Notes: generated by a model from the letters alone, not told the origin. 64,000 bases of DNA from Candidatus Bathyarchaeota archaeon (GCA_963832745.1 CAWHVC010000001.1:608001-672000), one strand, 5' to 3'; shown: positions 1-64,000, numbered from the stretch's first letter. Numbers and translations are program-made.

Positions 1-85
1 CTTTGACCCTCCTGTAGAGGCTTGTTTGGTTTGCGTTTGAGGTGTTGCTTAATTTTTCGTTTAATTGTTCCATGTGATTGTTCAT
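1..85 (-). CDS. 5' end of a gene running off the window (MNNHMEQLNEKLSNTSNANQTSLYRRVK...), product unknown
   Basis: ATG at 85 with GGTGA Shine-Dalgarno at 92-96 on the minus strand; open to the window edge; divergent from the next operon. Confidence 0.5.
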   Translation of the reverse strand, partial: MNNHMEQLNEKLSNTSNANQTSLYRRVK

Positions 86-299
86 TTATTTTCACCGTTA
101 GTTTGCGACTAATTTATTCATGGAACGTTTTCAATAAAAGAGGTAACGCACCCAACGCATACACCAAAGATGTAATCTTAAGAAAACACGGAAACAAAAA
201 AGATTAATTTTGAAAAAGCAAAGTTGTTTTTAAAACTATTTTTATAACTGCAACAACTATCTCCCCATAATAGCGTTAAAAGTGCAATGAGGAATCTCT

Positions 300-1775
300 G
301 TGAATCGAAGATATGACGTGTTAGTGATAGGCGCTGGCGTGATTGGTTGCTCCATCGCAAGAGACCTATCAAAATTCAAAATCAAAACAGCGCTATTAGA
401 GAAAGAAAGCGACGTCAGCAGTGGCGTTAGCAAAGGTAACAGTGGAGTCCTTCACACAGGTCTTTACTATCCTAAAGGAAGCTTGAAGGCTAAGTTATGT
501 GTAGAAGGGAGACTGATGTTTCCAGAACTGGCAAAACAACTTGACGTGCCATTCAAAATCTGCGGAAAACATGTAATCGCCCGGTCAGAAGAGGAACTCA
601 AAGACCTGGAACATTTGAAAGCGGTCGGGGAATCAAACGACATCAAAGGCTTAACTATAATCACGGGGCAAGACTTAAAAAAAAGAGAACCAAACTTGGA
701 TGCCCTTTACGCGTTATATTCTCCCGTGGCTGGAATCATTTCGCCATATCTTTTGACTATTGCCTTAGCCGAAAACGCTCTAAACAATGGCGTTGATGTT
801 TACATAAACACTGAAGTGACAAAAATAGAACAGTTAAACAGCGGATACCAGGTAATAACAAATCAAGGTGTCTTTTATACAGACATAATCGTAAATAGTG
901 CAGGTCTTTGCGCAGACAAAATCTCTGAAATGATAGGTGCACATAGTTACAAGCTATATCCGTGTCGTGGAGAATATCTCGTCCTAGACAAGAATTGTCG
1001 TAATCTAATCAACAGCCCCGCCTATCCAGTACCACCAAAAATCGCAGGCGTCTTAGGTGTTCATCTTACAACTACATTGAATGGTAATATACTAATTGGA
1101 CCTAGCGAAGAATTTATCAACGAAGGAGAAGATACAAGGACAACCAAAGAAAAGATTACTCAACTAATTGAAGGCGCCAAAAATCTACTGCCCTCAATTC
1201 CTTTGAACCAAATAATCTACAGCTTTTCTGCAGTGAGACCAAAAATTACTCCGCCTGAAGAAAAAGGATCTCGTGACTTTATCATAAAAGAAGAAACTGA
1301 AAGCTTTATAAACTTAATTGGAATGGAGTCCCCTGGTCTTACCGCCTCTCCTGCCATCGCAAGATTGGTTGTTAAGATGATAAGAGAAAAAATAGATTTG
1401 ATTGAAAAAACTGATTTTAACCCCATTCGTGAAAGAAAAACTGCTTTCAATAAAGCATCTAACTTGAAAAAGGCTTCTTTGATTAACAAGAATCCTGCTT
1501 ATGGCGAAATTGTCTGTAGATGTGAACAGGTGTCTAAACAGGAAGTCTTGGAAGCATTAAACAACCCAATTTCAGAGAAAACAATTTCTGCGGTAAAATA
1601 TCGAACCAGAGCAGGTATGGGTAGATGCCAAGGTGGTTTCTGTTTACCCAAAATTGTAGAAATCCTGAAAGACCAATACGGTTTAACGCCTGAAGAGATA
1701 AAATTGAAGAACATTGATTCGCCCATGTTTATAGGGGAAACAAAAAAAATGAGGAGCCGCAAAGGCCTTGAATGA
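300..1775 (+). CDS. FAD-dependent oxidoreductase with C-terminal BFD-like [2Fe-2S] domain (glycerol-3-phosphate dehydrogenase GlpA-like / LhgO family)
   Basis: GAGVIG FAD motif, SKGNSGVLH, GMESPGLTASPAIA, C-terminal CRCE...GRCQGGFC. Confidence 0.85.
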   Translation: MNRRYDVLVIGAGVIGCSIARDLSKFKIKTALLEKESDVSSGVSKGNSGVLHTGLYYPKGSLKAKLCVEGRLMFPELAKQLDVPFKICGKHVIARSEEELKDLEHLKAVGESNDIKGLTIITGQDLKKREPNLDALYALYSPVAGIISPYLLTIALAENALNNGVDVYINTEVTKIEQLNSGYQVITNQGVFYTDIIVNSAGLCADKISEMIGAHSYKLYPCRGEYLVLDKNCRNLINSPAYPVPPKIAGVLGVHLTTTLNGNILIGPSEEFINEGEDTRTTKEKITQLIEGAKNLLPSIPLNQIIYSFSAVRPKITPPEEKGSRDFIIKEETESFINLIGMESPGLTASPAIARLVVKMIREKIDLIEKTDFNPIRERKTAFNKASNLKKASLINKNPAYGEIVCRCEQVSKQEVLEALNNPISEKTISAVKYRTRAGMGRCQGGFCLPKIVEILKDQYGLTPEEIKLKNIDSPMFIGETKKMRSRKGLE

Positions 1776-3021
1776 TGTGCCTTCACACGCTGTTGATTTG
1801 GTTGTAATAGGTGCTGGCCCAGCAGGGCTATCTGCAGCTATAAGTGCTAGGAAAAATGGCATTCACAGTTTAATCGTTATAGAGAGAAACAGTTGGCTAG
1901 GCGGGGTTCTTCCCCAGTGTATACATGACGGTTTTGGTCTTGAATGCTTTAAAGAACAACTAACTGGTCCAGAATATGCTCAAAGATATGTTGATGAATT
2001 ACAAAGGTTAAAAATTCCATACATGCTTGACACCATGGTGCTGGAGGTTACGCCTAAAAAAAAGGTGCTCGTTGCTAGTCCAAAGGGTCTGTTTTGTTTT
2101 AAAGCCAAATCGGTAGTTTTTGCTATGGGTTGTCGTGAGCGTACCCGAGGACAGATATGCATTCCAGGAACAAGACCAGCTGGTGTATATACAGCAGGAG
2201 TAGCCCAAAATTTGATTAACTTAAAGAATGTGATGGTAGGCCGAGAGGTTGTTATACTCGGTTCGGGAGACGTAGGTTTGATTATGGCACGTAGGCTTAC
2301 TTTAGAAGGCGCGAAAGTCCATGCTGTTGTTGAGATTCTTCCTCACACTAACGGTCTACCGCGAAACGTACAGCAATGTCTAATTGACTATGACATTCCC
2401 TTACTGCTGTCTCATACTATCACCGAAATACACGGTAAAAATAGGGTTGAAGCAGTCACAATCTCGCCCGTAGACAAGAATTTAAAACCAATCAAAGGAA
2501 AAGACCAAAAAATTACTTGTGACACGGTTCTTCTCTCAATAGGCTTAATTCCAGAAAATGACCTGTCAAAAAAATGCGGGGTTAACCTCAGCGAAGTTAC
2601 TGGTGGAGCGATTATTGATGAAAATCTTGAAACGTCTGTATCAGGGGTTTTTGCTTGTGGGAATGCCCTTCAAGTCCATGATTTGGTGGATTTTGTTACC
2701 GTTGAAGCCGATAAGGCAGGAAAAAGTGCAGCAGATTTTATCCTTGGCAAAACAAAAAAATTAGAAAGAGTATCTGTAGAGGCAGGTAACAAAATTCGAT
2801 ATGTTTTGCCGCAAAGAATCTGCCCTGGCGCTGATGTTGAGCTATCGATGCGTGTTACCGGTCCAGAAGAAGATGGTAGTATTGGGTTTTTTAATGGAAA
2901 AACCCTTGTAATGACAAAAAAGTTTCGTAAAGTTCATCCTGCTCAAATGGTTAAAATAACACTTAAAGGGCATCAAACACGTGCTATTAACTCGATAAAA
3001 GTTGAGGTTTTAACTAAATGA
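1768..3021 (+). CDS. NAD(P)/FAD-dependent pyridine nucleotide-disulfide oxidoreductase (NADH oxidase-like partner of the GlpA-like subunit)
   Basis: GAGPAG, LPQCIHDGFG, GSGDVG, GVFACGN...HDLVD; overlaps the upstream gene. Confidence 0.85.
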   Translation: MNDVPSHAVDLVVIGAGPAGLSAAISARKNGIHSLIVIERNSWLGGVLPQCIHDGFGLECFKEQLTGPEYAQRYVDELQRLKIPYMLDTMVLEVTPKKKVLVASPKGLFCFKAKSVVFAMGCRERTRGQICIPGTRPAGVYTAGVAQNLINLKNVMVGREVVILGSGDVGLIMARRLTLEGAKVHAVVEILPHTNGLPRNVQQCLIDYDIPLLLSHTITEIHGKNRVEAVTISPVDKNLKPIKGKDQKITCDTVLLSIGLIPENDLSKKCGVNLSEVTGGAIIDENLETSVSGVFACGNALQVHDLVDFVTVEADKAGKSAADFILGKTKKLERVSVEAGNKIRYVLPQRICPGADVELSMRVTGPEEDGSIGFFNGKTLVMTKKFRKVHPAQMVKITLKGHQTRAINSIKVEVLTK

Positions 3022-3404
3022 AAAAGGAAATAATTTGCATTTGCTGCCCTAATGGCTGCTACCTCACGGTTGATTACGCCGAAACGGCTATAAGTAGTAT
3101 TTATGGAAACCGATGTGAAGCTGGGCTGAAATATGCTGAAAAAGAGGTTTTTAGCCCTGAACGAACTCTTACAACAACAATGAAGGTCAATCATGGGCAA
3201 TTTCCGCTGGTTAGTGTAAAAACCGAAAAACCAATTCCTAAAAGCATGATTTTTGACACTATGGATTTACTCTCAAAGGCTGAATTGGAAGCGCCCATTA
3301 AAATCGGAGGAATCGTCCTTCAAAACATCTTTAATACTGGCGTAAACATTGTAGCAACAAAAAATGTTCCAAAAAATACACAGAATATAGTTAGAAACCT
3401 TTGA
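3018..3404 (+). CDS. DUF1667 family small Fe-S/Zn-binding protein
   Basis: CICCPNGC...GNRC..G..YA motif; usual third gene of this operon type. Confidence 0.85.
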   Translation: MKKEIICICCPNGCYLTVDYAETAISSIYGNRCEAGLKYAEKEVFSPERTLTTTMKVNHGQFPLVSVKTEKPIPKSMIFDTMDLLSKAELEAPIKIGGIVLQNIFNTGVNIVATKNVPKNTQNIVRNL

Positions 3405-3421
3405 GGTTAAAGGTAAAAAAA

Positions 3422-3781
3422 TTACTTGCCTACTTCTTTGTCCGGATCTTCAGGAAGAAGTTTTTCTTCGTAACCGTAAATGCGTTTCATACGGCTTTCC
3501 CAACGCCTAAAGAACCTATACTGAGAAGTCATCAAATAAATTGTGTATACCAAAAAACCAGCGAGCAGCCCCACCAAAATCAAGTCGCTAACCTCAAAAC
3601 CAAACGTCTTAGAAATACGCAAATAAACCAAAACAAAACCCACCAGCAAAATAGAACAAATTAGAATGCTGAGAACTGCGCCACGTTTGAAACGGCCCCA
3701 TTCATGATTCATTTCAGATAGGAACTCGTGCGTTGTTTTTACTGGGTATTGCGGGTTTTCTTTTTCACTCATACTTGTCAT
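3422..3781 (-). CDS. Hypothetical membrane protein (2 TM)
   Basis: 119-aa ORF with two hydrophobic segments. Confidence 0.7.
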   Translation of the reverse strand: MTSMSEKENPQYPVKTTHEFLSEMNHEWGRFKRGAVLSILICSILLVGFVLVYLRISKTFGFEVSDLILVGLLAGFLVYTIYLMTSQYRFFRRWESRMKRIYGYEEKLLPEDPDKEVGK

Positions 3782-3833
3782 CTTTTTGTGCTTTTTTTCT
3801 GTTATATAGTTGATGCACCATTGGTGAATCTGG

Positions 3834-4094
3834 CTAAAGCAGTGACGGCAACGAATCCCTTAGGTTCGTGTAGATTTTTCTGCCCTCAGCAGTCAATAAG
3901 ATGTGGCCTTGCTCGTTTTCCTGAACAAACCCTTTGTCTTTTAGGTAAGTTAAATGCTTCAAGAAGTCATCGTACGAAACGTCGGTTGCTTTTCGCCAAA
4001 CGTGAGTGCGTAGCTGGTTTTTGCCGCTAAAGAAAAGGAACTCCAGTACCTCAAACCGTATTTGGACTGAACCTTTCCTTTTATCCCCCATCAT
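3834..4094 (-). CDS. Small winged-helix DNA-binding protein (archaeal HTH_45-like regulator)
   Basis: RTHVWRKATDVSYDDFLKHLTYLKDKGFV...LLTAEG pattern; probable ATG at 4094 or 4091. Confidence 0.75.
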   Translation of the reverse strand: MMGDKRKGSVQIRFEVLEFLFFSGKNQLRTHVWRKATDVSYDDFLKHLTYLKDKGFVQENEQGHILLTAEGRKIYTNLRDSLPSLL

Positions 4095-4171
4095 GCACAC
4101 CCACAGGCTAAATGCTTGCTTGCATCCGCCAGTTGAATGCTAAACATTGATTCCGTACGTACTTAAAAAAA

Positions 4172-5464
4172 TTAGCTAAACCTAAGAAGCAACGGATGAC
4201 GTTTCCTAAAATAAATAAGCAAACTGACACAACCCAAAACTGCTAAGCCTAACACTACCACTATACAGATCTCCAGAAATCCTGCAGATTGCTCAGTCAG
4301 GGGATTTTGCCTTTGGGAGACTAAATCAGAAGGGATTGGCGTAGAAGGCAAAAGCGCTGTTGATGTTGGGTTATTTATTTGCAGGTTGTAAGGTTTCATG
4401 GCGGGGTAGTTATCTCTGCCTTCTTCCACTGTTACGGTTCGATTTTGCTGATAATCCGTGTAGGTAGTCACTAGAAAGTATGGAGTGTCGCCGATACCAT
4501 CGTTGTTGTTGTCATAGCCAGTGTAGTCGCTCCAGTAATTGCCCACTGTACCGTTAAACCAAAAGTTCACCGGTGAATTTCTGATAAACCCAACTACCGC
4601 GTTTTCACAGTTATCGATAAAGTTGTTGCCGTAAACGTAATTGTTTACCCATTCAGCCGAATTCGCGTTTATCAGAATTCCTTCATAGTTTTCTTGAAAA
4701 TTGTTGCCCACTATCTGATTGTCGGCACCTATATTGTAAAGAGCAATTCCTTTGATACGGGTAAAATTGTTGTTTACCAATTTTGAATTAAGAAAGCCAC
4801 CCCAAATGCCGTATTGCTCAGGCTGTAACGCTATACGTGGCGCTTCTTGTCCGGTTCCCACTATAAGGTTTGCTTCGATACGGATGTAACTGGGAACACT
4901 TTCTTGAGGATTGTCTGGCAAGAAATGCATTGCAGATGAAAAAGACTGATCAGTTAATGCTATGTCGTTACCAACTATGTTAACGTGCGAAGCAGAAAAC
5001 ACAACTATCCCCGTCAAGGTGTCTCTTACAATGTTATGAATAATAGTAACTTCGGAAGAGTTCGCTTCAACTGTTACCCCAGTAATGCAGCCCTTAAACG
5101 CTATGTCAGTTACTGTGACATTATTTGCACCATTAACATGAACGCCAGGAAGCCAACCAACAGGCGCCATCAAGTTTTGAGTGTTAACAGACGGCTTAGT
5201 AATGCTGAAACCGTTGCCATCCAGCACAATGTTTGAACATTGAATATCTATGGTGTTATTGACGTTTCCAGTTAACATGTAAGTGTTTCCAGCAAGGACT
5301 AACGGTGCAGTTGAGGGATTAACTTGTCCGTCACTTTGAATGATTATTGGCGGCGGCAAAGCGGGAAGAGGAGTAAAATTGGCACATGCCAAACCAGTAA
5401 ACAGTACAGTGCAAGAGAATAACAAGATAAACATTAAACTTGTCGCTAACAATTTTTTCTTCAT
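4172..5464 (-). CDS. Cell-surface right-handed beta-helix (NosD/CASH) protein with C-terminal membrane anchor
   Basis: Signal peptide, IIIQSDG, Asn-rich PbH1 repeats, GNYWSDY..D.NNDGIGDTPY, C-terminal TM followed by RKR. Confidence 0.85.
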   Translation of the reverse strand: MKKKLLATSLMFILLFSCTVLFTGLACANFTPLPALPPPIIIQSDGQVNPSTAPLVLAGNTYMLTGNVNNTIDIQCSNIVLDGNGFSITKPSVNTQNLMAPVGWLPGVHVNGANNVTVTDIAFKGCITGVTVEANSSEVTIIHNIVRDTLTGIVVFSASHVNIVGNDIALTDQSFSSAMHFLPDNPQESVPSYIRIEANLIVGTGQEAPRIALQPEQYGIWGGFLNSKLVNNNFTRIKGIALYNIGADNQIVGNNFQENYEGILINANSAEWVNNYVYGNNFIDNCENAVVGFIRNSPVNFWFNGTVGNYWSDYTGYDNNNDGIGDTPYFLVTTYTDYQQNRTVTVEEGRDNYPAMKPYNLQINNPTSTALLPSTPIPSDLVSQRQNPLTEQSAGFLEICIVVVLGLAVLGCVSLLIYFRKRHPLLLRFS

Positions 5465-6391
5465 CTAAGTGGTCTCCTTTGGTTTCAATTTTCTAAAAAA
5501 GAGCAAAGAACATACAGCCACAAGGGTGACAATTGAAACTAAAACCATGAACGTTTGCACCGTACCATTCAAGGAGACATCTGCAGAGGCGACTGTTCCG
5601 GTTGGAGTTGGCGATAGAATGGTAATTGCTGGATGGTCATACGGCAAGCCTTCAAAGGAGGTGTCTTGGTTAAAATTGATTAAGGGGTCGGTTAAAGGGT
5701 GATAATCTATGATTTTATCGCCTTGACTATAAGGTGTGTCCCATACGCCGGTGTCTCGGATTTCTTGTGCGTTTGGAAATCTTGTAATGTAATCGCCCCA
5801 ATAGTTTCTGTCCACCGCAGGGTCTGGCGAAAGCCAAACAGACAAACTACTTAGAATATTGTTTTCGATGATGACATTGCCACCACTAGAATAGTTGATT
5901 GAAATTCCTGTTGTGCAGTTCTTCACCGTATTTTGTAAAAGAAGATTGTTTCCGCTTCCAATTATCCAAAAACCTGTGTCACAGTTTTCGATATAGTTGC
6001 CAATGAAGGTGTTGTTGTTTGAGTTTTCACTGCTTATTGCAAAATCGCAGTTTATGATTTTTAGGTTAGTTATTGTTACATTGCGAATGCTTGGCCGTGA
6101 AGGGTCTTGCCCTACCCCGTTTCCAAGGTCTATTCCTCGTGTCGCATCTTCAACAGTGTAACCGGCACCATCGATTGTGATATAACTTTTCTGAACTTGG
6201 ATTCCACCCGAAATGTTCCCCGTCAAAGTGTAGATGTTGCCGTTGCGTTGGATATTGCTGGTTCCAGTAACTGAGCCGTCAGCTTTAATCACAATGGGTT
6301 CTGATTGTTGGGCGGTTGTAAAACTTGTTAAGCATAAAGACAACGCGATTAAGGTTGCAAGCAAAATGGTTGAGGCTGCTTTTTTAGTCAT
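5465..6391 (-). CDS. Cell-surface NosD/beta-helix protein, paralog of 4172-5464
   Basis: IVIKADGSV, NYWGDY...GVWDTPY, signal peptide and C-terminal TM. Confidence 0.85.
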   Translation of the reverse strand: MTKKAASTILLATLIALSLCLTSFTTAQQSEPIVIKADGSVTGTSNIQRNGNIYTLTGNISGGIQVQKSYITIDGAGYTVEDATRGIDLGNGVGQDPSRPSIRNVTITNLKIINCDFAISSENSNNNTFIGNYIENCDTGFWIIGSGNNLLLQNTVKNCTTGISINYSSGGNVIIENNILSSLSVWLSPDPAVDRNYWGDYITRFPNAQEIRDTGVWDTPYSQGDKIIDYHPLTDPLINFNQDTSFEGLPYDHPAITILSPTPTGTVASADVSLNGTVQTFMVLVSIVTLVAVCSLLFFRKLKPKETT

Positions 6392-6433
6392 GACTTACCC
6401 CAAAAACCATTGGCGAAAAGTGGTTATAATGGG

Positions 6434-6457
6434 TTTTCGTCAAGAAAGTTTGACTAA
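6434..6457 (-). promoter_or_regulatory. Palindromic GTCAA-N6-TTGAC site abutting BRE/TATA of the 6391 gene
   Basis: TTTTCGTCAAGAAAGTTTGACTAA, 23/24 identical to 7551-7574, TTATAA at 6424-6429. Confidence 0.7.
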
Positions 6458-6504
6458 CCGTTTCTAAGGTTAACTTGAACTTGTTTGACTAACCAGAAGG
6501 GGTT

Positions 6505-7506
6505 TCAAGTAAAAACTGGCGTGTTTGGGTACAGTTGCGCATACGCCTGATGATGCACAAATGCCACTTCTCCACTGCCAGCCCAAATGGAAACCAAAAG
6601 TTCAGTGACACTACCAGGATATGTCCCGTTAAGAGGCAAAGTTACGGACCAAGCAGGAAACAAAACGTTACCCTCCACAATTTGCGGCATCAAAACGGCG
6701 GTGCACCGATTTTCAAGTACATCAAACTCGTCAACAACCCAGTCGTCAGACATTCTGTAAGAATAGCTTTGAATAGCATTAAGGGCGATAACTACGGCTT
6801 GTTCCTTTGAAATATTCACATTGGTGTCGCCTATTGAATAGACTTGCCGATCATCTCCAATCATGGAAAAAAATCCATCCTTAAAACCCATCACTACATA
6901 TCGGTAATCACAACCGTTAAAGGACTGCATCCAACGGAACTGCACAGAATCGCCAAAAGCAGTGCCAGTTAAATCTGCATGTTTAACTTCCAGCTTAAGA
7001 TTGCCTGACATCAAAGTCGCGTTTTCGGCTGGGTTAATATCACGCAGCAGATCAAAAAGCAAAGTTGAGTTCAACCCAGAGAATTCTTGATATTTCTGCA
7101 AAAAGGTCACAGCGGTTTCGGTGATGTTGCTGTACTGAGAGTCACTAATTATGTAGCCTCTCTTATTATCCAATGCAACATAAGTTAAAACGCCGTTCCG
7201 TATTTCACAGATAACATTTAACGTATTATTTTCGGACTTTAAAGAGTAAGTTAAAAGTTCGTTTTCGTTGGCTGCAATTGAGCCATTGGATGAAGAAAGC
7301 GGTTTACCAGAATTTTCAAGACTGATGTTATATCGTGAAGTATCAATAGGCAACACGTTTTCTATGAAGTCTAAAGCAATTTTTTGGCCAACTGAAACAG
7401 CCGAGTCTTTTGACTCTGCAAACGGCAATTGTTGAACCACGACAACTGTTCCAGTAATAATACCAAGAACAGCGAACGCCAAGAGCACAACGTAAAAACG
7501 CTTCAT
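6505..7506 (-). CDS. Hypothetical N-terminally anchored surface protein (possible PepSY-like C-terminal region)
   Basis: 333-aa ORF, N-terminal TM, many N-x-S/T sequons, ISKEQAV.IA...PAW.V...V.IWA.SGEV. Confidence 0.75.
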   Translation of the reverse strand: MKRFYVVLLAFAVLGIITGTVVVVQQLPFAESKDSAVSVGQKIALDFIENVLPIDTSRYNISLENSGKPLSSSNGSIAANENELLTYSLKSENNTLNVICEIRNGVLTYVALDNKRGYIISDSQYSNITETAVTFLQKYQEFSGLNSTLLFDLLRDINPAENATLMSGNLKLEVKHADLTGTAFGDSVQFRWMQSFNGCDYRYVVMGFKDGFFSMIGDDRQVYSIGDTNVNISKEQAVVIALNAIQSYSYRMSDDWVVDEFDVLENRCTAVLMPQIVEGNVLFPAWSVTLPLNGTYPGSVTELLVSIWAGSGEVAFVHHQAYAQLYPNTPVFT

Positions 7507-7550
7507 CAGGCTTCCCTATAGGGCAGAACTATTTTTTTGAAATAAAACCG

Positions 7551-7574
7551 TTTTCGTCAAGAAACTTTGACTAA
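7551..7574 (-). promoter_or_regulatory. Second GTCAA-N6-TTGAC site upstream of the 7506 gene
   Basis: TTTTCGTCAAGAAACTTTGACTAA, 45 nt from the start codon (43 nt in the other copy). Confidence 0.7.
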
Positions 7575-7609
7575 AGCAGTAAACAGCACCCTTTGGCGTA
7601 TATTTGCAA

Positions 7610-7660
7610 CCTATTAGGCTCCAAATAACAGTTCTATGCAAAAACCTATAGAGGATAGGT
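7610..7660 (+). repeat. Dispersed intergenic phased-YCTAT element, copy 1
   Basis: CCTATTAGGCTCCAAATAACAGTTCTATGCAAAAACCTATAGAGGATAGGT, alignable to 47453, 49681 and 49743. Confidence 0.7.
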
Positions 7661-7782
7661 CAAAACTGGGGAGTACGCTCTACCTGTGTTTTTCGGCCAT
7701 CAAAATTGCAAAACACTAAGGGGTAGTTGCTAATGCTGTAGAAGCCAGCTAAAAGCATGTTGAAATCTTATCAGAGCCAAAA

Positions 7783-9147
7783 TCAATTAAGTTTTGTAAA
7801 AGCCCAATCAGTCACATACTCGAAAGGTCTCCCAATAATGCTGTAACCTGTCTCACCAACGTGTTTTCTGCATTTGAACTGCAGTTGGGCTTTGCCTATG
7901 GCGAATTTTAGTTTTCTTTCACTAAAACCTGAATCACACAGCAGCTTGTGACGGATTAAACTCCAGTTTTTGGGTTCTTCCCAGTTAGCGGCAGAAACGG
8001 CGCCGACATGTTTAACTCGGTCATGCAGGGGCGTTCCAGGAATTGGGTAAGGCAAAGTAAAAGACAAATAATCCAGCGGCAGCTTGGTTGCAAAACGTAT
8101 CGTTTCAAGAATCGACTTATCATTCTCTCCGGGATACCCGATGATAAAGAAGGCACCAACTTTAAGTCCTGCTGCTTTAGCAGCAAAAACAGCGTGCCTA
8201 GCCTGAAAAACGTTGACACGTTTATGCATAAGATTAAGGATGCGGTCGCTGCCTGATTCAATCCCGAAAAATACACGTTCACACCCAGCCCGCTTCATAC
8301 AAGTAGCAACATCCAAATCAACCGTGTCCACACGAGACAAGCACTCCCAACCCAGCCGCAGGCGCCTTTTAACCAGCAAATCACACACCTGCAAAATTTG
8401 CTCTTTATCCAAAGTGAAGCAGTCGTCAGCAAACCAAACCCGCTCATACCCTAAACGTTCAACCTCATCAGCCTCCGCCACGATGTTTTCTGGCGAACGC
8501 ATGCGAAGGTGTTGACCAAAAACGGGACGGCTACAGAAATCGCAGCTAAAAGGGCAGCCTCGGGAAGAAATCATTGGAGTAGTTGTGTAACCGAAATGCT
8601 TAGCGTAATAAGCTTTGTAGTGGCTGTCATCGAAGAGGTCGCGGCTTGGAAAAGGCAAAGCATCCAAGTTCTCGATGAACCCACGTTGGGCTGTGTGAAC
8701 TGCGCGCCCATCCTTCTTGAAAACAATCCCGCGCACCCCACTAACATCTGAACCCTGCTCAATGCAGCCTGCAAGTTCAACAATCGTTTCTTCTCCCTCA
8801 CCTACAACGGAAACGTCGAAAACGTCTAAGAAGCCTTCAGGGTCAAGCGTCGGCAAAGGTCCGCCTACAACAAGCAAGTTGCAGTCATCACGTAGCAGTC
8901 GAGCAAGTTCCATTGTGGTTTGTTTCATTGAAAACATTGAGTAGAATCCGAGAATTTGAGGTTTGGACTGCCGGATTTGTTGGACTGCTTGTTGTTTTGT
9001 TAAAAATGTGCAGTCTACAAGGGCGACACTAAAGCCTTTTTGTTTTAAGGCGGATGCTAAGTATCCTAAGCCTAATGGTGGGAAACGGAAGATTGAGTTG
9101 TCCCTTTGAGGTTGAAAGAAAGGGTAAACCAGCGTTACGGTTACCAT
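7783..9147 (-). CDS. Cobalamin-binding (class B) radical SAM protein
   Basis: PPLGLGYLAS B12 domain, VVGEGE, SRGCPFSCDFC, GIESGS, FIIGYPGE; probable ATG at 9147. Confidence 0.9.
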   Translation of the reverse strand: MVTVTLVYPFFQPQRDNSIFRFPPLGLGYLASALKQKGFSVALVDCTFLTKQQAVQQIRQSKPQILGFYSMFSMKQTTMELARLLRDDCNLLVVGGPLPTLDPEGFLDVFDVSVVGEGEETIVELAGCIEQGSDVSGVRGIVFKKDGRAVHTAQRGFIENLDALPFPSRDLFDDSHYKAYYAKHFGYTTTPMISSRGCPFSCDFCSRPVFGQHLRMRSPENIVAEADEVERLGYERVWFADDCFTLDKEQILQVCDLLVKRRLRLGWECLSRVDTVDLDVATCMKRAGCERVFFGIESGSDRILNLMHKRVNVFQARHAVFAAKAAGLKVGAFFIIGYPGENDKSILETIRFATKLPLDYLSFTLPYPIPGTPLHDRVKHVGAVSAANWEEPKNWSLIRHKLLCDSGFSERKLKFAIGKAQLQFKCRKHVGETGYSIIGRPFEYVTDWAFTKLN

Positions 9148-9341
9148 TAAAAACCACAAAACAAAGGTTGAGGACAGCGCCTCACAAGTTAATTGAGTGA
9201 AAATAGGCTTAAAAACCTTAACCAAAAACAAACCAACCAGCCATATTTCATGAAGGCTTCTTTAAGCAAAACTTTATTATGGATTGTTAAATTTTACAAT
9301 CGATTGAAAAAATCTCTATTAACAAATAATGCAGGGAAACT

Positions 9342-9980
9342 ATGGTTACATTGGCTGATTTAGGCTTCTGCCAAGACATAATCTGCGAAACCATACTCTG
9401 CACCTTCAATGCGGATGGAAGCCCAAACGCTGCGCCCATGGGCGTAACCATGCAAAACAACCAGCAAGTCTCCTTAATCATTTACAAGTCCTCAAAAACA
9501 CTGAAAAACCTGCAAACCACCAAAGCTGCCACATTAAACTTGACGGACAACATTGACGTTTACTACAAAGCAGCTCTGAAAGATGACGGATTGCCGGTAG
9601 AGTTGTTTGAAAAATCCGACATTGTAAACGCGCCAAAAATGAAAAAATCAAACGCTACTGTTGCATTAACAGTTGGAAACTTTACGCTTGTTGATGATAA
9701 AAGAATCAAAGTTACATGCAGTGTTAAGCAGATTGAGGCTTCAAAAGTGTACCCGCAAAGCTACTGTCGGGCGATGCCTGCCGTTCTTGAAGCAATAATC
9801 CATGCCACACGCATAAAAGTTTTAGCTGGCACCAAAGAGGAGCAGGAGCATGTGGCTAAACTTTTAAAGTTAATTCAAAACTGCAATGACGTGGTTAACC
9901 ATTCAGCCCCAGATTCGCATTACGCTGAATTAATGGCTAATTTGCAGAGAAAGATTGATTTATGGAGGGCTAAAACTTGA
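9342..9980 (+). CDS. DUF447 family protein (methanopterin-associated)
   Basis: ET...T.NADGSPNAAPMGV, R...AVLEAIIHATR; adjacent to RFAP synthase. Confidence 0.85.
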   Translation: MVTLADLGFCQDIICETILCTFNADGSPNAAPMGVTMQNNQQVSLIIYKSSKTLKNLQTTKAATLNLTDNIDVYYKAALKDDGLPVELFEKSDIVNAPKMKKSNATVALTVGNFTLVDDKRIKVTCSVKQIEASKVYPQSYCRAMPAVLEAIIHATRIKVLAGTKEEQEHVAKLLKLIQNCNDVVNHSAPDSHYAELMANLQRKIDLWRAKT

Positions 9981-10930
9981 AGGTTTACGTTAAAACTCCA
10001 TCACGACTACACCTTGGATTAATAGACTTAAACGGGAACCTTGGCAGAATGTTCGGCGGTTTAGGCGTCGGCATTGACCAGCCAAACATCATCATCCAAG
10101 CAGAATCTTCATCCGCACTAAAAGTTACCGGCAAAGAAACCAAGTTAGCCACCACACTTGCAAACCGCTTCTTCAAAACTTACCAAACAAAACCCAACGT
10201 ACACATCCACATAAAAGAAGCAATCCCAACCCACAGCGGTCTTGGCTCAGGCACCCAAATGGCACTTGCAATCGCCACAGCTCTCGGAAAACTGAACGAC
10301 ATAAAAGCCACAACGCCACAACTGGCTCTCGCCATGGGACGAGCAAAACGCACCGGCGTAGGTACTGCCATTTTCCAAGGCGGCGGCTTTGTGGTTGACG
10401 GAGGCAAAAAAACAGGCGAAAACGCAGGTTTTCCTTCGTTGATTTATCGGCAACCTTTCCCTGACGAATGGCGTTTTGTAATTGCAGTACCTAATGTTAA
10501 GAAAGGGCTATGTAATTCTGAGGAAACCTCCGCTTTTAACAAGCTGCCACCCATGCAGGAGGGAGAAGTAGCAAAAATTTGCCGCTTAACAATGCTTAAA
10601 CTGTTGCCTGCGCTTGCAGAGAAAGACATTGAAAGCTTCGGTGAAGCTTTAACGGCAATTCAAATTGTCACAGGCAACTATTTTGCCCACGTACAAGGGG
10701 GAACATACTCGAACAGGGAAGTCGCTGACACTTTAGAGTTCATTAAGGGTTTGGGCGTTCACGGGTTTGGTCAAAGTTCTTGGGGTCCAGCGGTTTACGG
10801 CGTCGTAAAAGAAGACCAATCCAAAGAGGCACTTAAAAAAGTTAAAACGTATCTTGCCCAAGGCGTCGGCGGAGAAGCTTTCGTAGCAAAAGCAAGCAAT
10901 AAGGGTGCAACAATCAAAATAACAAATTGA
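9977..10930 (+). CDS. mptG: Beta-ribofuranosylaminobenzene 5'-phosphate (beta-RFAP) synthase, GHMP fold
   Basis: TPSRLHLGLIDL, HSGLGSGTQ, GGFVVDGG, GQSSWGP. Confidence 0.9.
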   Translation: MKVYVKTPSRLHLGLIDLNGNLGRMFGGLGVGIDQPNIIIQAESSSALKVTGKETKLATTLANRFFKTYQTKPNVHIHIKEAIPTHSGLGSGTQMALAIATALGKLNDIKATTPQLALAMGRAKRTGVGTAIFQGGGFVVDGGKKTGENAGFPSLIYRQPFPDEWRFVIAVPNVKKGLCNSEETSAFNKLPPMQEGEVAKICRLTMLKLLPALAEKDIESFGEALTAIQIVTGNYFAHVQGGTYSNREVADTLEFIKGLGVHGFGQSSWGPAVYGVVKEDQSKEALKKVKTYLAQGVGGEAFVAKASNKGATIKITN

Positions 10931-10934
10931 ACGT

Positions 10935-12508
10935 GTGGTAAATTTGAAGGTTCTCTTAGTTACTGGCAGACTCGCGGAAGAAATGGTAAAAGGCTATGCA
11001 CTACAAGCACCTGTGGAAACTAAGGTTGTTGCACTAAATTATCCAGTTGCAGCCTTTCTAAATTCTGAAACAATCACAGCAGGCTTAAAAAACTGTAACC
11101 TGAAAGACGTTGACATGATTCTTACGCCCGGGTTAAGCCGTGGAGATACCAAAACCATTGCTGATTCGCTTGGTGTGCCAACGTTTAAGGGTCCAAGATA
11201 CGCCGCTGACCTGCCAACCGTGCTTGAAGTCATAGGCAAAGTCCAACTTTCAACTACCATACCCGCCTGCGACTTACTCCGAGACATCCTCACCGAGAAA
11301 GCATTAAAAGAAATTGAAAAAGCCGAACAAAACCGCGAAGAACTCATAAAACAGCCCGGCAGTATGCTGATTAAGAATTTAGCTGTTGGCAAGGACTTTC
11401 CAATGCGGGTTATGGCTGAAATCGTTGATGCAGCATTAATGGAAGATGAAGAGATTCAGTTTTTAGCTAAAAAATTCGCTTCAGAGGGAGCACACATAAT
11501 TGACGTGGGCATGATTGCAGGCAAGAGTGACCCTGAAACTGCTAAACGCATCGTCAAAGCCGTTAAAGCAGTGGTTGATATGCCAGTGAGCATTGACACG
11601 TTAAACCCTGAAGAAATCCATGCAGCAGTAGAGGCAGGGGCAGATTTGATTTTGAGTTTGGATGCGGGAAACATTGACAAACTTGCCGCCTTCGCCAAAG
11701 ATGTGCCTGTTGTGATTATTCCAACTAACCAGAGTGAAGGCTACTTCCCAAAGAAAGCCAGTGAACGCGTACAATTAATCGAAGAATTAATTGCTAAAGC
11801 CAAAAAACTTGGGTTCAACAAGATTCTTGCTGACCTGATTTTGGAGCCTTCAAACGTGCTGGAATCTTTCATTGCGTTTAAGGATTTTGGCGCAAGAACA
11901 TCCCAACGTGCCATTATTTGTTGGAGTAGCCAACGTTACCGAACTTTTTGACGCAGACTCCGTCGGCTTAAACGCGTTACTTGCAAGACTCTCCGCTGAA
12001 GTTAATGCAAGCATAATGCTGGCAACTGAGAAAAGCACCAAAGCAAAAGGAACCGTCAAAGAAGAAGTTGCCGCAGCAAAGATGATGTATCTTGCAAAAA
12101 AACGCGCTTCAGTGCCTAAGGATTTGGGCATCGATTTGCTTGTTTTGAAGGATAAGCGTTCACGCGAAGAACCATACAACCCGCGATTTAGAGCAGCAAA
12201 CAGATGGTCACAATTGCAGAAAGTGAAGGCTTGCCAGAGGAATTGGACAGCGCAGGAATGTTCAAAATCAGCCTCGACCGCAAAAACAACCTCATCGCAG
12301 CTGCATTGTCACGCGACACCACAATGGAAAAACCAATCAAAATCATCAAAGGAAAAACAGCAGAAGCACATCTACACTAAAATCGTCCAGATTGAGCTTA
12401 GTCACACGCTTAGACCATGCCGCTTACTTAGGAAGCGAAATTGCAAAAGCTGAAGTTGCCCTAAAAACAGGCAAAGAATACATTCAAGACAAAGAATTAT
12501 TCAAATAA
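10935..12508 (+). CDS. Dihydropteroate-synthase-like protein with DUF4346-type C-terminus; frameshifted in this sequence
   Basis: [68 protein letters not shown]; frame breaks near 11890 and 12180-12400. Confidence 0.8.
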
Positions 12509-12514
12509 AAAAGG

Positions 12515-13303
12515 TTAGGCGTAAGCCTTTTTCGCGTTTTCTTTTTCATTTATTGGCGTCTCAAAAGGTAGCAGCGACCGCTTTACTGCAACGATCAAAG
12601 GTACACCTATTATTACTGCTATTAAGACCATTAGCAGACGTTCGAATGGATAAGCATAAAATGCTAAAGTCCATGTTGCTGCAAACTGTTCAACAGTCCA
12701 GTTTCCTATAGGAGGACCAAGTATTAACTGGAAAAGCAAGTTTCCTGTAAGGTGCTGCAGCATTGTTCCAATGAAGACTAAAACAGCTAAACTTAGGGTT
12801 AAACGGGGAATGTTGAATTTTTTAATGTTGTCTACTGCCTTGGCTCTTAGAGGTGATATCAGGACAATTAAAGCCACGACATGAAGCCACACGAAAGGTA
12901 CAGCTAATGAACCTACTTGAACTGTCAATAAAGTGTATGGACTTACTAAGAAGATTCCGAGCAAAACAGCATACAAGATTGTAACCGGTATCCATTTGCG
13001 TTTAATTAACAAGCCCATGGCTACACAGTTAAGAAACGCTGGAAGGAAATCTAAGCCAAGGAAAAATAATGGTTTACCTAAAGCTGCTGCAGAGAAGGTT
13101 CCAATTATTACGCTTATACCACCAGCGAAGGGTCCTAAAAGGATACCTAAAAGTGGGGCTAAGGCGTCTGCGAATGAAAATGTTGCAGGCATGCCTATCA
13201 TTGGGCCGAGGGGAATATACCGTAATATTGCGTATAGTGCTGAGAATATTGCTATTAATGCAATGTATTTTGTAGCGAATTTTGGGGTAAGATTTAGTTT
13301 CAA
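12515..13303 (-). CDS. ECF transporter S component (vitamin/cofactor binding)
   Basis: IALIAIFSALY, APLLGILLGPFAG, multiple TMs, YPFER; probable TTG start at 13303 after GGAG. Confidence 0.75.
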   Translation of the reverse strand: MKLNLTPKFATKYIALIAIFSALYAILRYIPLGPMIGMPATFSFADALAPLLGILLGPFAGGISVIIGTFSAAALGKPLFFLGLDFLPAFLNCVAMGLLIKRKWIPVTILYAVLLGIFLVSPYTLLTVQVGSLAVPFVWLHVVALIVLISPLRAKAVDNIKKFNIPRLTLSLAVLVFIGTMLQHLTGNLLFQLILGPPIGNWTVEQFAATWTLAFYAYPFERLLMVLIAVIIGVPLIVAVKRSLLPFETPINEKENAKKAYA

Positions 13304-13514
13304 CTTTTGCTTCTCCCTTGTAAATCTTTGCAACGTTGTGTAAGTTTTTACATTGCATCATCGTATAAAAGATTTTCCAAACAAACCTGCCAGAAAAAAA
13401 CACGGAAAAGCGAAACAAAAATTCTCAAGAAAGCGTTTAAAACCTGTTTTTTTGGAAAAAACTTATATTCTGATACCTTACGATAAATAAAGGTAGAAAC
13501 GAGTTTTGGTTTAG

Positions 13515-14378
13515 ATGTCTTCTAGCAATTCTTCTCCACCTATTCTAGACAAAGATAGTTTAATCATAGTAGTCCCGCCAAAACTGTCACCGGACAGCCA
13601 ACCAAAAATTGAAGACTACACTCAACTACTTGAACAACTGGTAAAGCGACAAAAAAAACAATTAAAAGAAGCCGAAAGACTTGCAGCAATCGGGCAAACA
13701 GCAGGAATGGTTGGGCACGATATCCGCAATCCCTTACAAGCCATAATCTGTGAACTTTATTTGGCAAGGGTTGAAATACAGAATATGCCGCAGACCCAAA
13801 CAAAAAACGCCATTTACGAAAGCATAGCCTTCATTGAAGAACAAGTAAATTACATTAACAAAATAGTCAGCGACCTTCAAGATTACGCTAGACCCATTAG
13901 ACCCGAATTTAACGAAGTAAACGTCAGTGAAGTCGTTGAAGACTCAATCTCAACAACGGCATTCCCAAAAAACATCCACCTAAACGTACAGGCTGACAAA
14001 CAAATTCCCAAAGTAAAACTTGACCACATGCTGCTTAAACGGGTACTAGTAAATTTGATGACTAACTCTGTACAAGCTATGCCTAAAGGCGGCAAATTAA
14101 CCATAAAAACATTTATGGACGCTTGCAACGTAAAAATTTCTGTTGAAGATACCGGAATAGGAATTCCAAATGAAGTTAGGCACAAAATTTTTCAGCCGCT
14201 TATGACCACAAAATCGAAAGGTCAAGGCTTCGGGCTGGCAGTGGCTAAACGGTTGGTTGAAGCCCAAAATGGAACAATCAATTTTGAAAGTGAAAGAGGT
14301 GTCGGCACCAAATTCATGATTAGTTTTCCCTTAATATCAACGGGTAAGAACCTAAACCTGCTTGATTTCATGTGTTAA
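13515..14378 (+). CDS. Cytoplasmic sensor histidine kinase (HisKA + HATPase only)
   Basis: ERLAAIGQTAGMVGHDIRNPL H-box, NLMTNS, DTGIGI, TTKSKGQGFGL. Confidence 0.92.
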   Translation: MSSSNSSPPILDKDSLIIVVPPKLSPDSQPKIEDYTQLLEQLVKRQKKQLKEAERLAAIGQTAGMVGHDIRNPLQAIICELYLARVEIQNMPQTQTKNAIYESIAFIEEQVNYINKIVSDLQDYARPIRPEFNEVNVSEVVEDSISTTAFPKNIHLNVQADKQIPKVKLDHMLLKRVLVNLMTNSVQAMPKGGKLTIKTFMDACNVKISVEDTGIGIPNEVRHKIFQPLMTTKSKGQGFGLAVAKRLVEAQNGTINFESERGVGTKFMISFPLISTGKNLNLLDFMC

Positions 14379-14470
14379 TTTGTTAACTTAGTGCCTTAAC
14401 TAGTAACCGCTTGCATAACAAATCTTATATTTAAGTGGCAGTTATTTTTTTACTGGAGTTCTGAAATTTT

Positions 14471-15451
14471 ATGGCAGTAAAAGTAACGCCAGAATATATT
14501 GACCTTCTAAATCGAGCAGTCGAACGTGAAATACAAGTTTCAATTCAATACATTCTGCAGCATGGAAAAATGGAAAAACTCATTAAAAGAGTATTACCTG
14601 AAAACATTCTCTTGGACCAAACAACTTACGACGCAGTAGGAAAAATCCTTCGCGACCTTGCAATAGTGGAAATGAAACACGCCGCTGACATCATGGAACG
14701 CATATACTATCTTGGTGGACAAGCAACAACAAAAGCAAGTACACCAAAAATCGGCAACAGCATAAGCGAATTTGCCAAAAACGGCGTCCAAGCAGAAGAA
14801 GAAGCCCTGACTCTTTACCGAGAAATAATTCAAACTGCAGAACAAATCGGTGACAGAAAAACAAAGGTTATGTTTGAAAAGATCTACAGTGAAGAAGAAG
14901 AACACCTTTTCAAATTCCAAGAATATGCAAACTTCAAAGATGAAAAGGAAGAACCAAGCAATGTACCTTTAGATGAATGGAGAAAAATTTACACTGATGA
15001 CTATTTTGCATTATTAAACAAGGCAGTTGCCGCTGAAATTACGGGAATTATCCAGTACACAAACCAGCATGAAAAGCAAGCATTCCTTGAACTGAGAACT
15101 AAAAATACTCCGCTTGAAACCGTAAAAGACACAAACAAAACCAAAGTTGTCAGCGACATTCTCAAAGGCATCTTTATGCAGGAAATGGATCACCTAGAAA
15201 AAATCAGTGAACGCATCTACCTGCTTGAAGGCGAAGCCACATACAAACCAGATCCGCTGCCAGTAATCGGAGGAAACGCGGAGGACTTCTTGCGTTTAGA
15301 CCACAAACTTGAAGCTGATACTATTCAGCTTTACCGCCAAATTATTGCTGAAGCACTAAAACGCCAGGACACAACAACAAGACGAATGTTCGAAGACATC
15401 ATAATCCAAGAAGAAGAACACTACTGGACATTTGACGACTTCGTAAAATAA
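14471..15451 (+). CDS. Tandem two-domain ferritin/bacterioferritin-like protein
   Basis: Two repeats, each with LLN.AV..EI...IQY, EM.H...I.ERIY.L.G and EEEH. Confidence 0.88.
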   Translation: MAVKVTPEYIDLLNRAVEREIQVSIQYILQHGKMEKLIKRVLPENILLDQTTYDAVGKILRDLAIVEMKHAADIMERIYYLGGQATTKASTPKIGNSISEFAKNGVQAEEEALTLYREIIQTAEQIGDRKTKVMFEKIYSEEEEHLFKFQEYANFKDEKEEPSNVPLDEWRKIYTDDYFALLNKAVAAEITGIIQYTNQHEKQAFLELRTKNTPLETVKDTNKTKVVSDILKGIFMQEMDHLEKISERIYLLEGEATYKPDPLPVIGGNAEDFLRLDHKLEADTIQLYRQIIAEALKRQDTTTRRMFEDIIIQEEEHYWTFDDFVK

Positions 15452-15537
15452 AGCACACTATTTGTCATCAAGCTTAGGCTCAAAAAGCCTATTGCTTAAC
15501 TATTTTTTAATATATTTTTAATTTTTTGGTGCTATTC

Positions 15538-15592
15538 TGACCTGCCCACGAGATTCTGCATACAATCAATACAATCAATAGGTCCTAATAGG
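15538..15592 (-). repeat. Phased-YCTAT element, degenerate reverse-orientation copy
   Basis: Reverse strand CCTATTAGGACCTATTG...TATGCAGAATCTCGTGGGCAGGTC with an internal 9-bp duplication. Confidence 0.5.
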
Positions 15593-15682
15593 ATACAAGA
15601 ACGCTGGCAAAAACCCAAAATCAACAGTCTAAACGTATTCTTCAACCATAGAACCTACGACTTCTTGAAAAAAAGAGATTGT

Positions 15683-16081
15683 TTAAGCAGGCGCCACATG
15701 GAGGACGATCATGTTTTCAGTCGCTGAAAATATTGTGACTTTTAAACCAAATGGAGTGTATGTTGCACCTGCAAAGGCAGAATAGCTTAACGTTTGTCCT
15801 TCTGAAGATACCTGCAGTAAATTCGCTTGGCCACCAGAAACAAATCTAAATTCGTAATTTATGCTGTTTTGGGTATAGTTGACGGATTGGTATAAAGCGA
15901 AGGTTAAGACGGTATAATTTTCAGAATTTTTAGGTGATTCTGAGAAAAGATTAGGCAGTGATGTGACTATAAGGTAGAAAGCGGATGAAGCTATACTTAT
16001 CACGAGAATCAGGGAGATTATCTTTTTAATATTGGATGTTTTTTCAGGTAATTTTTGACTTCCACGCGAGAACCTAAGCAT
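15683..16081 (-). CDS. Hypothetical single-TM protein
   Basis: One hydrophobic segment followed by a small beta-rich domain; start uncertain. Confidence 0.65.
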   Translation of the reverse strand: MLRFSRGSQKLPEKTSNIKKIISLILVISIASSAFYLIVTSLPNLFSESPKNSENYTVLTFALYQSVNYTQNSINYEFRFVSGGQANLLQVSSEGQTLSYSAFAGATYTPFGLKVTIFSATENMIVLHVAPA

Positions 16082-16243
16082 TGTACTTTTCAACTTAATG
16101 GTTAAAAGCATAGTTAAAAAATAAAAAAGTATCCTCTGAACGCTCCCTGTTAAGCTTACGGTTCTTGTGTTGCCTGAAAGGTGAATGTCATCGCTTGAGT
16201 TACTACTTGCTTTGGATGTGACTTATGTTTCGATTCAGTGAAT

Positions 16244-16499
16244 GTATTCTCGTGATTCGTAATTGCTTGAGGGTACAACTATGGGACCCCTGAGCATCAC
16301 TGTCCATTATTCAGTGCGTAATCGGCGGTTTTTGTTGGTATCAATTTGTTGTTTTATTGTTTGCTTCATTTGTGAGCAGTAAAAATTATCTTAAAAGTTA
16401 TATTTTTAGTACCTATTTTCTTGCAAAGAATTCTTTACAAACTTGCCATGCCCAGTAAACCTCAATCGCTTACTGACTTTGCAAAAATCACGAGAATAC
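16244..16499. repeat. Perfect 14-bp inverted repeat pair bracketing ~230 bp of a divergent intergenic region
   Basis: GTATTCTCGTGATT (16244-16257) and AATCACGAGAATAC (16486-16499). Confidence 0.75.
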
Positions 16500-16558
16500 T
16501 TTTCAAAAATCAATAAATCGAATAGGGGTAGCTTGTTTGAACCCATGGAGAGAGAGAA

Positions 16559-18594
16559 TTGAAAAGAAAAACCAAAGCATTAGTCATCGCCACCATACTT
16601 ATCCCTCTAATAGTAAGTCTTATGGCTTCAACCGCAGGCTACGCAGCTAATACACAATCCGCAAACAAAGTGTTCATTGGTTTAAGCGGATATCCAACAA
16701 GCACATCTCAAATTGACAATATCATCGCAACAATGCAAGCAAATGGTATGAATACCTACCGCATGAGCTTCAACCCTACATGGGCTACTGGCTCACACGG
16801 ATACCATCAAGAATACATTCAATATTTCCTTGACCACAGCAACTTTAACATCATCGTAGACCGTAATCACCTGTATCCACCTACTGAAGCTTCTGCATCC
16901 ACCGCACGCAGCAACTGGGCAACTGTTGAAAGCAGCGTTTTTGCCGTGCTGAAAGCGTTCCCAAACAATCAACGTGTAATGGTGGAACTCATTAACGAGT
17001 ATGTTTCAAATGATTTCTACAGTCAGATGCAAAGCTTAGTTAATGATATCCGAGCGGAAGGTTACACAAATCCGATAGTAGTGGACAAATGGAACCAAGC
17101 GTGGACAGTAATAAATGACCCACTAGACAACACTTACCAAGGCTACCATTACTACTTTAACAGTTGGAGCGTATCTGGCGCAATCTCTCAAATGCAGACA
17201 GCACAATCTAAAGGCATCAAAATCATAAACACTGAAGTCGGCGCAGACTATAACGAACACAGCAGCTTCACTTCATCAACAGTCAGCGAACTAAACCAAT
17301 TCCTATCTCAATGCGCAAGCATGGGCATAGGCAACACTGTTTGGATGAACGAAAACCTAAACAACATGCCAACATACCAGCAACTTGGCCTAAAAATCCC
17401 ATCAGTTACAGCACCGACAAACCCATCAACTACACCTACGCCCACCCAGACACCTACACCGACTCCTACTCCGACATCAACTCCCCGAAAAAACCAACAA
17501 CAACTCCGACACCTACAGCCACCCCCCAACCAACTCAGACACCTACACCAATGCCAGAACTCGACTTCCCCACCCAAACCTGGCAAAGACTCTGGACAAC
17601 CCAAAACGGCCAATACTTAGGACAAACATATGAAACAGCACTGCAATTTGACACCAACTGGGGAAGCGGAACAGTAGCCTTTGACAAAACAGACGGCATA
17701 ATGTTTACTTCAAGCCGAACCATCACTTTAACAGAAGGTGCGTATACCTTCACCGTTGGCAGTGACGACGGCTTCAAACTCTACATTGACAATCAAATAG
17801 TAATGCAGAATTGGGCAGACCGATCATATAATACAAACAGCTACACAACAACCCTAACCTCAGGACAACACAAGTTCAGACTAGACTTTTTTGAAAACAG
17901 CGGTAACGCCAGGGTGTCCTTCGCATACCAAACGGAAGCAACTCCAACCCCAACTCCGAATCGACACCTACACCAACACAACCACCCAGCACAGGAAATA
18001 CAATCATTAACGAAGGGTTTGAATCAAACAACTTAGACAGCTGGAGCATAACAACTACAACCCATGATTCAATAATCACAGCCAACTTCGTTCCACAAGA
18101 GGGCAACTATCATGCACGCTTCTACACAAGCGGTTCTAGACGAGGAACCGAGAACGCGTTTCTAAGCAGCAACGTAAATCTTCAAACCGCTACAGCAACA
18201 GGACAATTCTATTTTAGCAGCTACCTAACAAAAACCATACTAGCCGACAACGGGGATAGAGTCAACCTAATACGCTTTGTCAACAGCAATGGAGACATCG
18301 CTTATGCAGGAATAATACGTGAAAATGGCGTCAACAAATGGTTACTCTACACAAACGGAGCCGTCAACCTACTCAGCAATAAACATCAACCTCGACAAAT
18401 ACTATACTGTATCGTTAAACTGGAATGCTGAACAACAAATAGCTGAAATGTACGTAAACGGCGTAAAAATTCTACAATCAAGCACCAGCAGCTACTCAGA
18501 AGTAACTAGAATCGACTTGGGGATAATATCTACCTACCGAGTGCAAAACCCACTAAACGTCTACGGCGACAACTTTAGCATAACAACAATCTAA
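16559..18594 (+). CDS. Secreted GH5-like (clan GH-A) glycoside hydrolase with Pro/Thr linkers, PA14 domain and C-terminal beta-sandwich; frameshifted in this sequence
   Basis: Signal peptide, NTYRMSF, ELINE (acid/base), GYHYY, NTEVG (nucleophile), PA14 SDDGFKLYID...FFENSGNA; frame breaks near 17485, 17960 and 18365. Confidence 0.75.
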
Positions 18595-18647
18595 AATTAA
18601 ATGCTGCTCCTAAAGAGCATGCATAAACCCTTTTTTCTCAAAATTTT

Positions 18648-21600
18648 TTACCCAAAAATGGGGGATGACGGAGTATTACCGTTTAGCAGTTCCCAAACTG
18701 ACTGCACATTTGTGTTCAAATCTAAACTGCAATGCCAAAGCGCATCACCATCAACACTTCGAACGACAATTTCCAAGTTACCGCCAACAACTGTTGCCGC
18801 AACGCTATCACATGTTAAACCGTTCAGCACAATCCAACCTTGCCATACACCGCTGCTCAAAGTGTTGATGTATATGCGGTCATCTAAGCCTCTAACAAGT
18901 AGGTAAAATTGTGTAGCTGAAGAGGTTAAAGTTGGCGCTGAATCCGTCAATCCGGGTATGTTTGTCCAGCCTGAAAAGCTGTCGTCCGCCAAATTCACTG
19001 AGCCACTCCATAATACTTGCGTTTCAATTGAACTTCTCACTACTAGGTTCAACCTGTTATTTTGGATAGCTATGGCGATGCGGTCACATGTTGTTCCCGG
19101 CAAAGCGTTCCAGTTGCCCCACGTGTTAAGCAAGCAATTGTATGTTCTGTAAAACACTGTGTCGTCTAATCCTTTAACTGCCAGAAACAGGTTGGTTCCG
19201 TCGCTGGTTAAAGCTGGAGAAGCATTAGTTGCACCATCAATCATTGACCACCCTGAAAAGTCGCCGTTTGCAACGTCCACTGAACTAAGCCATAGACTTG
19301 AGCCGTCGCTGCCTAAAACCGCAAAGTACATTTTTCCCATACACAGCGTTGCCGCGGGACTAGTTGCAGTTGCACCGTTAGGTAACTTGTTCCAGTTGTT
19401 CCACGAATCTGCTGCTGGGTTATATTGGCGATAGAAAATTTCGTTGTCACCACCCCTGACAACCAAGTAACTCGGCGTTTCCAGCTGAGCTTCACCCATA
19501 CTTATCGAAGCGTCATCAATGTAAACACTTGCAGAGGTTGTGCCTGTGTAGTATCCAATGCCGAACCGTGCAGACGTAACCGCGCTTGAGGATGTAGTGT
19601 CCTGGTTTAGGGATGCCACTTCTACGTCGTCGACAAAAATCGTCAATGTCTTGCCTGAGGCAGCGTCAGCATAGTAAACTTCTATGTGATACCAGTTTCC
19701 TTCGCTAGGACCAGAAGTAGCTAATGTATATGGCCAATTGCTGTACTGAATTGCCCAACATGAACCCGATGTATCTGCTCTAACACCAAACGACCCAATG
19801 GTTGCACCGCTGGAGTTTGTTAGTTGTATAAACCAAAGTGATTGCCCATCTGCAAGCGGCAATCCATCAGCAATGTACACGTAAGCGCTGGCATACAATT
19901 CTGAAAGCCCATCAAGATTCTTGTAAGTGTATGCGCGTCTTGTGCCGTTGCCAGCGTTTATGTTGAATTGGGCACTGTAAACACCGCTGTGGCTTAAGCT
20001 TGAAACAACGCTTGCTGTACCGCCTGTTGTGTTTGTTGAACTTGTCCACACGTTAAAGTTACCTGATTCGAAGCCGTCAGCGAAAATTGTTGGTGGCGAA
20101 ATCCTGATGGTTGAGGTTTTGGTTGAGCCGTCGGTTAAACCGTCATTTGGTGTTACCTGGCATGTCCACCGGTCGTTGACTGTAAGGCTGCTGTGTGGAA
20201 TTGTGGATTCACTGCTTAAACCATCTTTAGTGTCAAGATATCTTTGGTTTGTGTAAGCTGCTGAAACCGCTGTAGGATAAACTTTGACTTCGTCAAGTAC
20301 GCCTACAAAGTCGCTTAAGGCGGCCATGTAGCTGGGCAGATCAACTATCTGCGAATAGTCTATGGCACTATTGAATGCAATCTCTAAGGGACCATCTGTG
20401 GCATTAATGTTTCCGCTAGCATACGAGTTTGCTTTTTGTGTACCGTCTACGTATATTGTTAAGCCTACTCCAGACTTATAGGTGCATACGACATGATGCC
20501 AATCCGCAACACCAGAAGTTAAGGTGTAAGCAACAGTGTATACGCTAGTTTGTGTGTAAATGTACCAAGTGTAAGTTAACTGTTGGTTTGTCAAGTCTGC
20601 ACTACAATCCAGCTGGTACCCAACTTCTGCGGTGTCATAACGATCAGTTTTCCAAATAACCGGTTTACTATTCATTGTTTGGGTTGCTTTTATCCAGCAT
20701 TCCACAGAAATCTCCTGCCAAGAACCGTCGCCACCTAAACTGTTACCTTGCTCCTCGATTCTTATGAAATCATTTCCATCAAAAGAGAAGCCTCCTCCGA
20801 CAACCCCGGGTGCCCATGTTGCACCAAAAACTGTCCCATCATTACCTATGCCTGAATAGTCACGAGTAACTGCATAGCCACTGTAGACCGCAGTAGCGTC
20901 AGGTTTAGAATCAAACGGCAAGTTAAGGTTCGCGATGGATACACCGTTTTTAAGCCAATTGTAAACATTGGTAACCGAATTGTGGTTTACATCAGTAGTT
21001 GATTGGTTACTGCAGGTTAAATCTTCGCTGTCACCAGTTAAGCTCAGGGTTGGCGTGCCTTGGGTGGGCGCTGTGTTTGTAATGTAGGGTGCAGTGTTAA
21101 ACCAGTAGTTGCGGCTTGTCTTATACCCTGCTTCATCAGTCACGTTTATCTGCCAACGGTAAAGCGTTGACGCGGCTAACCCGCTTACAGAAAACGTTTG
21201 TACGCCATTGCCAACGTTTATTCCGTTGCTTGTGCCGATGTTTGGGGTAGTAGTCACAGTATAATTCATTGTTTGACCCAACGGGTGACTCAACGTGAAT
21301 GAAAGCTGGTTAACTGACGTAGACACGTTAACGGCGCCTGCCATAATGTTGGGGGCGCTCACGTCTGGATATGGCCTGTTAAAAGGAACGTATTCTGAAG
21401 CCCCCAGCCGGCTTTCACTATAGAAATGGATTTCACTTCTTGCCCTTGGTAAACCTAGTTTTTCCTGTGAAAGCCCAGGCGTGTCAAAACAGTAGATGAT
21501 GCCGCCTTGTGTTAGTACAAGCAGTTCGTTTAGACCGTTATCGTCACGGTCGATATCTTGAACCACTGTACCAATAGCGGGACGGCGTAACCCCACGTAC

Positions 21601-22931
21601 TGGTCAACCAACTGGTAGTTCTGATTATAAATTTTTACTGTGTCACTGTTATTGCCTTCTTCATTGTAAGTAGCAACAATGATGTCCATTAAACCGTCGC
21701 CTGTGACTTCACCGACGCTGGGTCCTCTAAAGCATAGCCCGGGGTCTATGACGCCGTCTAAATGCCAATCATAAAGGTCCCAAATCATTGTAAGGTTAGA
21801 AATTAAACCCATACTTGTAGCGGAATGTGTTCCGTCAGCACATAACAGTTCCAGGTTACCGTCTTGATCAATGTCGTAAATGCTTGACTGGTAATGAACG
21901 GGCAAGCCAAGTTGGGGATCGCAGAGGACTGTCCCAGCCGCGTTTGTTAGTGGACGGCCGTCTGTAGAGTTCAGGACACAGATCCCGGTGCCTAGGTTGG
22001 TGGAAACAACATCTGTTATGCCATCTTTGTTGACGTCAACCAGCATCGGTATGTCGCTGCTTGCACCCCAATCGTAAACTCTCCAACGAAGCGTCAAATT
22101 GTCAGCCCAAAAAGACGTTAAACCTCGACCCCAACTGCCGTCACCATAGTAGACGTCGCGTTCGTTCATGTATAATTCGTAAGTACCGTCATTATCCGTG
22201 TCGCCAAGTGACAAGCCACCCGCACATGGATGCCAAACTTGAGTACGTGCCTGTTCAACCATGGTTTGCTGTATGGGGTCCCACTCGTAAGCTAACAGTT
22301 TGCCCGTGTCCGGCTGCTCTTCGTAAGCCATTACGCCAATGAAAAGGTTGGGGTAACCGTTGCCGTCTATGTCGCCTATTACTCCACTGCCATCGATTCT
22401 TCCACCGATGGGTGTAATAAAGCCGCTAATTGTTGTGCCATTATACGTATAGGTTCCTGGCGCACACCAAAGAAGACTTCCGTCCTCTGCATTTAAGATG
22501 TATAGTCCAGCTGGTGCTTGTAGAGCAACTACAATTTCCAGTTTTCCATCGCCATCAATGTCTGCCATTTGAAGTGTTGCTGTGTCGCCGATGCAGGGGA
22601 TAGTGGTCCGCCATATTTCGTCGCCGGTGCGCCCGTTAAGACAGGTAACTCTTCCAGCCGTTTCAGAAGGCTGTGCTGGGCCTCCAGCGTGAAAAACTTC
22701 TTCGCCTGGAACATTTGCAAGGACATCTGCGGTGACGATTGCTTCGCCGCCTCCGGCTACATAGCCAACCCATTTAGGATGCAGATAGTTACCTTGTGAA
22801 CTTGAGTTCCAGAGTTCTGCTGAAACAGGGTTTGACGGCAAGAAAAGAATAATAACTGAACTAATCAGAAGTACGATTAATAAAAAACCGTTAAAACGGG
22901 CGTTGGATAGTTTACCAATAAAAGAATTCAT
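18648..22931 (-). CDS. 1427-aa secreted multidomain protein: FG-GAP/VCBS propeller, Fn3-like, Ig/LamG, carbohydrate-binding sandwich, C-terminal PLL-like propeller repeats
   Basis: DIDGDGKLEIVV repeats, DYSG.GNDG...FDGNDF...WHHVVCTY...LDEVKVY LamG, FADGFESG, VRG.D..I.Y...W..W repeats. Confidence 0.85.
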   Translation of the reverse strand: MNSFIGKLSNARFNGFLLIVLLISSVIILFLPSNPVSAELWNSSSQGNYLHPKWVGYVAGGGEAIVTADVLANVPGEEVFHAGGPAQPSETAGRVTCLNGRTGDEIWRTTIPCIGDTATLQMADIDGDGKLEIVVALQAPAGLYILNAEDGSLLWCAPGTYTYNGTTISGFITPIGGRIDGSGVIGDIDGNGYPNLFIGVMAYEEQPDTGKLLAYEWDPIQQTMVEQARTQVWHPCAGGLSLGDTDNDGTYELYMNERDVYYGDGSWGRGLTSFWADNLTLRWRVYDWGASSDIPMLVDVNKDGITDVVSTNLGTGICVLNSTDGRPLTNAAGTVLCDPQLGLPVHYQSSIYDIDQDGNLELLCADGTHSATSMGLISNLTMIWDLYDWHLDGVIDPGLCFRGPSVGEVTGDGLMDIIVATYNEEGNNSDTVKIYNQNYQLVDQYVGLRRPAIGTVVQDIDRDDNGLNELLVLTQGGIIYCFDTPGLSQEKLGLPRARSEIHFYSESRLGASEYVPFNRPYPDVSAPNIMAGAVNVSTSVNQLSFTLSHPLGQTMNYTVTTTPNIGTSNGINVGNGVQTFSVSGLAASTLYRWQINVTDEAGYKTSRNYWFNTAPYITNTAPTQGTPTLSLTGDSEDLTCSNQSTTDVNHNSVTNVYNWLKNGVSIANLNLPFDSKPDATAVYSGYAVTRDYSGIGNDGTVFGATWAPGVVGGGFSFDGNDFIRIEEQGNSLGGDGSWQEISVECWIKATQTMNSKPVIWKTDRYDTAEVGYQLDCSADLTNQQLTYTWYIYTQTSVYTVAYTLTSGVADWHHVVCTYKSGVGLTIYVDGTQKANSYASGNINATDGPLEIAFNSAIDYSQIVDLPSYMAALSDFVGVLDEVKVYPTAVSAAYTNQRYLDTKDGLSSESTIPHSSLTVNDRWTCQVTPNDGLTDGSTKTSTIRISPPTIFADGFESGNFNVWTSSTNTTGGTASVVSSLSHSGVYSAQFNINAGNGTRRAYTYKNLDGLSELYASAYVYIADGLPLADGQSLWFIQLTNSSGATIGSFGVRADTSGSCWAIQYSNWPYTLATSGPSEGNWYHIEVYYADAASGKTLTIFVDDVEVASLNQDTTSSSAVTSARFGIGYYTGTTSASVYIDDASISMGEAQLETPSYLVVRGGDNEIFYRQYNPAADSWNNWNKLPNGATATSPAATLCMGKMYFAVLGSDGSSLWLSSVDVANGDFSGWSMIDGATNASPALTSDGTNLFLAVKGLDDTVFYRTYNCLLNTWGNWNALPGTTCDRIAIAIQNNRLNLVVRSSIETQVLWSGSVNLADDSFSGWTNIPGLTDSAPTLTSSATQFYLLVRGLDDRIYINTLSSGVWQGWIVLNGLTCDSVAATVVGGNLEIVVRSVDGDALWHCSLDLNTNVQSVWELLNGNTPSSPIFG

Positions 22932-23167
22932 TTTTGAATACTCCTAAAAAAACAAGCGATAACTAAAGTTGAAGAAGAAACTGTCAGGATATAAAGCTTG
23001 CGCTTTGATACAAAAAGGGCTTGATTATTGACTAAATCTCAACGGTTAATTTGCTGGAAAGGCTTAAATTTGTGGCAAAACGAAGTTTAAGTAGGCAAGT
23101 TAACGTTTTACTGGTCTTTTACCGTTTGCCACTAACACTTTTTAAATCAAAACTGAGAGAAACAAAA

Positions 23168-24685
23168 ATGGTCAAGCCACAACTGCAACCTAAACATGCA
23201 AAAGCAGCGTATATGTTGACAACAGTTCTGGTTTGCCTATGTAGCATGCTGTTGGTTTTAGAGTTAGCTTCAATCGGTACTTGGGTTTGGAACCTTTTTG
23301 ATTACAGCTACCCATTCAGCTTGGCTTCTCACTGGCAGTTTGCCCTCGTTAGCCAGAGTTTGACTGAACTGTTTAACCCGTTAACTTCCTGGCTGTTTCT
23401 GGTGTTCCTGTCATGCTGGCTTTGGTTCCCCATCGTCAAAGCCTTTAAAGCTTCACCGTTAGGCACAAAAATTTTGTCAAAACCAGTCCAATACATCCTG
23501 CCACCACAGACCAAACCGTTAGGCATTAAAGAGTTAGCTGGAGGCTTGCTTGTTGTTTCAGCGTTAGCAGTTTTAGTAGCCGCCTATCCGCTTGTTAGCC
23601 TTCCTATCGGTGTGTTGACAGGGACAGATTCAACCTACTATTACACTTGGTTAAACCAGCTCCATGCAAACGGGGCTCTTTTTGCTTTTGGAACTGATAG
23701 GCCATTGTCAAACCTGCTCTTGTACGCTGTTCAAGCGCTAACCGGCATGTCAACCGAATGGGTCATCAAACTGGCGCCTGTCGTGTGCTGTGTGGTTTTT
23801 TGTTTGGCGGTTTTCTGGTTTGTAAACACTGCGACAGGTAACAATCGTTTGGCTTTGTTGTCTGCGTTTTTCACGGTGTTTTCTTTTCAAACAACAGTAA
23901 GCCTGTACGTTTATAGTCTTTCAAACTGGATAGCGCTTATCTTGATGTTTTTCATTTTCGGCTTGTTCCTTAAAAACGCTAAACAGGGAACCTCTGTGAA
24001 ATTAACCATTCTTCTTGCTTCTTTGGGCGTTATCCTACTGTTAGTGCACCCTTATTCTTGGGAAGTGGTAATCGCAATCTTCGGATCATACCTCATTTAC
24101 ACGCTGTTAAGAAGAAACGAAACTAAACAAAAAATCAAGCAACTAACCCTTTTTCTGTCTGCAAACTTGGTTTTCTTCATAGTTTACGCTTTGTTGCCTT
24201 TCGGAAATGGGTTAGGCAACGCGGGAGGCGCCGTGCTGAACTTTGCCTTGCCAGCCAATATTTTTTCCAATGTGTTCCAAGTTCAAACGGGGCTACAGAA
24301 TATGGTGGATGTTTGGGTTGGCGGCTTGTTTGGGGACTCTCTTCTGGTTTTGCTTGCAATTGTGGGCGTCTTCACAGTGGCAAACTGTAGAAGACGGTTT
24401 AGTCGGTTAATGATGTTTTGGGTTGCTGTTTCCTCCGCTATGTTACTTGCTTTTTCGCCAGAGTCCTTCTTTTATTACCGTATAGTTTACATGGTTCCCA
24501 TGCAAGTTTTTGCGGCGTCAGGACTAAGTTTAGTTTTGCAAAAAATGGAAACAGCAAACCCGACAAAAAAAGAAAAAATGTTGATGGTTCTGAAAATTTT
24601 GGTTTTTGTTTTGGTGATGACTTTCCTGTTTAACTATGCATTGAGCAGCTTAGCCAAAGTGCCCCTGCATATCCTCAGCGACTAA
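23168..24685 (+). CDS. Polytopic membrane protein, GT-C/polymerase-like
   Basis: About 13 TM, GTDSTYY, DRPL, HPYSW motifs; glycan locus context. Confidence 0.65.
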   Translation: MVKPQLQPKHAKAAYMLTTVLVCLCSMLLVLELASIGTWVWNLFDYSYPFSLASHWQFALVSQSLTELFNPLTSWLFLVFLSCWLWFPIVKAFKASPLGTKILSKPVQYILPPQTKPLGIKELAGGLLVVSALAVLVAAYPLVSLPIGVLTGTDSTYYYTWLNQLHANGALFAFGTDRPLSNLLLYAVQALTGMSTEWVIKLAPVVCCVVFCLAVFWFVNTATGNNRLALLSAFFTVFSFQTTVSLYVYSLSNWIALILMFFIFGLFLKNAKQGTSVKLTILLASLGVILLLVHPYSWEVVIAIFGSYLIYTLLRRNETKQKIKQLTLFLSANLVFFIVYALLPFGNGLGNAGGAVLNFALPANIFSNVFQVQTGLQNMVDVWVGGLFGDSLLVLLAIVGVFTVANCRRRFSRLMMFWVAVSSAMLLAFSPESFFYYRIVYMVPMQVFAASGLSLVLQKMETANPTKKEKMLMVLKILVFVLVMTFLFNYALSSLAKVPLHILSD

Positions 24686-24805
24686 ATCTTTGTCGCAAGT
24701 TTTTGGTGCTTTAAAGGTCACTTGAACAACAGTTTTTATGGTGTTCTCTTGTTATTTGTAGACGGGACATTTGGTTGTTTGATGCTTTTCTATAAAGCAG
24801 CTTTT

Positions 24806-25330
24806 TTATTCGAAGCCTACTGTGCCTGTTAAGGAAAGATTCGAAAGTTCTCCGTTACCTTCTAAGGGTAAAGCTACGTTGTCAGCGCTTAAATTAACAG
24901 TAAACGTCTTTTCCTCTGCAGAAGCTACAACATTGTTTAGTGTCCATGTTACAGGGGTTCCACCGTACTGCGCAGTTATGTCAAGAGTAAACGTTGACTC
25001 GTCGGCTTGGCTTAAGGTTCCTGAACCGCTTGAAACAGTCAAGACATCGTAACCTTCAACGGTTACATCTCCGCCTCTAGTGTTAATGTTAATTGTTGAG
25101 TCTGTTTTTCCGTCAGCGGTACCAGTGACTGCGATTGAAACGTTAACGTTTTTTTGTGCTTGCTCATCAAATGCCGTGCCGGTTGCGGTTAGAGTGAAAC
25201 TGGAAACATTATTTGATGCAGATGTATTGTCCGAAAATGCAAGCATGTATCCAACAGAAAAAGGCACTATGATGCATGCCACCAAAACAATCAGTACTAT
25301 AGCAAACAATCGATTCCTCAAAAAAATCAC
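24806..25330 (-). CDS. Hypothetical secreted or anchored beta-rich protein
   Basis: N-terminal TM then Thr/Ser/Gly-rich beta strands. Confidence 0.7.
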   Translation of the reverse strand: MIFLRNRLFAIVLIVLVACIIVPFSVGYMLAFSDNTSASNNVSSFTLTATGTAFDEQAQKNVNVSIAVTGTADGKTDSTININTRGGDVTVEGYDVLTVSSGSGTLSQADESTFTLDITAQYGGTPVTWTLNNVVASAEEKTFTVNLSADNVALPLEGNGELSNLSLTGTVGFE

Positions 25331-25372
25331 TAAAATAACTGAGTAAGCGCCTGTATTTAAGAATTGTTATCT

Positions 25373-27983
25373 TTATTTTGATACACAACTGAGCCTTTTG
25401 TGCTTTAATAAAAAACTCCGCGCAAAAAAGATAAGCAGCCAAGCTGAACCCAAAACGGTTGTTAAAACCGACAGTGCACAAGCAACTGAAAACAGTTCTT
25501 GCGGTTTGTACTCTAAAGTAAACGTTAACTGCCCCGTCTGATTAATCAGGTAACCGTTCACCGCACCATATACGCAATCAGGCTCGATTCTCTGGCCACC
25601 AATCATGCAAACCCACGAGGGATTAAACGATTCTGAAAAAACCAGCAACGAAGGCTCGGTCAAACTGATTTCACCAGTATACTTGGTTGGGTTTATACAT
25701 AGGTAATTCACGTTTTGGTTAACTGAGAAAACGTCAGAGGCATCTTTAACTTGCAATGCAATTTCTTGAAAAGTGACATTAGCAAAACAGCTCAGTGTAG
25801 ACAAATAATTTTCAAGTCTGCTTGCCCCAAACCAGACGCAAGCGCTTTTTGCGCTTTCTGGAGCTGAAAAAACATTTCTTGTTTGCAGCCACATGTTGTC
25901 CTGCAAATCATTGTCACTCATAAAGCCTGACAAATTCAACGGAAAGTGCTTCATTCTCTGATGTAGATGTGGTCGTGTTGAACCACATGATTTTGGCGTG
26001 AAGATCCGTTATGTTGACGGCTTTAACAGCAAAAGATAACAGGTATTGTTTATTCTCTTCAACAGAGACGTTTTGGTTGATGTTAGCCCACCATTCCTTC
26101 TGCCCTGAAACGCAGAACACGTTGTCTTCTGTTATGTTGAGTGCGTCTGTTGGCCAAACCTGCCAATACTGCAGATCTGTTTTTGGGCTTGGGCTTTTTA
26201 TCAGATTTTCAGAGTTAGGCAGATAATCTGTTGTAATGTTTAAGTTAGTTGCTCTTGAATAAAGTGGGTTTATTGCCTGCGTATTTTCAAAAACCGCAAA
26301 ATCGTTATCCTCAAATTTTAGATTGAAATTTTTATCGGCATCGAAAATTTTGTAGAAGTACTGGGGATTGCCTGCGATCCAGTAGGAATCGTAGGAACTG
26401 TAAATGTTCGGCTCAGCGGGGGTTTTAGTGTTTGGTTCATCATAGGTTTTGTCTATCACCACAAATTTTACGCTGTAAAGACCTAAAAGCCTGCTACGGT
26501 CTGGACTGCTTTGGGAAACTGCAATCTCAAAACTCTGTTTTAGCCAGTCTGTTTTAGATGTAGTTCCAGAGCCTAACGCTATACCGAAATAGTTTGCTTC
26601 TTGACTGCTAACTTTTAGGAGCTCCGAATACTCCCAAGGAAGAAACAATACGCGGTAATCAGTGTTAGATGCGTTTAACTGGTTAAAAATCGAGGGTAGT
26701 TCAGAATATTTATCTTCAATGTAGTAGCCGTTTCCACGTGTTTTGTTTAAACCTAAACTACCATCTAACGCCGGCAAATTGTAAAGAGAAATAAGTACAA
26801 TCAAAACTATAGCAATCATAACTGAAAAACACGGTTTAAACTTGCTTTTTATCATTTTAAAAAGTTGTTCGCTTCCTAACGCAAAAAAGAAGCAGAGCAC
26901 AAAAGCAAAGGGATACATTAGTTTAACAGGGTTCCTTAAGCTTGACAAAACCGGGTTTAAATCAACCAACCCCGGATAAGCCTTCACCAGCAAAATCAAC
27001 CCAACAATTAAAACTGCTCCAACAGCGAGAGGGTAAAAAAGGCGCCCATTATCTTTTTGTTCTCTGCCTGTTTTTCTAATTAACGGCATAAACGCCAACA
27101 AGCCAATAGCAAAAATAACATAGCCCAAAGCTGTCTGTAAAGTCAAAACGTTATACCCTAAGTATTCTGCCGCTTGGGCGCTGCCTCTGTTTCCTGAAAG
27201 CCGGATAATATTGCCTATACTGCTATCACTATAACAATATGACGCGTCGGAAAGATAACTGGTTGACACTGAAGTGTTACTACCGATTCCAACATACCCA
27301 ATCAGGTTTGGGAGAAGAATAAACGCAGCCATGCTTAACGGAATAAGCAGTTTACCCAATTGTTTTATATTAAATCCTGCCTGAAAAACTGCAAAGAAGA
27401 GCAGCGGCAAAACCAGCGTTAAATACCAAAAAGCAGCGTGAACATTAAAAACTGCAAAACTAGTAACCCCTAAGAGCACGGCGTCAACGTAACCTGGCTT
27501 TCTAAGCCAAAGCAGCCGATGTAAGAGAAGGAAAATTAACGGAAAGACTGAATAAACAATCAATGTTACAGAACCGCTAACTATCTCTGCAATCGTTATG
27601 GGGTTTATTGCGTAAACAAAGGCGCCTAAAATTGCGGGGGCCAACTTGAGATTTGTTTTTCTTGAGAACAAAAAGAATGTAAAAAAAGACAACGGTAGTG
27701 GGAAGAAAAGGAATAGTTTCTGGGCAAGAGTTGAACCTATAAAATTTGAGACCACAAAAGCAGACAAGTAATAATTGAAGGGTTTAAAAGATATAAAACC
27801 CATGCCATCTTGGTTCCACGAAAAAAAGGACCAATCTAAAAAAACATTGTTGGTACTTGGAAACGCAATTAAATCGCCGTATGCCCACATTCTTGAAAGT
27901 TCAAGTTTATGCGTTAAAATCCATAAAAATAAAAAAGCAACCACTAAGATGCAGGCAATTGCGATTTTTTTCTTGTTGTCCAT
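25373..27983 (-). CDS. GT-C-like membrane glycosyltransferase (YfhO/AftD-like) with CBM-like domain; split by a frameshift near 25915
   Basis: GD motif after TM1, YAINP, LRNPVK, YRVLFLP, LGLYSVKFVVIDK, LLVFSESFNPSW...VNGY; the two ORFs overlap and continue one domain. Confidence 0.7.
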
Positions 27984-28765
27984 TAAGGCTTTAACATCCG
28001 TCCACCATTAACGTCGCCTGTGTTTGGTTGAAAAGGTTTTAGGAACTCTTTTTGGCTCCAAAAAATGTTAACTTCAGACAAAGCATAATTTGGAGGACTT
28101 TCTTTTGAGGCTACAATAACTATTTTTTCTGCAAGTCTAGGGAAAATGCCCGCGATTTTTCGGCTTAACCGGTTGTTATAAGGGTAAATATAGGTACCTT
28201 TTACGGAGATAGCGTCAAAACCAAAACTGTCAAGGAGCCATTCTACGATTTTGCGGGTGTAATCTCGGTAATGGGGGCATTTGTAGTGTGCAGAGTACAG
28301 GGGCGGCAGGTCATAAAATGTCTGAATCAGCAGAGAAGCGGGCTGGTTAACGTTTGGGAAAGTCAAAATAAATGTGCCTTTGGATTTTAGAACCCTATTA
28401 ATTTCGAAAAGCAGGTTATCGGGAACAAGAAGGTGCTCAATCGTTTCCGAACATACAACAATGTCGAAGTAGTCTGAATCAAACGGGAACTGGTCAACCT
28501 CTAAATCGGCAAGGTGAGTTTTAACGCCTAAAGTCTCTGCTTTCTGAAGCAGTCTATCGCTTACATCTAAACCGTGAACCTCGTTGCCACGGGTGAACGG
28601 TGCAAGAACATGGCCGTCTCCGCAGCCGACGTCCAAAATCTTAAGTGACCGTTTATTCTGAAGGAGCTTTAGCAATAGTCTATTTACAACTGTGTCTTTT
28701 TGGTCTCCGCTTGAGTCATCAAAATTATCATAAATTGCTTTCTGTAAAGAACTTGTTCTTTCCAA
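27983..28765 (-). CDS. Class I SAM-dependent methyltransferase
   Basis: ILDVGCGDG, FDIVVCSETIEHL, RVLKSKG. Confidence 0.9.
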   Translation of the reverse strand: MERTSSLQKAIYDNFDDSSGDQKDTVVNRLLLKLLQNKRSLKILDVGCGDGHVLAPFTRGNEVHGLDVSDRLLQKAETLGVKTHLADLEVDQFPFDSDYFDIVVCSETIEHLLVPDNLLFEINRVLKSKGTFILTFPNVNQPASLLIQTFYDLPPLYSAHYKCPHYRDYTRKIVEWLLDSFGFDAISVKGTYIYPYNNRLSRKIAGIFPRLAEKIVIVASKESPPNYALSEVNIFWSQKEFLKPFQPNTGDVNGGRMLKP

Positions 28766-28816
28766 CTGCTGGTGCTCCTTAAACGTTGAAAACTTTTAGT
28801 TAACGGTTAGTTGTTT

Positions 28817-29638
28817 TTAGGCTGCTAAAACTCCAATCTCATAAGCAGCCGCTTTTAAAGCCAAAAGAAGGCATGACTCCAAGCCAATCTTAAGGTTTGA
28901 CGGAGAAAAAGCGCCCTTCCTAAAAACCGACTTCTTAACTAACAAGTCACTGTAGCAACCGCTTACCAATAAATATTTCGTAGTCACGCCATACCGAAAA
29001 TTTTTCTTGCATAACTGCACAAGACTGTCCGGCTCAAAATGCCAAACACCATTTGGCAAAATACCGACTTTGGATGAAACACGATAAGCTTCAAAATAAA
29101 TAATCGCGTGATCATGCGCTACGATATCGCGAAAAATTTTTTTGGGTATATTTTCAAAAGCCTTCTCCAAAACTTGCCGTTTATATACGCGTGCCAGCAT
29201 GACGCCGTTTAAGGGATCAAGATGCAAGTCTGACCTTTTATGGATAAGCTTTCTGTCTGCTTCAAAAAGTTTTTCGGTAAACGTTCGAGGTTCAAAGGAG
29301 CGTTCTTCAACACACAACATGTCATACTTGTCCATAGCTTTAACCGCCCGCTTCACCGCTGTTTTCTCCAGAACCTGATCTGAATCAAGCAAAAAAACTA
29401 GGTCGCCTTTGCATCTTTGAAGACCAATGTATCTGGCGCCTAAAAGCGCCCCAGAATAGTTAATGACTTTACCATAGTTTTGTGCGATTTCTACTGTTCT
29501 GTCTGTGCTTTGGCTGTCTACTGTTAAAATTTCGATTTTAGAATAAGTCTGTTTTGAAATGGAATCGAGACACATTTTCAAGTGCTTATCTGAATTAAAT
29601 GTTGGAACCACAACAGAGACTAACGGTAAATCACTCAT
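28817..29638 (-). CDS. Glycosyltransferase family 2
   Basis: VSVVVPTFN, VDSQSTDRT, LDSD. Confidence 0.9.
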   Translation of the reverse strand: MSDLPLVSVVVPTFNSDKHLKMCLDSISKQTYSKIEILTVDSQSTDRTVEIAQNYGKVINYSGALLGARYIGLQRCKGDLVFLLDSDQVLEKTAVKRAVKAMDKYDMLCVEERSFEPRTFTEKLFEADRKLIHKRSDLHLDPLNGVMLARVYKRQVLEKAFENIPKKIFRDIVAHDHAIIYFEAYRVSSKVGILPNGVWHFEPDSLVQLCKKNFRYGVTTKYLLVSGCYSDLLVKKSVFRKGAFSPSNLKIGLESCLLLALKAAAYEIGVLAA

Positions 29639-30731
29639 TGAATTCTTCCTCCAAAATTTTCAGCAATTCAGTTACGGGATTATCCCACGAAAAACCGTCT
29701 GCGTACTCTAGAGCATTTTTAGAAAGTTCAAGCTTAAAAGCGTTATCTTTAATGACCCTGATAAGCCCTTCCGCTAAAGCCTCAATACTGCCGTCTACAA
29801 CTAGCAGCCCTGTCTTGCCATCCTGCACAGAATCCCTTAAACCCGCAACATTGTAAGCTACCGTTGGCACACCAAGCGCCGCCGCCTCAACCACATTCAA
29901 ACCCCAGCCTTCCCGAACACTTGGATTCACCAAAACCCATGATTCCATAATACGTTTGCGGCGTTCCTCACTTGACAAGTAACCCAAAAACCTGACACCC
30001 TCTCCGCCTATTTTTTCCAATTTGCTTTTGAAATCGCCGTCTCCAATCAGCCACAACTCAACCTCAGGAATACTCTTTTTTACAATCTTGAAAGCCTCAA
30101 CAGCGTGGTCTGGACGTTTAGCACGTTTCAAGCGTCCAGCGTAAACAATAACCGATTGCCGAGTTTTTGAGGAGGGTTCTTTTAATGGTTCAAAATTTAA
30201 TCCTTCGTGAACGATGAACACTTTTTTGAAGCCGTAACGTAGCAAATCCTGTTTTGTACTGTTAGAAACTGTCACTGTAGGGGTATTCACGTATTGTTTT
30301 AGCCATCTTTTTTCAAAAAAATGGTAGCCAAAAAAACTTACTACCAGCGGAGTTTCGTAGAACCAGTATTCTTTTGCGGTTTGGTGAATAAGAGCGACCA
30401 CTTTTTCGTTGTTTCTTGTAAATTTGTGAGCAAAAAAGGGAACAGTGTTTATCTCGTCAATAACTACGTCAAAGTTTTCTTTGCTGAAACGTTTCTTGTA
30501 GTACCGTTTAGCCTGCAAGTAAACCGTGTATTTTCCGCCTGCCCTAACTATCTGCACGCCATCCACAATTTCTTCGTTTTTAGACCCGGGGTATCTAGAG
30601 GTGAACAGAGTAACCTTATGCCCAAGCTTTACCAATCTGCTGCAGACTTCATGCGTGAAGACTTCGGCTCCGCCCATTTCGGGGTTAAGCCAGCAACGCC
30701 AGTTAAAAATCAGGATGTTTAGGGATTGCAT
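29631..30731 (-). CDS. Glycosyltransferase family 4
   Basis: GGAE, GRLKRAKR, EGWGLNVVEA. Confidence 0.92.
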   Translation of the reverse strand: MQSLNILIFNWRCWLNPEMGGAEVFTHEVCSRLVKLGHKVTLFTSRYPGSKNEEIVDGVQIVRAGGKYTVYLQAKRYYKKRFSKENFDVVIDEINTVPFFAHKFTRNNEKVVALIHQTAKEYWFYETPLVVSFFGYHFFEKRWLKQYVNTPTVTVSNSTKQDLLRYGFKKVFIVHEGLNFEPLKEPSSKTRQSVIVYAGRLKRAKRPDHAVEAFKIVKKSIPEVELWLIGDGDFKSKLEKIGGEGVRFLGYLSSEERRKRIMESWVLVNPSVREGWGLNVVEAAALGVPTVAYNVAGLRDSVQDGKTGLLVVDGSIEALAEGLIRVIKDNAFKLELSKNALEYADGFSWDNPVTELLKILEEEFNE

Positions 30732-31464
30732 GTTGGTACCACTTGCGTATTCTAAGTCTGTATGCTATGCCTAATAGGTCTTTTAGCATATGCCACGTTG
30801 ACTTAAACGTGAACAACTCTGTTACTTCCAAATCAACAGGAATTTCCTTTACTTTTAAGCCATAAATTTGGGCCAAAACTATCAATTCAACATCAAAAGC
30901 GTAACGTTTAACGCATAAACGTTCAAACACATCCAAGAAAGCCTGCCGTTTTAGTGCTTTTATCCCTGTCTGGGTGTCGCTTACTTTTACGCCCGTTAAC
31001 AGCCTAGCAAGCATGTTAAAAGCATGGCTAAGCATTTTTCGAACCAGCGGAACTTTAACCTGAGAGTCGGGATGCCATTTTGAACCGATGACTATGTCAG
31101 CCCCATTTAAACCATCAAGAAAACGTTGAATCTGTTTTGCGTCAATGTCGGAGTCGCCGTCGAAAAAAACGATTGCGTCGCCTTTGGATTTTTTGAAACC
31201 AGTTTTGATGGCGTAACCTTTTCCAACATTATTACGGTAACTTATTACTTTAATGTAATTCTTGTTTGAACCATAATTTTTGGCTTTCAAGCAAGTGTCA
31301 TCGATGCTTCCGTCGTCAACAATGAGAATTTCGTATGGTAACTCTTTGTTTGCTAAATTGTAGTCTATCCGTTCAAGAGTGTTTTGTATTAATTTACTTT
31401 CGTTATAAGCTGGAACAACAAGTGACACAGTTGGAATATTTGGAAGCTGAAAGAGCTTACTCAT
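30703..31464 (-). CDS. Glycosyltransferase family 2 (dolichyl-phosphate sugar synthase-like)
   Basis: PAYNE, VDDGSIDDT, GKGYA, DGD, DTQTGIK, FDVE. Confidence 0.9.
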   Translation of the reverse strand: MSKLFQLPNIPTVSLVVPAYNESKLIQNTLERIDYNLANKELPYEILIVDDGSIDDTCLKAKNYGSNKNYIKVISYRNNVGKGYAIKTGFKKSKGDAIVFFDGDSDIDAKQIQRFLDGLNGADIVIGSKWHPDSQVKVPLVRKMLSHAFNMLARLLTGVKVSDTQTGIKALKRQAFLDVFERLCVKRYAFDVELIVLAQIYGLKVKEIPVDLEVTELFTFKSTWHMLKDLLGIAYRLRIRKWYQHAIPKHPDF

Positions 31465-31556
31465 TTTACATCAACTCACTTTTTTGACAGGTCATACTCA
31501 GCTGGCCGTCAAAGCTGAAAAACAAAAAGAGGGGTAAAAAAGGGGCTAATTTCTTC

Positions 31557-34500
31557 TTAACTTGCCAGTGTTGGTGAAGAAGGCGTGTTACCGATTACCG
31601 GTGACCATGTCGACTGCACGTTTGTATTCACGGTTACGCTGCAATGCCACAAGCTACCGCCGTCTTGACTTCTCACGACTAACTCAAGTGTACCGTCTAT
31701 GATTGTTGCTGCTGGACTGTCACATGTTAAACCGTTTTCTGTTGCTGACCAGCCTTGCCACGTACCGCTGAGCATCTTGTTGATAAATATGCGGTTATCT
31801 AATCCTTTGACAACCATAAATACAGAGTCTGCAGACGCTGTTAATGCCGGCGTAGAATCTGTTAATCCTGAAATCGGTGTCCATCCGTTGAAAATGTTGT
31901 TGTTCAAGTTAATGCTGGTGTACCAAAGCGTCTGGTTATCTATTGGGTATTCTGTGCCATAGCCCCGAATCACCAGATACAGAGTGTTGCCGTAGACTGC
32001 TATGCTTGGGCTGTCACACGTTGCCCCCGCCAATGCATACCAACCGCTCCAAACGTTAGTGTTGATGTTGTAGGTTCGATAGTAAACTCTGTTGTCTAAG
32101 CCTTTTACTGCCAAAATCAAATGTGTACCGTTAGAAGCAAGCGATGGAGCCGCCGTGCCTAAGCCAGTTATAGGTGTCCAGCCTGAGAAGCTTTTGTCTT
32201 GAAGATTAATCGAACCAAGCCATAAACTATTTCCATCTGAACCACACACTGCAAAGTAGAGTTTGCCGTTGCTGACTGTTATGCTTGGACTGTCAAGAGT
32301 TAACCCGTTTGACAAAATATTCCAGCTACTAAAAGAATCAAAAGTTTTGTCATACTCAGCGTAATAAATTTCGTTGCTTGCCCCTCGAACACTCAGGTAC
32401 GCTTTTGAAGATGTTGGAGTCGCTGTGGAGTCTATTGTTATATCATCCATGTAAACGGTTACGGGGGAATTGTTTACCCAGTAGACAACGCCGAAACGTG
32501 CGCTTGCAATTACGTTAGCTGCACTTGTATCTTGATTTACCGCTGCCACTTCAACGTCATTAATTTTTAGTACCAATGTTTCTCCTGTTGCTGCATGAGT
32601 GAAGTATACTTCAATTTTGTACCATACACCTTCTGTTGGCGCCGGAACGCTTGCACCTGCTACCACATAGGGCCATCCAGCATACTGTAATGCCCAATGC
32701 GTGCCTGAAGAGTCAGCGCGAATACCAAAAGAGCCTAATGAATTAGCACCTGAGTCTACAAACTGTACAAGCCATAGTGCTTCCCCATTAGCTAAGGGTA
32801 AACCATCAGCGATGTAAACGTAAGAGGTTGAACTTACCTCTGATAAACTGTTAAGATTCGTGTAGGCATATGCCCGTCTTGTACCTGTCCCGTCAGAAAC
32901 GCTAAATTGTCCACTGTAGGCTCCACTGTGAACGGGATTTGAAGACGGTATTAAGGATCCGCCTGTTGTTGTGATTGTTCCCGTCCACGGGTCAAAGTTG
33001 CCCGACTCAAAGCCGTTTTCAAAAATGTGTTGACTTGGAGTCTTTGGAGTGAAAACTGCGGTTAACTGGTAATTTGCGTTCATAGTTACGCTACAGGGAT
33101 TTGCTGAACTGTAGTCTATTCCGTTTAGTAGCCATTGGTCAAACTGGTAGTCTTGCCCAGAAATTGCGGTGACCTGTGCTGTTGTACCTGAAGTATATGA
33201 ATAAGTTCCTGCTGTTGGGTTGGTTGTACCGAAACCTTGAACACCAATGTTAAGGTTGTATTGAGTGCCTGTACCTTGAATAATGGTTACGGTGTTGGTG
33301 TTTTTTGATATGCCGTCTTCTTTTCCATCGTTGGGGGTTACTTGGCAACGCCATTGGTCGCCTATGGTTAGGTCGCTGCTGGGGACAGCTGATGAACTGG
33401 TTAAGCCGTTGCGGGTTTCCTGATATCTTTGGTTAATCATTGCTGCGGAGAGTTCTGTTGGGTAAACTCTTATTTCGTCAAGGTACCCCACGAAGTCGTT
33501 GCCGCTGTTAAAGCCTATCTGCAGTGGGGAACCAGCCGTTCCGTTTATGTTTCCAACAATTGCCGTATTCAGATCGTAAGCGCGCTGTGCACCGTCAACG
33601 TAGATTCTTAGTCCTGTGCCTGATTTGTAGGTGCATACAACGTGGTGCCAATCGGTTACTGAGGGGGTTTGGTTAAACTTCAAAGTGTAAGTAACGTTTC
33701 CCGAGCATACATACCAAGTAAATTCAAGCTGCTGCAAAGCATTATTCCTGACGTCTACACGGTAAGAATTGATTGTTCTAGGCGAGTAAAGGTCAGGTTT
33801 CCAAATCAAACGTTCATTTTGTCCTGCGGTTGGCGATTTAATCCAGAATTCCAAGCTCATCTGAGACCAAGTTCCGCTTCCGCCCAAACTGTTGCTTTGC
33901 TCCCTAACAGTTACAAAGTCGTCGCCGTCAAAGTATAATGCGCCGCCTACAACACCGTTTGGAACCCATGTTGCTCCATAGATTGTTCCGTTATTGCCTC
34001 TGCCCGAGTAGTCTCTTGTAGTTGCGGTTCCACTGTAAACTTGTGTGCTGTCAGGTTGAGTGTCAAATGGCAGATTTATGCTGGTTATGGATTGACCGTT
34101 CTTGTACCAATTGTAAATGTTTGTCACTTTGTTCCCGTTAATGTCAGCTGTTGTTTGGTTGGCGCTTACCAGGTTTTGTTGGATAGAGTTGCCGCTGATA
34201 CTTGGTGTGCCTTGTGTCGGAGGCGTGTTTGTAATGTAGGGTGCAGTTGTGAACATGAAGTTGTGGCTTGTAGTGCGTCCTGAAGTGTCTGTTGCGTTTA
34301 CTTGCCACCGGTAGGTTGTAGCTGGAGCTAACCCGTTTACTGATAGGGTTTGTATGCCGTTGCCCACGTTTGTTTCGCTTCTTGAACCTATGTTAGGCGT
34401 GGTTGTAACTGTAAAGCTCATTCGTTGATCCAGAGGATGGTTAAGTCTAAATGATAACTGGTTAAGGCTAGTTGAAACATTGACTGCCCCAAAGGCTGGG

Positions 34501-36033
34501 GAGACTAAACTGACATCTGGCCATGGTCTATCGTAAGGTACATATTCTGAAGCGCCGTTTCGGCTTTCACCATAGTTTTGGACTTCTGTTCTTGCTCTTG
34601 GATTGGGAGCTATGCCGGGAGTGTCAAAACAGTATATTACGCCGCCCTGTGTCAACACAAGTAGCTCGTTTAAGCCGCCGTCGTTACGGTCAACATCTTG
34701 GACTACTGTGTCGATGGCTCGGTGGCGTAGGCCGGTGTTAACGTATTCGAGGTTTCCATTTTTATCATACACTTGAACTGTACCGTTGTCTGAATTGTTT
34801 ATGTAATCAAAAGTTGTAATTATAATATCCATGGCTCCATCGCCGGTTACTTCGCCAACGGTGGGTCCTTTCCAAGAACGCCCTCCTACTAGTGTAGTAT
34901 CAATTGAAAGGTCAAGTCGCCAGTTATACAAGTCCCAGACAGTGACGTAATCAAATTCGCCTTCAAAGCCATCACCGCTCAAGATTTCTAAACTGCCGTC
35001 GCTGTCAATATCATAAATGGATGATTGGTAATGGTTATGTCTGCCAGGTATGTTTGTCTGCAAAAGTGTTGTGCCCGCAGCGTTTTTCAAGGGGTGTCCA
35101 TCGGTAGAGTTTAGGACGCAGACGCCTGCGCTTAAATCGGTGGAAACTACGTCTTGTATGCCGTCCTTGTTAACGTCAGCAAGCATTGGTTTGTTGCTGC
35201 CTAGCTCCCCAATCGTAGACACGCCACCTGAGTGTGAGATTGTTTGCCCAAAAAGAGGTTAAGCCTCCGCCCCAGGCGCCGTCACCAAAGTAGACGTCGC
35301 GTTCGTTCATGTATAACTCGTAAGTACCATCATTATCTGTATCACCAAGCGATAAACCACCAGCACAAGGATGCCAAACTTGGACGCGCCCACGTTCAAC
35401 AATTGTGCCGGTTGAGGGGTTGTATTCATAGTGTATGATTTTTCCTGTCGTAGGTTGCTCTTCATAAGCCATCACACCTAGAAAGAGATCTGGATAACCG
35501 TCTGCGTCTGTGTCTCCCGCAACTGGGCCTGAATCAACTCTACCGCCTCCTAAATTGGTGGCGGAAAACATGACACTGCCATCTGTTGCATGAAGAATGT
35601 ATACGCCTGCTGGCTGTTGAAGGGGTACAACGATTTCAAGGTTACCGTCATTATCCATGTCTACCATTTGGGGTTGACATGTATCGCCTACGTTAGGAAT
35701 TGTTCTTGTCCAAATCTGTTGTCCTGTCCTGCCGTTAAGGCAAGTTACTCTGCCGCCGTCATTTGGGGCTACTGAACCGCCTGCATGGAAGATTTCTTCG
35801 CCGGGATGTGCCGCGTCAGTTAATACGTCAGCTGTTAGTAGTGCTTCTCCGCCGCCAGCTACGTAACCTGTCCATTTTAAAGTGTATTGTTGTGGAGCCG
35901 CCGCCGTGGCGGGTGAACTGTTGATGATTGGTATAAGAAATGAAACTGTAAGTGTTATCACTACAAGTAATGCTTTAGTTTTTGCAGAATTTAGATTAAA
36001 AAATGAGCTATTTTCAATTTTATTAAAAAACAT
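31557..36033 (-). CDS. ~1490-aa secreted paralog of 18648-22931 with an extra InlB-B/Flg_new-like repeat; one frameshift near 35200
   Basis: Near-identical blocks (QVWHPCAGGLSLGDTDNDGTYELYMNERD); removing one G in GCTAGGCAGC restores WGASSNKPML, matching the paralog. Confidence 0.85.
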
Positions 36034-36107
36034 TTGTTAATTTCTCCTTGCAAAAAAGCAAAGTAGCTATCGATTGAATACTGAGGTAGCTAACTTGATA
36101 TAAACAA

Positions 36108-36120
36108 ATGTGATTGTCAA
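36108..36120 (-). promoter_or_regulatory. TTRACAATCACAT motif directly upstream of a TATA box
   Basis: ATGTGATTGTCAA, 3 nt from ATATAAA (36098-36104); 12/13 match at 42340. Confidence 0.55.
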
Positions 36121-36169
36121 CTCACAGCAACAAACAAGCCGTTGTTCAACTTATTTTGTGCCAGACAGT

Positions 36170-37984
36170 TTAGTGCTGAACGGCAGGGTTAACAGTGTCT
36201 GCTTTAACGTAAATATCAAATTTTCCGTTAGAGTAGACATAATTATACAGGTAATCCTCAGTTAGGCTACTGCTCAAAGCTGTGTACGTGTTGTTGCTAA
36301 ACGATAAATCCTGACGCATCGCCATAAGATAATACGTGTTAATTCTCAGAACAACTACATCGGGCGATTGACGGGTAAGATCAGGTGGAAAACCCAGCAG
36401 ATTAAGCCCCTTTGCCAAGTTCGCATAAGAAGCAAGCTGCTGGTCGTTTGTCATGCTTAAAGTTTCTTTTGAGAGATCAATGTTGTTAACTAAAAAGTTG
36501 AGTCCCAAATTTGCCGAAGGCGTAAAAGTATTGTAAGCTTCTTTGCTGTACGAAACAATTGGGAAAGTGCAAACTAGGAAAATAATAAACAAGAATACTG
36601 CGGAAATTTTTATTTTCACATGTTTAATGTCTGGCCCAACAATATATGACGCTAAGCATATAGAGCCCATTAGCAGAAAGAAAATCAGGCCTCTTCCTAA
36701 AAGATATCTTTCTCCTGATGAGGAAAAAAGCAGGTAACTCATAATGCCTGAACCAACCGCTGTTAACGTTAAGGTTAACCGCAGAGAAACCATTTTTCCG
36801 TCGTTTTTTTGTCGGTTTCTTAGTTTGAACAAGTTAACTGCAAGAATACTTAAAGTTGTAACAAGAAATATACCGTATATCAAAAGACTAAGCTGGCTTA
36901 TCTCTGGATAAATAAACCCTTGTCCACCAGTTGTCCACTCAAAACCCTTGACTAGATTTGTAAGGAAACTTAGATCAAAAACGTGCGACATAGAAGCGTC
37001 TACACCGATATAGCTTGGCGCTGCCATAAAAATGGTCCAAAGCCACCATGCGTCAACTAAGAAAATCAGCATTAACGGAATCTGAAACGTCCGCCTAACT
37101 ATATGATGAACTTTAAACGTTAGGCTGTTAAACTTTTCATTTTTAAGCGGCTTGCTTGTTAACAAATTAGCTGAATGCACCATCATCGAGTTTTTCCCAA
37201 ATAGTAGGTTTACAAATAAAACGGCGAAAAGGTAAATGCCCAAAAAGAGGGGAGAAATAGGATGTGTCAGTATAACGGCTACAATCAAAAATATGCTTGA
37301 AAGTAACGCTTTAGCGCCTTTGTATGTCAAAAGAACTAGTGATGCAAGCAAGAGTACAGTTCCTGTAGCGAAAGGTGAAACATGTGGTTCAATATAGTGA
37401 AGTGTGGGTAAAGCAAGCATCAGTGCTAAGAAAGCGGTTTTTCTGTTAAAAATTCTTGAAGTAAAAAAGTAAGCTAAACTGGAAATTAGGATGATGCAGA
37501 TCGGGGGAAAAATGTACAAGGTGTACGTAAAGGTGTCTATGGAAAACAAGTTTTCAACAAGATAAGTGATTATGAAGGAGAAAGGGTAACTTTGGCCATA
37601 TTCGGTTAGGGAGAAATTGGCGCCTGAGAGTATAGATGGTATATAGCTTGCAACGCCTCCATGCCAAAGGCTGTCTGGACTCCATGAAAAGCCGCCTACC
37701 AAAAAAGGCGTATAGTACAACATCAACGCTAGTTGGGCAAGCAGCAAAACGTGCAGCCATAAGGAGCTTTTTTGACGCAGAAAAACAACAAAACATACGC
37801 CTATAAATCCTGCCAGTATAATCCAAAAGTAAGGAAACAGCACGTTTATCATTGCAAGCGGGTCAGTCAGGGTTAAGGCGTCATAGTTAGAAGCTGCATT
37901 TACGACTAACAGAAGCCAAGAAAGAAATATGGCTGTTGCAATCAACGCTAGAAACTGCGGTTTCTTAATTACGTCCATAATCAT
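36170..37984 (-). CDS. Polytopic membrane protein (GT-C/Wzy-like)
   Basis: More than 12 TM, SPDSLWH, YP, THPIS motifs; glycan locus. Confidence 0.65.
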   Translation of the reverse strand: MIMDVIKKPQFLALIATAIFLSWLLLVVNAASNYDALTLTDPLAMINVLFPYFWIILAGFIGVCFVVFLRQKSSLWLHVLLLAQLALMLYYTPFLVGGFSWSPDSLWHGGVASYIPSILSGANFSLTEYGQSYPFSFIITYLVENLFSIDTFTYTLYIFPPICIILISSLAYFFTSRIFNRKTAFLALMLALPTLHYIEPHVSPFATGTVLLLASLVLLTYKGAKALLSSIFLIVAVILTHPISPLFLGIYLFAVLFVNLLFGKNSMMVHSANLLTSKPLKNEKFNSLTFKVHHIVRRTFQIPLMLIFLVDAWWLWTIFMAAPSYIGVDASMSHVFDLSFLTNLVKGFEWTTGGQGFIYPEISQLSLLIYGIFLVTTLSILAVNLFKLRNRQKNDGKMVSLRLTLTLTAVGSGIMSYLLFSSSGERYLLGRGLIFFLLMGSICLASYIVGPDIKHVKIKISAVFLFIIFLVCTFPIVSYSKEAYNTFTPSANLGLNFLVNNIDLSKETLSMTNDQQLASYANLAKGLNLLGFPPDLTRQSPDVVVLRINTYYLMAMRQDLSFSNNTYTALSSSLTEDYLYNYVYSNGKFDIYVKADTVNPAVQH

Positions 37985-37987
37985 CGT

Positions 37988-39313
37988 TTACGTCACAACA
38001 GTAGTCTTAAGATCCGACCAGACAGAATTCAGTTTTCCAGTTTTAGACAAAGCAATTTCGTCTACAAATGAAATGTTGAATTTCACTTCACCCGTCGTGA
38101 TTTTTAGAAATTCTTCTAGGTGCTTCTCAAACTCGGCGGAAACTTGGTAAGGGTTAAGTTTTAATGGAGAGGCCATTTTCAAGTAGACTTCAAAATAGTC
38201 AACGCTTTTTTGGTGGATTCTGTATTGGTCTATATCATTGTAGTGTTTAAATCGGCTGACCGCAAAGTTAAACACCATTGGAGACAAAACACGGTTTCCC
38301 GGAAGCATCAGAAAAGAGTCCTTGCGACCCTCAACTATCTTCATCAAGGGCAAACTGCGTCCACATACACAGGCCTCATCTGAAGGTACACCTATGTCCC
38401 CGATGGAATACCTGATAAACGGCATTGAAAAATTGAACAAACTCGTATAAGTAACCATTCCGCGTTCGCCGGGTGCAACGGGTTCACCGTTTTTGTCCAA
38501 AAACTCGGTTATTACGCTGTCAACATCCATGTGATAACCATCGCGTTCGAGGCATTGCCATGCCGACCGGTCAATTTCGGCGCAACCGAACTGATCGCAG
38601 TATGGAGCTTCGAAAGCGTCTTCGACGTATTTGCGGGATTCAAGATCAATAAACTCGGCGTTTCCTAAAACAAGGTGTGGCTTGATTGTTTTTAGTCCTT
38701 GCCGTTTTACTTCTTTGGCGAGCATTACCAGTGAACCTGAGTACCCATCTAGAATGTTAGGTTTTGAATCGCTGATCAGTTTTAGCTTTTGGTCCGTTGA
38801 TTCAAAAAGTGAAATGCAGTTTTGGGCGTAAAAACCTATTTTTCGTTGTAGTCCTGTGGTGTCCTTAAAATGAGTCTGTGACGTCAATACCACCCAGTTG
38901 TCTCTTGCTTTTTGTCCGCAGGCAATGTTTGCTCGCATGTAGATTGCTTTTCTCCATGCATCCTCTGTTGAGTTAATGTACACTTCAAAGGGGGTTCCAG
39001 TTGAACCGCTGGTTTTGACCCTCTTTAACTTGTTAAGGTCAAAGTTTGAAGAAACAATTTGACTTGACGGTTGCTTCTTGAATTCTTCCTTTTTAACAAC
39101 TGGAAGTTTGTGTAAGTCCTCAATTTTTCGGATACTGTCAACATCAACGCCCGCGTTTTTGAAGTATTCATGGTAGAATGGCACGGTTTCGTAAGCGTTC
39201 TTAACTATCATGCGGAATTTTTTGTCCTGATACTTTTTTAGCCGTTTTTTATCCCAATGCAAACGTCTGTTAGCTAAACCTAAAAAGTATAGCACTTTAA
39301 CGATGTTTACCAT
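37988..39313 (-). CDS. Phenylacetate-CoA ligase family protein (CapK-like)
   Basis: AYETVPFY, TSGSTG, FGCAE, MPFIRYSIGD, GRKD, TGKL. Confidence 0.88.
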   Translation of the reverse strand: MVNIVKVLYFLGLANRRLHWDKKRLKKYQDKKFRMIVKNAYETVPFYHEYFKNAGVDVDSIRKIEDLHKLPVVKKEEFKKQPSSQIVSSNFDLNKLKRVKTSGSTGTPFEVYINSTEDAWRKAIYMRANIACGQKARDNWVVLTSQTHFKDTTGLQRKIGFYAQNCISLFESTDQKLKLISDSKPNILDGYSGSLVMLAKEVKRQGLKTIKPHLVLGNAEFIDLESRKYVEDAFEAPYCDQFGCAEIDRSAWQCLERDGYHMDVDSVITEFLDKNGEPVAPGERGMVTYTSLFNFSMPFIRYSIGDIGVPSDEACVCGRSLPLMKIVEGRKDSFLMLPGNRVLSPMVFNFAVSRFKHYNDIDQYRIHQKSVDYFEVYLKMASPLKLNPYQVSAEFEKHLEEFLKITTGEVKFNISFVDEIALSKTGKLNSVWSDLKTTVVT

Positions 39314-39324
39314 TTCGTTACCTC

Positions 39325-40521
39325 CTATTTGTTAACGTCTAAATGAATGCGTGTTTTGCGGTCTATCGTTTTCCAGTAGACTGATTTTCTAAATGATGAA
39401 AATAATCCGATAACCAGGTAGAATTGGTGAAGAATAAAACTTGACAGAAAACCGCCAATAGGCTTAACCGCGAACGAGGAAACCGACGTCATTATCAGGA
39501 CTGTTCCAGCTAAAGTGTAAAGCCAAACATCCTGTGCAAACACAACATAGCTTACAAGGAACGCTGAACCAGCAATAAAGAGTACTGGGCATAAACCGAG
39601 CATGAGAAGTTTTAAGGGAAAAACGATTCGCCCGAACGCGCCATATTTGCTGTCAAGCGTTATATCGCGGTTCCGTATGAAAACTTGCAGGAGCCTTTTT
39701 GCCCTGCGAATTTTTTGAAGCCTATGTTCCTTTAGGTTTTCGGGTGAAGGCTCAAACACGATTGCGTTAGGATTATAGATAAACCGGTAGCCCTGTCGAA
39801 TTACGTTTATCGCGATGTTTCCATCTGTGCTGCCGTAGTCTTTCGGAATGGGTGAAGAAACCTTTGATTTGTCATAAACTATCAAGGGTCCGTTTCCAGG
39901 AAAAGCCGAGTGAAGAGCGCTTTCGGCAAGCATGGATTCATGATAGAAACCTCTGTATGATGTTTCACTTCTTTGAGCAACTCCTTGCCCCTCGAAGACC
40001 GGCTGAATATAACCTGTCACTCCACCTGCATTCTTAAAACCCTTCAAGGCGCTGACAGCGTTTCTTAACGCATTCTTTTCCAGCAGAACATCAGAGTCAG
40101 TAATGCAAACCAGGTTATTTTCGGCTTTTGTTACTGCATCATTAAGTGACCTGTTTAAGCCCATGCGGTTTAGGTTACGGATTACTTTCCCGTAGAGCAT
40201 TTTTTCTTTTATCTTTTTTTCAGCTATTTCAGCGGTGCCATCGCTTGATGCGTCATCGTAAACTAACACTTCCAGTTTATCTTTTGGATAGTTTAGTTCT
40301 GAAATGTTGTCGATTTTTCGTTCGATAACTTTTGCTTCATTAAAAGTTGAGACGATAATTGAAACGTTCGATAAATTAGCGTCAGCTGTGCCCTGAAAGG
40401 TCTGTAGTGACTTCAAAAAGTCAGCGATTGATTCTTTACGTTTTAAAACAAAACCAAAATACAAACCGTAAACTGCCGCTGCAGTTGAAATCAGTGCTAG
40501 GCCTAACGCTAAAAAAATCAA
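39325..40521 (-). CDS. Membrane glycosyltransferase family 2 (CESA-like)
   Basis: FNE, DDASSDGT, TDSD, QKIRR (QxxRW-like), N- and C-terminal TMs. Confidence 0.85.
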   Translation of the reverse strand: MIFLALGLALISTAAAVYGLYFGFVLKRKESIADFLKSLQTFQGTADANLSNVSIIVSTFNEAKVIERKIDNISELNYPKDKLEVLVYDDASSDGTAEIAEKKIKEKMLYGKVIRNLNRMGLNRSLNDAVTKAENNLVCITDSDVLLEKNALRNAVSALKGFKNAGGVTGYIQPVFEGQGVAQRSETSYRGFYHESMLAESALHSAFPGNGPLIVYDKSKVSSPIPKDYGSTDGNIAINVIRQGYRFIYNPNAIVFEPSPENLKEHRLQKIRRAKRLLQVFIRNRDITLDSKYGAFGRIVFPLKLLMLGLCPVLFIAGSAFLVSYVVFAQDVWLYTLAGTVLIMTSVSSFAVKPIGGFLSSFILHQFYLVIGLFSSFRKSVYWKTIDRKTRIHLDVNK

Positions 40522-41414
40522 AGAGGATTAGTCGCCTCCACTTTAAGTTCCTGATCTATTGAACTGTAGATGCTTATTTGCTGATTCACTTCAGAGACGG
40601 CTTTAAGCAGGATAGGGTTGAAGCCTTTTGACAAGCTGAAATTGATGAATGCAGCTAAATCTTTAGGTAGGCACATTCCACCAAAGGGTTTTCCGCCAAT
40701 GACTCCGTAGCTGCCAATTCGGGGGTCAAGAGCTGCGGTTTCCGCAATCAAGTTTGAGTCTAAGCCTAACTTGCGGCTTATCAGGTATATTTCGTTGAAA
40801 AAAGATATTTTTGCAGCCAAGAAAAGGTTAGATGTATACTTTATCATTTCAGCGGTATCTAAATCGGTAAAAACCAAGGGGCATCTGAGCGGTGAATAAA
40901 TCTTTTTCAGTACATCGCCTGATTTCTGGTTTAAGGCACCAATGACGATTCTGCTGGGGCTTAAGAAGTCTTTTAGGGGGCTTTGTTCGCGTAGAAATTC
41001 GGGGTTCATGCAGACGCCAAAGTCTTCTCCAGCTTTAAGGTTTGAAAGGTCCTCTATGAGGGGTATAAGTTTAGTTCTGGTTGTTTGCGGGGGAATAGTG
41101 CTTCTGAAAACTAGTACTTTGTAGTTTTTGGTTTTTGTTAAGGCTTTAGCTATTGTTCGCGTGCAATCATTAATGTAGGTTAAATCTATTCTACCGTCAA
41201 CAGTGGGTGTGGGAACGCAGATAAAAATTGCTTCTGAACTGCTAATTGCATGCGCAATATTGTCGGTTGCTTCATAACCAGTATTTCGCAGTGCCAACAA
41301 TTTGTTTCGATCTATATCATGGAATAGGACTTTGTTACCGTTAAAAGCAAGACCCATTCCGGTGGCTTGACCAACTATGCCTGAACCAATTATAGAAATA
41401 TTCAATTTTTTCAC
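40518..41414 (-). CDS. UDP-glucose/GDP-mannose dehydrogenase family, lacking the C-terminal domain
   Basis: GSGIVG, CVPTP, RST, NPEFLRE, AEMIKY.SN, FGGMCLPKD; 298 aa. Confidence 0.88.
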   Translation of the reverse strand: MKKLNISIIGSGIVGQATGMGLAFNGNKVLFHDIDRNKLLALRNTGYEATDNIAHAISSSEAIFICVPTPTVDGRIDLTYINDCTRTIAKALTKTKNYKVLVFRSTIPPQTTRTKLIPLIEDLSNLKAGEDFGVCMNPEFLREQSPLKDFLSPSRIVIGALNQKSGDVLKKIYSPLRCPLVFTDLDTAEMIKYTSNLFLAAKISFFNEIYLISRKLGLDSNLIAETAALDPRIGSYGVIGGKPFGGMCLPKDLAAFINFSLSKGFNPILLKAVSEVNQQISIYSSIDQELKVEATNPL

Positions 41415-42154
41415 TTTCCTCTCAAAAAATCGTTTTTTCTTAATTCAAAGAAACTTTCCTTGATTATTCGATTAAAAATGGCAAAACCGTGCCTTAACTT
41501 CAGTTTTTTGTCACCGACACGCTTACGATACGGAATATCAATCTCTTTTATCCGATAATTCTGCAATTCAACATGATGATTCAATTCGACTTCAATGTCA
41601 AAACCTTTTGATTTCGGAGACCAATCCTTTAATGCGCTCCAGCGGATAACTCGAAGGCCAGTTAGGGGGTCATTAAGTTCTATGCCGTTCATGAGGTTGT
41701 GTGCAAAAGCCAACATTTTGTTTCCTAAATAGAACATTTTTCCGCCAGTGATACATGGTAGATGCGAGTTGAAACGGTTGCCGCATACCATTCCGACTTG
41801 GGGGTTTTCTTCAAGGATCCTTATCATTTGTGGTACGTATTCAGCTGGGTATGTGTAGTCGGCGTCGGTTAAAATTACGTAATCAATTTGGTCTTTGTTC
41901 ACATGGTTTAACGCGTAATTGATTGCGTTACCCTTGCCTTTGCCTGTTTGAAAAACAACGTCTGCGCCTAAGCTTCGTGCTACATCTACTGTTCTGTCCT
42001 TGCTGTGACCGTCTACGACAAGAAAGTGCGGCGTTCGAAAATCGTTAAGGTAATGTTTTAACTCGGTTATTGTGTATCCTATGCCTTCTTCTTCGTTTAA
42101 CGCAGCCAGTAAAACTAGAGTAGAAGAGGTTTCTACATTGGTTGTTATGCTCAA
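41411..42154 (-). CDS. Glycosyltransferase family 2 (DPM-like)
   Basis: ALNEE, VDGHSKDRT, GKG, DADYTYP; probable TTG start at 42154. Confidence 0.9.
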   Translation of the reverse strand: MSITTNVETSSTLVLLAALNEEEGIGYTITELKHYLNDFRTPHFLVVDGHSKDRTVDVARSLGADVVFQTGKGKGNAINYALNHVNKDQIDYVILTDADYTYPAEYVPQMIRILEENPQVGMVCGNRFNSHLPCITGGKMFYLGNKMLAFAHNLMNGIELNDPLTGLRVIRWSALKDWSPKSKGFDIEVELNHHVELQNYRIKEIDIPYRKRVGDKKLKLRHGFAIFNRIIKESFFELRKNDFLRGK

Positions 42155-42339
42155 AAGTCTACATGCCCCTTTGTTACACGACAAAGTGCTTTGCGTTTGA
42201 CACTGAAAAATTTTGAAAAAGAAGCCGCTTTTTAGCAGCATTAACGATTTTGCCGTTTTAAATCAGGCTGTCTGTCTCTCGCGTAGTAAGCGCTTTTGCC
42301 GTTGTATTTGATAGATAGGCAGGTTATCGGTTTAAAGGT

Positions 42340-42352
42340 ATGTGATTGTTAA
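42340..42352 (-). promoter_or_regulatory. Second TTRACAATCACAT motif upstream of the TATA box of the glycan operon
   Basis: ATGTGATTGTTAA, 3 nt from TTTAAA (42331-42336). Confidence 0.55.
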
Positions 42353-42489
42353 ATGCCTACAATAAGCTAAAATGTTCTAAAACGCATCGCTGATTTGTAT
42401 ATTGATTGTCTATGGGTATTTATTGTCAGGGCATTATTGTATATCCTTATAAATGGGCAAGTTATTTTTTGAGTACGGAGTTAACCGGT

Positions 42490-43707
42490 TTGATTATTAA
42501 CGACATCTTGGGCGTTATTTACGCTCCTCACAAAACATTCAAAAAAATTGCTGAAAACCCAAAATATTTGGGTGTCGCAATTATCATTGTGCTCTTTGTA
42601 GCCTTACAGACAACTTACTATTATAACTATTACTCGAAAATAAATTATGAACAAACCGTGCCACCGACTAACCAGTTGAGCGCATTTACCACCGCTAACG
42701 CTACTCAATGGATTATCATGCAAGGCACAACTGTAACGCAAAACACTGCAGACTTCATCAATCAAACCTATTATGGAAACAATAGTTTGCAGTTTGCCCT
42801 ATCTAACAGTAACAATTTAACGGCGACCCTTGAACAGTTCGGGTACACTGCAGACTGTGGAGAAAACGGTTTCCATAATTTAAGTATGAACATCAAACAG
42901 GTTTCCCCCAGTGTTGCTCCACAATCAGCCATTCTAACACTCTACACTGCCAACGGTACATCAAGCTATTTCACACTCGACATAACCTCAATGTTAACTG
43001 GCAACCTTGGCGAATGGAATAACCTAACAATCCCCGTTGGCACTTCAGAATGGCAAAGCAACAATTCACCAAACTGGTCAGAAGTAACCGGCTTAAAACT
43101 TGACTTAACTTATGCGTCATCTTCAGACATTACAATTCTGCTTCAAGGCGTTTTCTTCCATGGACAATTCTTAACACAAATTGAGGTCTTAGGCTTTGGA
43201 ACTTTCCTTGGTTTTGCAGCCTACTCAATCATTATACAAGCATTGTTCCAATGGATTATTCTTGCAGCAGTATCCTACCTGATTCTCAAAGGATTAAAAG
43301 CAGTTAACGTTGTTTGGAGACCCCTCTTCATTGCAATGGGCTTTGTACTCATGGTACTTGTCGTCACATCAGTAATCGCGTTGCTGGGCTCTCTTACATT
43401 GCCAACCGTCTATTACCCCTACGATTTCCCGCCTTACGCATCACTAATTTACCCTGACTTCATCATCAACGGAGCATCACCCTCTTCACAAGCAGCATAC
43501 CAGTCAATAGTTGCAGCAACAGCTACCTACACAACCATTAGCACCGCAATCACCGTAATCATGTACGTATGGCAAGTCGTCCTCGTCACCTTCGCAGTAA
43601 AAGCAGTCTCAGGATTCTCATACGCTAAAAGCATCTTAACCGCAGTGGGCGCAGTAATCCTAACGGTCTTAATACTAAGCCTGCTATCTGCAATAGGCCT
43701 AATTTAA
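42490..43707 (+). CDS. Yip1-family membrane protein with a large extracellular insertion
   Basis: GVIYAPHKTFKKI N-terminus, AVKAVSGFSYAKS C-terminus, WNNLTIP...PNWSEVTGL CBM-like insert; TTG start after GGAG. Confidence 0.75.
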   Translation: MIINDILGVIYAPHKTFKKIAENPKYLGVAIIIVLFVALQTTYYYNYYSKINYEQTVPPTNQLSAFTTANATQWIIMQGTTVTQNTADFINQTYYGNNSLQFALSNSNNLTATLEQFGYTADCGENGFHNLSMNIKQVSPSVAPQSAILTLYTANGTSSYFTLDITSMLTGNLGEWNNLTIPVGTSEWQSNNSPNWSEVTGLKLDLTYASSSDITILLQGVFFHGQFLTQIEVLGFGTFLGFAAYSIIIQALFQWIILAAVSYLILKGLKAVNVVWRPLFIAMGFVLMVLVVTSVIALLGSLTLPTVYYPYDFPPYASLIYPDFIINGASPSSQAAYQSIVAATATYTTISTAITVIMYVWQVVLVTFAVKAVSGFSYAKSILTAVGAVILTVLILSLLSAIGLI

Positions 43708-43899
43708 GGCAAGGGTGTAGGCGAAAGCCAAACCCAAAACTTTTCTTTTTACTTTTTTTGAATGCTTGTTTTTACGGTTTTTTCTAGTTTTCCTGCGGCT
43801 GCTTGAACTGGGTTAGCAAGATTTATATTGATTGAGAACTTTTTTGCAAGTGAACTTTAAGCAATCAATTAGACAATAACACAGGTGAAAAGAGTGAGT

Positions 43900-44190
43900 A
43901 TGCAAATTAAAGACCTCCGTGATGGAGCCAAACGCGTCAACGTCGAAGCCAAAGTTGTAGAAAAAGGCGACGTAAGAGAAGTAAGATCAAAATTTGGCGA
44001 TGCGACATACAAAATTGTTGACGCCGTTGTTGCAGACGAAACAGGCAGCATAAAGTTGACTCTGTGGAACGACCAAATTGAACAAGTAAACGTAGGCGAC
44101 AACATAAAAATCGACAACGGCTACGTTACAAGCTTCAAGGGCGAAATCCAACTAAACGTTGGTAAATTCGGCAAATTAACAGTCGGATAA
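43900..44190 (+). CDS. ssb: Single OB-fold single-stranded DNA-binding protein
   Basis: IKDL...VNV.AKV, VADETGSIKLTLW, NGYVTSFKGEIQLNVGKFG. Confidence 0.9.
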   Translation: MQIKDLRDGAKRVNVEAKVVEKGDVREVRSKFGDATYKIVDAVVADETGSIKLTLWNDQIEQVNVGDNIKIDNGYVTSFKGEIQLNVGKFGKLTVG

Positions 44191-44288
44191 AACGCCACAA
44201 ATTTTTAACTCTAAAAATTTTATATTATTATTTTCTCTATATCAAAAAAGATTTGGCAGCATTCTTGCCGCCCTTAAAAAGAAGTGTT

Positions 44289-45251
44289 TTAGCTGGTTTT
44301 TAAGTCATCCATGAATTCGCTTAAGTCAACAACAGAGTTGCCGTTTTCGTCTTTGAGTTTCTGTTTTGCCGGCGGATTTTCCCGATAGAACGGTATGCGG
44401 TGTACAATGCGGTCTTCATATGTTGGTTCAAGTTCGTTCTTGTAGAAGACGCCGATTGGGATTCTGTCGTCCCATTCACAGGTTTTTGCTAAAGCAGCAG
44501 TTCTCTTCTGGAAATCTTCTTCCCACGATTTAACCACCGGGTCAAATCCTTCGTCATCCAACTTGTAAAGTCGCGGTTGAGGTTTGCCGTTGGCATCTTT
44601 TCTATCCATTCCAGCATACCAGTCCTTAGTTGTGATATCGTTGTAGCTGGGGCAAGGCTGCAAACATTCAATCAAAGCTAACCCTTTGTGCTGAATGCCT
44701 CGTTTAATCGTATCTTTAAGATGCATTAAATCAAAAGCGTAGGAGCGTGCTGCAAAGGTAAAGCCTGAAGTGATTGCCAACGCAATTGGGTTAACTGCTT
44801 CGTTAATGTTTGGTTTGGGTAACGCTTTGGTTTTCATGTCTAGCCGCAGTGTTGGGGAAGCCTGACCTTTGGTTAAACCGTAAACTCCGTTGTTGTGGAT
44901 GATGTAGGTCATGTCAAGGTTGCGTCTGCCTGCGTTAACAAAATGTCCAGCGCCAATACCTAAGCCGTCACCGTCACCACCTATGGCGACCACGGTTAAG
45001 TCGGGGTTAGCGATTTTGATGCCTAACGAGAACGGTAAGGTTCTGCCGTGCAGGGTGTGAACACCGTATGTTTTAACGTTATGGGGTTCTTTTCCTGAGC
45101 AGCCAATTCCTGAAACAGTAACCACTTGGTGTGGCTGTAAGCTAAGCTCTGCAAAAGACATCTGCAACGCGTTCATTATGGCGAAGTCGCCACATCCGGG
45201 ACACCAATCGGCATAAACGTCTGTACGGAAGTCTGAAGGTTTAAGAGCCAA
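44289..45251 (-). CDS. korB: 2-oxoacid:ferredoxin oxidoreductase beta subunit
   Basis: WCPGCGD, SGIGCS, HTLHGR, GGDGD TPP motif, [11 protein letters not shown]. Confidence 0.93.
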
Positions 45252-47161
45252 ACATCAACACCTCTCTTTCTTTTGCTTTACCGGTTAAAACTGCTCGAAG
45301 AGCGTTTTGTACTTCGGTAACTGTCATGGGACGACCCGTATACTTTAGGATATGATGGGTAGGGCTGATTCCTGTGTTCTCTTTCACGATAATTCCAAGT
45401 TGACCCAGATAGTTGTGTTCAATGTCGATTATGCGTTTTTTGCCTTCTAAAACTGAGCGTACTTTAGCTGCAGGCAGGGGGTGAATCATACGAACCTGCA
45501 TGAAACCGCAGCTTAAACCTTCCTCTTTAAGGTTGTCTATAGCTTCAATTATGGCTCCTTTAGGCGAACCCCAACTAAACACAATGTTCTCAGAATTCAT
45601 GTCGCCATAAAAGTTGAGTTTTTCTTCCATGGGTACTTCACGGTCAATCAGCAATATTCTGCTCATACGCTTCTCCATCATTTTACACCTGTTTAACGGG
45701 TTTTCGCTTATGTGACCTTCCTCGTTGCGTTCATCGCCAACATACCAGCAAACCGCATTATTGGTGCCGAGAAACGCACGTGGGGAAATGCCGTTTTCAG
45801 TTAGTTTAAAGCGCATGTAGTTTTTGCCTTCAAGGTCTTTTTCGGTTACGATGTCTCCACGGTCAATCTTAAAATCCTTATAATCAAACACATGGATAGG
45901 TTTGTGAACAGTTTGCTGCTGCTTTATCCATCAAATGAATCACTGGAACCTGAAACTTTTCTGCCAAATTGAATACTTTAGCGGCATCAAAGAAGCATTC
46001 TTGGATGTCCCCAGAGGCAAGAACTATTCTTGGGAATTCACCGTGGCCTGCCCGAATTACAAAAAGTAAGTCTTGCTGTCCATGCCTTGTTGGCAAGCCT
46101 GTTGCACCGCCTCCACGTTGATAATATGATATTACCACGGGAACTTCGTTCATGCCAGCCCAACTTAAACCTTCAACCATTAACGAGAAACCCGGTCCAG
46201 ACGTGGACGTTGCAGCTCTTGCACCGGCTAAACAGGCACCTGATGCAGAGTTTATTGCACAGATTTCGTCTTCTGTTTGAACAACAATTATTCCTTCGTC
46301 GCCTTTTCGGGTTTTGAGGATTTCGTGGGCTTCAAGGTATTCGCTTTCGTCTGCCGCTGGTGTAATAGGGTAGTAGGTTTGTACTCTGCATCCGCCAAGC
46401 ACTTTGCCCATTGCTACGGCTTGGTTTCCGTTAACAAAGATTCTTGGTTCTGTCGTGTCTTGTTTTTCAAGTTTATGGTTAAAGTTGCCTTTGAAATTAG
46501 CAACGGCATAATCATATGCGATATCCAAAGCGACAATGTTCATTTCAGCAATCTTTTCATGGAACATCGCTCTTATTGAGTCTTCAACGAGTTTGCGGTC
46601 ATATTTTAGCATTGCAAAGGATATGCCGATGGTTAAAACGTTAATCATTTTTGTGAGCTTGCTTAGTTGGGGGACGTTGACTTTTTTGCTAAGCTGTTCT
46701 ATTAACTCCAAGTATGGCACTTCAAAAACTTCGACGCCGCGTTTCCTGGCATGGTCAAGCCAATCCTTGATGGTTTCGCCGAGGTTTTGCTCTTTCATGT
46801 ACGCGGCCAATTGGTCTTTATACTCAAAGGGGAACGTTGCAATATCCATTACTTTAACGTTAACAGCTTTAGAATCAACAATCACTGCTCCGCCAGACAT
46901 TACCTCGTCAAGATGCCTAACTACTGTTTCAGCGTCAAACGCCGCCAGCAAGTTGACATCGTTAACATTGGCTAATGTTGGAGTTTTGGATATTCGTAGG
47001 TGAAAATAGCTGTGCAGACCTTTAATGTTGGAATGGTATTCTCTGCGGCCAAAAACGAAAAGTCCGCCGTAACCGCAGGCTTTACCAAAAATGTTAGCGG
47101 CAGTATCTACGCCTGCGCCTTGGGGCCCGCCAGCCATCCAGTTTATACTCTCTATTGTCAA
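45241..47161 (-). CDS. korA: 2-oxoacid:ferredoxin oxidoreductase alpha subunit (gamma-alpha fusion); one frameshift near 45890
   Basis: [35 protein letters not shown]; removing one base joins the two ORFs. Confidence 0.9.
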
Positions 47162-47208
47162 ATCATTTTCACTCCTGAAGCAAACACTTTCTTTTTTTGA
47201 TTGACGGT

Positions 47209-47343
47209 TTATCCGCCTGTTGCCTTATCGCTGCCTATACAGCAGGTGCAACTATAGGTTTCCCCACAGTATGGGCAAACGCAGCTACAATCGTCAATAA
47301 AGTTTCCACAATTCTCGCAACGGGGACGCTCTTCTTCAGACAT
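47209..47343 (-). CDS. 44-aa cysteine-rich peptide with C-terminal Gly-Gly
   Basis: MSEEERPRCENCGNFIDDCSCVCPYCGETYSCTCCIGSDKATGG; differences from the copy at 49570 are mostly synonymous or conservative, supporting coding. Confidence 0.8.
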   Translation of the reverse strand: MSEEERPRCENCGNFIDDCSCVCPYCGETYSCTCCIGSDKATGG

Positions 47344-47503
47344 CCAATTGCGCCTTCTACAACCAATGTTTTGTTTTAAAAGCATAATTAATGTTTCGGA
47401 ACAACCCCTAAACACCCAAACGGTAACAAGACTATTTTACAACCTTTTGCCGCCTATTTGGAGCCTATGAGAAACTCATTTGCAGAAATCTATAGGGGTA
47501 GGT
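47267..47503. repeat. Left copy of a diverged ~240-bp direct repeat (5' part of the peptide gene, its promoter and a YCTAT element)
   Basis: Aligns with 49494-49731, e.g. GCAGCTACAATCGTCAATAAAGTTTCCACAATTCTCGCAA and ATAATTAATGTTTCGGAACAACC. Confidence 0.85.
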
Positions 47504-47616
47504 GGTATGACGTTTTTTAGCCTAATGCAGTTTTATGCCAGCAAATTTTGAATTGTTTTTTGTATTTTGGGTTTCTACAAACCCGAAACGCCTCAACTAT
47601 ACCGATTACTGCAGGG

Positions 47617-48834
47617 TTACTTTTGGTAGTATACGTCATTACCACTTTGACTAGCTGTGTTGCCTGAAACTTTGCCTCCAGACGAATCAAAACTGCCGTT
47701 CCCAACATACACACCACCGCCATAATTTGCCGTGTTACCAGAAATCACACCACCACTCATATTGAACTCATCATCACTGCACACACCGCCACCAAGATTA
47801 CCTGCTGTATTGTTAGAAATCACACCGCCAGACATCTTAAAAGCACTAAACATAAAATAGTTAAGCACACCACCACCCTTATCCCATGCAACATTATCAG
47901 AAATCACACCACCACTCATACTAACAGTACCATAAAAATTGTATACACCACCACCAACGCTGGCTGTGTTGCCACAAATAACTCCACCATCTAAACTAAC
48001 TATACTCCACCTGTTAAACACGCCACCACCCCTAAACTCGGCAGTGTTACCAGAAATTTCACCACCAATCATACTAAAATTAAAAGCATTAAACACGCCA
48101 CCACCACCCAAACTAACCTCGTCATGATTATACACGACACTACTATTACCTACTGTGTTGCCAGTAATTTTGCCGCCAGTCATTTCAAACGTGCCATAGT
48201 TAAGTACGCCGCCCCCACCAATGTAAGCTGTGTTGCTAGAGATTTCACCACCAATCATACTAAAATTTCCTAAATTTACCACGCCACCACCCCACTCTCC
48301 ATTAGGCGTCATATAATCCTTAGGCATAGTGTTATTACAAATCACACCACTATACAATATTAATGCACCATCAAAATCGACAAATACCCCGCTACCATAA
48401 ACACCCTTTTCATGGGTCACAACAACACCATCAAGTCGCAACACACCATCAGTCTCAACAATGATAGCGCTCTGATTATTTGCACCAATCAACTTGTAAA
48501 ACCCATTCGCTATATTGTTGCTTGTTAGGGTGATGTTTTTGTTTGTTGGAATGATAAATGGTTTTGTAAGTTGGATATCGCTGTCAAGAGTGATAACGGC
48601 GGATTTTGCATTGTTATTAACTGCCGCTCTTAGTTCAGTTTCAGACGTAGTTGTTATAAAGAGCGTTTCAGGAGTTTTGGTCTTAAAAGAAAAAGCACCA
48701 TTAAACACCAAAAATAAACAAGAAAGAACTAAGACTATGATGAACATTAGAGAAACAAAAAGCGAAACCTTTCTTCTGCCACTACTATGAATAGCGTGCA
48801 AATTAAATTTGAACCTAACATTTTTCACACTCAT
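47617..48834 (-). CDS. Membrane-anchored adhesin-like beta-helix protein with GGGV.N repeats
   Basis: N-terminal TM, about 8 repeats of GGGV.N...F.M.GG.IS.NTA. Confidence 0.8.
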   Translation of the reverse strand: MSVKNVRFKFNLHAIHSSGRRKVSLFVSLMFIIVLVLSCLFLVFNGAFSFKTKTPETLFITTTSETELRAAVNNNAKSAVITLDSDIQLTKPFIIPTNKNITLTSNNIANGFYKLIGANNQSAIIVETDGVLRLDGVVVTHEKGVYGSGVFVDFDGALILYSGVICNNTMPKDYMTPNGEWGGGVVNLGNFSMIGGEISSNTAYIGGGGVLNYGTFEMTGGKITGNTVGNSSVVYNHDEVSLGGGGVFNAFNFSMIGGEISGNTAEFRGGGVFNRWSIVSLDGGVICGNTASVGGGVYNFYGTVSMSGGVISDNVAWDKGGGVLNYFMFSAFKMSGGVISNNTAGNLGGGVCSDDEFNMSGGVISGNTANYGGGVYVGNGSFDSSGGKVSGNTASQSGNDVYYQK

Positions 48835-48900
48835 ACAGATAACCGCTACAGAGACACATCAGCAAACTTTGAAAAAATTAAACAAATAAAAAGAAAATAC

Positions 48901-49323
48901 TTAGTCACCGATTTGGGTGCCAGCAGATCTTGACTCATTTAGCGCAGATGCTAAAATACATTCGTATTCTCCAATTTGTACTATTAAGGTCTCATTTATC
49001 TCAGATGGCGACATATTTTGGTACTCTTCAAGGGATACTACTACAGGAGGCTCTGATGCAATAGGAATGTCTACAGGAACACCTGTTGTCAATCCAGCTG
49101 AAATCATCACATCATACATCCGTTCATACTCAGCAGCATCACCATTACTCACATACATAGCATACATTTGACAGAAATCTTCAAAACTTACTGGACGTTC
49201 TGAGTCATTTGAAGTAGCAGAAGCGCCCACAACCGCTACATAACTGCTACAAATCATCGTAGTTACGAGAGCAAAAACTATTGATAGCCGCAACAATTTA
49301 AAATTGCTAAATTTTTTGGGCAT
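48901..49323 (-). CDS. Hypothetical secreted protein, possibly truncated
   Basis: Signal peptide, 140 aa, own TATA (TTAAATA) near 49360. Confidence 0.6.
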   Translation of the reverse strand: MPKKFSNFKLLRLSIVFALVTTMICSSYVAVVGASATSNDSERPVSFEDFCQMYAMYVSNGDAAEYERMYDVMISAGLTTGVPVDIPIASEPPVVVSLEEYQNMSPSEINETLIVQIGEYECILASALNESRSAGTQIGD

Positions 49324-49471
49324 TTTGTATCAACAGTTTATCATTTAATAAATAGCCATATTTAAGTCTCCTAAAAGAACAGTCTGTTCTTTCTGGAGAA
49401 CAGTGTTTTTCTGTTGTTTCTACGGTAAAAAGCGCTACTATACAACTTTTTGTTATGCTGTACAAAAGAAT

Positions 49472-49570
49472 TTAAAATGCTCTCGCAACGCCGCAGTATG
49501 GGCATACGCAGCTACAATCGTCAATAAAGTTTCCACAATTCTCGCAAAGGGGACGATCTTCTTCGGACAT
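49472..49570 (-). pseudogene. 3'-truncated duplicate of the Cys-rich peptide gene
   Basis: MSEEDRPLCENCGNFIDDCSCVCPYCG then unrelated VARAF-stop. Confidence 0.8.
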
Positions 49571-49731
49571 CCAATTGCGCCTTCTACAGTCAAAGCAGTG
49601 TTTCTGAAATATAATTAATGTTTCGGAACAACCTCTAAAGCCATAATCGGTAACCCTGCTATTTAGCAACCTATTTGCCGCCTATTAGGATTCTATTAGT
49701 GATTCTATGTTGGAACCTATAGGGGGTAGGT
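49494..49731. repeat. Right copy of the diverged direct repeat
   Basis: Aligns with 47267-47503. Confidence 0.85.
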
Positions 49732-49820
49732 AGAAAACGGCGTCTATTTGGAGCCTAATAGAAAATCTATGCAGAAACCTATGGGGTCTAAAAAAATCCC
49801 TAAAAGGGGGTAGGTTCTAT
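49658..49820 (+). repeat. Tandem pair of phased-YCTAT elements
   Basis: Pentamers at 49658, 49670, 49681, 49692, 49704, 49716 and 49743, 49754, 49766, 49778; each block closes with GGGGGTAGGT. Confidence 0.75.
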
Positions 49821-49888
49821 TGGCTGAAAAACACGCCATTAACATGTTGAAAAACAGTAGAAAAGAAGAAGGCTGAAAAACAGCCGAT

Positions 49889-51394
49889 TTACATGCCTTG
49901 TTTAAGACGCCGATAAGTAACGTAGTCAACGTATTCTACAAACGGGTTTTCAGCCAAAAATTTGACGTTGACTTTCTGGCGACTTCGTTTATCAAGTATC
50001 TGACTTGTTGCCCGCAGCACGTATGCGTCGCTTCCTGCACCTGAACCGTAACTTGCCACAAGGATGCGGTCATCAGGTTTTGCAATGTCCAAAATCGCTG
50101 CTAAACCGACAAGGGAAGCGCCTGAGTAAGTGTTGCCGAATTTAGTCATTTGAATTGCAGGCATGAACTGTTCTTCTTTGAAACCGAGGTCTTTGGCGAT
50201 GCGTACTGGGAAACTGGGGTTTGGCTGGTGAGGCACAAAGTAAGTGAAGTCCATAGGCTTCATGTTGCATTTTTCCATGAGTTTACTTGCGGATTTTCGC
50301 ACGTGCTTGTGGTATGCTGGGTCACCTGTGAATCTGCCGCCGTGCATTGGGTAAGGTTCGCCGTCGCGTCGCCAGAAGTCTGGAGTGTCTGAGGTGCAAC
50401 TGTACCAGCCTTCAACTTCAGCGATAACGTCCTTTTTACCGAAAATAAAAGCTGCTCCGCCGTAACCGACGAAAGCGTCAAGTTCGCCGCCGGGGCATCC
50501 ACGTGGTGCAGCTTGAGAATTGTCAGCGCCGATAACCATAGCGTAGTCGATGCCTGAACGGGGATAACTTACTAAAGCACAGGCGTCTTTGAACATGCTT
50601 GAAGCTGCTTTACAGGCAAATTCTGTATCTACTGCGTCAACGCCTTGCAAGTCACCGTCTTGTTCGCCAAGATTTAGCACTTGGGCAACTTTAGCTGCGA
50701 TTGGTTTAACCGCGTACGGGTTAGATTCTGAGCCTGCATAAATTTTGCCTACCCACGAACTGTCAAGTCCCGAGTGAATTAATGCAAGTTTTCCAGCTTC
50801 TACGGCTGCAGTAACAGAGTCTTCATCTATGAAGGGTACTGCACGTTCGATACCGCCGTCCTTTATGCGGAAACGTGAACTGTAAACGCCATAGCCAACT
50901 ATGCCGGGTAACTCGTAGTCTTTGGTTGGCTGAATTACTTTGTATTCTTGATGCGGATAATACTCGTCTGCCAAGGTGAACGCTAAAGAGATTGTTGGGA
51001 CAACTTCGTTTTTCCCGACAGAATAGCGTCGGCGGAACCGTGGAGTTACTTCTCTGCCTTCTAAACTTGCCAAGTCAAGGTCACCGCTATTTAACAGTTG
51101 ATCAGTTATCCTTGCGGGCACACGGATTTTTCCGTCATGAAAACTAACCATGCCATAAACGAAACGGTCAAGCTTCATGAACTTGTTAGTTGGTTCATCA
51201 ATTAACGTGCAAAGTTCAAGTTTACCTTTCTCATAGAAAAGGTCAACGTTGTCCATTTTGCCGTAGCTTTTTCTGCCACATTTACCGCAGTAGTCGCGTA
51301 CTTCAAAATATTCTTTGCCGCAAATTTGGCAGCGGCTTGCACGTAAACGGTCACCAAGATAAGATACTCTACGTTCTATTGGTTCACTGCTCAA
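49889..51394 (-). CDS. Hydroxymethylglutaryl-CoA synthase with fused N-terminal DUF35 (Zn-ribbon/OB-fold) domain
   Basis: CQICG...CGKC Zn ribbon, then DEDSVT, GSESNPYAVKP, EFACK, DFWRR, PHQPN, GNTYSG, SYGSGAGSD. Confidence 0.92.
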   Translation of the reverse strand: MSSEPIERRVSYLGDRLRASRCQICGKEYFEVRDYCGKCGRKSYGKMDNVDLFYEKGKLELCTLIDEPTNKFMKLDRFVYGMVSFHDGKIRVPARITDQLLNSGDLDLASLEGREVTPRFRRRYSVGKNEVVPTISLAFTLADEYYPHQEYKVIQPTKDYELPGIVGYGVYSSRFRIKDGGIERAVPFIDEDSVTAAVEAGKLALIHSGLDSSWVGKIYAGSESNPYAVKPIAAKVAQVLNLGEQDGDLQGVDAVDTEFACKAASSMFKDACALVSYPRSGIDYAMVIGADNSQAAPRGCPGGELDAFVGYGGAAFIFGKKDVIAEVEGWYSCTSDTPDFWRRDGEPYPMHGGRFTGDPAYHKHVRKSASKLMEKCNMKPMDFTYFVPHQPNPSFPVRIAKDLGFKEEQFMPAIQMTKFGNTYSGASLVGLAAILDIAKPDDRILVASYGSGAGSDAYVLRATSQILDKRSRQKVNVKFLAENPFVEYVDYVTYRRLKQGM

Positions 51395-51399
51395 TTGTT

Positions 51400-52599
51400 T
51401 TATTCTCTCCCTAAAATTGTTGCATACGCTTTAGTGCCGAAACCTTCAAACTCCAACGAGCCGCCAAGTTTGGGAACGGCGCCGTCAATGGTTACTTGAC
51501 GTTGATCAGCTTTTCCGGTTAATTGACGGAAGATTTCGTAAATTTGTGCTCCACCAGTTGCACCCAATGGGTTGCCGTCAGCTTTTAAACCGCCATCCAT
51601 GTTAACGTACAATTCTTTGCCGTCAATTTCGTAGCAGCCTTTGCTGTTTGGATATGAGTCAGCTATGCTTTTCCAGGCAGTTCCAGCAGTGCAGTACCCT
51701 AAGTCTTCAAGAGAAACCATTTCCATCATGGTGGATTGGTCGTTAACTTCCCAAAGCTTGATGTCCCAAGGTGACAGTTTGCTGGTTTGAAGGGCTTTTT
51801 TCATGGCGATTTGTGTCGCAACAAAATAGCTTAACTCGTCTCGAGCTGAATAGTCAAGATAATCTGTTGCCGAGCCACAACCGTAAATATACACGGGGTT
51901 TGCGCCCATCTTTTTGGCGACTTCTTCACTTGTAAGAATCAAAGCCGCTGCACCATCAGTAACCGGAGCAAAATCAAATAACCCTAAAGCTTTGTTTGCA
52001 GCTTTCCGCGAACTTAACACACTTTCCAAACTGATTTTACGTTGATACTGCGCATAAGGGTTTTTTGAGCCGTTAGCATGATTCTTGATTGCCACTTGTG
52101 CTAAAGCATTGTAAAGTTTTTCAAGGTTTTCACCATTTATACCGTGCTTTTTGATGTAAGCACGAAGCATAAGTTCATGGTTTGCCTCGGGCGTTCCCCC
52201 TGCGTAATAACTCCAAGGGTCTTCAAGCAGCATAAGGTCATCACGGATTTTATCCCAGCGGTCAGTCATCTTTTCAATACCGCCGACTAGAACGGTACTG
52301 TAAACGCCTGCTTGTATGGCGTGGCATGCAGTTTTTAATGCAGCACTAAAAGACCTTGTTACTTCCATGGGAACGTGAAGCTCAGTTAATTCAGAAAGAA
52401 AACCTTCTTCTAAACCAAGCTTGTTGGTGATTGGCAAAAAACAGTCAGACATGTAGCATGCTTCTAAATTTTTGCGTTCAAGATTGCATTCGTTTGAGGC
52501 TGCAAGCCAGGCTTCTTCTATTAGTTTTTCTGGCTCTTTGCCGTAATGTTCTCCAAACTTTGTTCGGCCAACAGCAACTATTACGGGACGATTCTGCAT
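51400..52599 (-). CDS. Thiolase-family protein (archaeal acetyl-CoA acetyltransferase-like) with degenerate active site
   Basis: GRTKFGE, VLVGGIEKMTD, KNHANGSKNPYAQ, DGAAA, GGLKADGNPLGATG, QLTGKA..RQV. Confidence 0.88.
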   Translation of the reverse strand: MQNRPVIVAVGRTKFGEHYGKEPEKLIEEAWLAASNECNLERKNLEACYMSDCFLPITNKLGLEEGFLSELTELHVPMEVTRSFSAALKTACHAIQAGVYSTVLVGGIEKMTDRWDKIRDDLMLLEDPWSYYAGGTPEANHELMLRAYIKKHGINGENLEKLYNALAQVAIKNHANGSKNPYAQYQRKISLESVLSSRKAANKALGLFDFAPVTDGAAALILTSEEVAKKMGANPVYIYGCGSATDYLDYSARDELSYFVATQIAMKKALQTSKLSPWDIKLWEVNDQSTMMEMVSLEDLGYCTAGTAWKSIADSYPNSKGCYEIDGKELYVNMDGGLKADGNPLGATGGAQIYEIFRQLTGKADQRQVTIDGAVPKLGGSLEFEGFGTKAYATILGRE

Positions 52600-52716
52600 A
52601 ACTTGTCTTCTTCCCTTGATTAATAGCAGTACAAATTTTCTAAAAAGACTATTAAATATTTGCCATATTTACCAAGTTTAAACCTGAAAAATACAGCTAG
52701 CAAGCCCTAAACCGTT

Positions 52717-54117
52717 TTAGGCATGATTATGGTTAGTTATCTCGTTTTCAATGATTTTTTCACGTAAGTTTTTGATTAATTCTTGCAATTTTTGGCTTAA
52801 CTCTACAGGATACACTTCAGCTTCAGTTAGCAGCTTATGCTTTTCTGGAAGCTTGGCAAGGTTTTCAGCGGCAAAATCCTTAATTTGAGTCAACGACGGC
52901 AAAGTGTAAGTTAATTTGCCCTCAGACATAACCTTAACAAGCAACGGTTCAGCATCCACCCTTTCAGAAGCCAACGCAATAACATCCCGCACGTAATTGC
53001 CTTCATCATCCTTGTAACGGTAAACTTGTTTGCGACCAGGCAAAGTTAACTTGTCAGTGCTTAGTTTCATGATAGGCGAATAAACATTTGGCGCCGTCAA
53101 GGTTTCGCACAGTTTATAGATAACATCAAGATAAGGCTTGTCAGAAGAAGTCCCCATTTTGGTGCCTACACCAAAAGAGTCAATTTTTGCGCCTTTACTA
53201 AGTAGTTCAGCAATGCGAAATTCTTCCAAGTCACCGCTAACAAAGATTTTAACGTATCCCAAATCGTTGTCGTCAAGGATTTTTCTGATTTTTTTGCTGG
53301 TTTCCGCTAAATCTCCGCTGTCCAACCTGACGCCGCCGAGCCTGAACCCTTTCGCTTCAAGCTCCTTAGCTACAATGACTGCTTTTTCCAAGCCTGCAAT
53401 GTCATTGTAAGTATCAATCAGCAGCGTGGATTTGTCGGGGAAGGTTTTGGCGAATGCACGGAAAGCGTCAAGCTCTTTTGGGTAAGACATTATGAAGGAG
53501 TGCGCCATGGTTCCAAAGACGGGGATGTCGTAAGCCATGCCTGCAAGCACGTTGGATGTTCCTTTGCAGCCGGCGATGTAGCTGCTACGTGCTACTTTCA
53601 TCCCTGCATCTATGCCCTGTTCTCGGCGTAAACCGAATTCGATTACAGTTTTGCCTTTTGCGGCGTGTATGACGCGGCTGGCTTTTGTTGACATGGTAGT
53701 TTGTAGGTTAACGGTGTTTAGAACGAATGTTTCAACAATTTGGGCTTCAATAATTGGCGCAGTAATGCGGACTAAGGGTTCGTTGGGGAAAGCAACGGTG
53801 CCTTCGGGGACTGCCCAAACGTCGCCTGTGAATTTGAAGTTTCGCAGGTAATCAAGAAACTGCTGATTGAAACCTTGCCGTTTTAGGTAGGCGAGATGCT
53901 GCTCAGTGAATTTGATGTTTTGCAGGTAAAGCAGGATTTGTTCCAACCCGGTGAATAGGAAGTAGGAACGGTTTTCAGGCAGACGCCTAATAAACAAATC
54001 AAACGTGGCGGGTTCAAAGTTTTTGTTGTCAAAATACGCCGCGCACATTGTTAATTCGTAAAAGTCTGTAAAGAGGCTCATGTCTTCTTCGTTATAGGCG
54101 CCAAGAAACGGATTCAT
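52717..54117 (-). CDS. pncB: Nicotinate phosphoribosyltransferase
   Basis: TDFYELTM, EFGLRR, GTMAHS, LIDTY, VRLDSGD, FGVGT. Confidence 0.93.
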   Translation of the reverse strand: MNPFLGAYNEEDMSLFTDFYELTMCAAYFDNKNFEPATFDLFIRRLPENRSYFLFTGLEQILLYLQNIKFTEQHLAYLKRQGFNQQFLDYLRNFKFTGDVWAVPEGTVAFPNEPLVRITAPIIEAQIVETFVLNTVNLQTTMSTKASRVIHAAKGKTVIEFGLRREQGIDAGMKVARSSYIAGCKGTSNVLAGMAYDIPVFGTMAHSFIMSYPKELDAFRAFAKTFPDKSTLLIDTYNDIAGLEKAVIVAKELEAKGFRLGGVRLDSGDLAETSKKIRKILDDNDLGYVKIFVSGDLEEFRIAELLSKGAKIDSFGVGTKMGTSSDKPYLDVIYKLCETLTAPNVYSPIMKLSTDKLTLPGRKQVYRYKDDEGNYVRDVIALASERVDAEPLLVKVMSEGKLTYTLPSLTQIKDFAAENLAKLPEKHKLLTEAEVYPVELSQKLQELIKNLREKIIENEITNHNHA

Positions 54118-54202
54118 GATAGCTTAGAGGAAATGTTTACGATTTAATTCTTTCTAGCATAAGCCAACCGGTTCCTTAAAGTAAAAGGCTCCGAAAAGTG
54201 GG

Positions 54203-55105
54203 TTAAGGCGGAATGACGCCCATCCTGGAGCATTCTTCTTTTAAGCTGTCACGGATTTGTTTTAAGCTTTGACGTTTCTGCACGTACTCGTCACCTGTGA
54301 TTTTTTCGGTTCTAAAGTCGCTGTCAAGCTGGGTTAACTGGATGCTTATTTCTGTAATTCGCTCTTTTAGGTGGTCAACGTATGAACCTGCTTGTTCCTT
54401 AACTGTTACATCAGAAGGAGCTATCGAGGTTTTTATTACACCGTCTTCAATGCGCAGTATTCGATGTGAAGCGCGGGCTACGTTTGGGTCATGCGTAACC
54501 ATAATGATAGTTTTGCCCAGTCCTTCATTGATTTTGACTAGGTACTCCACGATTAATCTTGCGTTTGCAGTATCCAACTCGCCAGTTGGTTCATCAGCCA
54601 AAAGCACAGGTGCATCATTAGCCAAAGCGGCTGCAATAGCGATTCTTTGCTGTTCACCACCGCTCAACTCCTCAGGTTTATGCTCTGCACGTTCTTGCAA
54701 ACCAACGGTTTCCAGCAGTTCTTGCACTCGTTGCTTGCGTTGTCCTCGAGGAACACCTGAGGCTACCATGGAAAATTCAATATTTTCTTTAGCTGACAAG
54801 GTAGGAATCAGGTTGAGGTTTTGGAATATGTGACCAACAGTTTTTCTTCTAAAATCAACGAGTTGGTTTACTGAATAGCTGGTTATGGCATTTTCTCCGA
54901 CGTAAACAGTCCCTGCAGTAGCATTGTCAAGACCACCGATGATGTTCAGCAGTGTGGATTTGCCGCTTCCGCTTGGACCAATAATGGAGACAAGCTCGCC
55001 TGATTTTATGTCAAGGTTTAAGCCACGTAGGGCTTGTACTTCAATTTTTCCAGTCTTGTGAACTTTTACGAGGTCTCTGATTTTAATGTTTAATCCGTTG
55101 TTCAT
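54203..55105 (-). CDS. ABC transporter ATP-binding protein (LolD/MacB type) with helical C-terminal extension
   Basis: GPSGSGKST, LSGGEQQR, LADEPTGELD, VTHD. Confidence 0.93.
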   Translation of the reverse strand: MNNGLNIKIRDLVKVHKTGKIEVQALRGLNLDIKSGELVSIIGPSGSGKSTLLNIIGGLDNATAGTVYVGENAITSYSVNQLVDFRRKTVGHIFQNLNLIPTLSAKENIEFSMVASGVPRGQRKQRVQELLETVGLQERAEHKPEELSGGEQQRIAIAAALANDAPVLLADEPTGELDTANARLIVEYLVKINEGLGKTIIMVTHDPNVARASHRILRIEDGVIKTSIAPSDVTVKEQAGSYVDHLKERITEISIQLTQLDSDFRTEKITGDEYVQKRQSLKQIRDSLKEECSRMGVIPP

Positions 55106-57921
55106 CTTGATCTCACCATTTTATCAAGTTTAGTAACATATTGTCTTGTCATAATCAAAACTGAGAGTATCATGGCACCGTAAATCATGGCTATGTATGA
55201 AGCCACAGTTGTGATTGACTCAAAAGAGAAAACCACGTGTCTTGTCAAAATTAACCCGGTTGCAGCAGTAGACGTTACTGTTCCATAAACAATTACTGAA
55301 CCTACAGCTAGCCCGAAAACAACCGAAAATGTAATGACTGCAATGTTTTCAGTCAAAAACATCCAAACAAGTTGCCAGTAAGACAGACCTCTTACACTCA
55401 TCAAAGTGGCTTCACGATTGCGCTCCTTTAAACTAACAAGACCCACAAGTGCGGTTCCAACTGAAGCAGAAAGCACCGCAAAGATTAAGCCCAATTGTTG
55501 AACTTCCAAAATTTGTAGGCTACCGTAAGTAGTGTAACTATTTTTCTGCTGGGATAACGCCCATTGTTCATCAAAAGATGTTACTCCTAAAACTTCCAAG
55601 TTTAGTTTTCTTATTTGTTCTGCAACATTAGTTCCGTTTACGCCGTCTTGAAGCTTAATCAGCATTGTTGTATCGAAGCGTTCAAGCGGGTAAGCATCGC
55701 TTCCAATGGTCATATTGAAAAGGTTTCGGGGTACATATGACCATGTTTGAGAAGCACTCAGTCGACTCCCTATGCCCGTTTGGACTTGGACTGGTTCAGG
55801 ACCGTAAAAACCAACTACTGTTAATTTTCTGCCACCTGAATGGAAATTGATGCCCAATTGGTCACCGACAGTAACGTTTAATCGTTCAGCTTCAATTTTT
55901 TCTAAAATAATTGTCATGTTATCATTTTTTAGAGCATTCATCGCTTCGTCCATGCTTGCTCCAGTGAACCATTCTGGCTCAAAATAAGCGGATGCTTGCC
56001 AAGAGTCGGGGTCAATTGTCTTCACATAACTTCTTCCTGACACTTGAGAATCTTGTTCAAGTTGAGATTCTATGGTGTAGTTTTTAATCCCTGAAACATT
56101 TGCTAAAATGTTTGCCACTATTTCAGGAGTTTGAGAAGCGTTAGTGATGCTTATGCTGATGTCAGCGCCAACATCGGCACGAACCGCTCTTACTGCAAAA
56201 TCCTGTTCGCTTGCTATTTGCCCTGTTACTTGAACACTGTAACCAACGATGAATGCAACCAAGAAAGCTATAGCCGCTAACCTTTTAGGGTTTCGTCTAA
56301 CATTCTTTGCTGCTAAAGCCCCTAAGTCACCCATAACAATTGAAAATTTAGTTGTCAACTGCTGGAACTTAAGAGAGTTTTCGATGAACAGTTTAATAGT
56401 ACCCCAGAAGAACAGCATCGGTCCAAAATAGGTCAAGAACAAATCGAAATAAGTGAAAACCACCAGTAGCAACGCTGTGATGCCACCTGTAGAAGAAATA
56501 GCCTGTTGTCTCAGCATTTCTGGAAAATTCATGCCTGAAGCGAACTCTACCATCTTGTAGCTTCCGAGAATAAAAGCTATCCATGGTAATTTCTTTCGTA
56601 AAGAGCTACCTGAATCAGAACCTAAATAGTCTCTTAGCGCCTGAACTGTTGGCAATTTTGAAGCTTTTCTTGCGGAACTAAACGTTGAAAATAAGGCTAT
56701 AATCATGCCGAAAATAATTGTTGCTAACATTACTACTGGGCTGAAAAGTTGAGGATTAAACAGTGTGTTGATGTTCAACTCGCCTATAAACACTTGATTT
56801 AGGGCTAAAGCACAAACCACACCAATTACTCCACCGATGAAACCGATGGTTAATGATTCAATTAGAAACATTCTTTGAATTTGTCCGCTTGACAATCCCT
56901 TAGTAGACAATAACCCGATCTCACGCCTACGCAGGTTGTATGAAACATCGGAGACAGTTGACCCTAAATACCAAGCTACAATAAAAACTGGAAGAGAAAT
57001 TATGAAGAAGCTGATTTGGGTATAAAAGAAGCTTGATTCAAAATTTGATAATATATCGCCTAAAAGATTAGTTACACGATTATATGATTCAAATTGAGCT
57101 AAAACTGTATTTTGGATTTTATCCGCTATTGTCTGAATGTTTTTTGCCGAGGTTGTGGTGTCCCAGGGGTTCAAAAGTTTGTCATGGTCAACATTGATTC
57201 TGAATGTAGCACTCATAGCACTGTTAGTGATGTTAGACCACAGTTTAACAAAAGTAGAGTTCCAACCAACAATCATTGTATCTTGCTGATAATTATAACG
57301 CTCAATAGAACCACTCGAACCAGAAGAAGAGGGAATGTAGCTGTAGCCAGAAAGATATGCGTAGCCTTTATCAGTTAAATCCGCATAGCCCGCGACAGTC
57401 AAGTTGATAGGAATATATGTTGAATTGTAATACTTGGGCATTGGAAAAGACATTGAAGTTGAAATGTTATCGCCAATCTCTACTCTGTCCTTAAAGAAAT
57501 TGCCGACGATAATGTAAGTTTGATTTTCTCCGATTTCACCATCAGGCTTGTTTATCCATTCGTTATTGATTAATTCTGAGTCGGGGAAAACAACTATAGG
57601 TATGTACCAGTTTGATGTAAAATTATCGCTAGGCAACTTAGCGGTTTGATAGAGCCTACTTACTACCGCCAAGCTTTTTACCCCTTCAATACTTGAAATG
57701 TTATTCATTGCCCAAGCAAGGTCAGTTGAGTTAAGATTGACGGTAAATTCCAAGTCAGAGGTAACTTGGCTCAACTGTTTATCTAATGCCTCTTTACCGG
57801 CAAGATTTGTTTTAATGTTTACAGCTGCAAAGAATGTTGATGCAAGTATTATTCCGATTAGCAGTGCAACGAATAGTTTCCAGTTGCGGGTAACTCGTTT
57901 GAAGGGGTATAGTAGAGGCAT
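55102..57921 (-). CDS. FtsX/MacB-like ABC permease (duplicated, 939 aa)
   Basis: RRREIGLLSTKG and ERNREATLMSVRG FtsX motifs, two large extracellular domains. Confidence 0.88.
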   Translation of the reverse strand: MPLLYPFKRVTRNWKLFVALLIGIILASTFFAAVNIKTNLAGKEALDKQLSQVTSDLEFTVNLNSTDLAWAMNNISSIEGVKSLAVVSRLYQTAKLPSDNFTSNWYIPIVVFPDSELINNEWINKPDGEIGENQTYIIVGNFFKDRVEIGDNISTSMSFPMPKYYNSTYIPINLTVAGYADLTDKGYAYLSGYSYIPSSSGSSGSIERYNYQQDTMIVGWNSTFVKLWSNITNSAMSATFRINVDHDKLLNPWDTTTSAKNIQTIADKIQNTVLAQFESYNRVTNLLGDILSNFESSFFYTQISFFIISLPVFIVAWYLGSTVSDVSYNLRRREIGLLSTKGLSSGQIQRMFLIESLTIGFIGGVIGVVCALALNQVFIGELNINTLFNPQLFSPVVMLATIIFGMIIALFSTFSSARKASKLPTVQALRDYLGSDSGSSLRKKLPWIAFILGSYKMVEFASGMNFPEMLRQQAISSTGGITALLLVVFTYFDLFLTYFGPMLFFWGTIKLFIENSLKFQQLTTKFSIVMGDLGALAAKNVRRNPKRLAAIAFLVAFIVGYSVQVTGQIASEQDFAVRAVRADVGADISISITNASQTPEIVANILANVSGIKNYTIESQLEQDSQVSGRSYVKTIDPDSWQASAYFEPEWFTGASMDEAMNALKNDNMTIILEKIEAERLNVTVGDQLGINFHSGGRKLTVVGFYGPEPVQVQTGIGSRLSASQTWSYVPRNLFNMTIGSDAYPLERFDTTMLIKLQDGVNGTNVAEQIRKLNLEVLGVTSFDEQWALSQQKNSYTTYGSLQILEVQQLGLIFAVLSASVGTALVGLVSLKERNREATLMSVRGLSYWQLVWMFLTENIAVITFSVVFGLAVGSVIVYGTVTSTAATGLILTRHVVFSFESITTVASYIAMIYGAMILSVLIMTRQYVTKLDKMVRSR

Positions 57922-58133
57922 TAAGTATCAAGCCTTATTCTATCAATTGCTTTTTAAGTCTACGCTTTAGGACACCTAAAAAGGCAAAAAGAACAGCCGT
58001 TACAAGCTAAAGTTTTTATCAAGAAGCGTATGAAAGAACTAATTATGCATTAAAACAACGAGTTAAATCCTACAAACACCCAAACCATAAAGAACCAATA
58101 ACGTAAAAACAAAAAAAGAAAAAGGGAAAAAGT

Positions 58134-60776
58134 TTAGTGTCTTCTAAGAACTAAAGCGCCAACGATGCCTATCGCAATCAAAATGACGACTATACCGATG
58201 ATGAAGTAAGTCATTAAGTCAGCTGTTGTTGCTACTGTTCCTCCACCGGTTGGTGTCGGCGTTGGAGATGTTTGTCCACCCTCAGCTACATTAACGAATG
58301 CTGTAGCGTAAGAGCTTCCGTAGGAATCATCGCCCATAAAGGTTGCAATAATTCGGTAGTCACCAGCTGTTGACGGAATAGTCCACGTGTAACCGAAAGC
58401 ACCTGAAGCGTCGCTTGTGACGTCTGCTACATGTATGTAGTTGTTGTTGGGGTCAAATACGTCAATTGATACTGGGACACCAGTTATGGTTACGTTATGG
58501 TAGTATCCGTCGATTGGCATCTGGAAATGCAGGTAATCCATCCATGTAGACATTGAATCAGCAGAAACACATGGCGTTCCAGATTGAGCGGGGGACATAT
58601 CAAGAATTGAACCAGCTATCACGACGCCTTGGCCTTGAGTCAATTCCGTTTGTGGCGCAGTCAAAGTAAGAGAACTTTGACCTTTACCTATCACATAGAA
58701 GTAACCGCTATAACTGCTTGAAGCCGTTAAGTAACCGTCTGATGCTCCACCTGGACCAAGGTTTGCACCACTTATCTTCCACATAAAGTCGCCGTCAGTT
58801 ACATTAAGGCAAATTAGGCCCCAACCTCTTGTGGCAGGTTGTGTTGGCGTGTGTTCATTATTTTGTACGTAGACTTTTCCGTCAGCTATTCGGATTGTTT
58901 GAACTGCATAGACTTCTTGAGTAATATTGCTGTTGTAGGGAGTTTCAAACGGAACTGAAGGATCAGCGTAATGCCAGACTATGTCACCGTTGGTTTCGTT
59001 GAAAGCCCAAACACCAGTATAACCAACTCCTAGAACCATGTCATTGTATGCAGCAATGTCGTAAAGCCAAAATTCGCCCCATGGGTAATCGTTGATTTCA
59101 GTTTGCCAAAGAATATCACCAGTGTGTAAATCGCGTGCTTGCACGTAACCTCGTTCCATTTCAGCTATGTATCGTCCATGTCTTGCCCACGCATTAGTTG
59201 GTCTGTATGCTGACTCCATCAAATCGACAGGTGTACTTACGTTCCATATTAGTTGACCCGTAGTTACGTCTACTGCTTGATATGTTGAACCATAGAAGCC
59301 ACCATTTACGAATCTGCTTTGAATAACAGTTATACCAGCTTCAGGGTCATAAGCACCCAAGTTGCCATAAGCTCCAACTTGATAAAGCGTTCTAAGGCTT
59401 GTTGGAAGAATGCCACTAACATTGTTCATAATTCTGGTAGTGAAGTTTGTGGATGATCCCTGTGATGTCCAGTTTATCCAGTTGCCAGTGTAAGTAGTTG
59501 TAACAGTGATGTTTGCTTGTGTAACATTAATTGAGCCTGTATTCTGGAAAGCCAAGAAGTAGCCGTTACGGTAGTACAATTCTTGAGAGCCAGGCGAGGC
59601 ACCCATACTGGGTAACGAAATGTTAGCTGCAATTGCACCTGTTAAGGGATTAACTTTGTAAAGCCGATTTGCACTCACTGTTATTAATTCGGCACCGATA
59701 CCTGCGGCCGATCCTGCGCCGGGAACGGCTGTATCAACTCCTTGCCAGTATGCAATGTGTGTCGGTGTTATGCCGCCTTGGGCAACAGGAATAGCATAGT
59801 ACTGTTGTCCTGTTTGCAGGTCATAGCAGACGGCACAGCTTGTTGGGACACCGTTTATTGGAACAGTTTTTGTTTGGTAGCATCTGCCCATGAAAATTAC
59901 GCTTGGCAAGCCAGGCGCGCTAAGTGAAGAGTACTGTCCAGCTTCACCGCCAATAATTCCTGCTATTCCACCAAGTTCTTGCCACAGAATATGTGGTGTG
60001 TTCGGTGCGGTAACATATGGACCGTAATAGTTTTCTCTGTCGCTTGCTTGAGTTGGTGAGCCTTCAAATTCTGCCCATGGATAGTTGCCGGCGATAGTGT
60101 ACCATTCTCTGTTGTTAGGCAATATTGGTCGCGTCCAGAAATCAGTTGGAAGATTTGACTGCCAAGAAGCCACAATATCCTGTTGAACCGTTAAAATTGT
60201 TACAGGAGATTGTGCGGGTGCAACGAAAACTGATGGGTTATAGATTGCAGTGCTGAAATTGCCTGTACGAGTTGCAGAATACATTCCGTCCATCCAGTAT
60301 CCTGCGGGGAACCATTCACCGGCAAAAGAGAACTGGAATTTCCATTCGCCCACTTGATCAACGACATAAGTGAAATAGCTTGTTCCATCGGCAACGTATG
60401 ACTTAAGGTCTACAAGTTCGGTTGTGCCATCTGGCTTTGTAATGTTTACCGTGTATCCTACCATGTATTTGCCTTCGCCTGAAGGGAAAGTAATCCACAC
60501 GTTAACTAGGAGTTCTTGTCCATAACCGATAGGGTTAGGTGAAACACTTAGAAAAGCTAGTGGATAAATTGTGTAGTCGGGTGTTTCTCCTGTGGGTACA
60601 GTGGTGGGTCCTTCATAGCCTGCAATTGGTTGTCCACCGTGTGATGTTATTCCACCTTGGATTTCTTGGGTTCCTTGTGCTTCTACTGAATCGCCCATTG
60701 TTACTATAAAAGTAGATATTAAAAGCACAGTAACGATTGCTATTGATTTCAAAATATTTGTTTTAGAATTTTTCAT
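58134..60776 (-). CDS. Cell-surface PQQ-binding-like beta-propeller protein with C-terminal anchor
   Basis: AFLSVSPNPIG, D..TG...W repeats, IADGKVY...EH, GTPCVSADSMSTWMDYLH, C-terminal TM. Confidence 0.85.
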   Translation of the reverse strand: MKNSKTNILKSIAIVTVLLISTFIVTMGDSVEAQGTQEIQGGITSHGGQPIAGYEGPTTVPTGETPDYTIYPLAFLSVSPNPIGYGQELLVNVWITFPSGEGKYMVGYTVNITKPDGTTELVDLKSYVADGTSYFTYVVDQVGEWKFQFSFAGEWFPAGYWMDGMYSATRTGNFSTAIYNPSVFVAPAQSPVTILTVQQDIVASWQSNLPTDFWTRPILPNNREWYTIAGNYPWAEFEGSPTQASDRENYYGPYVTAPNTPHILWQELGGIAGIIGGEAGQYSSLSAPGLPSVIFMGRCYQTKTVPINGVPTSCAVCYDLQTGQQYYAIPVAQGGITPTHIAYWQGVDTAVPGAGSAAGIGAELITVSANRLYKVNPLTGAIAANISLPSMGASPGSQELYYRNGYFLAFQNTGSINVTQANITVTTTYTGNWINWTSQGSSTNFTTRIMNNVSGILPTSLRTLYQVGAYGNLGAYDPEAGITVIQSRFVNGGFYGSTYQAVDVTTGQLIWNVSTPVDLMESAYRPTNAWARHGRYIAEMERGYVQARDLHTGDILWQTEINDYPWGEFWLYDIAAYNDMVLGVGYTGVWAFNETNGDIVWHYADPSVPFETPYNSNITQEVYAVQTIRIADGKVYVQNNEHTPTQPATRGWGLICLNVTDGDFMWKISGANLGPGGASDGYLTASSSYSGYFYVIGKGQSSLTLTAPQTELTQGQGVVIAGSILDMSPAQSGTPCVSADSMSTWMDYLHFQMPIDGYYHNVTITGVPVSIDVFDPNNNYIHVADVTSDASGAFGYTWTIPSTAGDYRIIATFMGDDSYGSSYATAFVNVAEGGQTSPTPTPTGGGTVATTADLMTYFIIGIVVILIAIGIVGALVLRRH

Positions 60777-61034
60777 CGATTTTTCACTTTTAAAAATAGA
60801 GAGCGCTTTAATAGACTAACTTTTTTAAAAATAATCTAGAAAAAACGCTCAATCCATTATTATGCAAAATCCCACCTATAAAGTGATAGGTAAAAGGATA
60901 AGCACCATACCTAAACATCTAAAATTCAATAAAACCACCATTTTTAAGGAAAACCATGTGCCGGTCGAACAGTTTACCGCCTTTGCTTTTGAAACTCTTA
61001 TATACGTCAAGTGCTAATTCACTGATTGAGTGTC

Positions 61035-61343
61035 ATGGCTGAAGTTTGTTCAACGTGCGGGCTCCCAAAAGATTTATGCGTTTGCGGAGAAATTGAAAAA
61101 GAGCAACAAAGAATTCGCATAAGACTTGAAACACGCAAGTTTGGTAGACCAACTACGATAATTGATGGTATCGACGATAAAAACTCGAACCTCCAAAACA
61201 TTGCTCAGAAGTTAAAAGGCTATTGTGCCTGTGGTGGAACACACAAAAACGGGCAAATAATGCTTCAAGGCGATCATCGAGACAGAGTGCGTGAATTCTT
61301 GATTAAAACTGGTTACCCGCAAGAAAACATTGAACTCCAATAA
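61035..61343 (+). CDS. sui1: Translation initiation factor aIF-1 (SUI1)
   Basis: CSTCGLPKDLCVC, LK..CACGGT.K, LQGDHR. Confidence 0.95.
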   Translation: MAEVCSTCGLPKDLCVCGEIEKEQQRIRIRLETRKFGRPTTIIDGIDDKNSNLQNIAQKLKGYCACGGTHKNGQIMLQGDHRDRVREFLIKTGYPQENIELQ

Positions 61344-61378
61344 ACCCACCATTTATTGCAAACTTTAAAGGGTGTAGA

Positions 61379-61594
61379 ATGAAAAAGTTAGATAGCTTCC
61401 GCGAGATTTTCAAAACGGTTAAACATAGAAAACCTTGTCAATTTTTTTGTCCAAGATGCGCCAGCCCAAAAATTCGTTTGTCCAGCAGTCTTGATTTATG
61501 GTTAACCCCTAGATCATATATTTGTGAAAACTGTGGATACACAGGGTTAATAGTAATGGAACTTGAAAAAGAAGACAGCTCAAAAGAAAAATAA
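61379..61594 (+). CDS. Small C4 zinc-ribbon protein
   Basis: CPRC...Y.CENCGYTG. Confidence 0.8.
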   Translation: MKKLDSFREIFKTVKHRKPCQFFCPRCASPKIRLSSSLDLWLTPRSYICENCGYTGLIVMELEKEDSSKEK

Positions 61595-61625
61595 GAATTG
61601 TTGAAAAAGGAAAAATGCCCGGTTT

Positions 61626-62567
61626 TTAGTCAGGCAATTCAAGATTTAACTGTTTTTTAAGGGTTTTATAGCGGTTTCGCACTGTAACTTCTGTTACGCC
61701 TGCAGCTTCAGCAATGTCTTTTTGGGTTTTCTTTTCATTGTTCTGTAAACATGCAATGTAAAGGGCAGCAGCAGCAAGTCCCATCGGGTCTTTGCCGGCG
61801 GCAGCACGTTTGCGTCTTGCTTCTCGCAGAATGTTTATGGCTGCGCCTTGAGTTTTTCCAGAGATTCCAGTTTTTTCTGCAATTTTTGAAACATAAGTTA
61901 ATGGGTCAGCAATTGGCATGTGCACTTCAAGTTCTCGTAGAAGTAACCGGTAACATCTTGCAACATCTTTCTTGTCAACAAGACTTGCCTCAGCGATTTC
62001 ACGTAGTGTACGTGGTGTTCCGCTTCCACGGCAAGCAGCATAAAGGGATGCAGCTGCGATGGCGGCGATTGATCTGCCTCGAACGAGACCCTTGTCAAGT
62101 GCTTTTCTGTAAACGACGGCTGCTTTTTCTTTAATTGGTGGCGGAATGTAGACTTTGTCAGATAGACGGTCTAGTTCGGCCATTGCTTGTGCGAGGTTTC
62201 TGTCAATGGATGAGTGGACTCTGCTTCGGATTTGCCATTTTCTTAGACGCCACATTTGCAGCCTTGTGGATAAGGGCAGTTTTCTTCCGAAAGCGTCCCT
62301 GTCTACTTGGCTAATAGCTGTTGATAAGCCTTTATCATGAACTGAGTAAGATGTTGGAACACCAACTCGACTTCTGGAAGCTTTTTCTTCTTGTGTGAAC
62401 GCGCGCCATTCAGGTCCTTTATCCATCATTTGTTCGTATAAGACCAGGCCGCAGTCTCCGCAGACGGTTTCGCCGGTATCGTAATCGTGGACTAAGTTGT
62501 CACTACCGCATTCGGGGCACTTGTCAGCTAAGCGCTGTGATGTCTTGGGTGCTTCTTTTTTGCTCAA
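61626..62567 (-). CDS. tfb: Transcription initiation factor IIB
   Basis: CPECG...CGDCG Zn ribbon, GPEWRAF B-reader, two cyclin repeats, VTEVTVRNRY. Confidence 0.97.
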   Translation of the reverse strand: MSKKEAPKTSQRLADKCPECGSDNLVHDYDTGETVCGDCGLVLYEQMMDKGPEWRAFTQEEKASRSRVGVPTSYSVHDKGLSTAISQVDRDAFGRKLPLSTRLQMWRLRKWQIRSRVHSSIDRNLAQAMAELDRLSDKVYIPPPIKEKAAVVYRKALDKGLVRGRSIAAIAAASLYAACRGSGTPRTLREIAEASLVDKKDVARCYRLLLRELEVHMPIADPLTYVSKIAEKTGISGKTQGAAINILREARRKRAAAGKDPMGLAAAALYIACLQNNEKKTQKDIAEAAGVTEVTVRNRYKTLKKQLNLELPD

Positions 62568-62896
62568 CTTTCTCTACTCCTTTTACGGGTTTTGCGTTAT
62601 GACCTTCACTGTTGGCCTTTCAGGCTGAAGAAAACTGTACATTCGGTCCGCGCAAACTAAGCAGATGAACAGATTTAATATAAAAACTTTGTGGTCTTAT
62701 TAAATCTATCGGACACGTAATTTAACAAAAATCAACACATACTAAAATCACTCTATGGAAAAGCTTAAACAAAAATGTTTACCAAACAAACACACTTTCC
62801 CACAAGCTTCACCCAATTCCACGGGAACGCTTATTAGGAAAAAAAGCGTCCTTACAACTCTAACAATAAATAACGCGCCCACTAAAACAGGAGTGC

Positions 62897-62972
62897 AGCC
62901 CGGTGGTGTAGTGGTCAAGCATAGTGGGCTTTGGACCCGCCGACGAGAGTTCGAATCTCTCCCGGGCTACCA
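62897..62972 (+). tRNA. tRNA-Gln(TTG), intron-less, CCA encoded
   Basis: AGCCCGG/CCGGGCT acceptor stem, GTGGG-CTTTGGA-CCCGC anticodon arm, GAGAG-TTCGAAT-CTCTC T arm. Confidence 0.95.
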
Positions 62973-63858
62973 ATATCTCTCGTAGTCTTTTAGAAGAGAA
63001 AATAGTAAAAGCACTCTGGGACTTGCGTGTTCTTAGTTCTAAGAGTCAATCGACTTATGCGAAGAAAATTAAGTACTTAAGCAAACATGTTAACATTGAG
63101 AATTCGTTTGAGACAGAAAAATACATTCTATCATTGAATGCAAGCAAGTATAAGTCAACTTTGCTAATGGCTTACATGCACTTTTGCAGAAGCAATGCTA
63201 TTGCTTGGACTCCGCCAATTTTGAAGACTCAGTCTATGCCTATTGCTGTTCCGACTGAAGAGAGAATTGATAAAATCATTGGTAGATGCTCGCTTAAGTA
63301 TATTGCAACTTTTCAAATAAGTAAACATGGCTTGAGACCAGATGAGATTTCCAAGATAGTTTTAAGAGATATCGATTTGCAAAGAGGACTACTGTAAGAA
63401 CATCAAAACTCGGAGCAGAAAGAACAATAAAACTCAAAGAATATGCAACCGACAATCTAAGAGCATACATACAACGAAAAAACATCACACGTTTGGATTC
63501 AGCATTATTTTCTAAACCGAGTATTCTTCGAGACCAATGGAACTTATACAGGAAGCGAGCGTACTTGAATTTTAGAGACCAAGAATTGCTTAAGATGATT
63601 TTACGATTTACGACACTTGTTTGCAACAAAGAGTATTTGAAAAGCAGAGACATCTTTCACGTAAAATACTTAATGTGCCACAGAGACATCAAAAGTACGC
63701 TAATCTACATGCACATCGCAAAAGGGCTCAGCAACTACTCAGAAGATTATACTTACAAGATAGCTAAACGTATAGATGAAGCAATGCAATTGGTAGAGCA
63801 AGGTTTTGAGTACATTACAGAAATAGATGGCATCAAGCTGTTTAGAAAACGAAGGTAA
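62924..63858 (+). pseudogene. Degenerate tyrosine integrase whose reading frame starts inside the tRNA (SSV-type int(C) fragment)
   Basis: HGLRPDE, TSKLG, YDLRH (alternate frame near 63603), M(C)H.DIKSTLIY spread over several frames. Confidence 0.8.
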
Positions 63859-64000
63859 ACTAAGACATGGCTTCACTGCAAATCTGAAAAATTCCATTAT
63901 ATTATTATTTCAATGAAAATTATTCGATTCCTTCCTTACTTTTGTCTTGTCTCGAGCATTGTGAATGCTTGTGAAATGTAAATCTACCTTTTAATCGCCT

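Follow-up and report, generated by a model that had tools for sequence, protein, structure and literature searches.

Why should a thiolase that has lost its catalytic residues be kept next to an intact HMG-CoA synthase? The question is raised by a locus found in a 64,000-nucleotide stretch of DNA (hereafter, the window) from Candidatus Bathyarchaeota archaeon (GCA_963832745.1 CAWHVC010000001.1:608001-672000). Bathyarchaeia are an abundant lineage of sediment and soil. The complex formed by thiolase, HMG-CoA synthase and DUF35 is regarded as the almost universal way by which archaea enter isoprenoid lipid synthesis. The stated rationale of this complex is that the exergonic synthase step pulls the endergonic thiolase step via a shared CoA site and, as Vogeli et al. 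reportedly found in 2018, acetoacetyl-CoA is channelled within it. The same complex is described in PMC12960953.

Both genes lie on the minus strand, where a preliminary description of the window had located them. The upstream gene (51400..52599) encodes a full-length thiolase-fold protein of 399 aa (pthl), in which Pfam Thiolase_N and Thiolase_C_1 score above cut-off. The downstream gene (49889..51394) has a TTG start and encodes a DUF35-HMG-CoA synthase fusion of 501 aa, recognized by NF003274. A spacer of 5 nt (51395..51399, minus strand) separates the stop codon of pthl from the TTG, and a ribosome-binding-like string, GGGAGAG, resides inside the 3' end of pthl (51405-51411, minus strand). 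The A/T-rich intergenic region of 117 nt upstream of pthl (52600..52716, minus strand) is a putative promoter; the short hairpin GGCTG-TTTTT-CAGCC and the T-rich tract found past the fusion stop codon (49845..49888, minus strand) may work as a terminator. Judging from these sequence features, the two genes would form a coupled bicistronic unit. The pair is flanked by a nicotinate phosphoribosyltransferase gene, located upstream of pthl and ending at 52717, and by an ABC ATPase gene.

The thiolase half is dead, as had been claimed, all the catalytic residues being gone. In HMMER alignments of pthl to the solved thiolases 7yvy_A (E 7e-45) and 6esq_A (E 4.6e-40), the position of the nucleophile Cys is taken by T81, that of the HDxF His by N286, that of the second (acid/base) Cys by Q288, and that of the GHP His by N343. 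The altered strings on which the claim had been built are all found in the protein (PMEVTRSFSAAL at residue 77, EVNDQS at 284, GNPLGATG at 342). A deletion of about four residues had been suspected near the nucleophile; four residues are indeed absent, relative to the canonical thiolase of the window's genome, in the strand preceding the elbow. Additional changes, missing from the preliminary description, are R82, S289 and, in the C-terminal NxGG loop, E383/E385. With the curated profiles for catalytic acetoacetyl-CoA thiolases of the archaeal/SCP2 type, pthl scores 270 bits (NF004720), under the cut-off of 420, and 205.8 bits (NF053570, cut-off 600). The five-layer fold of thiolases is present in the AlphaFold2 model (pLDDT 91.9, pTM 0.93), and the top Foldseek match of pthl is 6esq_A (TM 0.89, E 1.4e-34). 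A strand (residues 78-81) is followed in the model by a helix (84-96), which places T81 at the strand-helix elbow.

The synthase half is intact. The HMG-CoA synthase domain (approximately residues 160-501 of the fusion; 49889..50917, minus strand) matches the 6ESQ synthase chain (6esq_I) over residues 183-495 (E 5e-76), and the fusion scores 368.4 bits with NF003274 (archaeal HMG-CoA synthase), over the cut-off of 244. The catalytic Glu, Cys and His said to be kept are E223, C261 and H389, located in the strings GSES at 221, EFACK at 258 and PHQPN at 388; together with N421, in GNTYS at 420, they make up a complete Glu-Cys-His-Asn tetrad, whose columns are invariant in all 30 synthase homologues aligned. 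The N-terminus of the fusion carries, as anticipated, a DUF35 domain (approximately residues 1-140; 50975..51394, minus strand), made up by a zinc ribbon (C22, C25, C36, C39) and an OB fold. The DUF35 chain of 6ESQ (6esq_E) aligns with residues 17-96 (E 6e-7). Pfam alone is weak here, zf-ChsH2 scoring 21.1 bits, under the cut-off of 23.2; the profile-profile comparison (hhalign) of the fusion N-terminus with free DUF35 proteins gives a probability of 98.3% (E 1.9e-14, 104 columns).

Loss of the catalytic residues is not an accident of one genome. They are gone in 21/21 full-length pthl orthologues examined, which excludes chance, and pthl is under purifying selection, dN/dS ranging from 0.030 to 0.104 in five of ten pairs (dS is saturated in the other five). 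Values for the fused synthase range from 0.038 to 0.098 in seven of ten pairs, dS being saturated in the remaining three. All were calculated on stop-to-stop frames, and hence include a few extra upstream codons.

The distribution of the two genes was monitored in 81 genomes of the Bathyarchaeia order to which the window belongs. pthl is present in 71 genomes, and a full-length fused synthase (at least 65% identity) is found in exactly the same 71. pthl is adjacent to and upstream of the fused synthase in 69 of them; in G128 and G137 it is cut by a contig end. No fused synthase was found in the ten genomes lacking pthl. Two of these (G130, G134) feature an unfused synthase adjoining a canonical thiolase; five (G014, G044, G050, G158 and G166, 95-98% complete) carry instead a synthase of the mvaS type, Pfam PF01154 and PF08540 being both recognized in the G044 protein. 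HMG-CoA reductase is present in the four of these five genomes searched (G014, G044, G050, G166). One canonical thiolase is the sole thiolase match in four of the five; G158 has two matches, the better one a contig-end fragment. Sister genera which swapped the archaeal synthase for the mvaS type have thus also lost pthl, and retained the canonical thiolase. This indicates that pthl is lost along with the fused synthase, and that the canonical thiolase alone is able to feed the pathway. A truncated thiolase residing beside a fused synthase in G081 was considered as a second case and discarded, since its N-terminal part corresponds to masked or undetermined bases, and the HDCF and GHP motifs are intact.

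If pthl is dead, acetoacetyl-CoA may come from another source, as had been argued, and one was found. The genome of the window (99% complete) contains two thiolase-like genes, one synthase and one free DUF35 gene; a canonical thiolase gene, followed by the free DUF35 gene, maps at G000:C2:305860-307414, on a contig other than that of pthl. The second-thiolase loci fetched from pthl-bearing genomes all (14/14) encode ExACxS, HDCF and GHPVGATG motifs and have a DUF35 gene downstream. A thiolase scoring above the NF004720 cut-off is present in 63/71 pthl-bearing genomes. A canonical thiolase was not found in six of the 71; four of these six (G082, G114, G026, G020) are 95-100% complete, and a free DUF35 gene was not found in them either. 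These cases are scattered, and sister genera have the gene, so that assembly gaps are likely.

HMG-CoA reductase is present in the genome of the window, and no other HMG-CoA synthase was found there. A tblastn search with the G044 protein detected no synthase of the mvaS type, and a search with the TIGR01835 profile gave no match; the latter search is less sensitive than it looks, because it missed the fused synthase, to which hmmscan assigns 60 bits with the same profile. Beta-oxidation as a source of acetoacetyl-CoA is represented by a single weak 3HCDH_N match (28 bits, E 2.4e-6). Neither the carboxyltransferase PF01039 nor the biotin carboxylase PF02785 was found in this 99%-complete genome, and malonyl-CoA-dependent routes (NphT7-like, or via a decarboxylase) were discarded on this ground. 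The data are explicable without any acetoacetate-CoA ligase or transferase. The suggestion that a different chemistry operates at the entry to isoprenoids is not supported, given the intact synthase tetrad, the presence of HMG-CoA reductase, and the failure to find a carboxylase supplying malonyl-CoA.

Association of the two proteins was modelled. The prediction for fusion plus pthl scores 0.79 (best of three controls 0.00), passing a mark reached by 58/80 solved complexes and by 2/110 mismatched pairs, but likeness to the solved 6ESQ complex may explain the pass: a similar complex being already solved, the score shows likeness, not binding. The runs share no less than 93% of contacts, and the pLDDT of the partner is 91 or higher. 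All the confident predicted contacts link the DUF35 domain to pthl residues 116-150, 201-204 and 249-256, and the clade-specific invariant changes S130, E138, E142 and I149 of pthl fall within or beside this predicted interface. In the 1:1 model pthl makes no confident contact with the catalytic domain of the synthase, and a role of pthl in the CoA chamber is accordingly suggested by analogy only.

The idea that the dead thiolase is kept as scaffold or CoA-site subunit, put forward from the start, is the best-supported reading, in view of the strict co-inheritance with the fusion, the purifying selection and the predicted contact with DUF35. pthl would be indispensable to the synthase complex as a non-catalytic subunit, acetoacetyl-CoA being provided by a separate thiolase (probability about 0.6). 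The ancestor of pthl may have been the working thiolase of an archaeal thiolase/HMG-CoA synthase/DUF35 complex. In a quick IQ-TREE analysis pthl forms a single clade (SH-aLRT 100, stem 0.84), and groups (98) with active thiolases adjoining fused synthases, apart from the canonical thiolase. The first step would have been the fusion of DUF35 to the synthase N-terminus; the operon thiolase would then have lost nucleophile Cys, both His and acid/base Cys in the ancestor of a single Bathyarchaeia order, and been retained because the synthase requires it as a partner. pthl would still dock onto the DUF35 domain. By analogy with solved complexes, it probably also makes the multimer complete, together with the CoA chamber formed where thiolase and synthase meet. 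Acetoacetyl-CoA would be produced by the only intact thiolase of the genome, encoded elsewhere with its own free DUF35, and would reach the synthase as a free intermediate. Free diffusion of acetoacetyl-CoA forfeits the thermodynamic coupling known for the complex, and this weighs against the proposal, as does the failure to find a canonical thiolase in four near-complete pthl-bearing genomes.

The window pair shares with the 6ESQ complex the same three modules, the fold and the co-location of adjacent genes. It differs because the window thiolase is devoid of any catalytic residue, DUF35 is fused to the synthase, and the thiolase which is active is another paralogue, encoded elsewhere in the genome and having its own DUF35. 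As a consequence, channelling of acetoacetyl-CoA inside the complex cannot work here as described. The whole order would keep the architecture of the complex with the thiolase half switched off, acetoacetyl-CoA coming from a separate enzyme, and may offer a natural experiment on the non-catalytic contribution of the thiolase subunit.

Dead subunits are known in related assemblies. According to PMC12960953, PhlABC (PpATase) and MucABC (SmaATase) are Friedel-Crafts acyltransferases whose thiolase-like subunit still has Cys and GHx, and whose synthase-like subunit is without the E-C-H-N tetrad. A dead subunit has been kept in both, as it has in the ACAT/HMGS-DUF35 complex of P. fluorescens. MucB, the thiolase-like subunit, is insoluble alone, activity requiring assembly. 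The mirror relationship noticed in the preliminary description is thus borne out, pthl being dead and the synthase intact in the window, the synthase-like subunit dead and the thiolase-like Cys kept in PhlABC and MucABC. All these systems assemble thiolase, synthase-like and DUF35 modules, and retain a catalytic subunit that is dead. A synthase-DUF35 fusion protein, written HMGS-DUF35 in the paper, is also reported for P. fluorescens; in the alignments, DUF35 is N-terminal in the window fusion. Unlike PhlABC and MucABC, the window complex remains in primary (mevalonate) metabolism, and would represent the primary-metabolism counterpart of those dead-subunit acyltransferases. Literature searches turned up no description of a Bathyarchaeia HMG-CoA synthase accompanied by a dead thiolase, and the supplements of PMC12960953 (1,030 mined bacterial loci) may hold related cases.

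Conservation in pthl is highest in the region which once formed the active site, and this leaves room for a ligand-binding or a new catalytic role. Mean column entropy in 27 sequences is 0.47 in the ex-active-site loops vs. 1.04 elsewhere, and invariant columns are 46% vs. 24%; R82, Q288, S289, N343, E383 and E385 show little or no variation. Such strict upkeep of a remodelled pocket is not required of a pure scaffold; yet the same loops are core elements of the fold. pthl might tentatively be regarded as a non-catalytic ligand-binding subunit, the polar pocket binding acetoacetyl-CoA (or HMG-CoA, or CoA) uncleaved and handing it to the synthase via the shared CoA chamber, or as a metabolite sensor which regulates the synthase. 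In one version, similarly doubtful, pthl is an acetoacetyl-CoA receptor: the six residues listed would capture free acetoacetyl-CoA in the shared chamber, shield it from thiolysis, and pass it to the synthase. In that case, a substrate-delivery subunit would have arisen from a channelling enzyme. Ligand binding is in line with the crystallisation of TbSLP, a Cys-less SCP2-thiolase-like protein of trypanosomes, with acetoacetyl-CoA and malonyl-CoA (titles of entries 5ab6 and 5ab7). It also agrees with a four-residue insertion in the synthase (AAPRGCPGGELD at residue 295), which is found in pthl-partnered synthases, is absent, in the same alignment, from five synthases with other thiolase partners, and suggests co-adaptation. 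Conservation of the loops may however be structural, and R82 might equally form with E383/E385 salt bridges plugging the pocket. A bolder sub-case is based on the four near-complete genomes where the search for a canonical thiolase came up empty; HMG-CoA would there be made by the pthl-synthase complex with no conventional thiolase involved.

It is unlikely that pthl is a neofunctionalised, Cys-independent enzyme, such as a retro-aldolase of the Ltp2/Sal type or a decarboxylase, working on a CoA thioester beside the synthase. According to PMC12329534, the steroid side-chain aldolases Ltp2 and Sal lack the usual Cys pair, feature the motifs YDHF and YDCY in place of HDCF, with Y replacing the His, and bind DUF35 domains. 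Like these proteins and TbSLP, pthl combines the thiolase fold with an altered set of catalytic residues, and shares with Ltp2 and Sal the pairing with DUF35 and, in most orthologues, a Tyr at the position of the HDCF His. The 27 orthologues read YDQS (20), NDQS (6) or CDPS (1) at this motif, and N (26) or S (1) at the GHx His; the pocket is, in addition, strongly conserved. The would-be Tyr is however not conserved, since N286 is found in the window protein and in its genus, and C in one orthologue. Q stands third in the motif, where the Ltp2 and Sal motifs quoted have H or C, and position 81, where the nucleophile should be, varies (T/N/S/M/A). The partner of pthl is a synthase with DUF35, not a hydratase, and neither a hydratase partner nor genes of the steroid type are found nearby, the context of Ltp2 and Sal being steroid catabolism. 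Malonyl-CoA for a decarboxylative route is lacking, in view of the failure to find a carboxylase mentioned above. In the Foldseek ranking the 6ESQ thiolase is first, and Ltp2 (6ok1_C) 40th.

Thiolases are dimers, and pthl could in principle pair with the canonical thiolase, present in most pthl-bearing genomes, to bring an active subunit into the synthase complex and keep channelling. Such heterodimers are improbable, the two proteins being only 34% identical and placed in different halves of the tree mentioned above. The canonical thiolase has moreover a DUF35 of its own, and is still found in genomes lacking pthl or the fused synthase.

That pthl is still a thiolase, using C48, C53 or C92 as alternative nucleophile, is most improbable: C48 is invariant in 22/22 rows and C92 conserved in 21/22 within the pthl clade, but the two His and the acid/base Cys have been lost as well, the oxyanion loop is altered, the positions of C48 and C92 are hydrophobic in canonical thiolases, C53 and C92, in the strings SDC and TACH singled out earlier as possible nucleophiles, appear in the sequence register to lie off the nucleophile position, and changes of the HDxF His to A or Y alone abolished activity in related complexes, according to PMC12960953. 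Public records name such genes acetyl-CoA C-acetyltransferase, and metabolic reconstructions relying on this label would count a thiolase which does not work.

The thiolase-fold protein (pthl, 399 aa; window 51400-52599, minus strand) and the DUF35-HMG-CoA synthase fusion (501 aa; 49889-51394, minus strand) are encoded by adjacent ORFs, the fusion starting with TTG after a gap of 5 bases from the end of pthl, and a GGGAGAG string lies just upstream of this start, within the 3' end of pthl. An A/T-rich spacer of 117 nt precedes pthl, a short hairpin and T-tracts follow the fusion, and by these sequence features the pair has the look of a single bicistronic unit. The flanking genes (nicotinate phosphoribosyltransferase, ABC ATPase, pyruvate:ferredoxin oxidoreductase-type protein, secreted repeat protein) are unrelated to either. 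A 405-aa protein encoded at 47617-48834 (minus strand), featuring a hydrophobic N-terminal segment and many GGGV..N-type repeats, matched no entry in a Pfam search.

Both thiolase domains are detected in pthl by Pfam, and the best NCBIfam model, NF004720, scores 270 bits (cut-off 420). In alignments to the solved archaeal thiolases 7yvy_A (E = 7e-45) and 6esq_A (E = 4.6e-40), the nucleophile Cys is replaced by T81, the His of HDxF by N286, the second Cys by Q288, and the His of GHP by N343. The preliminary description had reported the loss of about four residues from the nucleophile loop; four are indeed absent, in the pre-elbow strand, relative to the canonical thiolase of the same genome. 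The Cys it had named as conceivable replacements, C53 (in SDC) and C92 (in TACH), as well as the invariant C48, fall on sequence comparison at positions hydrophobic in canonical thiolases. In the AlphaFold2 model (pLDDT 91.9, pTM 0.93, built on 76 sequences) a strand (78-81) and a helix (84-96) place T81 at the strand-helix elbow. The nearest solved structure is 6esq_A (TM 0.89, 28% identity), the thiolase subunit in the thiolase/HMG-CoA synthase complex from M. thermolithotrophicus.

Within the fusion, residues 183-495 align with the 6ESQ synthase (E = 5e-76), NF003274 scores 368 bits (cut-off 244), and E223, C261, H389 and N421 are all present, in columns that do not vary among the 30 aligned homologues. 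The N-terminal part, weakly matched by Pfam zf-ChsH2 (21.1 bits, cut-off 23.2), resembles the 6ESQ DUF35 chain (E = 6e-7) and, in profile-profile comparison, free DUF35 proteins (probability 98.3%, E = 1.9e-14, 104 columns), and all four Cys of its ribbon are in place (C22, C25, C36, C39).

Matches to pthl of at least 54% identity reside in 22 of 121 sampled Bathyarchaeia genomes (that of the window, G000, together with G037 and 20 of 23 further genomes from the order of G000), and the matches ranking next reach at most 43%. In a library of 50%-identity representatives the pthl clade is made up by one full-length representative (64%) and fragments, beyond which identity falls at once to 44%. 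Within the order, pthl (E of 1e-100 or better) is found in 71 of 81 sampled genomes, and in 57 of the 64 of high quality. The same 71 carry a full-length fused synthase (65-92% identity), and by the coordinates of both searches the pair lies side by side in 69, pthl being the upstream gene; the two exceptions, G128 and G137, have pthl truncated by the contig end and the synthase on another contig. Two fused-synthase clusters (P0328 and P0352, 80-83% identity) are named Methanocella sp. and Candidatus Acidoferrales bacterium, source names probably due to mis-binned contigs.

The losses noticed in the window hold clade-wide, the nucleophile Cys being absent in each of the 21 full-length orthologues taken from loci, with Y/N/C-D-Q/P-S and G-N/S-P motifs. 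Among 27 sequences, position 81 is T in 19, M in four, A in two, N and S in one each, and position 286 is Y in 20, N in six and C in one; Q288 and N343 are each kept in 26, and R82, D287, S289, T290, E383 and E385 are invariant. Set against 54 other thiolases, 22 members of the clade show A-to-R82, F-to-S289, N-to-E383 and G-to-E385 as clade-specific invariant changes, and the same applies to S130, E138, E142 and I149. Purifying selection is indicated by dN/dS values, taken from pairs with unsaturated dS, of 0.030-0.104 in pthl (5 of 10 pairs) and 0.038-0.098 in the fused synthase (7 of 10). Over 14 genomes, identity ranges from 56 to 91% for pthl, from 67 to 92% for its synthase, and from 64 to 94% for the canonical thiolase, where one genome contributes a different paralogue (47%). 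Pthl is thus a maintained gene, evolving only slightly faster than its active relatives.

The window corresponds to G000:C1:608001-672000, in a genome of 3.02 Mb (5 contigs, rated 99% complete), and its near-identical database proteins bear names that assign it to the Bathyarchaeia. The preliminary description implied another source of acetoacetyl-CoA or different chemistry, and exactly one more thiolase-like gene is present (G000:C2:305860-307008; 495 bits, above the cut-off), featuring CEAACGS, HDCF and GHPVGATG motifs and followed by the only free DUF35 gene of the genome. The fusion is the one HMG-CoA synthase of G000, and HMG-CoA reductase is present; neither an mvaS-type synthase nor a carboxyltransferase or biotin carboxylase was found in the genome, blank genome-wide family results calling for caution, as a TIGR01835 search of G000 gave no match, yet hmmscan with that model assigns 60 bits to the fusion. 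A thiolase above the family cut-off resides in 63 of the 71 pthl-bearing genomes, and two more have canonical-type matches below it (contig-end fragments in G159; 352 bits in G170, adjoining a second synthase-like gene). G170 and G177 carry, besides the pthl operon, a second pair (G170:C1:27501-29661, G177:C4:38687-40850), formed by a thiolase of 345-352 bits, below the cut-off, and a 472-aa synthase-like gene 32% identical to the fusion. No thiolase-like gene other than pthl was found in six of the 71: G082, G114, G026 and G020 (95-100% complete), G132 (69%) and G141 (59%). In the first four no free DUF35 was found either, weak PF01796 matches falling inside the fusion only. Since these four are dispersed over genera with sisters that carry the canonical thiolase, and about two misses are expected from incompleteness alone, its absence is probably the result of assembly gaps.

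The 10 genomes of the order missing pthl lack the fused synthase as well. Two (G130, G134) have a classical unfused synthase adjoining a canonical thiolase. Five of family f2 (G014, G044, G050, G158, G166; 95-98% complete) carry instead a 457-aa mvaS-type synthase (L039-L046, e.g. L040:1483-2853), scoring about 200 + 67 bits with TIGR01835; in the G044 protein PF01154 and PF08540 both exceed their cut-offs. An HMG-CoA synthase of the archaeal complex type was not found in these five genera. This mvaS/eukaryote-type enzyme represents a wholesale swap of synthase type within one order. HMG-CoA reductase is present in the four f2 genomes searched (G014, G044, G050, G166), and the canonical thiolase is their sole thiolase match, followed by a DUF35 gene at the G044 locus; G158 has two thiolase matches, the stronger of which is a fragment of 284 residues at the end of a contig. 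Pthl hence vanishes along with the complex-type synthase and the canonical thiolase stays, evidently sufficing alone for the pathway in genomes without pthl. In G122 (family f32, 98% complete, 20 contigs) the queries used detected neither type of HMG-CoA synthase; HMG-CoA reductase (264 bits) and four thiolase matches are present.

A complex of fusion and pthl, as the preliminary description supposed, is predicted with a score of 0.79, against 0.00 for the best of three controls; the mark is one that 58 of 80 solved complexes attain, as do 2 of 110 mismatched pairs. Contact agreement between runs is at least 93% and partner pLDDT at least 91. As a similar complex is already solved, the prediction indicates that the DUF35-binding surface looks preserved, and is not proof of binding. 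All confident contacts run between the DUF35 domain (residues 9-137, the initiator not being counted) and pthl 116-150, 201-204 and 249-256. The clade-specific invariant residues 130, 138, 142 and 149 lie in or beside this modelled surface, and would fit a discrimination between fused and free DUF35. The synthases partnered by pthl carry a 4-residue insertion (AAPRGCPGGELD vs AA----PGDALD; window 50476-50511, fusion residues 295-306), PRGC in the window and PRG/N-x in others, found in every one aligned, absent from five with thiolase partners outside the pthl clade and from the aligned 6ESQ synthase; it may reflect co-adaptation with pthl.

The best-supported reading, to which we assign a probability of about 0.6, is that pthl is a non-catalytic obligate partner of the fusion, acetoacetyl-CoA coming from the separate thiolase/DUF35 pair. 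Conservation within pthl is highest in the loops of the former active site (column entropy 0.47, vs. 0.73 at the predicted DUF35 interface and 1.04 elsewhere), a pattern which would count against a purely inert scaffold and leaves some room for a ligand-binding subunit, an unlikely reading, or for a new catalytic role, a still more doubtful one. For the latter the obvious analogy is with the Ltp2/Sal aldolases, described in PMC12329534 as having a thiolase fold, a Tyr replacing the HDCF His and a DUF35 partner, but the Tyr position is Asn in the pthl of the window and of its genus. A non-catalytic partner has precedents: according to PMC12960953, PhlABC, MucABC and the P. fluorescens ACAT/HMGS-DUF35 complex retain a synthase-like subunit without the tetrad, the thiolase-like MucB is insoluble by itself, and an interfacial CoA chamber persists. 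The pair described here is their mirror image, the dead subunit being the thiolase here and the synthase-like protein there, and belongs to primary metabolism. A literature search, with most subscription journals and supplements outside its scope, returned no account of such a pairing. Archaea whose genomes encode several thiolase/DUF35 pairs have been noted in a 2024 preprint (10.1101/2024.07.05.601840), the abstract and passages of which make no mention of a dead partner for the synthase.

Fused DUF35-synthases of 44-52% identity occur outside the pthl clade in six sampled genomes (G060, G108, G006, G081, G004, G003), and the adjoining thiolase is intact (Cys, HDCF, GHP) in four loci (L027, L028, L029, L031). 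In a quick maximum-likelihood tree the 21 pthl sequences group as a single clade (SH-aLRT 100) with a long stem (0.84), nested in a group (98) with active operon thiolases from beside fused synthases, the clade of canonical thiolases falling in the other half. Tree and intact operon thiolases together indicate that the fusion event preceded a single inactivation of the operon thiolase, which was accompanied by a burst of change. At L030 (G004:C2:187405-191562), next to another fused DUF35-synthase, lies a thiolase that is likewise without the nucleophile Cys, shares the 4-residue gap, and features HDAT for HDCF and VEG for GGT in the C-terminal loop, both His being kept; its branch is long, and it may represent an intermediate or a parallel inactivation. 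All four ribbon Cys are kept in pthl-partnered fusions; of the five fused DUF35 domains from outside that clade, four (L027-L030) have just three of them (C..C...C.VEG).
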